A DNA stretch of 63,162 bases, filler included, from Perkinsus chesapeaki ATCC PRA-425 (GCA_013115145.1; 14 parts of 14 records of this genome joined end to end with filler, not necessarily neighbours in it), one strand, 5' to 3'. Positions 1-63,162 are shown, numbered from the whole stretch's first letter. A program made the numbers and translations. Notes: generated by a model from the sequence alone, not told the origin.

Positions 1-1398
1 TGTATTATCATTACCATCCATACTAATAATATAATTAAGAATCATAGCACCATTATTAGATGGAGCGGTCCAGTTAAAAGTTACTGAACTCGATGTAGAC
101 TCTCCAACAGCGAACGACGTAACCTACCGGAAATAGGAATGAGCGAAAGCAGATGACCATTCAAGATTCAACTGCTTACCTGCTCAGGCGCAGATGCATC
201 AGATTGATCAGCAATCATCGAGTACGGAGCACTGAAGTCACTGTCACCAACGGAGTTTTCAGCCGATACTCGTAGTAAAACCGATTGACCGGAAGATAGT
301 CCATCCAAAGTGTAGGGCTAAAAGGGAAGAATAGGTACACAGTATAGCTACAGCATCGATGCTACTACTTACATTTGACGAATCTGAAACTTCCGCATTG
401 TCCCAAGTAGTTGGCGTATCACTCTCATTCGTCACCAATGCATGTTGGATAACGTATCCTGTTATATCGGCACCATTGTTATGTGATGGTGGTATGATAG
501 TAACTGATACGCTACTCGAAGATGTATTATATGCCATTAAACCTGAAATGGAAAGTTAGGCGCTAATTATAGAAGGATACTTACTTGGACTGCTCGGAAC
601 CTCTGGCTTCTTCGTCCCTTCCATAACGGCAACAGAGGGGCTACTAGTTCTGCCATCCTCCATCTCAATCTTATAACGGATTAGTAACTGTTCACCAGCA
701 GTTAGTCCAGTAATGGTACCAGTAGATGCCTCATTCTTATTATATGGTATCTCCAGAGCAACAGTCCATGGTCCATCAGAACGAAGACGTCTACTACCAC
801 TTGAAGTGGAGGAGGCAACTTGAGTCTCAATAAGATAATCTTTTGGATCATATGTCAAAGCACTTGCAACAGGACTAATAGTAATTGTTAAATTACTATA
901 ACCAGCAACAACTCTTGGATACTCAAGTTCACCAAGATCTATGGTATTATTAGAAGTATTGTTATTATCATTTGTACCACCAATAATTCCCATACAATAA
1001 AGTACAAGGAAGAATATACCAATACCAACACCAATACCAATAATAAACATTATGAAATAACGGATAAAACAGAATATAGAATCCTTGTATTTATCCCAAA
1101 AGCTCTTCTTCTCCCATTCAGCTCTTTCATCATCTGTCATCTCATGTGGTGGACGACAACAAAATATCATACATAACCAATAATTGAATTTATCACATTT
1201 ACTCTTCTTTTTATTATCATTCATCATAGGTGTTGCTGTACCATCGTATACGTCTTCTTCATTATCAGCACCTTTAATACTGCTAGACACAACAGTACCG
1301 ACCTCAGATGGTCCATTTACACTGTGACTGCCGGTCGCTGCCCGCTCTGGTATAAGATTATCATTATCGTATGTAGTAGGGGTATCAGATCGGTCCAT
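1..1398 (-). CDS. Type II membrane protein with fibronectin type III repeats (3'-truncated by window edge)
   Basis: MDRSD start at 1398, then a hydrophobic TM segment (IFCFIRYFIMFIIGIGVGIGIFFLVLYCMGII). FN3-like segments are joined over short GT-AG introns: TITGLTAGEQLLIRY, PPSHNNGADITGYVIQH, YTLDGLSSGQSVLLRVSAENSVGDSDFS, FNWTAPSNNGAMILNYII. Confidence 0.75.
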
Positions 1399-1631
1399 GG
1401 TTAAATTACAACTAAAATGAGTGTAGTAATTACGATTGAATTCGTGTTTACGGTATAGTAGACCACTAGCTTGAAGGGACAATTTGCACAATTCTTCTAG
1501 CGGTCATCTCGAGATGTGTAAGTGCGGCGTTAGATTTGCGTCGTCTTTTCTGTCACGTGCTGTATGATACTAAACTCATTGGTTATTTGTAGAAACAGGA
1601 TTATCACGAGCATCATTATTGCTGTTGTTGT

Positions 1632-2577
1632 TTAAATGACATCCTCGGGTCTAACCCTTGCACCGGCACCATCTAGACACTTATGCTCCTTATCTCGTCG
1701 AAGTGGCTTACGCATGTCCCACCTAAAAAGATATAATTATTAATAATATTTAAATCACTTACGCATCCTCTTCCTCTTGTGTTGCTGTCCCTTGATAGTA
1801 CCCAGTAACAGTTCTATATACTTCGTATCCTCGAGCCTTATACAACTCAATGGCTATAGTGTTGGACTCTCTTACCTGAGGAGGAACTTCTGCAAATACA
1901 TTAACAAAAACAAGCAGGTACGTAAAGATCTGCATAATAGCAGTCATGCAGTTTTTCACTAAGCAGCTCGAAGTAGTCGACCAATTGCCGAGCGACACCT
2001 GCCCTTCTGAATTCGGGTGCTACTGACAACGCTGATATATGGGAATGGTAATCCACGCCGTCTCCTGAAAATATTAACAAGTTAATAATCGAGATCATTA
2101 TTATTTACCTTCAACTTTTCCGATGATATAACCAGCAATAGTAACACCATCAGCGCATTCCGCGACGACACACAATTCGGGCCACCGAGTGAAGTAATGT
2201 GTGTAGAAGGATGTTGTGTACCTGATTGAAAGTAGTTAGAGACAATACCAATGGCCGATCGGCACGAGTAGTGGACGGAACAGGAAGCTATTCGATATTA
2301 GTCTCAAGAAGAAAGTCGCTTTGGTAAAATAATTATAACTACTTCTATGCCTCGATAGGCTGGTGATGGCGTTGACAGATAATAAGGGTTGTAAGAAGTG
2401 AAATTCAGTATGACGGAACAAATAAGCTCTACGTGATAGAAGTAAAGTTAAAGTGTAAGGGAAGTTGAGTTCTATAGTACGTTTATGATAAGGAACTTAC
2501 ATCTCGGTCCAATAGTCCAAATTGATATTATTTAACCGCATTAAGTCATCTATACACATTGGCCGTATAGTTATCAT
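1632..2577 (-). CDS. NAA20: N-alpha-acetyltransferase 20 (NatB catalytic subunit), multi-exon
   Basis: Spliced translation reads MITIRPMCIDDLMRLNNINLDYWTE...HSHISALSVAPEFRRAGVARQL...DLYV...ESNTIAIELYKARGYEVYRTVTGYY...EEEDAWDMRKPLRRD, matching NAA20/Nat3 motifs. Confidence 0.9.
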
Positions 2578-2677
2578 CTTAGCACTGTGTGACATGGTGA
2601 TGATGAAATAAAGCTACATACAATACACTTAGATACTCAACAAACACAGAGTAGCGTAAGATATATAGTTGGAAGAG

Positions 2678-2802
2678 GATATAGAGGGAGAACCAATTGA
2701 TACGTACTAGAACACATAAAGGGTGGTTAAAGAGGAGATATAGAGGGAGAACCAAGTGGTATGTACTAGAACACATAAAGGGTGGTTAAAGAGGAGATAT
2801 AG
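2678..2802. repeat. 59-bp tandem repeat, about 2.1 copies
   Basis: GATATAGAGGGAGAACCAA...GGTGGTTAAAGAGGA units start at 2678 and 2737, with a partial copy at 2796. Confidence 0.85.
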
Positions 2803-2820
2803 CTAATAGAAATATTGTGA

Positions 2821-3316
2821 TCAATATGCCATGAATGATTGGCGACTAGATCTTCGTCTTATTTCACTTCGAGGTGTACCAAATCGACGTTCACTTCTCC
2901 GTCTGGTGCTGCTCGTCATTAATGCACGCGTCTCTGGTCGGTGATGATGATGAGGTGAATAACTGCTGTTGGAATGCAAGTTAGCTCTACTAGTTGAGCT
3001 TAATGAATTAAGATGGTTGGTCGACGGTATAATATATATCCTCACCGATGAGTCACTAAAGGAGACTGACTTTTGCAGTCGCCTACTACCATGGCTTGAA
3101 GCTCTATAAAGAGATTTACATGCTGTTGCGGCTGTGGTATCTAATAATAGGTTATTATAATAATAATATTATCTTACATGACGATAACGATGCCTCCTTA
3201 GCAGGCTCTTCGTCATACTCATCGCCCTCAAATGAAGTTTGTCGAGCAGTGGGTGCATCACAATGATTTGTGACACATTCATCAGTGGTAGTACAGGAAG
3301 ACATTGTACAACCCAT
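2821..3316 (-). CDS. Small hypothetical protein with N-terminal MGC acylation-like motif
   Basis: MGCTMSSC... exon ending at a GTAAG donor, and a Ser/Arg-rich terminal exon ending RRSSRQSFMAY*. Any internal exon was not resolved. Confidence 0.4.
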
Positions 3317-3560
3317 TATGAGAGTAACGTTGAGCAGACTATATATAATCAACCTCGTAAGAATCTTGCAAGCTCAAGCTGAAGATACCCTCCCAACTAA
3401 GAACTCAAGCCATCATTAATTTACAGAGAAAAGATACGATGTTTAAGTATAGTGTTTTGCCCTGTTAGTTTCCCTTTTTATTACTAACCATCATCATAAG
3501 CTTCGCTACATGCGATGAACATACAAAACTATAAGCCTCCTTCCTGCTGCTGCTTCCGCT

Positions 3561-4110
3561 TCAATAACAAGCACCCTCCTCAGGTTGGGGAAGCTTCCTG
3601 TTAGCTGCAGATGTCATCTCGCGACGCAAAGATTCAAGTACGGTTTCAATGGTATACTCTCTAAAGAAAGGAGCGGTATGAGAAATATGAACTATATAGT
3701 CGTTACCTTCTCCAAGAGCCTAATGGACCCCATTTACTATTGACATGACCATTCTTAGGATCAGCACAGTTGATATTTATTTTGGTATTGAATTTAACCT
3801 ATAAAATATCTTTATTTCCCAATATCATAGGACCTTACCGTTGGAGCTTTATCAGGATATTCAGGACCGCACTCTAAAGTCAATGAGTAGATACGGTTCT
3901 CAAACGCGGTTCCAGGGGGGCCAAATATAGTCCCGTTCCAGTGTGTTAAGGTTATGTCATCTAAAGGTTAGGATCAACCTAAGATACGTAGGAAAGATAC
4001 TACTTACCAGGTATTTCCAAACCGAAAGTGCAGCCACTGGCACATTCACCCTTCTGACCCTTCTCTAGCTCGTCGAGAAGTCTAAAGTTGCGAGGGACAA
4101 TAACAGACAT
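3561..4110 (-). CDS. MMS2: Ubiquitin-conjugating enzyme E2 variant (MMS2/UEV1 family), multi-exon
   Basis: Starts [21 protein letters not shown] and ends [31 protein letters not shown], both characteristic of Mms2/Uev1. Confidence 0.92.
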
Positions 4111-4212
4111 ATTTTAATAACAGGCTTAAAGAAAGTGTTACTTTGTGGCGTGCGAAGGCTCACCGCCGTTCTCGCTCGCCAAGATATCTTTTTGTGTAGA
4201 AGAAACCGCTAG

Positions 4213-4312
4213 NNNNNNNNNNNNNNNNNNNNNNNNNNNNNNNNNNNNNNNNNNNNTTAATTAATTAANNNNNNNNNNNNNNNNNNNNNNNNNNNNNNNN
4301 NNNNNNNNNNNN
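4213..4312. other. Artificial contig-joining linker (first of 13)
   Basis: N44-TTAATTAATTAA-N44, which has stops in all six frames. The same linker occurs at 6979-7078, 9694-9793, 12490-12589, 25144-25243, 46680-46779, 47910-48009, 50980-51079, 52139-52238, 55504-55603, 58067-58166, 59502-59601 and 61630-61729. Plain scaffold gaps without the linker lie at 5774-5869 and 49446-49542. Confidence 0.98.
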
Positions 4313-6978
4313 TCTGAAGGCAACCGCGGCTGTTCCAAGTCTGCAGACGGAGCTATCGAATGGTCTCGACTTTCCTGCGAAGGTCTTACTCAATACGCTT
4401 TGTCAAAGAGTGTTGGGTCCTGCTGGTGATTCCCAGGGTTCCAAAGCGGCTGATATCGACTTGGGCGATTTACTAGTTCAAGCGGGTCGAAGGTTCGGAA
4501 GCCTCCCTGACCCTGGGCTGCTTTGCAGCAACAGTGCAACTCTGAAGAAGATGAAGGACGTTAGAACAGCGCTGACTATTGACCTTACTGAGTGCCACCC
4601 GCGCAGTGATCTTAGTCACGGCGTGGACATTGATACGGGTAATTTCTCGAACTGCACGCAGTTACTGCCTTCCATCTTCCTAGCCGTCGATAAGGATTCG
4701 CGCCGGAAAATCACTAGTTTCTCTGACTTCTCTGCATCCTTTCTACGTTATGCCGTGACGCTGGTTGTCCACTTTCCTATCCAAGAGTCTGATGCCGGCG
4801 CGAGTGATAGGCCCCAAGTCGGCCTGCTGGACCTTCTCGCCTACTGGAAGAGGCTCTATGATGTAGCCGTTCCTCTTACTGTCAACGGTGTGGTGGCTTT
4901 TGATAAGGAGTACCGTTCCCAGCTAGCTTTAAAAGTGGTCCAGCACTCAGTAACCTTGTCTGCTGGCTTCGCGCAGGACTGCGTCCCTGGTTTGTTGGCT
5001 TCCTACCTGGCTAGATTTAGTCAGGCTGCTCAACCTCGAGCTGGGAATTCAAGTCGCTCTGGAGGCCAATCTCGGAATAAGAGTTCCGAAGTTTGCCGTC
5101 ACTTTTTGCGTGGAACGTGCCATTATGGTCGCTCTTGCCGTTTCTCTCATAGTTCCCCTGGAAGTGCTAGTGGTGCTAGTTCCAGTGCTGGTCGCCAAGG
5201 TCAAGGCCCCTACTCTAGGCAAGAGTCGAGTGATGGCAGAGGAGCATCTGGGAGTGGTGCAGTGCGCCCCAAGGGTACGTAGGGCGCTACCCCTCTCTGA
5301 TATGCGCCGTCTTAGTGCAGCCCAGTCTGAGCTAGTAGCGTTATTATTACCTTACTATTTGTTGCACGGCTCGTTAGTATAAGTTGTTTGCGGTCAGGCC
5401 CGCTAGTGTCGAGTTGTGAGGAAGTGACAAGTGACCCACTGTTTCAAGACGGCTCGGGCCTTCCGGTGCAGTTAGACGAATTGTACTCCCGTACTACTAA
5501 GCCATCTGAAGAAGCGGTGAAGTTTTTGAGCCTGTTATCGGACATCGTTGATGAGTACAAGCTGCCAGAGGTCCTCCAGTCGAACCTGTCGTCAGAAGGC
5601 GGGCTCACGTGTGACGGGTTGAACGACGTGAGGATCGTTTTTGAGAATGCGGCCAACGAGCTGAGACAGAGCTTGACTCAGCTCTTCGCTATCGACGACC
5701 GCGTGGCCTTGGTGGGTGGTCCTCTACGGCCTGGTGTACTTGATCTTCTTAGCGAGCTCTTCGACTCCAAGTCNNNNNNNNNNNNNNNNNNNNNNNNNNN
5801 NNNNNNNNNNNNNNNNNNNNNNNNNNNNNNNNNNNNNNNNNNNNNNNNNNNNNNNNNNNNNNNNNNNNNGCATTGCCCCAGGTGTCTGTGGCCTTGGTAG
5901 TTCTGTTGCTCATTGGCCTGCTTGTCGCTTGGGAGAAGCTCCGAGTGAGTGCCTCGTCGGTTAAGTATGTTGGTTTCGTCGTGTCCTTGGATGCGTCACC
6001 TGTCACTATTAGCGTCCCCGAGGCCAAGCTCTGCGACACCTTGAGGTTGATCTCCTCAGTGATCGCATCACCCAGTCATGTGTCTATAAATGCGCTGGAG
6101 AAAGTAGCTGGCAGATTAGTCTGGCTATGTCGAGTTTGCGAGTTCGCAAGGCCTTATCTATCCCCTTTGTATGAGCGGCTCGGTATTGCGCGTAAGTTGG
6201 GCCAGGCGGTAATTGTAGTTTCTGATCGTTCAGCCCTGTTCAAGGCCCTCAAGTGGTGGGAAAACACCTTGCGTGTGGACGGTGCTCCTTATGGTGAATT
6301 TAGACTAAGTATGCCAGTGTTTCCCCCCGGGGTATTGAGTCCGAAAATCTACATCGCGAGCGACGCCTCTACATCTGGCCTAGGTGCGTGGGCGAAATCC
6401 GGTGAGCGGACATGCTGGTTCAATTTAAGCCTAACAGATGGCCGGGCTTTGGGGAAGTGGAGGCGGTTCCTTGAGAACCCCTCCAAACCTTCCTCTTCGG
6501 ACATGGTGTTCCTGGAGACTTTAGCGGCGGCCCTTGGGCTAGTTATGGCTCTGAAAGAGTTTGAGCCTGACTCGGCCTATAGAAGTTGGATAAGCCTTAG
6601 GAGTGATAACGCCGCTACAGTGGCAAGCTTTAAGAAACTCCGCTCGTCCACGCCGCGTATTAATGAGGTGTTACGCTCGCTGGCATGCCGGTTAGCCAAA
6701 ATGAGCTACCGTTTTGATGTGTGCTACATCTCTTCCGAGGAGAATTATTATGCAGATGTTATAAGTAGAGAGAGGAGCCCGAGCAAGTATCTCCCAGCCG
6801 ACTGGGAACGTGTTGTTGTGCTTCCCAGCGCCTTAAAGTGTAACTCCTTCATGCCTCCGACCTTAACGAGGCGCGGTGCTGCATCAATCGGCAAGCAAAG
6901 TCTCTCTAATTTGTGAAAGGCCCCCTTATCGCTTGTATAAATGCCTTTCTTATCTTGATCAGTCTGTGGAGCTGCTAC
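4313..6978 (+). mobile_element. DIRS/Ngaro-like retrotransposon fragment (gag-like ORF plus pol with RNase H)
   Basis: Intronless ORF 4410-5282 has a Cx7Cx5Cx3H finger (CRHFLRGTCHYGRSCRFSH). Pol segments are 5388-5773 and 5873-6916, with DIRS-type RNase H motifs (ASDASTSGLGA, ETLAAALGL, LRSDNAATV, NYYADVISR). The RT core presumably falls in the N gap, and no tyrosine recombinase is visible in the contig. Confidence 0.8.
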
Positions 6979-7078
6979 NNNNNNNNNNNNNNNNNNNNNN
7001 NNNNNNNNNNNNNNNNNNNNNNTTAATTAATTAANNNNNNNNNNNNNNNNNNNNNNNNNNNNNNNNNNNNNNNNNNNN

Positions 7079-9693
<2,615 letters not shown>

Positions 9694-9793
9694 NNNNNNN
9701 NNNNNNNNNNNNNNNNNNNNNNNNNNNNNNNNNNNNNTTAATTAATTAANNNNNNNNNNNNNNNNNNNNNNNNNNNNNNNNNNNNNNNNNNNN

Positions 9794-12479
9794 GTTATGT
9801 TCCGTTGCCGCTTTCAACAAGTCCATTGTTGATGTTCCCTGCTGTGATTCGGCCCGTGACGACTCCATTAAGGACGATTTGGCTGTGCGTGCTTACGCAT
9901 GTGGTTTCTTCTTGTCGCGTGATCTCGCTTATTTTTGCGATGTTTGTACGTGTGTGGTTAGTATGTCTGGCCTTACGGCTGAGGCTCAGATATAGAGCCT
10001 CCGCAAGCATTTCGCTAGTGGAGGTCATTGCTCTAATCAGGGATCTTTACCTGGTCGTGCCAATCGTGGTCGGCTCAGCGTTTTTCCCTATTTCTTCATT
10101 GATCATGAGTGTTTTAAGTCCCACTCGGCCCGTGAGTTTATGGATAATTTACAAAGTAGTGGTCTTAACTCGGCCTTGAAGAAGTTCGCATCTGTTTTGC
10201 GCGAGAATCTTCGGCCTGGTACTCACTTTGTGTATATTCATAAAGGGTTGGGACGTTTCTTTTGCTTGTCTCGTCGTGAGTGGTTTGCCCCTTCGGCAAA
10301 TTATCGTGGTGGCTCAACCCCTTTTGTACTTGAGGAGGGAACTTGTCCCTATAATCGCTCCATTGATATGGCTTTGCGGCGCCTGATTCGTGTGAATTTT
10401 GGCGTGCCTCGCTCTATGGTTGGGGATCGTGTGGAAACGGTCATTTCGACTCGTGAGAATGTCACTGCTTTGGCTTCTCCTCCTGTTCAGCCTTCTGAGT
10501 CTTCGGCCCATGTTTCGGCCCCGGCTCAATCGGCTTCACATGCTTTTCCACCGCCTCCTCCACAGCCGGTTCCACCTATTGCACCTGATATTGTGCGTGG
10601 CTCTGTTAGTCCCGGTTCTCGCCCAGCGAGGCCCGCCTTTCCCCCACCATCGTCGTTGTCTCCGAGTCGGCCCGATACGAGCAGTTTGGTTGCTCCTGAT
10701 CGTCGACATTCTGTTCCTCGTTCGGTCCCAACTCGGCTTCGTAATGTGGAGACGTTTGAGAGATTGCCCTTGCCTGAGCATCGTGGGTATGAGGTCCCTT
10801 TTGAACAACCTCAGCCTCTACCAGCTCCCTCCCCAATACGTCTGGTTCCAGCCCGTCGACGCCAAGAGTATCGTTATGACGCCGCTGCTGAACTTCAAAT
10901 TCGGCAGAGTAATTCTGATCGTTCTCTTCGGCCCGTTGGTCATGAAAGTGTTCCTCAAGAAGTTCCGGTTCAACAGTCTCCGCCCTCATCTCGATTGGAT
11001 ACTATTATGGAGGAACCAAATTGGTTTCCCTCTAACATGGTCCCTCTCGAACAGGGTATGGTTATGTTGACCTCCCTGGCTGCCATTGATGAGGATGGCT
11101 CTGTTCGGCCCGAGACGATTCCGGCTCAGCTGGACTTGTATAGTTTGGGTCGTGGGGTTAGGATGCCTGGGAGACTGATGTTTGCTGCTACAATGGCTAT
11201 TCAGATCCCTCTGGTTGAAGGCACGGAATTTGCTGCATTAGATGCATCCACTCTTTCGGCCCCACCTATCGGTCGTCGTCGCTCGGAAGAACAGGCCCTG
11301 CAAGACTTACTGGATGCCTCTCCTTCGGCTCTTGGTATCGATAACTCTGTTAACTGGCGAGAGTTTGATACCCGTTCTTTAGCTAACACCGAGGCCGAAA
11401 CTGAGATTATTAACCTGACTCTGGAGTCTCTTCCGGTCTCTGAGGACCTAGATGGTTTTGTACCTCCTCATCGGCCCGAAGATCGCACCACCTTCGATTG
11501 GGATATTGACTCTACGATTCGTAGGTCTGGTATGAAGCATCCTGGGTGGACTTCACCTTGGCCCTTTCGGCCTGGTCCTTATCTTGCCTGGAGAATGGTG
11601 GCTTTGAAGGAGGACGACCGTTCGGCCCGAGGCGATATGAGATACCTATTGGGGAACCCATGGTCTTTGTCTCGTGATCAAGTCCTTAACGGTGAATGGG
11701 GTCGCTTCTGGCGGGGATTCCACTCCCCACGGGGATGTGCTTCTTTCCTGGACTCCCCATTCGTGGCTTTTAAGCATCCGTTGGTTGCAGGTGTTGTACC
11801 CTCTATGGATGAGAATGTTTCGGCCCGCCTAATGTTTTTGCATGAAATTGGTCCAGGTCCCTCTCGGGGTCATAATACCCGAGAGGAGGCCTGGCCCGAA
11901 AAGCCATATGTGGCTAGTGCCGCAGCGGTTTTACGTTGGTTGCATTCTGCTCAACTTGGAGCCCTGTGTGCTACTATTCATTGTGCCGGTGGCCACACTC
12001 AGGGTACTGTACGGTCTGAGTGTAGTGTTCTATTCTGTTGTGAACAACATCTTGAAGATTCTCTGGTGTCTGTGATGCGATTAAGCCGTGAACGCCCTCT
12101 TATGCCTAACAGTTATGTATTTTCGGCCCGTTCAGTTCGTGCTTTCGAGTGCAATCTACTGGATGAACAAGGAAGACCGTCTGGACTTGATCGGCCTGAG
12201 TCTCTGGTGGATATGTTGTATAAATTTGAATCTGTTAGGGCTCGTGATGGACATCCCCTTCCTAGGACGCCTTTGACACCATTCCCGGAACCTTTTTCCC
12301 TTCGTTCTGGTGAGATTGTTGATGCTCCAGCTACTGGTATCAATCGTCCTCGACGTTCTGAACGCTACTCTTTGAACTATAACTGGTCTCAGATCTCCGA
12401 GAACTTCGAGGATGTAGCTCGGCCCGTTTTGGAACATTGGTCCAAGAAGGATGAAGACTTCCGGCCCCGAGAAGATTGA
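9794..12479 (+). CDS. Orphan intronless ORF (779 aa from ATG 10140; same frame open to contig start except one TAG at 9993-9995), probably from a mobile element or virus
   Basis: Long ORF with a Pro/Ser-rich middle and a Trp/Cys/His-containing C-terminal domain. There are no introns, the plus strand is T-rich and TCGGCCY recurs throughout. I do not recognise a family. Confidence 0.6.
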
Positions 12480-12589
12480 TGATGATACTNNNNNNNNNNN
12501 NNNNNNNNNNNNNNNNNNNNNNNNNNNNNNNNNTTAATTAATTAANNNNNNNNNNNNNNNNNNNNNNNNNNNNNNNNNNNNNNNNNNNN

Positions 12590-12681
12590 ATTAACATTAG
12601 CCTATCTTATACAGTCATACCGCTCCCTTCTATTTATTAACATTAGCCTATCTTATACAGTCATACAGCTCCCTTCTATTT
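12590..12681. repeat. 46-bp tandem duplication at contig start
   Basis: ATTAACATTAGCCTATCTTATACAGTCATA(C/A)... occurs at 12590 and 12636 with one mismatch. Confidence 0.85.
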
Positions 12682-12759
12682 CGTCACCCCATACAGTTCA
12701 GCCGAGTTCCGTGTCCTTTGTTAACTAGCTCCATGCATTGCATCACCATAGCACCTACT

Positions 12760-15700
12760 ACGCACCTGCCATGCTATTGGTTGTAGGGGCAGTTATGCCT
12801 CCAACGGCGGTGCTATCTGGGATGTGGCAGTTGACGAGGAAAGGAAGCTCCTGGCGGTCTCCACCGAGAGCGGTGCGATACCTATGTAGTACCGGAAATC
12901 TAAATGTGGGCGTCCATTGCACGTGCAGATTCTCCCTGGGTGGAGTTGGATCAACGACGCTCACTCGTCTGGGTGAACTAAAGGGAGAGTATCAGAATAG
13001 GAAGAAGGGCGGAAACAGGGCTCTATCAGTTTGCTTCGGGATGGCCAAGGATGCCGCTGCGGGCCAGACCTATCGGACAGTGTTCTCTGGAAACGATAGC
13101 GGAGTTATCAGCGAGTGGCGGGTTGAGATAAAGGAAGCGGAAGACGGTAGTAGGGAAGGCCGCAGGTTCGAATCCCAGGGCATGCATTTCAGGATCTATT
13201 GCTCTCGGGAATACTGTTTGTGTTTCGGATAGCATGCGCATATTGCCGCACACCAATGCTGGTGGAGGAGTCTTGGTATGGACGATAAAGGCATTATCGG
13301 CGGATAGGATTGTGTCGGGTGATTCCTCTGGATGCCTTACACTGTGGGATGTTGATAAACATGTGCAGTTACAGAGGGTAATAAAGAGGATTATGGGGAA
13401 GGGGGATAAGGAGGAATATGAACGGCGGGACTCAGTCGCTGCGTAGTGTATTCTCGTATGACTATTAAAGCATATCAGAGCTTATTATCAATAACTATAC
13501 TCGCCACTATTGAGTCTAATAAGAATGCAAGGCCGCCAGCGGAAGGGCCTCAACAGGAGCCTGGCGCCGAGATATCTTGTTTCCCATCATTCTCTTTTCA
13601 TTGCTTTTTGTTTATATATTTTCCGCCCTTGTAGTTCGCTGTCTATTGGGCCAGTGGAAGTGAGAGGCATGAAGGGCCTCAATCGTTATACTGTGGAGGC
13701 GGCATGGTCTGTTGTGTAGATACGGGAGCATCAGGCTGACATTCTTTGTATGACGGTGCGACGGAGTAAGTTGCCTGTGCTGGGATTCGATTCGGCGACC
13801 TGTGGGGTGACAGACGTGAATTCTTCCGTTAGGCTCGGAGAACCGTGATTTGGCAATCTTCACTACCGGCGTAGACGCTAAGATATCCAAGTTCGCTGAG
13901 ACCGCTAATGGCGACCTCACTGTGAAGACTTCGTAGGATTCTCATTAGTGCCGAAGGATCTGGATGATTATTGAATTAGGTACTTTGTTAACCGTAGAGA
14001 CGTTAACGCTATCTCGCTGCATCCCCAGCGTGAGGTAGAAAGACGATCGTCGGTTGGCGAAGAGTCGGCCATGCGCATGCGTGCAGATACTTGTGTGCGG
14101 CGGCAACGATGGCCAACTAGTTGTTACCTCTACCAAGGCTCAGTTCACTCCTACCAAGCTACCACAGTGGGAAGTTGGTCAGTCGGCGGCACCATTTTAC
14201 GGTTTTTCTATCAGTTTCCACGGCCTGGCATCCTCGCCTTTGGGAGGAGGTGTTGTCCATTGCAGCAGCAGTACAAGGTTGGTGTTGACTGTGTGGAGGA
14301 ACAGCATGAAGATATGGTAAAACACAGCAGCTCGCCTGAAACTTCCGAACATTTCTGCTGGCTTGTCGCGAAACTCTGGCCGATTCTTGCCCCGAGAGAC
14401 AAAATATTTTTTAGCACCGGGAAGACTTGGGATTTTAACAAAATCATTTGACGGTCCTAAAATGGCGTCATTTCCAGGTACATACCGCCAAAGACACCCC
14501 CAGCGGGGTCGGTCAGCTCTGGTGAGTCAGCGGACCTGGCGGTTGGTGTCCAAACGCCGTCCAACATGGCACCGGTATGTCTTCAAGAGATTGCCCTCAG
14601 CTCACCAGATCACATCACAGCTTCGGAGCTATCCAGAGACGGCGAGTACGAACTTACAGGCCTAGTGCTCGCTGGAACCTGTCAATTTAGTTTGATCGTG
14701 TGCTGTACACCGAATGGAGGAGTTCGCTTCTTCTCCTTCGACATTGCCGACGTGGATCTCACTCGTATCGGTGCTGTTGGCGATCTCACCAGTGTGACGG
14801 CGCTGTGTCTAGATGACACTGTGTCGTCGGACAGTATGCCCCTATGGTAGAGCCTTAGCTCATTTAACGTATCGGATCGTCGCTTGGTCAGCTACGCCGC
14901 AGATAGCCAAACGAAGAGAATTTATCGTATTGATTGCTCCACCTCACCGATCGCCAGTGATGCCTGGGGTAGGTGGCCTTGGAGCGCTATCACTACTGGG
15001 TCTAATAGGTACTCCGTTCCGCGGTGTTGTTACGAGGATGGCACTCTCCCCTGCAGTCAACGGCAACAGGAGCTTGGTGGTGGCTGATAGTTATGGTGAT
15101 GTTCATTGGTACGCGGGTTCGATCCCGGCATGTTGTATTTTCATATCCCTCAGCATGACAGTATCGAGCTCGGCCTCGGAGCCTGCCTTCGCTCGAACGT
15201 GCTGTCTACCGCCGCATCGTCGAGGCAAGAAGGCTAAACGTCGTCATGGAGCTATTGAGAATCGCAACACGAACAAGATATTCGCCACATCCATCGGTTT
15301 CAGTAAAGATGGCACTCTATGGTGAGCGGGAAATATGCCACGTGTGGGGTTCGAACCTGCGTGCTTGCCAGCTTCATCACAAGTAGCAATTCTGTATTGC
15401 ACTGCTTCAAGATTGGCGGTGAAGAATTTGAGCTTCTCTGGCACGTCGACATCCGAACTAACATCAACCACGGCAAGCTTCGCCACACCAAGGGCGGCGC
15501 GCATGGCGCTGTGGACACCCGCGTGGAGATACCTGGCCAGATCTTTCACACGGTGCAAGTGGAGTCGATAGAAAGACGAACGAAGAAGGGCCTCCCGACC
15601 AGCGTGAAACTCGCTCTGTAATGAGGAGTGGGGTAAGGACCGCGGCTGGTGTAAGGTGCTCTTGTTAGGTTCGCGGACAGTCTCATTTTGGCCGGTGATA

Positions 15701-16158
15701 TCACCTGCAATCCTACCGCGGCACCGGAAGCTATCTTTACTGTGGTGAAGAGCCGATTTAGCGATGAAAACGAATCCAAGATGTGGATGGGCTCGCACGT
15801 GTTGGGTGGGTCATCGCTTTGCTCAGTCAAGTGCAGTTGATGAAGGCTTGTTCAGGCTGCGCAGCGCTTGATGAGACCCAATGGGTGCATGGCCTCACCG
15901 ACACCATCACCGATAAGCCAGACGACGAGGACGACGAAGCTGGCGAGCCACAAAAGAAGAAGACCAGACGGAGGTCGGGTTCGGTTGGCGGAGGTGAAGT
16001 CACGCGTGGCCTGAGCGGGGATCGGTCTGTGGTGAGTTATCAGTACAGCGGCTTTATGGCTCGTCATGCTGCTTCAGGTGCTTTGCTCAGTCATTGACCA
16101 GAGTGACATTGACCAGCAGCTGCCTCCAGCCTTTGATCGCAAACGCTTCTACCGATAG
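12760..16158 (+). CDS. UTP4: WD40-repeat protein, UTP4/cirhin-like, many short introns (5' end not resolved)
   Basis: Spliced segments include SNGGAIWDVAVDEERKLLAVSTESG, RALSVCF, IVSGDSSGCLTLWD, HQADILCM, IFTTGVDAKI and CGGNDGQLVV. The C-terminus LPPAFDRKRFYR* resembles the Utp4 tail. Confidence 0.7.
13156..13176 (+). pseudogene. tRNA variable-loop/T-loop (B-box) fragment inside 46-nt intron 13147-13192
   Basis: AAGGCCGCAGGTTCGAATCCC. Removing the intron restores the frame between ORFs 12738 and 13234. Confidence 0.45.
13772..13813 (-). pseudogene. Degenerate tRNA 3'-half relic, antisense inside intron 13766-13832
   Basis: The reverse complement CTGTCAC CCCAC AGGTC GCCGA ATCGAAT CCCAGC ACAGGCA follows the layout loop, stem, AGGTC, T arm, acceptor strand. 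It is degenerate. Confidence 0.4.
15112..15129 (+). pseudogene. tRNA T-arm (B-box) fragment inside 45-nt intron 15109-15153
   Basis: CGCGGGTTCGATCCCGGC forms a T arm with 4 of 5 stem pairs, starting 3 nt after the GT donor. Confidence 0.45.
15336..15368 (-). pseudogene. tRNA 3'-end relic (class II Leu/Ser-like), antisense inside 50-nt intron 15322-15371
   Basis: The reverse complement is GCAAGCAC GCAGG TTCGAAC CCCAC ACGTGGC A. Removing the intron restores the frame (GTLCFITSS). Confidence 0.5.
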
Positions 16159-16509
16159 GCCGTCCATTGTTCTTGGTGCTGCTTCGCTCCGCTATAGATG
16201 GACAACACCACTTCACCACAAACGTAAAACTAAAGCAGTCTCTAAAGAGATGATGTTTCTCCTTATCCTTATCCTCTATCCGATTGATGATACATTAACC
16301 ACTACTACTTCCAGCAACTGCTTCTATAACACGTTATCGTTAATGCTAGTATGAGTTGAGCAGTGAATATGGCCGAGGAGACGCTATAGAGGCTATTGCT
16401 CTATCCAGCCTGGATAGATGACGAAACTTGTTAACCCTTCCTTGAATTTAAAGCGCTAAGGCTTATAAACGGTTTAATTTTTGATACTGAATAGTAAGAG
16501 TGGATCAAG

Positions 16510-19500
16510 ATGGCTGAACCATCTTCATTTTCATCAACGGCAACATCAAACTGGCGAGTTAGGAAGACAGAGGCAAAGCAGACGGCTGACGATCTGGTCG
16601 ACCCGGAACTAGCGGCAGCTGTTATAAGGGACTATTTGCTACCGCTCTTCGAAGAGGGGAGTAAACCTATCCACAATGCCAAGGCGAGTGAAACCTCACG
16701 GACCATGCCTTGGGGTGATCTTGCTGTGCAGGCCAGAGCCGGAAGAATGACCGAGGCATCCCTCGCCAACACTTCTGGTTCGATTTTACACTCGGCCACC
16801 TCATCTGTGTTTCACTCACAAGACAGTTGTGGGCGTCGGAGTCCAGGCACGTCCATGCTGGAGGAGATGGTGAGCCGTCTCCTTAGTGGCAGTGAAGAAC
16901 CCGACTGAATGGCGGTGAAACATCTTATATGCTTCCTTAGTCGAGCTCCTGACTGCTCGTCGTAATGTATGCCTCTTCAGCGTTTGGGTGGCGGAAAGCG
17001 TTCGGAGGTTCACGGACCAAAATTTGATTTCCTAGCCGGCACAATTCTAGGAGGCCGCGTATTTCAGCGCTCAAGCTGACTTTTTCTCGAGCTCTATGCG
17101 TACCGCTCCGCCTCAGCTTCTGTCGACGAAGTTGTTGAGAGAAATCACAGAAGCAAGGGAGACGATCACATCCCTTGAGGACAAGCTAGAAACTTCGGAG
17201 GTCCCCGAGTGGTAGCGCACGCGCCTGTGTAAATGAGTCACTCAGTTTGAAAGAAGCGGTATGAAGGAGAAGTACACGGCGAGTCGAAAAAAAGTCCAAG
17301 CCGCGAGTAGAGAGATGAGACTGATGAAGTTCAACAGCGAGGCTTACCGAGTGGGTTCGCTGGCGTTGGTGGTGTGAGAGAATATTATTGTCAGGAGAAG
17401 TCGGAGGAGTTGGAGGCGGAGTGTCGAGGCTTAAGGAGTCAATTGGAGGATATGACTCAGGAAATGAAGAAGACGGCAGAGGCAAGCGCGAAGCTGTCCA
17501 AGGTAATAGCAAGTGCGGATGTATGCAATGGACGTGCCGGGGTTTGAACCCGGGGCCTTCTGCATGCAAAGCAGACGTGATACCACTACACCACACGCCC
17601 TGATGTATATTAACGTCTTCTTCTGCCTGCGCCTTATCCTGACGAATTACAAAAGTCAGTAAGTATGGCAGTGTGAGTCAGAAGCTGTTTGATACCGAAC
17701 GGGAAGTTGAGAGTCTCTCACGGAGGCTACTGGAGAAGGATAACCTAGGCAACATGGCCAAGCTTCAAGCCGAGGTTCTCGGGGAGCAAGTACCACAGCA
17801 CGCATAGCTTGATGAGGCCTTATATGGGCCAGCCCAGTAGGTGAGGGCACTTCATAAGGCAGCGCAAGAATTGGGTGGAGTGAAGGAATGCCAAGATAGA
17901 CTGAGGCACGTTGAAGAGATGGCAGCAATAAGGGTATCACAGGTGAGCTCGGGTGACAGGTGATGGGCTATGACGGTGATGAGAGCAGATAACAGAGTTT
18001 AAAGATGAACTGGAAATTGAAACAGCAAGAGTGGTTGATGAGAGGAATGCTTTGCAGGAAAAAGTGTAAAAGTGATGCTTCATTTTAGCATAGCTTTTCG
18101 AATAGGGAGGAGCTTACAGCATCACAGGACAGGTTGAGTCTTGCGAGGGCACGGTTGCAGACAGAACTCGAGGAGCAGGTGGGTAGAAAATGTCAAAGCG
18201 AACTGGCAGGGGGGTTTGTTAGAAGAAGAAGGCGACGGCACAAATGATAGATTTATTCGAAGAGAAAAATGCAATACGGAAAGAACGAGATAAAATGGAG
18301 AAAAAAACTAAAGTGAGATCGCATACTGAGGGTGCTGCCAAGGTCGAGGGATGCTGGGTGAGGAAGTAGTCATCCAACAACATCGAATGTATAGCAAAAG
18401 CGTTTCTAGTGGAGAGGCATAGTAGAATGTTTGATGAGGAGGAATATATATGAAATACACTTCTTCTTCTTCTGCGCTCAATATCTAATTTCCGCCTATA
18501 TCTACTTCAGGATCTGCAGGAGGACCGGGACAAGCTGAGGCAAAGGTTAAGGAAGTACCATGCCAGGCGGAGACTCTTCGAGATGGAGCATCGGACGTGA
18601 GGCTTGCCATGACAGATTATATTAATGATGCTTTTTGTGGTTACTGCAGATGCAAGAACTGCAATAAGGAGTACATGGAATCAGTTAACTTCAACTGGAG
18701 CTGCCGAACCCACCAGGTGCGAGCATCCAGATCGGACCGGTGCTCTCGTAGCTCTCCCATAGTCAGAGTTCGGTGGTGAGATGTGGTGGTGCTGCGGGAA
18801 GTCTGGCAAAGACGCTACTGGATGCAAGTTCGCCAAGCACGAGTCGAAGGTGAGACTTGAGAGACCTCTTCGAACGACTGGAAAATTTAGGACGACGAGG
18901 AGGATTATGACGATCTTCTGGACGCGGACGAAAACGGCGATGGAAAGGTAGGATGCTCTTGTTGTTGAGGAGGCCGTGAAGGAAACCCTTCAGGAAGGAG
19001 GGAAGAAAAAGAAATCAATGCAAAATGTGAAGTGCTTTTCATGCAAAGAAATGGGGCACAAATCCGAGATGTGCCCGAGAGACCCGAATTTAAGAAGTTT
19101 CACAGGTTGGTGGTGGACGTACTGAAGAAGGTATCGGTTATGATGCAGGTGGATTCATGCCAACTAAGGAGCTGCGGCGGATAGAAATATTACAGACAGC
19201 AGCAGCGACAGGGGGAGGCAGACGAGGAGGCATCACTGCAATAGATCCGGGGAACCAGAAGGAAGAGTATTCAAGCGAGCAAGTGGTGAAAATTGTGAAC
19301 AATCATCTTGGGTGGGTAACTTGTCTTATTGGCTATGTAATGTAGATGAAACTTAACGTCAGATATCAGGCTGTAGAACTGATATCGGAGGAGCATGAGC
19401 TGAGGCTTTTCGAGGAGCTCAGGAGCGGCTTAGACACCAAGGTAAGGAAATGTGATTCACATTATGACAATATCGAGTTATTGTACACTCTGATCGCTTC

Positions 19501-19573
19501 TTGGTGGAACGTTTTTTTAAAGTGGCGACCGCCCTTGGTCCTTGTGCCGCACCCGAATGTCATGCCACCATGA
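16510..19573 (+). CDS. Coiled-coil protein with C-terminal zinc-binding motifs, multi-exon (end approximate)
   Basis: Starts MAEPSS...DPELAAAVIRDYLLPLFEEG, followed by heptad-rich exons (EKSEELEAECRGLRSQLEDMTQEMKK). Then CKNCNKEYMESVNFNWSCRTH...GEMWWCCGKSGKDATGCKFAKH and a CCHC knuckle KCFSCKEMGHKSEMCPRDP. Confidence 0.6.
17529..17600 (-). tRNA. tRNA-Ala(TGC)
   Basis: GGGCGTG TG GTGTAGTGGTATCAC G TCTGC TTTGCAT GCAGA AGGCC CCGGG TTCAAAC CCCGG CACGTCC A. Full cloverleaf with the G3:U70 Ala identity pair. It lies antisense, just downstream of a GT donor at 17503. Confidence 0.95.
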
Positions 19574-19989
19574 GTTTTCGATTCGAAAATATGTGTTGGC
19601 GTAATGTACGCACCATAGAGTTCGCGTAAAGCTCGGCAATGAATCGGTTCATTGCTGTTCTACTGCAAGTATACTCTTTGACTCATTGCGAGATTTTTCC
19701 GTCTGGTATAGCTCCTCAATATGGACACTTCTAGGTCAACGAACGCAAAGATGCTTTGGGTGTTAAAGATGATGTGGCCGATACCGACAGTAGCAGTAAG
19801 TGTCGCTACAGCGCTTGCTGTCCACATCCTCTTCATTCCTCAGGCGGGTTCTCTGATGACATCTCAACTACCCGCGCCCAAGGTCCTGATGAAGTCTGAG
19901 GGGCCAAAGAGTACCAGCGTTAGAAACATCTGTACCCTTATGATGGCCGCATGCCACCATGCCACTGATTGCTTTTCTTACTGCATATT

Positions 19990-22170
19990 TTCTCTACGCC
20001 AGATGAATCTGAATCAATTGCGTTGACCACCAAGTTCCGGGGGATATCCAGCGATCGAGCTGCACAATTATCCGATTCGCATACACGAGGCTGCTATCTT
20101 AGATGCTTTATCGACTTGATGGGAAACGCTGCCCTAGGGTCATTTTCGGAAAGAACTTTAACACTTTACAGAACGAGCCAAGCTAGTCAATCGCATCGCA
20201 GGTCCCCTCCAGTAAGGATATCAAAGAATCGACGATATGTATCAGCACTCGAACGGCAGGCACGATCGCAAACATCGGCCGGCGTTGGTGAGGCGAATCC
20301 CTCTGCGACTGGTGGTAACCCTCTGTGGAGAGCAGCATTAGAGGACGACGCTGAGTCATTACAATCACTTGTGATTGGAGATCGCTTCGATGAAAGCGAA
20401 TGGCCTTCGGTGAGATGCAGTGCCTTCTACCTCGACTGGATCATGCATGGCGTTGTATCAGACACACCGTGAGGAGATCGCTGCCATATTGAACGCGAGG
20501 AATCGTACTGGCGATACTTTACTGATCTTCTCGGCGAAGCACAGCAGTAAGCTTCGACGGAAGCTCAATGCGTAACACTGGCCTCTGTACAGGTCGAAAG
20601 TGTGTTCAAGTCCTAACTCGAATGCGGTGTGATGTGGACGCCAGAGATTCTAACGGCAGAACTGCCTTCCTCATCGCTTGCGCTAGGAATAATATCGATG
20701 TAGCCAAACACTTGTAGGTGCTCAATACGAAGGTCCACTGTCGACCACCGACTAGCAGGTTCCATTGTGCCGCCTGCGACCCTGACATAGCAGACGAACG
20801 CGGTTTCACAGGTTTCGCCCTCGCGCTGCTATTTGGGCACGTTGAGATAGTGCGATGGTGGCTAACGAGAGTAAGGCGAGATGTCTCTTATATCGCAGGG
20901 ATGTTAATTGGGCTAAGGTGTCCAGATGTACAGCCACCGATGATATTCCCAGTCTGCTCGGTCCCAAAACCTGGAAGCCTTTCCTCCTGGCAGTTCACTT
21001 GAAGAATATCGAACTGGTAAGGTTGGACCTATGTAAGTCGTTAGTTGGCTCAGGTCAAGACAATAGCTAAGTTCGTCGGAAAGGGCTCAATTAACGGGAA
21101 GGATACGGACGGTCGTAGTGCTCTCTATTTGGCTGCCTCAAATGGGGATCTTGACATGGCGAAGTGAATCGGAGGGCCAGGTCGGTTGTGCACAAAAGCC
21201 GTGGTAGGTGCATATTGGCACTGGGAGCTGACAAAACACAGATGGCCGATTCCACGGCTAACGGGATGACGCCACTCTGGATTGCCGCATGTAAGAGATC
21301 CACTTAGTTCCGTGGGATTGCGGAATGCTCGGGTCAGGTGGAGGCCATTCTAGCTTCGTAAGCTGGCTCCTGAAGTCGATCAGTTCTGACTCCGCTGTGA
21401 ACCAAGTGGACTCGCGGGGTGCCACTCCCTTGTAAAGATCACCAAGAAAGGAATTAATGACATAAACGTGCGCAGGTACATTGCGGTGGAGAACGGCCAC
21501 TTGGAGGTGGTCGAAATCCTTCTAGAGCATGGCGCTGATGTTAACAGGACGCCTTATCAGGTAAGCAGGATACTGAGTAAGGGTTCGGGAAGCACTATCT
21601 GATGGTAGACATGTTCTCCAACTGTGCGCGCATGTGTTGAAGGCAACTTGGTTATGTTGCAAGCTTTGATGAAGACTGGTAAAGTGCATAGGAATGACAG
21701 GATGATGATGGACGCGGCAAGGTAAGACCTTGACCGTCTCGTGCATTTCACGTTGGAGTACGTATATGAAACTAAACTCCAACGCGTCCGCTGGTGAAAG
21801 TCTCATTCAGTGGTAGCGTGCTCTTTTGCCAGGTTTAATGGCCATGATGAAGTCCTTATTTGGATACAAGCCACGCGTGGATACTTCGCTGCATTGCACT
21901 ATGCTCGCGAGCTCACGTTTGACCAGGTGAGCCCCGACTGATTCACAACTACACAACTGTAAACCATTCCAGGTCTTGGCCTGTCTCCGTGGATCCGATC
22001 CGAGGCAATCGGATATACTGGCGCGAATCCCTACATCAAAGAGTGGCCTGTTGGGACTGAGTCCGCTAGCATTAGCGCAGCAGTGCGATGGAAGCCTCCT
22101 GGTATGGCTGCTCGACTGGCGGAAAGCTTGATCATCAATCGTAAATTCTCCTGATAACTCTGGTTTAGGA
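19990..22170 (+). CDS. Ankyrin-repeat protein, multi-exon (boundaries approximate)
   Basis: Exonic ANK motifs include RGFTGFALALLFGHVEIVRW, YLAASNGDLDMAK, NGMTPLWIAA and IAVENGHLEVVEILLEHGADVN. Confidence 0.7.
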
Positions 22171-23239
22171 TGATGAAAAAATGGAGATAATAAGGAGGGC
22201 TGCAGGGTCATGGTCACCAAGAACGCACTGGTTGTTCGACTCCGAGGCGAGAAAATTTGCGTAAGGCGACGTTGTGCTTCTCAGAATTCCGATGGTCAGG
22301 GTTTTACTAGCAAGAGTTGGCCGACGGCTTGCCTGTATTAAGGCTCAGCCTACTGTACCTGAGGAGGGAAGATTTTACCTGCCTTACGATGTGTGGAGCA
22401 TGTACATAATGCCGATGGCGGTGTCAAGTACGTTGGACCTCTCGCATGGTGCGCGCCATCTCATGTGCAGGAACTCCCTTCGAACTGAATGATGAAGAGT
22501 ATCATTTATGGGTTTATCCCAACTTATACGATGACACCACTAGCTGACCAAAGCATTTTATTCCAGTATCGTTCCTTGGTTCTCGCTTGTCCCATTACAA
22601 ATCTCATTCAAATGGGTGACGTTCCCCATCGGCGCCTGTTGCGCTCTCAGTTTGATGCCGCCTCTGTATAACAATGCTGGTGGGCCATGACACATACATA
22701 TGCTGGGCGAGATTCACACAGTACTCGCAATAATTATCACACGTCAACAAGGGGCTTTCAGCGCCTTCCCCGTTGCCAACATAGGTTAAATACTAACGAG
22801 TTTTACCTGCTGTGCATACGTACTAGTCAACTGGAACGGCAGTATGTCTGTTTCTCATTGGAGACAAGCTGAACTCACTAGTGTGGAGTGTGAGTGGACT
22901 TTGTCTGTATGTAGAGTGAATAAGAGCAAATTGTAGGATAACTTCAACGTAAGCGAAATGAGCAACTGTGATGGACAGTGAAAATATAAAGATAGAGCCT
23001 GTGTTACACAGATAATCCTCTCACGCTCACCGAGCTTTAATCAAATATTAGAACAACTAAACTGGTGCATGCAGTACGATTTAGTCGGTGCTGCTCAAGA
23101 AACTAACAAGTATGGATGATCCGACAGACTTTGATGAGCTCAATCTAAACTCATAGGTCTTGGCACGATCATTCGGCCGACAATTCGGCCTTGTCGTCCA
23201 TCATATTGTCGTTACAAGCCCCCGCGCTACCACTGGGGA

Positions 23240-23317
23240 TAACACGACCTGCCCTACGTTGGAGAGGCCTAGGTCAACCAAATGTACACCGAGACCTTGA
23301 GCCGAGATGGCTACAGC
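23240..23317 (-). ncRNA. Spliced-leader RNA-like sequence (gene, pseudogene or relic; 3' extent guessed)
   Basis: 23317-23296 reads GCTGTAGCCATCTCGGCTCAAG, 19/22 identical to the Perkinsus-type SL ACCGTAGCCATCTTGGCTCAAG. It is followed directly by a GT donor and an ATTTGG Sm-like motif about 12 nt downstream. Confidence 0.55.
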
Positions 23318-23574
23318 GCAGGTTCGAAACCCCTAGGAGGTCTGATACGGCTCTGTTGTCACGGGGATTCCCGTTAGCGGCCCACGAGACCTCACTTCGA
23401 CTCAACCTTCGAACGCCAAGCGTTTTTGCATTTTCGGTGCTTGCTCTCCCAAAGACTCAAAAAACGGTTCGTCGACAAGATACTACCCTACCTTGCCTGG
23501 AGCGTACTTCAGAAGGGTACAGTACGCGTCATCTAGAACGCGCGCTTCTTGACAATTGATTTATATCTCAAGTA

Positions 23575-25067
23575 TAGCGAGTTTTCACTTAATTCCTCCG
23601 CCATATATCTTAGAAATGTCTCTTGTCATGGAATCCAAGTCCCGAATCCGAACACCGGAAACACTTTTTATGTGCATTTTCGAGCCTCTGTGCGCCTTTT
23701 CATGCCCCGCGTACGGCTCACTAAGTACCACTGAACAGAGGCACAGTAGCATCGGAGTATCTGGAAGACCTGGGGTTTCGAAGAGGCGTCGAATATGGAA
23801 AGGAAGTATAGTTAGAGTAGCTAGAAGTGTCCCCTCCTATGCACCAAGTATTCGTGATGCTCTACGTTGCGGCTCCCGACACTACCCGAGTAAGTTTGGT
23901 CGAGCATACTCTTGTACCAGCTCTAAGATAAAGGTCCCGAATACCGGGTCTGTAAGTCTGTAAGTCTGTAGGCTACTCGTAGCTCTCCTCCGAACTCAGC
24001 GATGAACTTGACGAAGTTCGGCAACCGAACTTCGGTTACCAACTTAACTTAATGTTTACCGCTTTTGTAAAGCTACCCGGCAACCCGTCGAGAAGCGAGA
24101 TCATACTAGGAGAATCGACTCTCGCCAGCGACAGAGGGCATTCCGGCGCGAGTAATTTGGTGGAGAGCTGGAGGCGAACGACAGGACTTACTGAGCGCTA
24201 CAGAACCGGTGGTCGACCAGCAGTCGAGGCAGGGGTCTGAAACCACAGATACACGGAGGTCTGCTATCGACAGACTATCCCCGACTAGCTGGTTTGGGAG
24301 GAACCAGGCTATCAGAAATAAAAGAGAATAGGGCCTATGAAAGACATTAAAAGCCTTGCACTCTTTGTCGAAGACTTTTTGATGGTTCCCGTATCTGTTT
24401 AATCGACTTGAGGCACAAAAATGATTAACATGACTGTCAGTCAGACTGTGGTGGTCGGTAATATCATCTCCATACGAGCGAGCAGCTGGCTGTGGCATCG
24501 CACTGAATCGAGCCCCGGTGCTCGGAGGCCTTGAGCCCAGGCCCTGGGGCCCAGACTGGACGTGGCACTCATAGAACTGAGGGTGACTTCAAACTTGAAA
24601 TTCACAAGGGGTGTCCTCATCTGAAGGGTATCTCGGTGTACTATTCGAGGTTTTAGGATCCTTCATGTTTACGCTATTTCTGAGGTCCTCGGGCTAAGGA
24701 GCAGGCGTCTCATTGTGTTAACTGGTGTGGGAATCGTTTGAAACTTTCGAATTAAAAGTAGAAGAGGAAGTCAGAGGAAGAGGCAGGAGGTGGAATGGCT
24801 ATAGTATAGCCACGATACCGCTCTGGCATTACTCATTCCGCATGAATACTCTGCGTTAGAGGTCGTCGGGTACATGGCTACAGCAAACGAGTCCGAAATG
24901 GGTCAGCCAAAGTTGTGTGGGCCGGTGACCGCGGGGCATGAAAAGGCGCGCAGAGGCTCGAAAATGTACATAAAAAGTGTTTCAGGTGTTCGGATTCGGC
25001 AACTTGGATTCCATGACAAGAGACATTTCTAAGGTATATGGCGGAGGAATTAAGTGAAAACTCGCTA
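23575..25067. mobile_element. Putative non-autonomous TIR DNA transposon (about 1.5 kb)
   Basis: About 140-bp inverted repeats lie at 23573-23711 and 24930-25069, with few differences. The ends read TA|TAGCGAG...CTCGCTA|TA, compatible with a TA target-site duplication. I see no transposase ORF inside. Confidence 0.6.
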
Positions 25068-25243
25068 TAATAACAGTTCAATCTATTGGACCCTGTCAAA
25101 TGGCGCGCGCGGAGGGAAGATCAACGCATGCGTACAACTGAAANNNNNNNNNNNNNNNNNNNNNNNNNNNNNNNNNNNNNNNNNNNNTTAATTAATTAAN
25201 NNNNNNNNNNNNNNNNNNNNNNNNNNNNNNNNNNNNNNNNNNN

Positions 25244-25349
25244 ACTTGTTGGATGAATACGTCACTGGTGACGCGGCTACGTCACCAGGCGTGACGTGGT
25301 GAGGTCACGTCTACTCTGCCAATGGAGGGTCTCCGTGGGAGACGGTCAC
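25244..25349 (+). repeat. 106-bp inverted repeat, left copy (contig start)
   Basis: Reverse complement of 46574-46679 with one mismatch (25317). Rich in GTCAC/GTGAC motifs. Confidence 0.95.
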
Positions 25350-25678
25350 TGATTGCGTCTCACTGTCGACTGGGTTCTTTATCAGACCAGCGATGATGGC
25401 GGACCCGTCCCAACGACTTAACTGTGTAATTTAAGGTACCACGATGCAATGAACTTGGCAACTATTCCCTGCCAATAAACGATAGATATCGGGGCCTAGA
25501 TGTAAAATGTTAAGAGGCATGCAAGGTTACTCCCTCCCAGTCACTTGTGGCGCAGTCCGCCATGACGCTTCACGCGAAGTCAGCGCGCCGAGCATTCAGA
25601 TGGCGCGGGCATCGTGACGTAATCCTCAGACTGGGAGCTATTCCTGGCTGTAAACGTCAAATGTCCACTCCGGTTATT

Positions 25679-26068
25679 TCAAGTATTTCGATTCTCTGAG
25701 ATATTCGTCTTGGTGATGGGCAATCTCAAAAAGTCTGACTCGATGATAGCTTGCGCGCTCATCAATTGAGGGTAACTTGCTTTGTTCAAAACTGTGTTAT
25801 ATATCTCCTCAACTCGACTGAGTATTGTATCATATCTCGCGGTGCATGAATGTATCCACTCTAAGCAGGCTCCCGTCAATTTCAGCGGGTGAATTATCTC
25901 CATTACCGGGTTTCCTTCATCATTTCCAGGATTCAATGTTCTCACTCTGGGCCTGGCTCTGGGAGATGGTATGCGCAGTGCGCTTGAAAAAGTGTCTCGG
26001 ACTAGACGGCTGGCCACCCTTGGAGCACTGTCGTTAGTGCCTCGGTGCCAGGGTCGTAGCTTGCGCAC
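25679..26068 (-). mobile_element. Possible gag-like retroelement remnant
   Basis: KLTGACLEWIHSCTARYDTILSRVEEIY resembles the retrotransposon gag pattern LxGxAxxW...YxxLxxxLxxxY. This is recognition by eye only. Confidence 0.3.
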
Positions 26069-26445
26069 ACTGTCGTCTGCTTCACGCAGTTTCTCTTTCT
26101 TTTTACCAAGAGTGTGGTTGGGCCTGGCAGGCTGCCAGTGGCAGCTCAGCAGCTCTAGCCGTGAGAACTAGCTGATCCCTTTGGACATCGCTTCAGCTTC
26201 TCACGTTGCAACAGCGGACCTGCTTAGTCTTCGGGCTCCCGTTCATTTCATGTCTCATGACTACGATAACGCTAGCTGGCAGCTTGTACCAGCACGGCAC
26301 CGTCGAGCTCCCTCGAATCTCGCCCAATCAGCGGTTTTATCATGTAGCACTGTTGTTTAACAGGACTGTTGCTTACAACTCGTGCAAAACACTGCGCAAC
26401 TTCGTAGTGATAGAAAATAATATCTCATCATACTCTCACAAATTG

Positions 26446-28758
26446 CTATGTCAAATGTGCCGAAGATGCAGCTGGTAAGCTATCCACGGATCGCAGGTCG
26501 CCGATCATTCTATGTCTTTCCGAGGCCCCATCAAACCGGCCAGTATCAACGCGAACCATTTCACCTGTGAAGAAGAACTTCAGTATTTCAAATGATATAC
26601 ACCACCTACCACCGAACACTGGATCAAATTTAGCTTTGAAGTAGCTGCCGTCAGCACACATGATAATGACGGTGTTCGTAGTGCTCCCAAAGCATGCAAT
26701 GCAACGATAATCAGGCACCCGGAATTGAGCAAAGCTCCATTCTGAACCGAAATAGCCGCCGAAGAATCTGTGAACAAAATGCTACTAAATTGAAGGCCGG
26801 CCCACATACCTCAACTTGCTTCGTGCATTTCCACCAGAGCCTCGGGAATCTCTGCCGCTAGCTGATGAAGGGCGTACAGCAAACACGTGTACAGTTCCCT
26901 AGATCCGACATTCCCATTGAACGTTCTTATGCAGGTCACCTTATCGCTCGAGACTACTATCCATCGACTAGTAGAATGAAACACTATGGAGCATATATCA
27001 GCTCTGTCGACTCCTCGACGAAGCTCTTGGAGAAGGTATCCTGTTTCGGTATCATGAATTCTTATCAGCGTTCCCTGGGAAACAATCGTCGCCATTCAAA
27101 CCGACTCTCATGATCACTTTGTCACTAGCAGTAGCCAGTAGTGTGCCCGAGTTGTTCAGGGCCAGTTGGCTGATGCTAGAATCGTGTGCCAAGATCACAG
27201 AGGATGTAGATGGCCCCCGACTTTCAGCGGGCAAAGGCGTTGCATATACGCTTACACGGACACGTCCTGAACTCCATAATCGCTTGCGCATGCGTGCAAA
27301 TCTCCTCCTTCCCACCTTTCTGCTGCTGATTGGCCACAGTGGCCAACACGGCTCGATCCTCCCCCTGGCTGAGCGCTATAATGCCTCGAGGGTTATGAGC
27401 CGTAGCAAGGCTATCGACCAAAGTAAGGTCCGAGAACCGGTACACATATACCTGAGTTCAGAGCCTGGAAATGCCACAGGGCGAATCGCTTGACTTTGGC
27501 ATCGATCGCAACAACTATCATATCGCGCCTCAGGCGGACAGCTCTGACTGTCGTGCGGAATGACAGCTCGGCGAGCGGGCGGGGGTGCCGATCATCCTGA
27601 GAAAGAATCCCCATTGAGGCGAATAGGGAGTCTTGCTCATTAGGAAATAACCATAACAAAAAAGCGCATGAAAAACCGACAAGTGCCGCGATTAAGTGAT
27701 CTATCTATGGAGACTTCGGATGCAGAAGATGTACTGAAAATACACTGGCGACCACCGGGCCAGTTATGATGTCATCCTCCTCTGGATTAACAGCAACTCC
27801 TTTGGATTATCAACTACGGCAACCCTACTGTGTTAGCGTGTGGCAAGGGGGTTCATCATTTCAAAGGAAGGTGAGCGGTATTATGAGATTCTTGAGAGGA
27901 AGCTGGACGCTACACCCCATGCTGTTTACCCATAGGATAACTTTATGTGGAGCGAATCTTGGATTTCGCCCGCCACCTGAGATGTCAACTTCGATCAGAT
28001 ATTCTCGGTAATGCTCACCAACTAGTGCTAGTATGTTGCACCGATAAAGCATCTCGACGATACCGACACCTCCACTAGCTGCCGCTACTTGGGCTCTCTT
28101 CGAAGAGGAACTGCCGCCGCTGACGGGCTCTTCAGGCCCAGAGGGCGCCTCCTCCGGCACTTGAGGTATATCTCGGAAGCGCCGACTGAAAGCTGGCTTG
28201 AAGGGGTCCGTACTGTAGACCCTGAAACCCTCTTCTGTACCTGAAATGACCAGAGCTAGAAGCTCCCTGATTAACGAAGCCGTGGAAGAACGCCAGATTT
28301 CTGGAACCACTGGAGTCAGAATGTACTCCCTTCGCTCTAGAAGCTCATTTTCGGGCGAATTTTCAACTGCACTTTCTCCACATTAACGACACTCCTCGGT
28401 CCCCGAGTAGCACACCGTTCTGTAAGCTTGCATCACTCTCCGCTCTGAATCATGTGAGCTATCTTGATCAGGCATGAGCTGCTATTGCCTTACGTCGTGA
28501 GGTTATACGAGATTACAACAACGTTCGCAGCCTTAACGGACACTCTTCGGAGTAAAATCGGGTCAGTCGGAGCACGATTTGCAATTTCTTTCGGGTAACC
28601 AGAGCGATAAAAAGTACATTTTTCACCGGAAGGTCTTTCAACCGAATTAATGAGAATACTCAACTAAAAACGTCTGACTTACCAACGACGAAGCAGGTCT
28701 GGTCCTGGTTGATGGTGAGGTATAGGAGATCATTCAGGTGACTCGAGGACAAATCCAT
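26446..28758 (-). CDS. ATG18: ATG18/WIPI-family PROPPIN (WIPI3/4-like), multi-exon
   Basis: Spliced reading MDLSSSHLNDLLYLTINQDQTCFVVGTEEGFRVYS...GIVEMLYRCNILALVG...NPRGIIAL...AHDSSISQLALNNSGTLLATASDKGTLIRIHD...ELRRGVDRADI...SSDKGTVHVF. Contains the L/FRRG phosphoinositide motif. Confidence 0.93.
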
Positions 28759-29149
28759 TAGTGAGTAGAGCAGACAACAACAAGAGCTGGAAAGCCGAAG
28801 ATCCATGGTTCGATTCCCACCGAAAAAACCAACACACGTATCGGTAAATATCAGCCTCGTCTACGTTTTTTCTCAGTGCTGCTCTGCCGTCGAATCTGTC
28901 TCTCCACGCAGCTAGGGCATATCCACGTGCCTGAACAAATAGAGCAAGAAATGGTGACCCTCTGAGGGAGAGAACCCGCATAAAAAAGACTATATTAACA
29001 AAGGGAAAACTCTTAGGAAAACGCATTCCCTCACTGCTAGAAACCACACATAGTAAAAATATTTTTTCAGTATTTCGCGCAGCGCCATGCAGTATGATTC
29101 CGTTCAGCGTGCGAAAATTACACAACATAATTTGATAACCAAGAATCTT

Positions 29150-31370
29150 CATTTTCCTGTCCGCCAAGAACGCCTCAACTTACTGAAGTGAGCTCTCCTC
29201 GCATCTGCCTCGTTCTCCGGTGGCGGAAGTCCGTATCCTCGTCGAGCGATATAGTCCTTCGCACATCTACTTGAGAAATGCACGAGTCCGCTGTGTAGGA
29301 GGCCTACTTCGGATGCCACCATTGAACCTTGCACTTATCCCCTCTATCACAGCCGACCATATACGAGCCGTCATCCGGCTTCTTACAGACGCACCATAAC
29401 TAAGAGGCAATCAGAGCGATAGTGCTATTTTGCTTATCAGTGCTAGGATGTATAATAAAGCGTCTCAAGTAGGAAAGGTGAGCGCGAGAATGAACGCAAT
29501 CTTCAACAGAAATTCGGCAACCATATGCAGGCGGCGGCCACGGTAATATATTCTCACCTCGATCGCCGGATCTGGACTTCCAGCCGTTTCGGTGTCGTTG
29601 ATGGAGTCCGTGCCCTACAGTGAGGAATGCATGCCAGCAGTTATCACCACCTCAGGGAGACTCACTGCTTCACTCTTCGGATCGGTCGGGGATGAGGCCG
29701 CCGATGACGACGCCAATTTGACCTTCTTTGCAGCCGAAATCAATGGAGTCTCCTGAGCAATATTCATTTGCCGCATCCAAGGGACAGCTCAAGTTCTACA
29801 AAGAGATGTATTTCTGTTCAGATGTATACCTCTATCCAATTACCCTTGCCAAGAGATCACAAGCGGTCAGGGACCGAGTACACTAAATATTGCTCCGGCT
29901 TGCCGAGTTCAGAAATGCCCGGAGCTCACTCCCAGCGCTCACCATGCGCGTGATTTTCAGTACTGTCTCGAGATAGCCGATTAGGCTTATGTCAGCTGCC
30001 TCCCTTTGTCCTAAATACACTTCTCACCAAAATACACTTTTTGGTGCTGGGAAATTTCCGATAAATTTTAAAAAGGATTTTTTGGCCCTCGCCAACGTGT
30101 GTAGGTTCCTGAAGGCAAGAGTAGAGGAAGTCGATTTCCAGTCAGCACTAGCATCCCCATCGGGCCCCTTACATCTTCGATTTCACTAGTATTAGCCTCC
30201 TTCTGCTGGGCTGCTATCTGAAACGAACCGCATCTCCGAAGCGAAAGGTCCCCGGTTCGAATCCCACGGAAGGCTACCTCATCTTCCTCTATTGCAGCCG
30301 CAGTTGCCACTACCTCAGCGACCGACCGGAGCTCCATCTTGTCCTGAAATTTCATTACACCTTCCGAAGGCGACTTATCGCGGACATCTCACACACGTAC
30401 GCGAATGACAGAGCGTCGGACTTCTCCGTGGTGAAAATCTAATATACTGCCTGCCGGCGCATTAGTATAGAGTAATCAGATTTAAAATGGGATAATTGAC
30501 AAATGTTGACGTATTATCTCACTCAATGTCTCGTAGCAGATATTATACAACTAAATAGCCGTGTGCTTGCTTTACGTAAATACCCTCTGCGAGGTTCGAA
30601 CCCGCGACCTTCCGCTTTAAAACCGTATATCTTACCTCCTCAACTGTGACAAGTATTTTCTGGACGACCGCCAAAACTTCCTTCCGAAGGGACAACAGCT
30701 CGTCTTCTCCAGCCTCGATCTTTAGCAGTAACTCCGTAGCTTCGGCCTTCAATTTGTTGCTTCTCGCCGCACCAATTTCAAGATACCTGAATTATCACCC
30801 GGCAAGCTATACACCTACATTTTCTGATCAGTGTGGGAAAATGTGCACGTGGCTTGCTACATCAATAGTCGAGCTTAAGAAAAATTTGAGGAAAATATGG
30901 AAAATACCGAACAGCCAAGAACGCACTTTTCGCCCATAAGTCCCGTATAAAATGGTGAGTAAATCCGGCAAGGTCCTCACCGGTTGAGGAGGAAGAAGCC
31001 GACAGATATTCCCACACTGTTCCTGAGCAACCAAGAACGTTCTCAATATTTTTTCAATGTAATATTAATATTTATTTTATTATTCCTGTCACTTTCCTTA
31101 AATTCTCCTGCAGCAACCAGCCAGGAGCGGTATCATTTCAAAAGGACCGTACTTTGTTGTCCGTTGCCAACAACGAGAGTCATAATAACCACTCCTCCTC
31201 CGATTACCTTCTATTAGCGTCATCCAGCTCAGCTTCCACTACATCCCCCCGATGAGATAGGAAGTGTATTAAATCGAGCTCCCGCCGTATGATAGGACCG
31301 CTCACATACGTTAGATACCTGATACACTTGATCGGTCGTGAAATTTTTTTTGAAAATACCATTGATGCTT
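29150..31370 (-). CDS. Hypothetical multi-exon protein with coiled-coil segments (boundaries approximate)
   Basis: Exon-like segments with GT-AG borders, e.g. AEATELLLKIEAGEDELLSLRKEVLAVVQKILVTVEE|LYNICYETL and ELRSVAEVVATAAAIEEDE|IAAQQKEANTSEIED. Confidence 0.4.
30231..30275 (+). pseudogene. tRNA-Arg(CCG)-like 3' half filling most of a putative 60-nt minus-strand intron (30218-30277)
   Basis: CTCCGAA (CCG anticodon loop) GCGAA AGGTC CCCGG TTCGAAT CCCAC GGAAGGC. The 5' half is missing, and the GT donor sits 2-3 nt beyond the acceptor strand. Confidence 0.6.
30581..30618 (-). pseudogene. tRNA 3' half (Arg-like) inside 85-nt intron 30551-30635
   Basis: Minus strand AA GCGGA AGGTC GCGGG TTCGAAC CTCGC AGAGGGT A has an intact T arm and acceptor strand. 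There is no 5' half. Confidence 0.65.
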
Positions 31371-33199
31371 TTCTACCCAATACCACATCTAGATTTGAAG
31401 CTCAACCCAGGATATGCGAACATTTTCGGCCGTTTTTAGCCTCGTACGAACACATAAGTTAGCGGAATATCCACTCCGAAAGTGCGTTACTTTAGTTTTA
31501 TATGTTGGCGAGTAACCGGCACAAAGCATGGCATAGTTTAGTGATCCACCAGACAGGCCAACTTGCTGCGACACAGAATTCGTTCAACGAAAAATGTGAA
31601 ATCTGAGAAGCTCAGCCGTTGCAGAAAACTCTTTGATCTAGATTTAACCGGTATCCGCCCCCAGGACCCCAAGACCCCGCAGTTCCAAGAGAAGGGGAGA
31701 TCACAGCTATGCGGGAGGGATTTGCTCAAATTGCTATTTATCGGCAGCATCGTTGTCAATCAGTAAAGTGTTCGTATACCGTCCGAAAGAACCGCTGAAG
31801 TCGGGATCCAGTGATGCCCGAGCAACCTTAACTTTTCGGTGGTGACTCCAGCAATTCAGTCGCACCGAACCGGGCAGTTTCAAAGTAGCTTTCACTAATT
31901 TAGACAGCGAGAGACTGTCAGCGTTACTCGGAATAAACCTCAAAGTCTCCTACTGTCTGAATAACTCGTACTATAGCTCCGCTGGAGCTTCCAGCAATAT
32001 CTCTTACCGATCACGGAAAGGACTTTTGCTGGCAGGTTTCCTGGTGGAAGACTTAACGCCCACCAGAATCATTTAGTGTTCCTTTACCACTCTTCTCTCA
32101 ATAATTTCACGCACAATTAGCGGTATCAATTTCAGAAAAATAACACCTAGTCGATTGGAGGAATAGCAATCCCGACTCTGAATCAGCGGTGCCTGTCCCA
32201 TAGTGAGGCATACTTCTTCACAGCGTGATATTCCGGCCCGGGAATTTGACAACCGCAGTAGCCGGGAGCAGACACTCCAACAGTGATATAAACCGCTACT
32301 TTATATTTGGATAATATTCCTCACTTAATACGTTATGACATATTGAGAGCAATAAATTCACCTTTTCCCACCCCTACTACTCGCTGAGCCCATCCATAGC
32401 CAACTGTGCGTTCATCGCCGGCGCCGCACTGTCTGATGATGCCGTCATTTAAACGAAAATAAATTGCCATTAAATTGCTTCCTGTCCCCCCTCAGAAAAT
32501 TCACACTATTCAACACTACTAAGCTGAGATTAGAAATCTGCGCAAGAGTGCACGTCAGTTCTTCACTCGAATCCTTGCAAGGAATCCTGAGGCTGAGCGA
32601 GAAAGATTCATTTCAGCTCAGAATAACGACCCCTACCTGTTTTCGTGGCGCGCGAAGCCGTAATACCCGCATGAATGTACTGCAAGGGACGTCATCTTCA
32701 GGAGCGTACTGTCGGGCCAACTCGGACAGCATGAATCTGAAATCGTCCCAGTGTAAAAACCCAGCCGCCCGAGTTTCTCAGCGAGAAGGAAGATCTCAAC
32801 CCCTCAGAGTGTTCATTCATCCAGGGGCGGCCCTTCCAGTAAGCTCTCGGAGTGACGCGTCACACTGGAGATAATTCGCCCGGCATCCTTCTTCTAACAA
32901 CACTTTGCTTTAACACAGTCCTCTGAGCCATTCAAGGTAGCTATAATAAAGCAGCAGTACGGTCGCCAAAACTGTTACGATTCGGGTTTTCAGTAGTACG
33001 GAACCAAATCAGCCTCCAAAGCGTCGAATCGCGTGGGCGATCTCAAAGTAAGTGACTGCTCCACTATTTCGGAGGTAGGTTTAGCTCACTGTGCGCTTGT
33101 TGCATAACAAAATCGATGTCCCAGATTGCTCGTAGAAGAATTCACATCAAACGTATTCCCTATCGACATTTACTAACCGATACGATAAGCTGAAAACTA

Positions 33200-40361
<7,162 letters not shown>

Positions 40362-41758
40362 GTTTCCTTTTGGTCAATTAACATGCTCTCTCCCAGAATT
40401 TTCATAATATCTCCGTCATACAACGAGCATAATTCACCCAAGCTACTGCGTAAATTTACTTCGCTCGCCCAAATAATCGAAACGGTCATGACATAATGAT
40501 ATTTCTTTTCTCTCGAGACATTTGCGATACGTTTCAAATTTCGTGTTTATATTAGTCGAAATGGGAAAGTTACGACAAAAAAACTGATTTGCATAACAGT
40601 TTGGGCCACACTGTAGGTAATCCTATGATATCCTCTCTCCCCCCTTACAGATCAATAGCTATTTTGATGCTCGCCATAGGCGATATATTCTTAGCCGGTT
40701 GCAACGTCAATACAACTAACCAAACACAACATCCTGCACCCATTTCTAAGCCGATCACTACCATCCTCACGAAGCCCTATTCGGCCGCATTCTCTTTGTA
40801 ACCGATTCAAACCCAGGCGACCCTGAAAACACTCCAATCTTCGATCCTTCAAACTAAGCCTTAAATTCCCATATCAGCCAGGTTCCAGTTCTGCCGTCTA
40901 ACAATGTCCGATGGCCTGCACCGGAACTTTTTCCTTCCACGCATTTACCAGCCTGCATGGATCTCCTCAACTGGAGTCCTCCCCCCAGGCCCCGGAACCA
41001 TTAATACAGATAAGATTTCCAGAAGGTCGTGTGTCAGAATCGTCCTTTGCTTTCTCCGAATCTTATATTACTGGCCTACTCTCACTCTCAGAATGCCTGT
41101 TAGCCTCCAGTTCAGCGCTAATGTTTCCAATCCACAAACTATAGTGAAAAAACTCTACCAGAATTTTGCGGAATTTTCCCAGATTTTTTCCTTTAATAAT
41201 CCAACAATCATATTTCCGACGGGATATAGGAAACTTCACTCTGTGCTGATCAAATCCGTGTTACTTATGTTTGACGATAATTGTTAGTTGACGCCTCTCA
41301 CTGGAGTGTCACCCGTGAAAGCTGTATTTCCAAGAAGCCGATATACCCCAAATTCAACATTCGTAAAATGTGAATTATGTTTGTCACCGGCGGGTTGCAT
41401 GCCGCGAGCGAAACTGTATTTCTGATGAAGAAATGTCCAACTTATATTCATCCACATATTCCCATACCAATTAATACGAAAAATTTAAAAAGGTATTGAG
41501 AGAACAAAAAATATTCATTAGCTACTTTAATTATAAACAACTGAAAATTGAGGACATCTCAGCCGCCACGCGAGCGTATTCTGGCGAACCTCCACCTCTA
41601 GTCCAATTGGCACTACCTTCTCCATCCTGGGAATCGGTTCAAGTGTAAAACAAAAACCCTTGACTTCAACAAAACATTGGGGAAGCTGCTCAGGATGGTC
41701 AACTCCGCCTCTTGTGAGAAGCTCGCGGAAATCGGACCCTATCACACAATAGTTGAGA

Positions 41759-42033
41759 CAGCTAGAGGTGTCAGAAAGCACAGATCGTTTTAATAGCCGT
41801 TTATATATCCAGCTGATGATATCGAAGTGAACTAACGTCCCAAGGCCTCAGTTGAATTTGCTTAAAGTAACCTTACCAAAGGGAAACACCTACTGCACGT
41901 GAAACTTCCATCAGCTAGGCGTGTCAGAAAAAAGGGCGTACTAATAGTTGAGGCTTAATGATCATAACGGTCAGAAAAGCCGACCTTCGATGGAGACCGC
42001 TTCAATTATTCTCACAGCTAGAGGTGTCAGAAA
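41759..42033. repeat. Three dispersed copies of a 19-bp motif CAGCTAG(A/G)(G/C)GTGTCAGAAA
   Basis: Copies at 41759, 41912 and 42015. Confidence 0.8.
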
Positions 42034-43615
42034 AACACCCAGATTCATTATTCCCCTCTTTCATTACCATTGCAATAGATTCTATTAGTAAAAGCCAAAT
42101 CCTGGCCCGGCAGATTGTCAGCTTGTAGAGTAATAGCAGCCTTACTCGACGATGATGACGGTGGAGGAGGGGCTGAAGCACGCATTACGAAAAATACAAC
42201 TTAAACTGAATAAATCTGTCGAATCAACAAACCGGAATGTCGGAATATCGTAAACTGAATCGTCCTAGGAAATAAACTCTTGGGCGAAAGATTCAATTTG
42301 AAATTCGCTTCCTCCTCCTCACCAACACACATGCGCTGTGGAGATGCAGTGCTGTTTCGTGGTGATATTACATATACTATATAATAATATTTATATACTA
42401 TCGTCATTTTATAACAAAAAGGATATGTTTCAATGAATCATAATAATTACTGCAAGATAATACCGGGTTGAGTGATTCACGTCTTCTTCAGACCATCATT
42501 CTACCTAATTTCGAAACTCGAGGGTGAGGGAGATCAGACAAGAGTTCGTAAACAACTTCAAAGTGTGCCCGGGTTTTCGCATAATGTAAGCATTTCCCTA
42601 GCGAATACGATGTTCGGAAACCTCTATCGTCACAAGTATGTGAACTAAAGCAAAGCTCCAGTCAGAGCAGTGGATAGAATCCCGTGTAATCGATTAGCTT
42701 CTTTTGGGAGGACCTTGATGGTCACGTGTTCAGTACATGAGACTCAGTTGTTATCTTTAAGATATTAATTGTACCTCACACGTTTTCAATCTCAGTGTTC
42801 ACTAAATAATCATCGCGCGTCCAATTAGAGTAGGCTGACTAGTCATAAGTCTTATCATCGCACCTGCGCACTTGATCCTTCCTACAATGCCTCAGCACTG
42901 CTCCCCTATCCCCATGAGTCCGCAGCTAGCTCCGTTGCCTCTGTTATACAGGGTGTCCCCCAAAATTGTTCTTTTTTGAATAACTTTCTCAGGAATTCGA
43001 ATATTTTGGCGACACGCGCGGCATTCGAAAGCGTGCGGCAATCTTACTATTTCCTGGTAGCTCCACCATTTGAGATCGAGACACAGGAAAATAATTTCAG
43101 TTGAAATCGAATGATAAACTTCAGACAAACGAATACCTAGACCTCTCGATGAAGCTTTCATATTCGTTTTTTATTAGTTATATTATATCCAGCTCGACAT
43201 CTCTATCATCCCTAGGCAGCCACCAAGGTAGCAATAATATTGACGTATTGACTTTGCACACAAGAACGGTCCGGAAAGTCCTCAAGAAAGAGTCGCATTA
43301 GAGATTGTTGCCGGAGGGGGGATGGAGATAGATTAGAATGGCGTGCGCTATTACAACGCTACGTTGCACTACGCGGGCAGGCCGCTGACTACTTTACTAC
43401 GCAATAGCAATCATTGATTACCCTACGGATGGCAGCTGCCACAGAGGTTAAATACAAGCGTGTGGCTAAGCCTGCTGATGAGAATAAGAAACCAGTAAGA
43501 CGGGTTATAGGACCTCATACGGATTGTGCAATCTGTCCCCTTGCACAACGCATCTCGGTCACTATACTGAAGTATGATTTTAGAGCTTAAATTTAAACGA
43601 CTTGTCGGCAGATCG

Positions 43616-44198
43616 ATGGTTCCTAGAACCGCTTCCAAGATTCAAAATAGGTTAACTCGATGACCCCTTTCTCAGGCCGCCAATAACGAGATCCGTATAA
43701 CTTCTATTGGACGTGTTAACAACTTTGTTGATGAAGGCATCTCCATCTTCACCGGTTCCGATGGCAAGACGCAAAGCAATACTGTGAAGGTGCTTGCTAG
43801 AGGTGAGCCTTGAACCCCCCCCCTCAATTCCTCCTAATAGATCAGCGGGTGCTTTAGAGTTGGCTGCAGGTGCGTCGCTCTCCAAAGCAGTGATAGTGTC
43901 GGAAATCCTGACACGTAGAGTTCCTGGGATAAAAAAGAAAGTACCTAGAGTATTCTCTTTTCAATGGTCAAGGTTTTCCAGGTCGACCTAGGCTCAAATG
44001 ATGTCGAAGAGGAGTTCGAGCCAGTTAATGCCGACTCTCAAGCTGATCACGTGCGTAGTTTAACTGGCCGTCTCTTGCCCGCATTCCTCCTTATGACAGA
44101 TAAGTCGCGCACGAATCGTTCCCTCACTGGAGGTCACCCTCACAGTCTCGAAGCCGGTTACATCCGAAAGCATCAAGGCAGATTCTTTCGTCGAGTAA
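43616..44198 (+). CDS. Alba-domain (Rpp25-like) nucleic-acid-binding protein, multi-exon
   Basis: M|AANNEIRITSIGRVNNFVDEG...VKVLAR|GASLSKAVIVSEILTRRVPGI...RIVPSLEVTLTVSK...* matches the Alba pattern. The first exon appears to contribute only the ATG. Confidence 0.8.
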
Positions 44199-46573
44199 TC
44201 CTCTGACGATTCCAATTCTCATACCGCTCCTTCCTTCAGACGGCCAAATTTGGTTGGTGACTCTCCTCGTCGTGGGGGCGGTAGAAGGCCCAGGGGCAGG
44301 AGACCCGGTAGCGGCGCGGCTAAAGGAGCAGGAAACAAAGGTGAGCACCAACTTCTTGAGCGTTTCTGATTTTATATCGTCCAGATGATACAGCTGAGAA
44401 GAAGGCAGACTAGGCCTAATGATACCGCTCTCTGCTTCATCAGCTCTTATATGTTGATATTACAGTATGCAGTTTTCTTGGTTGTCGTATTGTACGACAC
44501 AGACTTACCAAGAAGGCATCGCGTGTTAGCAGAAGTGTTTACACATCCCTGGCTTCATTCTTAGCAGCCTGCGTAGGACCGTATCTTTGTTCAGTGACAC
44601 TACGCCGTGCAACGCAGGATTTCAGTTGTTACACGTGCCGTTTCTTCCTGTGCTTCGTTCTTCAGTGCCGTTATTCGGCTTTTGCACAGCAAGAAAAGTA
44701 TCACCTCAATGCCTTGTGTTGTCAAGTTTACGGATCAACCTATTCGAGATGACGAACCTACTGAGAGCAATCCCAGTCGATTCGGGTAGAGAAAACGGTC
44801 ATCTACCCTCGCGGAAATGCGAAAGGCGCTCGTTGCGAGTAGCGAAGAATAACGGTGCCCACGAGTGCACGCGTGCGTGTCATATTCTTGTGGTGTGGAA
44901 CACAAGTCGAGGAACAAAAGCCAAAAAGTGTAGCTAATGAAAACATGGAGAATAAAGAAACACCAATCGCACTTCTTCCGGGAAAACGTCATGTCATTCA
45001 ATGGCTCTCTGAATACTTTGATATATCTGGTATGTAAAGTGCATGTTAATGAAGACGCGACAAGACTATCGAGTTACAAGTTTCGAGAAGTATGTGAATT
45101 TGTATATCTGCAAGAACACCAGGCCGATTCACTAATGTTTCCACTGACCGCTCTCCGTCGTTTACACGTATGCACGAGTAGGTCCAGTAATCGAGGAGCT
45201 CAGGGCCGCCGGGTAGAATTAATTACCAAGTACAGGAATAGAGCTCAGAGACCTCCTCGTGGTTGCTCTTGTATAAGCGGGGACGTCATCAAGGTTGCGT
45301 TCCCTACGTGGGCTTGGATTAGAGTCTTCTCTGAGTAGCACGGAGGGCATGCGTTTGCAGCGTTTTGTTGGATGCGACGGAGCAGAGAAGCACCCTGTCT
45401 CTCTCTATCAACCAACCCAGTCCGTCGCGGCGCATCCTGAGTTGCTATCACTTTTACAGCCCTAAGCTTCGAAAATATTGGAGAATTCAAACCCATCGTA
45501 AAAATTCTTCCAAGTCTCCAGATTATTTACGCTTCTTTACAGGGCTCTAATGGGACTTGATTTGAATCCCATTTCAGCCCTGCTTCCGGCCACCTATACG
45601 ATGGCTCAGGCGTTCAACTTGATAGATATCATCCACTTGCTCGACATTGAGCATGCCAACCGTTCTCCGGCATTTCACGAGGTGGTTCATTAATGAAGTC
45701 TGGGAGATCTGATATCGCACGATGAGATATCGCTAAGATTCCTATCCATGGGGAGCTCCACACCAGACACCCTCAACGGTTCTGCGCCAGCTATAGAAGT
45801 GTACTCTTTTTAAAGATTAGCAAGCTACTTCTGCCCTTCGCCAAAAGTTGTCTGATCATGACCAGTTTCGCCCCTGCCACGCAGTGGGAAGACTCAGTCT
45901 CAGGGTCAAACGTGTCATCGCCTTCTGGTACTCAATCGATTGTAAGAAATCGTATTTTGGCATTCCGGTTTGGAGAGCAGCAGCCTGGTTCCTCCCGTTG
46001 ATTCCCATAATAAAAATCCTGTATATAATGGCGCATCCCCAATGATTTTATGAATAAACTGATCTTGCACACCATAACATCTCTGACTAGTCTCGTATGC
46101 TTTGATCACGAGGTCAAAGATATCCGAAATGGCGATCGGTGAAAACAGTTTATATTTCGTCATACCCATGTGGCCTGAAGCTAGTTTATTATCAAATTAT
46201 GGGGTGGTTAGTATCCTCTTGGCATTAGCATGCTCTTGAAGAGGCACCTGCACATTGAGGGAGGTGAGGCAATTCTTCAATAAGCATCCCTGTCCTGTCT
46301 CCGCGACGTGACGATAGTGTATCGCACATATTCGCATAAGTATCTGAATGGAGCTGATCACGAGCCACTCGACAGTAGTCGCAGAATAAAAGATATAGTC
46401 GAATGATGAACACTCAAACAACAACTAGAAACTACGGATCTCGTCGAGCTTATGATCGGGCTATTTTCAGGCTTACTCTTCGTCGACTAACTCTCCACGT
46501 GCTTCATCGCAACATCGCTTCCGCAACTGACGTGCTGGTTGACGTCAGCACTATCCCAGACCTTGCGCGATTG

Positions 46574-46679
46574 GTGACCGTCTCCCACGGAGACCCTCCA
46601 TTGGCTGAGTAGACGTGACCTCACCACGTCACGCCTGGTGACGTAGCCGCGTCACCAGTGACGTATTCATCCAACAAGT
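46574..46679 (-). repeat. 106-bp inverted repeat, right copy (contig end)
   Basis: Reverse complement of 25244-25349 with one mismatch. Confidence 0.95.
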
Positions 46680-48009
46680 NNNNNNNNNNNNNNNNNNNNN
46701 NNNNNNNNNNNNNNNNNNNNNNNTTAATTAATTAANNNNNNNNNNNNNNNNNNNNNNNNNNNNNNNNNNNNNNNNNNNNGATGCTCAACTTGGAATGGAA
46801 GTATAAGACGGCATTCAACGCTCGACCAATTAAGCCTTTCTTGGTGAGCACTCTACTGTATACTGCGCGGAACCTTAGTTGTGGCCTTCCTGCAGGGGAA
46901 TGTCGGAACAATCCGCTCACTCTCTATCCCAGCCGGTGGCTTATTCGCCTCTGTAACAGTAAGACTTCTCCTCCTCATTGTGGGGAAATTGCGAGGATAC
47001 TCTATCAGATATTTGGCGCTGGTCACTTTGCCGATACTGACAAGCCACAAGAAGTTTACAAGATGCTAGACCTCTTCTACAATGGCGACATGCTTTAAGT
47101 TTAGTGGGCTCTGCTTGAACCCTTATTCATGCTCGCGATAGGCGCACCTTGAGTATCAAAAAAGCCGATGTCGACTTTCCGTCACCTTTTCTCGGCGCGT
47201 TTCATTAATACCATCATTTAAACAAGGCTCCTGCATTTGAGTTCTGTTCACATGCGGAACAAAGGGTGAGCCCTGACTCTAGTGTCACTAGCGATGATCA
47301 GAGAAAAGTCAACCATGGATGAGTCTGCGTACTCCGACTGCGTCAACCTGTCAAACTCTCGATGTGCCGCATATTCTCAAGGAGAGTTCTTGCAATAGCA
47401 GTTCGAAGAAGACAAAGGAATGCACAAAGTCGCAGAGAGTATCTTGAGGAGACACAATAGGCAAGAAGTGTTTCATCATCACATTACAAAAACTAGCGTG
47501 CAACTTCGCGACAAGAGATACAAAGAAGCTACGTACGAAATAGAGTTAGGCACAAACGTATGGCCGTAAGCCTCTCATTAATCCATACATGCTTTGAATT
47601 CTACCTCGTCCAGCAACAGCGAGAGGGAATTCCCTATGGTGAAGTCACCAAACGCCTGGGATTCACTCTTGCGAACAGTAGGTTCGGTTAGGAATACATG
47701 AAATAATGAACGCACACATATTCCCCACGTGGTAGTTTCCATGCAGTTACACTTTTGGCGTTCCATTGCAGAGCGGCTACAGTCTCGCACTTGAATCTCA
47801 CTTCTTCTAGACGTATTTCCAATTATCTCATCCTTTGAACCATTCATCCTTTGTGAATTAGAGTTTAGTGGCAGGCGAAACGACGCTGAACTCCGAACTC
47901 AAATGCCACNNNNNNNNNNNNNNNNNNNNNNNNNNNNNNNNNNNNNNNNNNNNTTAATTAATTAANNNNNNNNNNNNNNNNNNNNNNNNNNNNNNNNNNN
48001 NNNNNNNNN

Positions 48010-50979
48010 ATCTGCAGGGACTAAAATTCTACAAGCTCGCATCTCATTATCATTATCTAATCAACACAGCATTAATCACCGGACGGACCTTATAGTTAGT
48101 ATTCTTAACATAAAGGTCATCAGCAAGAGATTCCGCTCTACCAGCAGGGAAACATACAACAACAGGAACATTAGGGTGGCTCTTCACCTCAGTTTCAGTA
48201 ACTTCTTGCCAACAGTTGGAATGTGCCGCTGAAGTTTACGCAACCTGAGAAGGCTCTCATTGGTAAATTGGTGAAGTTACTGCAAAAGGAGATGGCTGGT
48301 ATTGGATCTACTCAGGCATGTATCCATGATTCTGTTAAATGTGATGATTCAGTCCTTACGCTCACAAGTGATGCGAGTCTAGAAGGATATGGGTTTTGTA
48401 TCGCATCTGGTCGTGATGATATTATTATTAAATCATCGGCTAAGCCTTGGAATCCACGACATCATGGTGCGTCGTGGCATTCTAATCGCCGGGAGCTGTA
48501 TGCCTTTTTCCAGTGCGCTACTGCTGCTGACCCTATTATTCGAGGCTCGGTCAAAGGTCGTTTACTAGAAGTTTGTTGCTATATGGATAACGAGGCATCA
48601 CTATCCTGGTTAAGAAAAGGATGTCCTGGTGTTAAGGGTATGGAACGAGTAGCTGTTCGCCGACTAGTAACCACGATCAGAGATCTCCTTCTGAGTTGGG
48701 AGGAAGATTGTCATGTGAAGATATCTCTTATCCACATTGAGGGTAGTAAAAACGTGAACGAACTCAACGTGTAGATTCTTACTCACGTCTTATGTCCTTT
48801 TATAGGATACAGTCCATAGTGAATACTATGGAATCGACATTGCCTTCTTTGGACGATAATTTGGTTTTAGCTTCATCCTCTATTCGTGCTAATGAGTCTG
48901 ATAATGTCCAGTCTCTAATGACGATAGATGGTATGAATCTTTGGGGCGAACTCCGCAAGTTAGTGTCCGATCAGACTCGTGCACAGTTAGATTTGGACCA
49001 GACCTGCTGGAACGGGGCTCCTCTTATGGCCATGGTGAGATCCGGTGTTCCGGACACTCTTTCGCCCAGGTTTCAGGTCGTTAATAGCCCTGAGTATTTG
49101 TTTTTGGTACTTAATACTAAGTTGGGTACTAGAGTTTATATTCCTCCCGATGGAGGTGAGTATGAACTGAGAAGTCGTCTGTTGTCTTTAGCTCATGATC
49201 CCGTCAGTCAAAACTCTTCGATCTAAATGAAAATCAAACTGGGCCGGTACTTCTGGTGGCCTGGAATGATGAGTAGTTGCTCGGAGCCAGTACGATCCTG
49301 TCTGGGATGCGACATGGAGAGGCAACGACATGTGAGAGGGACTGGGTTTAGTGAAACTGTTGTCACTAAGCGTTTCCAAGTTCTCTTTATTGACTTCGCT
49401 GGCCCTTGTGATGCATGGTATTATTATGATCCCGTTACAGGTGCCNNNNNNNNNNNNNNNNNNNNNNNNNNNNNNNNNNNNNNNNNNNNNNNNNNNNNNN
49501 NNNNNNNNNNNNNNNNNNNNNNNNNNNNNNNNNNNNNNNNNNCCTCATTGCAGAATTGCTCTGTATGCATTATGATGCATAGTTGCTCGAACTACGTGGA
49601 GTTAATGGTTTGCAAAACTCAAGATGTTTCGACGACAGTGAGTTTGATAATAGACCACTGGATTCGAAGGTATGGTATTCCTTTGGTCATTCGTTCTGAT
49701 CGGGGATCTTCTTTCTGTAGCCGTGTTATGAAAGCTTTCTATGATAAGCTTCATATTGAACATCGTAGTTCTGCTGGGCATCATGCTGAGAGTCAAGGAC
49801 AAGTGGAAGCTATTGTCAAGTTAGTTAAGAGACTTCTAGAACGTCTGGTTACTTCTAATCTTAATGTAGTGCCACTACTGCAGCGCAGTATTAATACTTT
49901 GGTTCGTTATCCATCTGCGTCAAGAGAGATGTCATGGACACCGGAGGTTCTACTTTATGGTGAGGCCACTCAAGGCCCGTTAGAAATTCTTCTTGAGTCT
50001 GACAGGTTTAGATATCATGATGGTATATTGCCTGCTGAACAACCGGCTGAAGTTGCTGTTAAGGTCAAGGATATTGTCACTCAGTTTTGCGAAGCTTGGT
50101 CTCAAGAGGTCTCAATCATTCGTGCAAAAGGTGTTGATCGCCTCAATGCTAAAGGTGGTATCACTCATAACGAACTGGTTGAATCTCTCTCTGAAGGTGC
50201 TCTCGTTTTCAGGGTACTCAGAGACGGATTAGGACGTTCCAAATGTACTGGCCCATTTATCGTTGAGAAGCTGGAAGCTAATAATTGTGTTAAGGTTTAT
50301 GGTATGGACACTTTTATTCCCTTGCATCAAGTGAGGTTATGTCACAGTGATCCAACTTCTACTCAGGGTTGTGGTTTTGAAATTGTTCAGCCCGATCCGC
50401 ATGGTCTGTTGCCTCGACCTCGTGAGCAAATCCCTACTGGTGCTAAGATTATGTTTCTGGTCGTTGAGTGGTATGATGACAAAGAAACATGGTGTTATGA
50501 CTTGGCCATTGTGAAACGAAATGTCTATCCTAAGTTTTTTGTTAGGCGTCTCCTAATGGATGATGCTAACCAATGGAGTGACTGTGGAGCTCAATATAAT
50601 ATTTGGATTCATTCTTCACAGATTATTGGAGAAGTCCAGCTCACCAGTAGAGGCCGCATCACTCAAGTATGTCGCAGGGAATTACAAAGAGCTGGTATTC
50701 CTGCTTGACTTATAGTGTTCCGGCCTGGGGGGCGTGTAAAGGATGCTGCCCTTGTGTAATTCGAATTGTGTTGCGAGCTGTGGGACAAGTATCTTAGCTC
50801 CTCAAGCTAGACTGTTAATTCACTAACATCATAATTACTATTGTTATCTGTCAATATATATTAATTGAGTTAATCATAATGGGTTCTTCCAACGACGAAA
50901 CCTTAGAACTAGACCATTCCAGCAATCTGCAGGAACTAAAATTCTACAAGCTCGCATCTCATTATCATTATCTAATCAA
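48010..50979 (+). mobile_element. Degenerate LTR retrotransposon (RNase H plus integrase, LTR fragments at both contig ends)
   Basis: RNase H motifs (TSDASLEGYG, HSNRRELYA, YMDNEAS, HIEGSKN), integrase zinc finger (LAHD...YFWWPGM...CLGC) and catalytic core (IRSDRGSSF, ESQGQVE). A purine tract GGGGGGCG precedes TGTAAAGG at 50735. A 55-bp direct repeat lies at 48010-48064 and 50925-50979. Frames are broken. Confidence 0.85.
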
Positions 50980-51079
50980 NNNNNNNNNNNNNNNNNNNNN
51001 NNNNNNNNNNNNNNNNNNNNNNNTTAATTAATTAANNNNNNNNNNNNNNNNNNNNNNNNNNNNNNNNNNNNNNNNNNNN

Positions 51080-52020
51080 ATTGCAACTTCACCTCCTTGT
51101 GTGAATTCAATCTCGTACCCAATAAACTTAGTTGGATTCTCATTGATACATACTTTTTCAAGTTGAAGTTTAAAACCAAAAGTCAGCCATAATAGTACAG
51201 TCACCAATGCCGAAGAACTGGTGACATCTCCTCGGAAAAATTGAACGAGATCGTCAACATATAGTAGACCGCCGCTTTGAGATTGACGAGGATACATTGT
51301 TGATAGAATACAATTTATCATACGATGGCACATGCCACTTACTCGAGAAAATATATATGGGGAAGATTTTAGACCAAACGGCAGAACTAGATGTTGGGCG
51401 AACAACTTTGACGTTTTAACATTCAACAAGTGGGCTTCCCTACTACATACAGGAATATGCCGAAATGCATTAGCTAAATCGAGTTTAAGGCACCACGCTT
51501 GTTCGCCCTGTTTTAGTATAGAGGTTAACGTCTCAGTTACATCCTGCAACTTTGGAAGTAAGATAGTTTGGGGCACTCTACAATTTTGATTTAACAGGCT
51601 ACGCGTGTAGTCTTCAATCAAACGATAATGAGACGTAGTACGATCACACACATTTACAGGAGCATTAGATTTTACAAGGAGCGCCATGGGAGCAAAAACT
51701 CTTGATTGTGAATCATCCTTAGATAGCCATTTCATAAATCCACGGGCGACTTCGTCCTGGAATTTTTGGTTCACAATTTCCTCATTCTCGGCTATACTCT
51801 TGTAGTTTTTACGAACAGGGAAAATATTTCTGGGACATTTATTTTTGGCTGAGGGCCAGTAGTTAGAATAGGGTATAGAGGAGGTCACACCAATTGAAGC
51901 TCCAACCGTGAGAATATCATAAATAGCATTTATTTCGGAGTGATCCACATCAAACAATTCCATAAAAAACTTGAAGACATTAGGACGAAGAGACGTGGCA
52001 GGGTGGCTAGCAACTTTCAC
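51080..52020 (-). mobile_element. Reverse transcriptase fragment, DIRS-like
   Basis: YRLIEDY, KLDLANAFRHIPV, VLPFGLKSSPYIF and YVDD are RT motifs in DIRS-type spacing. Confidence 0.85.
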
Positions 52021-55000
52021 GAAAGTACTCGGTGCAATATTATTAGCCAGCTCGCTGCTCGCTAATATGAAAGCGTTAATCTTACTTTGGTCGCTTAGAT
52101 CAGATATAGCAGTTGTCAGATCATACTTATAGATGATANNNNNNNNNNNNNNNNNNNNNNNNNNNNNNNNNNNNNNNNNNNNTTAATTAATTAANNNNNN
52201 NNNNNNNNNNNNNNNNNNNNNNNNNNNNNNNNNNNNNNGCTATCCATGATGTGGTCTGCAAAATGTCAAACCGGCACTTATATGGGATACACCAATGGGA
52301 AGCAGCAGTGCTTACAAGTCCGCTTGAATTACAATACAAGCAGGGAACTGATGGAGGTCGAGTTGGCCGTTCGCTGCAGAGGTCAGCTGGTTGGTTCACC
52401 TGAGTTGGATTATATCAGGACTGTCCGCCAAACTCCGTATATGCTCAAAGCTAACAGTCAGGATAATATGGACGGTTATTTGAATAATGTGTATCACCAG
52501 TGCCAACTAAAGCGCTCTCCTGCTCCCCATACCGACTTCGAGAGACTTTTCACCAATGGCGACTATATATCAATGGTGGAATTCAATGGCAGGATGGTCA
52601 GTCTGAAGAGAGGCAAATGCTAACTGATATGGCCGGAATCCGAGCTCATCTTTAATGAAGACATCCAGTCGAATAGCTGGTCCTCTAGACAGTCTAGACT
52701 AGACTAGCGGCTTGAAATGTCTACAGTATATCTTTTTTACTTGATTTATTGAACCAGCGTGTCTGGTTCAACCCGATGGGCTGATATCATCAGCCCATCG
52801 GGTTTCTATTATCAGCCTGATAACGAAGTGTAATCCCGTCTGTCTATCTAGCCTAACTAATGGTCGCAGTTATACCAGGGTTAATGGTTCACTAAAACCG
52901 ATGAGACTCATGCTAGGAGCCCATAAGAAGGTATTTAAGACACGGAGTCACAGGGTGGCTGCCACTCAATTCACTTGAGTCAAATGACCCCCTTTTTTCT
53001 ATGAATCGCGACGAGTCGTGTTTTTATAGTAATTTTTTTATCCTAGATTTTAGCAACTTGACAACGCCGCCATTTAAACGCGGCGCTGGCAACTAATGAT
53101 TGGTTAACCAGCTCTTCAGCACTACTTCTCGTACTCAAACTAAATGAGCTTAAAAAAACTCTCGTAGCCTAGGTTCTAGTTAGGCTTCTCGTAGGTTGCT
53201 GCATCCGAGCCTGCTTTGCTGGGTTGGACTCTATGGGTTGAAACCAATGGGTTCGTATTGTCCGTCTATAGGCGGGTGAACTCTTGAGAATCGTCTCAGT
53301 TTTTTCAACGACCATCCAGGCGATGGGCGGTCCACACCCGATATGGTATCCTCGCGGTCCATCGGATGGACTCCACCCTGAGGCTGATAGTCGGTGGAAA
53401 CTGCCTACTCTATATAAACTACTCGATGCATGATGCCTCGTAACACAGTTCGCATATCTGCCACAATCTAACGACCGATTGCGAAGCAAAGCCGAATCCT
53501 GAGTGCTGAGCAAGTCGGGCTCAATGGCATTGAGCTCAACTGAGGGAATTGCCAGAGCGAGCGTCGAACTGGTTTTAAAACAACAAGATGATGAGACCAG
53601 AAAATGAACTCTCTCTGAAAGGCAAATACTTCTTGCCGAATAATATCAAGGATATCAACCCACTAATACCATAAAATGAAATGAGAGCTCGTCAAGCACA
53701 TTAGTTTTGATTAGTTTAGTTCGAACATAGGAAGTCCTTCTGAGAAGGAGTTTTAATAAAGGAAATCACTTTAGCGGAAAAGCTGTTTTGTACTTGACAC
53801 AGTTGTACAGCAACTACTGCACTGCAGTAGTACTGTCAATGTGCAACTGTGCACTATTGTACTAGTACTGCGACTAGTACAATAGTCTATCAGTAATAAA
53901 CTCTACAAGGTGGCCATTGCGACTTTCCAAGTCAAAGAGGCTCTTGGAGCCTCCAGGTCAGTGATGACTTCGCCGTACTCAGGGATGGAAGAGCGAAACT
54001 CACATGTGAGCGAAGCAAAAAACATCGCAAAGTTTCGGACTCAAAACCCTGCGGCTGAGTGGCGGTCACTCAGACAGAACTCCTGTTAGGTGTATATCGT
54101 CCGAAGACTGAGAACTGACCATCAAACGAGCCGCTGGAAGTACATTCGACAGAGCGGAACGGAGAAGTAATCTCACCACGAAGCTCAGCGTGTATCACTC
54201 ACAAAAAATATCTTACAACAACACACACAGAAACATAACTTTCGGTGGCGTATGGAACATCACGCGGCCGGATGTCAAGAAGGATGTTGAACGAGAAAGC
54301 AAGGGTTACAAAGACGACGAAACAAACAGTGAACTACTGGTTATAAAAAGGGTATATAGGACCTTAAATGCGAACGTTCTATACGAACAAACCAGAACAA
54401 TGAGAATGGTCGTTCACCGGTCATTTCTCCTCGACACTGAGCTTGAACATAGGTATCTATTATACTCGGCGACCTTCCAAACGGGGCCGAGCACCTAGAG
54501 CAAGGACAATGGTTAAGAAAACCCTCCAGAGAGACCAGGCTCGTGCCAGCAAGAGTCCAACTGAATCTATGTCAGGGATTGGGGCCTCAGTGAGGCCGCC
54601 TCACATATTGCGTTGTATTTTATGGAGCTCGAACAATTCACTGTAATGCGTCCGAGCCAGGTGGTAATGTGACAAGGTACAAGAAGGAATTCTCAAAGTA
54701 GACATAGTGGCTTTTGTGTGTGCGTGCAGTTGTAGAGACAGCTGGCTGTCAAGACATTGCTAGAGGTTCATTGTTATATTACTATTTCTACTATTAACTC
54801 GTCTTATGAGAACGGTCGCTGCAAAAAACTGTATCTTTTTGTGAGAACCTGAGTCCTGCGCAGCAGGCTGACTCCGAGTCGGAGTTGTGGAATAAACAAC
54901 TCAACAAGAGCCGTTTAAAGGTGGTTCTGATAAAGTTTTAATACATACAATAATAGTGGTTGCGCTAGGCTAAGGAAAAGGAGACAGCGCGCACAATAAA

Positions 55001-58000
55001 AGATACCAATTGTATGCACATTTCATCACAGGAGTCTTCGACTGTAGACGTCCCGACTTCGCCCACGAACTTGGCGCCACTCAGGAGACTAGTCGTGCTC
55101 ACGGAGCGCTGGAAAGGTGGGCCTGAGACTGTCTATGGCTCTCTGCAATCATGGAGGTCATAGGACACACCATCATCATCATGATTGAGCTCGGATAAGA
55201 GCGGGAGAACGGCCAAGCGGGCAACTTGACCGTTGTCTACTATACGCGCCATGAACCGCAATGAAGGCACTCCGGGACGCAGGTCGAATGTGCCACTCTA
55301 AGACATTAATAACAAGTTATACGACCCCCCTATTGCTCGCTCTGCGATGGAACACCGGAGTCTATCATTATCATAAGCAGGGCTCACGCTACATCGTCGT
55401 GAGGTATCCTGCGCCAAAAGCATTGAGAGCCCACAGAGGCAAGGCCACCTTGGCAATGGACTCGTGCGCTTCTGTAAAATAGAGGCACATGGAGGCCTGA
55501 TCGNNNNNNNNNNNNNNNNNNNNNNNNNNNNNNNNNNNNNNNNNNNNTTAATTAATTAANNNNNNNNNNNNNNNNNNNNNNNNNNNNNNNNNNNNNNNNN
55601 NNNATACAACCGAAATACTACTCGTGCCGCCAGCTGACCCTTTTCCCGAAATCCGTGCAGAGGTGCTCATTTCACCGGCTGGATTGGCCATCGTGGTTTC
55701 AGTTTGAGAGCCTCCGCACGTGCATTTGTTTCAGGTGGAACGTCTCGAAAGGAAGCGAGAGAAATTCGAAGCAGAAGAAATATTAGCGAGCGCGCAGAAA
55801 ATGTCCCTAATGGAGAGTCCAAACTCCATTCCTTTTGCCGTACGAGTTATTCCTCCGCCATCTATTGATATTGGACTGATCAAAAGAAGGATTGACGAGC
55901 TTGAAATGCATCGGCACCAGAGAGAATTAAAGATATTTCAGAATGCTCACAAGGACCAAACAGGAAGAGCTACAGCAAGTAGAATACTGTGAACGGGCCT
56001 TTTCTGTGGTTTATGTGTAATTTATGTAGTAACTTCTTTTACCGCTGATCCACTGTCGCTCAGAGTCGGCAGTGTGGGCCCCTACCCTCGAATTGTCGAC
56101 TTAGTGGCAGGCATGGAGGGTCGCAGAGATGCTGCTGAATCCTCCTTACGTCGCCAATATCATGATGCAGGCCTAGTAGATGGTTCTAGTAGGATTGCTG
56201 TAAACCTGGCTGCCGAGGACGCGAATCGGGTCTATGGACGAAGCCTTCGAGTGAACTTGTATCCTCCAGAGGTACCGGATACCCTTCGCGAACCATAACT
56301 TCTGGTTCCCAGGAAAGCACATCTGATGTCCTCCAGTCAATCGATCTCCTCGAGAAATTGGAAAATGAGAGTCACAGTTAGTTGGCCTTTGTTTCCTGAC
56401 AGTTTATAATGTATTGATCCGCGTTCATAACTTATGAATCATAAGATATTGGTCGGATCAAAATACTGAAATTCCTTCATTCTTTGAGGGGATTTCTTTT
56501 TTTCAGTTGAGCTCATGGCTAGCATGCATCATTCCCACATAATCCGGCTTTTATCATTGAGCTGTGGTGTCTGGCAGACATTTACGCTCTACTTCCCTAC
56601 TGCAGGTGTAAGTGTAAAACTCAGATTAATCTAATTATGCGTTTAGCTTAGGCTCCGAGAGGTGCGCAGGGGAGCTATAAAGGGCTTGGTAGCACTCGTT
56701 CGAATTTTAGGACCAGTGGAGATTCATGTTCTTTACGAAGTACTGCTACACCTTTTCCTCGGCGCTTCATTCTCGTAACTGGTTTCAATGAAATAACCTG
56801 AGCTAGGTACCAGCTGGTGGACAAAACTCAAGAACTACAACGCCCCACGTTTATAGCTTGGTAGAAGAAACCCTGCTGGATGTAATGAGATACGACGACT
56901 ACACGATATACGTACAACATGGCTACTCTTTCAGCGTTGTCGCGAAATATCCATCACACATGGGTTGGATTGTTCGCGTGTGAGTTTCGTGCAAAAAGCA
57001 AGTTCTTCTAATCTTGAGGATCATCCAGCCGATCTTAATATTGCAATTGAAGATAACAGTGGAAGAGAGAGTCAGTCCATAAGGAATATGGTTCTTCGAA
57101 GAAACGGCTTCCATTTAGGCAATTACGACTTCGACGACCTTCATGACGAGTATACGAAAAATTTAGTGTCCCTGCGTCGTATTGAAGATGCTTGTAGCCA
57201 CTTATAGGCAGAATTTGATGCGATGCTTCTGCCTCAGTGTCCTCCTTCCCTACCTCACAATCTCAGCTGCTGCCTGGGTTTCTCCGTGGCTCTCTTAGTC
57301 TGGTATCTGTTCCTGGCTCGGTTCTGCCGCGAGTTTCTGCACTCCGGATAGCAGCAGGAGGAGAAATATCCAAGTAAGCGTATCCGTCGTCAAAGAAGTG
57401 TTTTCTAGCATTAATTACCCTATACCATAGGCAAGAGCTTCGGAAGCTCATCAGCATTTCCGGAGAGCGTAGCACCGCCAGTAAGCTCCGATCCAGTGGC
57501 GTGATCGACGCAGCAAAGACGCTAATGGAACGGGAATCCACTGACGCAGAACTTAAAGGTGAGAATTTATCGTATGATTTCAGCCTCAGTGGCCTCCTGG
57601 TTCATGCAGAGCTCTCATTTAGGCCTTGCTGGATCTCTCGTCACTCTGCTTACTGACCTTCCTATAACGAGTAACGTGGCAGAGGTATATAGCGGCACAA
57701 ATGGCCAGGTCGACGGTAGGTTTAAAAGAATATCAACAGCCTCGCGAAGGCATTGGAAGATTCTTCATCTTTGTGTCGTCATCAGTCGTAATTCCACGTC
57801 CATCACGAGTATATAAGTACTAGCTCCCAGATTGGAAGCCCTTTTTAGTGTTCTGTGCACCTTTTTCGTTCAACCGCATTGGTTACGGACTGTCATTACT
57901 GGATTGATCTCAGCTGACTCCCTTGCTGACATGCGCTACATATCCGCTTTGTTGGTCAGCTGGTTCGACCGAGCTGTGGGTAGCGGTCGTGTATCCGATG

Positions 58001-58489
58001 CTTTGAGACATATGTCGCTCCATTTCGATGAAGAAGCCCTTGCCAAAGTGGCTGCAGACCTCTCACNNNNNNNNNNNNNNNNNNNNNNNNNNNNNNNNNN
58101 NNNNNNNNNNTTAATTAATTAANNNNNNNNNNNNNNNNNNNNNNNNNNNNNNNNNNNNNNNNNNNNATTGAAGATGACATATTGTCGCTTCACTGTTGAG
58201 AACTGATAAAGTTTTTTGGCTGAATGCCTATTCAACTTCAAGCTTTGTGTTGTTATAATCAGTCAATTTAGACAAGGATATCATATGAGTAAACCGTATT
58301 TTCGGTAATACCGTAGAGCTAAGCAGTTACATAAGAAGGAAGCCACATCCGTAGCTCGAACGAATTTCGCCTTTCCAATCGATATTAATTACCAGCCTTG
58401 CTTCGGGCGATCGACTTCCACTCCGGCTTCTTAAAATGCCCGCTTTTGAATCGCCCGTTAACAGAAACAGCAGGGTCATATTATTATAT

Positions 58490-59221
58490 ATGAAATACGT
58501 CTTACTCTTAACGTCTCTAATATACAACAATATCAGCAAGCTGGTAGCGCTGCCTCCTCTACTTCGAGGCAGTCCGCCCCCTGGAATCCTGTATAGGCCG
58601 GCGAACTCTACAGACCGATGGAAACAAAAGCCTCTCGCTGATTGGGAACATGCCTATGTCGCAGTATATAACGGAACCGAATATGCTGGCATACCGTCTG
58701 AATCACATCATAAGGAAGTTATCGGACTCGTAACCTTCAAGGTCCAGGAAAGGCCAACATATTTGAACCTTCATCTGTAATATTCTGTACGGCGGCCTCG
58801 GAAGCTGCTCTTGGTGTTAGGCCCGAAGGAACCCGACAGTATGGCAACTTTGTGTATATTGCCTCCGTTGATGTTAAGGAGGAGTGGTAAGGACGAAAAA
58901 TAGGTACCGCGATGTTGGCGGGGTGTCTATCTTATGTAAGATATCGTAATTGTGGTTAGATGATGAATGTATCAGATTAGAGAAGAGTACCGTCCAATAG
59001 CCGCGTGGCTTGAGGTTGAGCCGAACAATAGAGCTGCTATCAAACTATATAGGAATACGGGGTTTGAGAAAATCGGAGGTAAGGATCGATAGCTATGTCA
59101 TATGAGCTCGGAGTTAGATGGGTCCCCAACAAATGTCTATCGATATATCTTCCAACAGACTGTCCCCCAGCAGCTACAAGATGATGTTGCTCATTCATCA
59201 ATCATATCAACCAGGCTTTGA
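58490..59221 (+). CDS. GNAT-family acetyltransferase, multi-exon, with hydrophobic N-terminus
   Basis: MKYVLLLTSLIY..., YIASVDVKEEW, GTAMLAGCLSY and WLEVEPNNRAAIKLYRNTGFEKIG (GNAT motifs A and B). Confidence 0.75.
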
Positions 59222-59456
59222 TTTTTATATTTGAATGCTTATCAAAATGATTAGCGGTCTGTGTTCTTAAAGTCGATAATGGATGCTCCACTCCACCCTT
59301 TCCGTTAAAAAGGCGATGTACGGGTAGGGAAGTTCAATCAATGTCGGACAGTTTGTGTTTCGCATCTTGCGCTGAGCTTAGTGAGCTGCACAGTCATCGG
59401 ACCTGTCTCCATAACCAATCAAACTACGATAAAACAGTTTATCTTTTATCATCATA

Positions 59457-59501
59457 ATGGTTTGCCAACTCGGTATCAATGGTTTCGGTCGTATTGGCCG
59501 T
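59457..59501 (+). CDS. GAPDH: Glyceraldehyde-3-phosphate dehydrogenase N-terminus (truncated by contig end)
   Basis: ATG GTT TGC CAA CTC GGT ATC AAT GGT TTC GGT CGT ATT GGC CGT = MVCQLGINGFGRIGR. Confidence 0.85.
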
Positions 59502-61729
59502 NNNNNNNNNNNNNNNNNNNNNNNNNNNNNNNNNNNNNNNNNNNNTTAATTAATTAANNNNNNNNNNNNNNNNNNNNNNNNNNNNNNNNNNNNNNNNNNN
59601 NCAAAGCTATAGTGAGAATTCCTGTAGCCTCACCGTTACCGCTGCGAGTGGGTTTCGCTCCCCTTGTATCAACATAATTATATCAAGTGACTCGTGTTGG
59701 AGCATCAGAAGCTCCCTCCGAAGCTTAAGACAACGAGTATCATGTGTTTATGGATTCGGGTATCGGCCTGGAGACCAACTACAGAAAGTGTATTGTGCCA
59801 TGTGATGAATGATGACGCTCGATTTAGCACTCTCCGCCTTGTTGGCGACTACCGGACCAAATTCAGCAAGCTCCGCGCATACTTCCCTCATACAGTCCGA
59901 CGGAGCACGGCATCATATTCGTATTATGACGCCCTTAGTTATGACTAAATTCCAGGCACTGAAGGATAAGTCGCAGTCCATCGATACGAGATTAGTGGGT
60001 GCAAGTTCGTTCATGCCACCGCGGAACTAAGCACCCATTAGTTCTAAAATCCGGGCAGCGGTTATAGCTCACAATCGAGAACGGTTTAATGTGACTCATT
60101 TTGTCACCTGAAAATAAACGAAGGGATTTCGTTTATTTCCGGATGCATGCCGCATGCAATTTTTGTTGGCTCTGTTCCTCAGTATTGGCAATACTGTATT
60201 GACTCTTACTTATCGGGTATGTCTTATCCTAGACTAGGATTCCTAGTCTTACTTACACCTCCACTTTACCGTAATTTTCGAGTCTTGTTCTGTAAGACAT
60301 GATCTAGGAAACTGGAAGCACCGAGCCTTTCAAGCTTTCTATTTCAAGACGATGTGATTACTTGTGTTACCATGTACACGGTATTCGGAATACAATGTGC
60401 CATGGAGTGGTGTTGGCAACTCGGTGAATTAAGTAAATTCTCGAGCGTTGTATACAGTACCTCTTCGGGAGAATCTCAAGCAGAACTTTCTCGGGTGTGC
60501 ATAGATATTCGAGTTTGATATTCGCCTCAATATCATTCGGAAGGTCAAGGAGTAGTCATTCCGTTTGGCAGTCCAGCTACGTATGTAGGTGAACGTTCCC
60601 TCAGTTTAGACGTAAGAGTATCACGAGGTGAGTTCTTGATGATTGCTTTGCAATGGCTTTTTTTTGTAATTCGGTCGGTCCTTGAGCCGCACTTTTCTTG
60701 AGAGAATGGCTCAGCAATATCTAGTGTAACGGAAGTAGCGTCTCCTTTCAGTCGCGTGCATCTTGCTTGTTACTTGCTGCTTTATTTACGAACATGAACA
60801 CAAAAGTTCTGGAAGAAAAGTCCCAAACTTGCCTATCGTGCAATCACATTAATTACAATACGAAAGCTTCATAATAATCAGTTCATCACTTCTTACCAAC
60901 TTGCACTAGAACAACTGAAGGCACTACAAGAGCGATCAAGAATTACAGTACCCTTCGCGCGTTCAACCTTGCTCCCGATTGCTGGACCGACTTCGTCCAC
61001 CAGCTTCGCGTGGGCTTCTCGGCTACGCTCTATCTGATGGAGGAATGACCCTGTGCATATCGGATGCTCTTTCACCGTCAATCAAACCCTCGACGCGGGG
61101 CTGAAGGTAGGCTCAAATGTGGTCAATAAGTTCCTGAATGTGGCAGAAATCGATGTCCATAGAACTCTTTCATCACGAGTCTTAGCTTGAAACTGTCCAT
61201 CAGAGGGAAGCTAGAAAAGCTAGGAAAGGTGGTCGTTAGCATTCCACCCCTACCTAGTACTACCTGCCTAGTCACTAGCCGCTAGCGGTCTCTTCTTGAG
61301 ACCTTAACAGCAATGTGTTCAAATCAGGGTGGGGAAGCTAACAACGGTAATCTATCATAAATTGTTGCTTATCATTGGGGTCCTTTTGACGAGGTGGACT
61401 CGTTGCTCTCACACTCGTACAAACCAAGAACTACTACTCAACTGCCTCTTGGTAGCATCATTTCCAACCCCACCGCTATATCGGGCCTTAACGGTTTTGC
61501 TGCGGAGCACTAAGTGCTGACTCAGCAATGCCGAGCCCTCCATGTCCAAGAGTATGAAGATCCTAAGAGGATAATCCTATTGTTGAAGAGCCACCGAACG
61601 CGGGAGTCCGGGAGGGACACTCAAGCCCGNNNNNNNNNNNNNNNNNNNNNNNNNNNNNNNNNNNNNNNNNNNNTTAATTAATTAANNNNNNNNNNNNNNN
61701 NNNNNNNNNNNNNNNNNNNNNNNNNNNNN

Positions 61730-63162
61730 TACCTTGGCTACGTTTCCAACAGTGCTCAGGTTTGTGATATACTTCTCGTTCACAATACTTGCACCATTTT
61801 TTTATGACGTTCCTGTTGATGATGATGACCAGTACTAGATGCTGAGTCGGACTTCGTCGGTTTAGCATCCTTACCAGAGTTAATGTTAGTCGATACAGAG
61901 TTCCGTTTCTCCTTCTCCTTCTTGTTCGGGACATCAGGGGTTGTACTCGGCTGACTACTAGTAGAAGTAGAGGATCTTTCCCACGGAAAATTGATAGACA
62001 TACCGATACTAATATTAGTAAGATCGGCTATTACATCTTTGTAAGTGAGCTCCTCAGCTCTTCTGTTGTGTTTTCGCAGAAGCTTGGTATAGTATGATGC
62101 CATATCAGATGAAAGGTTAGATATAAAATGCACTATCCGATCATAATCAGATGGAACATCTATACCTGCCCATTCACAAGCTACTGAAAGTACTTCGAAG
62201 TGCTGTCTTTCATCAGCTACATAAGCTTCAAACGCCTCGTTCTTTCCTTGCTTTATAGCAAGCCAGTCAGCCTTCGCCCTTTTAATATTATTGCCCTCAG
62301 AGGGATTAAGACCAACATATAAAATGCCAATCCTGAGTAACATGCCCCACTCGTTGATCTTAGCCTCATCTTTACTAGTCTCATCATATACTACATCTCT
62401 ATCGACCTTATCATCCTTCTCTTTGGCTATGCCAAGCCTTTCCTCTTCTTTGCCTTCTTTCTTATCAACGGCTTTGGTCGCAGCTGCTTCCTCTTCGGAA
62501 GTTCCTGCAACTGGTGCAGTTGAGGCCTTTGAAGTAGGTAAAACTTGTTCTGCTGGGGGCTCTCGGACACAAAAATCTAACCTAATGGCACCGAGACCAT
62601 TCTCAAGCTCAATATCAGAGGGAACACTTTGAGAGTTAACAAGACTATACCCTTCACCAGATTCTAGTGTTCGGAGAAAATTAATACATTCTTCCCTACT
62701 AGAGGCGAAATAGGTACGTATAACATCTCTAGCACGCTGTTGCTTAATCTTAGAATCGCACCGCTTTTCTAGTGTGTAGAAAAACACAAAGGTAGCAAGT
62801 GGCACGTCTAAGCTATACGCAACTTCCAAAGTCCTCAATATCGAGGAACTTTCAGCGTAAAACTCTGAACCAATGGTAGAATTAGTCCACGCTTCGATGT
62901 CATCGGACTCTATATTCCTGGCAATCATTTCAGGAGAATACTGCCAAGTATTAAATGAGAAAGTATGATACCGAGTTTCATAGTTCAAGAAACCACCCAA
63001 AATATAACACGCCGCAGAAGGAATTCTTGGTCTCATTCTAGACAAGTCGGAACCAATAGCATTCAGGTTGTTGAAAGCCCAATCGTATCTTGTACTAGAA
63101 TTAGCCAACTCGACTCCACCTTTCCGCTTCGGAATAGTATCACTGAATAATGAATTGTTGGA
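61730..63162 (-). mobile_element. LTR retrotransposon gag-like ORF with CCHC zinc knuckle (frameshifted)
   Basis: Intronless ORF of more than 440 aa with a gag-like segment (WLAIKQGKNEAFEAYV...IVHFISNL). The knuckle CKYCEREVYHKPEHC lies in a different frame after an A7 run near 61797-61803. Confidence 0.7.

What the first reader, a model, noticed from the sequence alone, without database searches (positions are those of the whole stretch)
13147..15371. Short spliceosomal introns built around tRNA pieces: four in one gene
Four of the 45-67 nt introns in the UTP4-like gene contain tRNA T-arm/B-box sequence. Two are sense (13147-13192 AAGGCCGCAGGTTCGAATCCC; 15109-15153 GCGGGTTCGATCCCGGC). Two are antisense and include an acceptor-like 3' end (13766-13832; 15322-15371 TGCCACGTGTGGGGTTCGAACC). 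Three of the four introns are supported by reading-frame restoration; the 45-nt one is in-frame. Together with the clearer relics at 30218-30635 and the tRNAs at 17529 and 34337, this looks like a series from intact intronic tRNA genes to half-tRNAs to bare B-boxes. Inferred explanations are tRNA or tRNA-SINE insertions that create or colonise introns, rapid birth and death of intronic tRNA genes, or retained TFIIIC-binding B-boxes. I know of no description of this in Perkinsus but cannot search.
Basis: partly seen in the sequence, partly recalled or inferred. Interest (0 to 1): 0.85.

Follow-up and report, generated by a model that had tools for sequence, protein, structure and literature searches.

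The report
Conserved half-tRNA modules in short introns
Four tiny introns of one Perkinsus gene each carry the back half of a tRNA gene, and its polymerase-III promoter motif (the B-box) is almost unchanged in a second Perkinsus species in which ordinary intron sequence is scrambled, so these are maintained elements rather than decaying junk.

Summary
The piece is a whole 12,554-bp Perkinsus chesapeaki contig.

- **tRNA likeness.** Each of the four introns holds a ~37-nt module. The consensus of the modules reads as variable loop, T-arm with B-box, acceptor 3' strand, discriminator A, then a T-run. That is the 3' half of a tRNA gene. Two modules are sense and two antisense.
- **Chance.** GGTTCGANNCC occurs 4 times against 0.05-0.1 expected.
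- **Independent check.** A sequence model built only from the modules finds the real tRNA-Ala genes in register.
- **Not tRNAs.** There is no 5' half, the T-stems are unpaired, and ARAGORN and Rfam give no tRNA hit.
- **New here: conservation.** P. olseni has the same modules in the orthologous introns. Four-fold sites differ at 59% and 9 of 15 intron pairs are unalignable. Yet the B-box core is 93% identical (p about 3e-13).

This argues against neutral decay or rapid turnover. It favours a retained DNA-level element, most plausibly a TFIIIC-type solo B-box. That function is untested.

In about 38 kb of Perkinsus DNA the modules cluster only in this gene. RNA support for the four introns is lacking.

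The parts
12788..16155 (+). Host gene: cirhin/UTP4-like WD40 protein, 5'-partial CDS with 16 GT-AG introns.
   Evidence: Exact spliced mapping of P0002. Pfam shows only generic WD40 propeller matches. RNA contigs join an upstream exon to 12787.
13147..13192 (+). Intron 2 (46 nt, phase 1) with a sense tRNA 3'-half module at 13155-13191. The B-box GGTTCGAATCC is at 13165-13175 and a T-run starts at tRNA position 74.
   Evidence: The P. olseni ortholog is L001 9878-9988 (111 nt) with an identical 13-nt core; similarity z = 4.4.
13766..13832 (+). Intron 4 (67 nt, phase 1) with an antisense module on the minus strand at 13766-13803. It runs from the anticodon-loop-like CTGTCAC to the discriminator. 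The degenerate B-box GAATCGAATCC is at 13783-13793 (minus).
   Evidence: The P. olseni ortholog is L001 10307-10385; a 42-nt ungapped block is about 74% identical, z = 5.8.
15109..15153 (+). Intron 12 (45 nt, in frame, phase 2) with a sense module at 15107-15142. The B-box GGTTCGATCCC is at 15116-15126 and TTTT starts at position 74.
   Evidence: The P. olseni ortholog is L001 11605-11654 (50 nt, not in frame), z = 4.6.
15322..15371 (+). Intron 13 (50 nt, phase 2) with an antisense module at 15330-15366 (minus). The B-box GGTTCGAACCC is at 15347-15357 (minus), with an acceptor-like end ...GTGGCA.
   Evidence: The P. olseni ortholog is L001 11823-11873, z = 4.7.
17529..17600 (-). Intact tRNA-Ala(TGC) gene, antisense in an intron of the neighbouring gene. 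It serves as the comparator, being a complete intronic tRNA gene.
   Evidence: ARAGORN and Rfam at 68 bits. An orthologous copy lies in the syntenic P. olseni intron. The module model hits its 3' half in register, E = 0.003. The unit is very high-copy in DNA runs.
23317..23340 (+). Marginal solo B-box segment (GGTTCGAAACC at 23321-23331) outside any evident gene.
   Evidence: The module model gives E = 0.14. There is a 21-nt similarity to a solo B-box segment downstream of P. olseni cirhin, L001 13275-13295.

Best explanation
Four genuine short spliceosomal introns of the P. chesapeaki cirhin/UTP4-like gene each consist largely of the 3' half of a former tRNA gene. The half comprises the variable loop, the T-arm with its B-box, the acceptor 3' strand, the discriminator and a T-run. 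Two modules are in the sense orientation and two are antisense.

They derive from tRNA genes that sat in, or were inserted into, these introns before P. chesapeaki and P. olseni diverged. Perkinsus has hundreds of dispersed tRNA gene copies, and some intact ones are intronic. The modules are no longer tRNA genes.

The B-box core, and more weakly the acceptor-side flank, has been kept by purifying selection while the neutral sequence around it saturated. This holds in either orientation and no RNA fold is conserved, so the constraint most likely acts on DNA. The most plausible form is a solo B-box bound by TFIIIC, like an 'extra-TFIIIC' site, placed inside a Pol II gene.

Shown: intron status by annotation, frame and orthology; tRNA-gene origin; cross-species conservation. 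Inferred: purifying selection. Speculative: TFIIIC binding and any regulatory role.

The confidence value covers the whole statement. I put the shown parts at about 0.85-0.9 and the TFIIIC part alone at about 0.35.
For: - **Exact gene model**.
- **B-box excess:** 4 hits against 0.05-0.1 expected.
- **Module consensus:** GAAnAGGTCGCGGGTTCGAATCCCACnnGnGGCATTTTT, a canonical tRNA-gene 3' half with terminator-like T-run.
- **Independent check:** the sequence-only model R1 built from the modules finds three real tRNA-Ala genes in the correct register, E = 0.003-0.005.
- **Orthology:** the introns share position and phase in P. olseni.
- **Neutral background:** 4-fold sites are 59% different, JC distance 1.17. 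Nine of 15 intron pairs show no similarity (z about 0), while all four module introns have z = 4.4-5.8. Fisher p = 0.011.
- **Where the conservation sits:** identity is 93% at positions 52-62 (41/44, p = 3e-13), 61% at 63-73 (p = 0.005), and near baseline further 5'. Baseline is 32-38%.
- **No RNA fold:** no significant structure or covariation.
- **Literature:** solo B-boxes bind TFIIIC without TFIIIB or Pol III (PMC5391098). P. marinus has more than 500 copies of five tRNA types (PMC3706591).
- **Copy number:** the tRNA-Ala unit has about 170-590 times single-copy depth.
Against: - No binding, expression or small-RNA data exist, so TFIIIC is a guess.
- Only two species could be compared.
- Among four P. 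olseni copies 1.4-5.4% apart, the B-box core is not significantly less variable: 2/44 variable sites against 56/577 in other intron sequence. One copy carries T54C and G52A changes, so the constraint is not absolute.
- Intron 4's core already departs from the B-box consensus at two positions, yet its whole 42-nt block is conserved. This suggests that more than a B-box may be constrained there.
- Part of the T-run regularity could simply be the intron's polypyrimidine tract, or an A-rich donor region on the other strand.
- The core is near-palindromic (GGNNTCGANNCC), so a different dimeric DNA-binding factor is possible.
- Modules were found in only one gene in about 38 kb.
Confidence: 0.55

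Rival explanations
1. Neutral relics in a fast birth-and-death series. Intronic tRNA genes die and shrink to half-tRNAs and then to bare B-boxes, with no function.
For: - An intact intronic tRNA-Ala lies next door.
- The modules lack 5' halves and paired T-stems.
- A 5'-half-like piece in intron 17204-17248 is absent from the P. olseni ortholog.
- B-box variants segregate within P. olseni.
Against: - The same four modules are in the orthologous introns of a species whose 4-fold sites are 59% different.
- Core identity is 93% against a 32-41% neutral expectation (p about 3e-13).
- Other introns of the same gene are unalignable.
Confidence: 0.08
2. Intron creation by a mobile half-tRNA element, introner-like. 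A tRNA-derived insert brought or completed the splice signals, with the T-run serving as the polypyrimidine tract, and so made these introns.
For: - The module fills most of each intron.
- The T-run begins right after the discriminator and leads into the 3' AG in the sense cases.
- tRNA units are dispersed in hundreds of copies as bare 72-nt units.
- Transposon-derived introns are known in other protists (PMC11282704, PMC7789003).
Against: - No near-identical copies, no shared flanks and no target-site duplications.
- P. olseni intron 1 is 111 nt, with the module only at its 3' end, so the intron is not the same thing as the module.
- Any gain pre-dates the species split, so it cannot be tested here.
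- This idea does not explain the conservation.
Confidence: 0.12
3. The conserved motif acts in the pre-mRNA, for example as a splicing enhancer or branch region, or as a T-loop-like site for a tRNA-modifying enzyme. It does not act on DNA.
For: - In the two sense introns the motif lies 21-31 nt upstream of the 3' splice site.
- The motif GUUCNANNC resembles a T-loop. That this is the site recognised by TruB/Pus4-type enzymes is my own knowledge and was not tested.
Against: - Two modules are antisense, so the RNA does not carry the T-loop sequence.
- No significant fold (z about 0) and no covariation.
- The T-stems are unpaired.
- The other 12 introns of the gene lack the motif.
Confidence: 0.1
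4. The similarity is maintained by ectopic gene conversion from the very abundant tRNA genes, without selection on the intron copies.
For: - There are hundreds of tRNA copies (PMC3706591).
- DNA-run depth is raised in the bins holding module introns, with foreign contigs matching from 13161 and from 15112 onward.
Against: - Conversion should restore complementary T-stems and whole-half similarity.
- Instead only the core is kept, the stems are unpaired and the flanks differ between species.
- The available homology, about 11-13 nt, is very short for conversion.
Confidence: 0.06
5. The constrained element is a near-palindromic site (GGNNTCGANNCC) for some other DNA-binding factor. The tRNA origin is then incidental.
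For: - The core is quasi-palindromic and works in both orientations.
- Intron 4's core deviates from the B-box consensus yet is conserved.
Against: - Orientation-specific flanks fit tRNA geometry: CCCA at positions 61-64 in 6 of 8 modules, G(C/T)A at 71-73, and a T-run at 74.
- The model hits real tRNAs in register.
- The B-box is the best-known reader of exactly this sequence.
Confidence: 0.12

Closest known systems
Extra-TFIIIC (ETC) sites / solo B-boxes (yeasts, human, Dictyostelium)
   Same: An isolated B-box consensus without a functional tRNA gene, conserved between species. Solo B-boxes are known to bind TFIIIC without TFIIIB or Pol III (PMC5391098).
   Different: ETC sites are described mainly in intergenic or promoter-proximal DNA. 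Here four lie inside 45-67-nt spliceosomal introns of one Pol II gene, in both orientations. They still carry the acceptor-side flank and T-run of a tRNA gene. No occupancy data exist.
Intronic tRNA genes and tRNA pseudogenes
   Same: tRNA-gene sequence housed in introns of protein-coding genes. An intact example, tRNA-Ala at 17529-17600, is in the neighbouring gene and is also positionally conserved in P. olseni.
   Different: Only the 3' half remains. It fails ARAGORN and Rfam, and it is conserved at the core far beyond neutral expectation.
Transposon-derived introns (introners) and tRNA-derived SINEs
   Same: Intron sequence that derives from a repeated, Pol III-related unit.
   Different: SINE heads keep the A-box and the B-box, whereas these modules keep the 3' half only. 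There are no multi-copy near-identical family members, no TSDs and no recent activity. The positions are old and shared by two species.
Split or permuted tRNA genes (Nanoarchaeum; Cyanidioschyzon). Comparison from my own knowledge.
   Same: Free-standing tRNA halves that break near the anticodon loop.
   Different: The T-stems are not complementary, the acceptor strands have no partner, and no 5' halves were found. These cannot yield a tRNA.

Membership tests
Functional tRNA gene | Full cloverleaf detected by tRNA finders or a covariance model. | tested here: not met
   ARAGORN finds only tRNA-Ala in the piece. Rfam RF00005 gives no hit on the region, nor on introns 13147-13192 and 13766-13832 searched alone. 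The other two introns were covered only by the whole-region scan.
Functional tRNA gene | Paired T-stem and a 5' half with an A-box. | tested here: not met
   T-stems have 2-3 of 5 possible pairs. The sequence 5' of position ~40 is intron start or exon, and no A-box lies upstream.
tRNA-gene-derived sequence (3' half) | B-box consensus GGTTCGANNCC. | tested here: met
   Three exact matches and one with 2 mismatches in P. chesapeaki. Three exact and one with 1 mismatch in P. olseni. Overall 4 hits against 0.05-0.17 expected.
tRNA-gene-derived sequence (3' half) | tRNA geometry beyond the B-box: variable loop AGGTC, 11 nt from C62 to the discriminator A, then a T-run. | tested here: met
   Consensus of the 8 modules. 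A run of at least three T starts within the first three bases after the discriminator in 7 of 8 modules (six exactly at position 74; Pc4 reads TATTT). Model R1 finds true tRNA-Ala 3' halves in register.
ETC-type TFIIIC site | Solo B-box conserved between species. | tested here: met
   41/44 core positions are identical between P. chesapeaki and P. olseni against 0.41 neutral.
ETC-type TFIIIC site | TFIIIC occupancy without TFIIIB or Pol III. | not testable with these tools
   No ChIP or CUT&RUN data are available.
Introner / mobile-element-derived intron family | Many near-identical copies forming introns at unrelated sites; TSDs or TIRs. | tested here: not met
   No repeats among the modules in self-BLAST. 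The R1 search of about 38 kb finds none outside this gene. The sample is small and the whole genome was not searched.
Spliceosomal intron | GT-AG borders, frame restoration, and removal in mRNA. | tested here: inconclusive
   GT-AG borders, the exact protein model and orthologous positions are met. The RNA runs were too small to show splicing of these four introns.

The most novel reading that the evidence does not exclude
tRNA-gene 3' halves have been exapted as conserved TFIIIC landing sites (solo B-boxes) inside the spliceosomal introns of a ribosome-biogenesis gene (UTP4/cirhin). This would couple the Pol III machinery, or tRNA-gene-type nuclear positioning, to expression of a Pol I-pathway factor. 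It would be a class of intragenic, intron-embedded ETC elements that may be widespread in the tRNA-rich Perkinsus genomes.
Probability: 0.25. Interest if true: 0.75.

Novelty: new variant of a known kind. Interest (0 to 1): 0.6.

Why it matters
Solo B-boxes and intronic tRNA genes are both known. I found no description of half-tRNA modules filling minimal spliceosomal introns, nor of such modules conserved across species whose neutral sites are saturated (literature searches).

If they bind TFIIIC, Perkinsus would offer a compact natural system for studying how Pol III factors act inside Pol II genes, for example as roadblocks, insulators or positioning signals.

It would also show how an over-abundant tRNA gene family seeds new cis-elements in a parasite of commercial shellfish.

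The result also gives a clear comparative-genomics test that can be run genome-wide straight away.

Tried and rejected
- **RNA-seq check of the introns.** Only two RNA runs of about 5 Mb were offered. They cover only the first exon in the window.
- **Third Perkinsus species.** All three routes gave nothing: a search with a protein fragment, a search with the ORF spanning introns 12-13, and a metagenome scan with the ortholog alignment.
- **Rfam tRNA model on introns 13147-13192 and 13766-13832 searched alone.** There is no tRNA hit. Only the 11-nt core matches T-loops of other families.
- **RNA structure.** Fold z-scores are about 0 and there is no useful covariation. An RNA-fold function was therefore rejected.
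- **'Splice donor GT is the anticodon GTA of a tRNA-Tyr half'.** I considered this and dropped it. GTAG is a common donor in this gene (7 of 16), and the true P. olseni intron 1 is 111 nt with the module at its 3' end.
- **Exonised 5' half upstream of intron 13147.** There is no A-box and no acceptor complement (inspection).
- **Within-species polymorphism as a test of constraint.** Underpowered, with 2/44 variable core sites against 56/577 in other intron sequence.
- **Contig walking for a genome-wide sample.** One step yielded only 3.4 kb of new DNA, so I abandoned it.

Full report
**What the window is.** The usable piece (12590-25143) is 12,554 bases. That is exactly the length of the contig carrying GenBank protein KAF4653545.1, 'cirhin, partial [Perkinsus chesapeaki]' (P0002). 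Pfam sees only generic WD40 propellers. The cirhin/UTP4 label is therefore the depositor's and was not tested further here.

**Are the four segments introns?**
- P0002 maps exactly onto the + strand from 12788 to 16155 only if 16 GT-AG introns are removed.
- The P. olseni ortholog (P0001 on L001; P0007 on L002) has introns at the same codon and phase for all 14 positions covered by P0001. P0007 adds the ortholog of intron 13147-13192.
- The in-frame 45-nt intron corresponds to a 50-nt intron in P. olseni. That intron would break the frame if retained.
- Direct RNA evidence is almost absent. Two tiny RNA runs give one contig each. These join an upstream exon to 12787 and end at or just past 12885, the first annotated donor.
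- Splicing of the four introns is therefore inferred from annotation, reading frame and orthology.

**Is the tRNA likeness real?**
- GGTTCGANNCC occurs 4 times in the piece against 0.05-0.10 expected. Three hits are in the introns: 13165+, 15116+ and 15347-. Intron 13766-13832 carries a weaker antisense core, GAATCGAATCC.
- I anchored the four P. chesapeaki modules and four P. olseni modules on the B-box and read them in tRNA orientation. They then align without gaps.
- Their consensus is GAAnAGGTCGCGGGTTCGAATCCCACnnGnGGCATTTTT. This reads as variable loop AGGTC, T-stem, T-loop, T-stem, seven acceptor bases, discriminator A, then a T-run.
- In 7 of 8 modules a run of at least three T starts within three bases of the discriminator, six of them exactly at position 74, even though positions 63-73 differ between species.
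- A sequence-only model built from the eight modules (R1) found the real tRNA-Ala genes of the window, L001 and L002 in the right orientation and register, with E = 0.003-0.005. This is independent support for a tRNA-gene origin.
- The modules are nevertheless not tRNAs. ARAGORN and the Rfam tRNA model find nothing. The T-stems have 2-3 of 5 pairs. There is no 5' half. Each module spans only from about the anticodon loop or variable loop to the discriminator.

**The new result: deep conservation.**
- P. chesapeaki and P. olseni cirhin proteins are 74% identical. Four-fold degenerate sites differ at 59% (Jukes-Cantor distance 1.17), which is essentially saturated.
- Of the 15 orthologous intron pairs, 9 show no similarity beyond shuffles (z between -1.6 and 1.1). 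Two have conserved 3' ends. All four module introns are clearly alignable, with z = 4.4-5.8. Fisher's test for 4/4 against 2/11 gives p = 0.011.
- Conservation by position, in the B-box-anchored ungapped alignment:

| tRNA positions | Identity between species | Note |
|---|---|---|
| 52-62 (B-box core) | 93% (41/44) | binomial p = 3e-13 against the JC expectation of 0.41 |
| 63-73 | 61% | p = 0.005 |
| 44-51 | 50% | not significant |
| 32-43 | 33% | near baseline |
| Other introns (baseline) | 32-38% | |

- The modules are therefore older than the species split, and their core evolves far more slowly than neighbouring intron sequence. This contradicts a neutral decay series, rapid turnover and lineage-specific insertion.
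- Intron 13766-13832 is notable. Its whole 42-nt antisense block is about 74% identical without indels. The block runs from the anticodon-loop-like CTGTCAC (CTATCAT in P. olseni) to ...GGCA.

**Limits of the constraint argument.**
- Four P. olseni copies (L001-L004, 1.4-5.4% apart) show 9.7% variable sites in ordinary intron sequence (56/577).
- The module flanks show 10.5% (8/76) and the core 4.5% (2/44). The difference is not significant.
- One copy (L004) carries T54C in intron 1 and G52A in intron 2 (module numbering). The constraint is therefore not absolute, or some alleles are degenerating.
- No third species could be obtained.

**What level does the constraint act on?**
- The introns have no unusual RNA stability (z about 0, apart from one at -1.7). 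There is no informative covariation.
- The T-stems are unpaired, and two of the four modules are antisense to the pre-mRNA.
- This points to a DNA-level, orientation-tolerant, sequence-specific reader.
- The best-known reader of GGTTCGANNCC is TFIIIC. Solo B-boxes ('extra-TFIIIC' sites) bind TFIIIC without TFIIIB or Pol III in other eukaryotes (PMC5391098).
- The core is nearly palindromic, so another dimeric factor cannot be excluded.

**Where did the modules come from?**
- Perkinsus is unusually rich in tRNA genes. More than 500 copies of five types are reported in P. marinus (PMC3706591).
- In DNA runs the 72-nt tRNA-Ala unit at 17529-17600 reaches about 170-590 times single-copy word depth. 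Unrelated flanks begin exactly at its ends.
- That intact gene sits antisense in an intron of the neighbouring gene, and it is also positionally conserved in P. olseni.
- Ancestral intronic tRNA genes, or inserts, that lost their 5' halves are therefore the simplest origin.
- An introner-like origin is not excluded for the distant past, but I found nothing to support it. There are no near-identical copies and no TSDs. P. olseni intron 1 is 111 nt with the module only at its 3' end.

**How general is it?**
- R1 was searched with filters off over the window, L001, L002 and the extra part of L005. This is about 38 kb of non-redundant Perkinsus DNA holding several intron-rich genes.
- Apart from the cirhin modules and the true tRNAs, it found only two marginal solo segments, at window 23317-23340 and L001 13275-13303.
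- On present evidence this is a cluster in one gene. Whether it is a genome-wide class remains the key open question.

**Literature.** Full-text searches found no description of tRNA-derived or B-box-bearing spliceosomal introns in Perkinsus or elsewhere. The library is incomplete.

**Verdict.** The segments are real introns carrying tRNA-gene 3' halves. They are conserved elements rather than a decay series. This is a new variant of known kinds (solo B-box/ETC-like sites; intronic tRNA relics), and its function is untested.

Noticed in passing
window 23573-25069: A ~1.5-kb element bounded by 140-nt terminal inverted repeats that are 95.7% identical (23573-23711 and 24930-25069). The TIRs start TATAGCGAG... 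and may be flanked by TA. It looks like a non-autonomous DNA transposon.
   Followed up: partly
window 17208, 21809 (+) and 23225 (-): The D-loop-like 10-mer AGTGGTAGCG occurs 3 times against 0.09 expected. Two copies are in putative introns of the neighbouring genes (about 17204-17248 and about 21715-21833). The 17204 intron's P. olseni ortholog has no such sequence, so these 5'-half-like pieces are not conserved in the way the B-box modules are.
   Followed up: partly
window 14072-14214: The 3' ends of introns 14035-14086 (GCATGCGTGCAG) and 14167-14214 (TTTACGGTTTTTCTATCAG) are conserved in P. olseni, with z = 3.6 and 5.2. DNA runs show extra contigs matching just 14072-14214, with unrelated flanks. 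This may be a repeated or otherwise constrained exon-plus-intron segment. Unexplained.
   Followed up: no
window 17529-17600: The tRNA-Ala(TGC) unit has word depth of about 14,400 and 33,800 against single-copy depths of about 86 and 57 in two DNA runs. Loose ends fall exactly at 17529 and 17600. This indicates hundreds of dispersed bare 72-nt copies without shared flanks.
   Followed up: partly
window 12590-12787: The piece starts inside an intron. A ~47-nt unit (attaacattagcctatcttatacagtcata...) is directly repeated at 12590-12690. RNA contigs splice an upstream exon, not on this contig, to 12787.
   Followed up: no
L001 10175-10260 (P. olseni; ortholog of window intron 13378-13719): This intron contains CCGATTCGATCTGTGG, a further degenerate antisense T-loop-like stretch. 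It may be a fifth, more decayed module. The 342-nt P. chesapeaki intron has only a faint counterpart.
   Followed up: no
L001 8843-12662 versus L002 1-2984: In assembly GCA_013115135.1 the P. olseni cirhin gene is annotated as three separate models (123, 122 and 623 aa). Another assembly has one 695-aa model. P. olseni also has about 5.5 kb, including a Glyco_transf_17 gene, inserted between cirhin and the next gene relative to P. chesapeaki.
   Followed up: partly
window 15501-15562: One DNA run holds a second contig with 10 differences in 62 nt of exon sequence at about half depth. This is consistent with a divergent second haplotype in P. chesapeaki.
   Followed up: no
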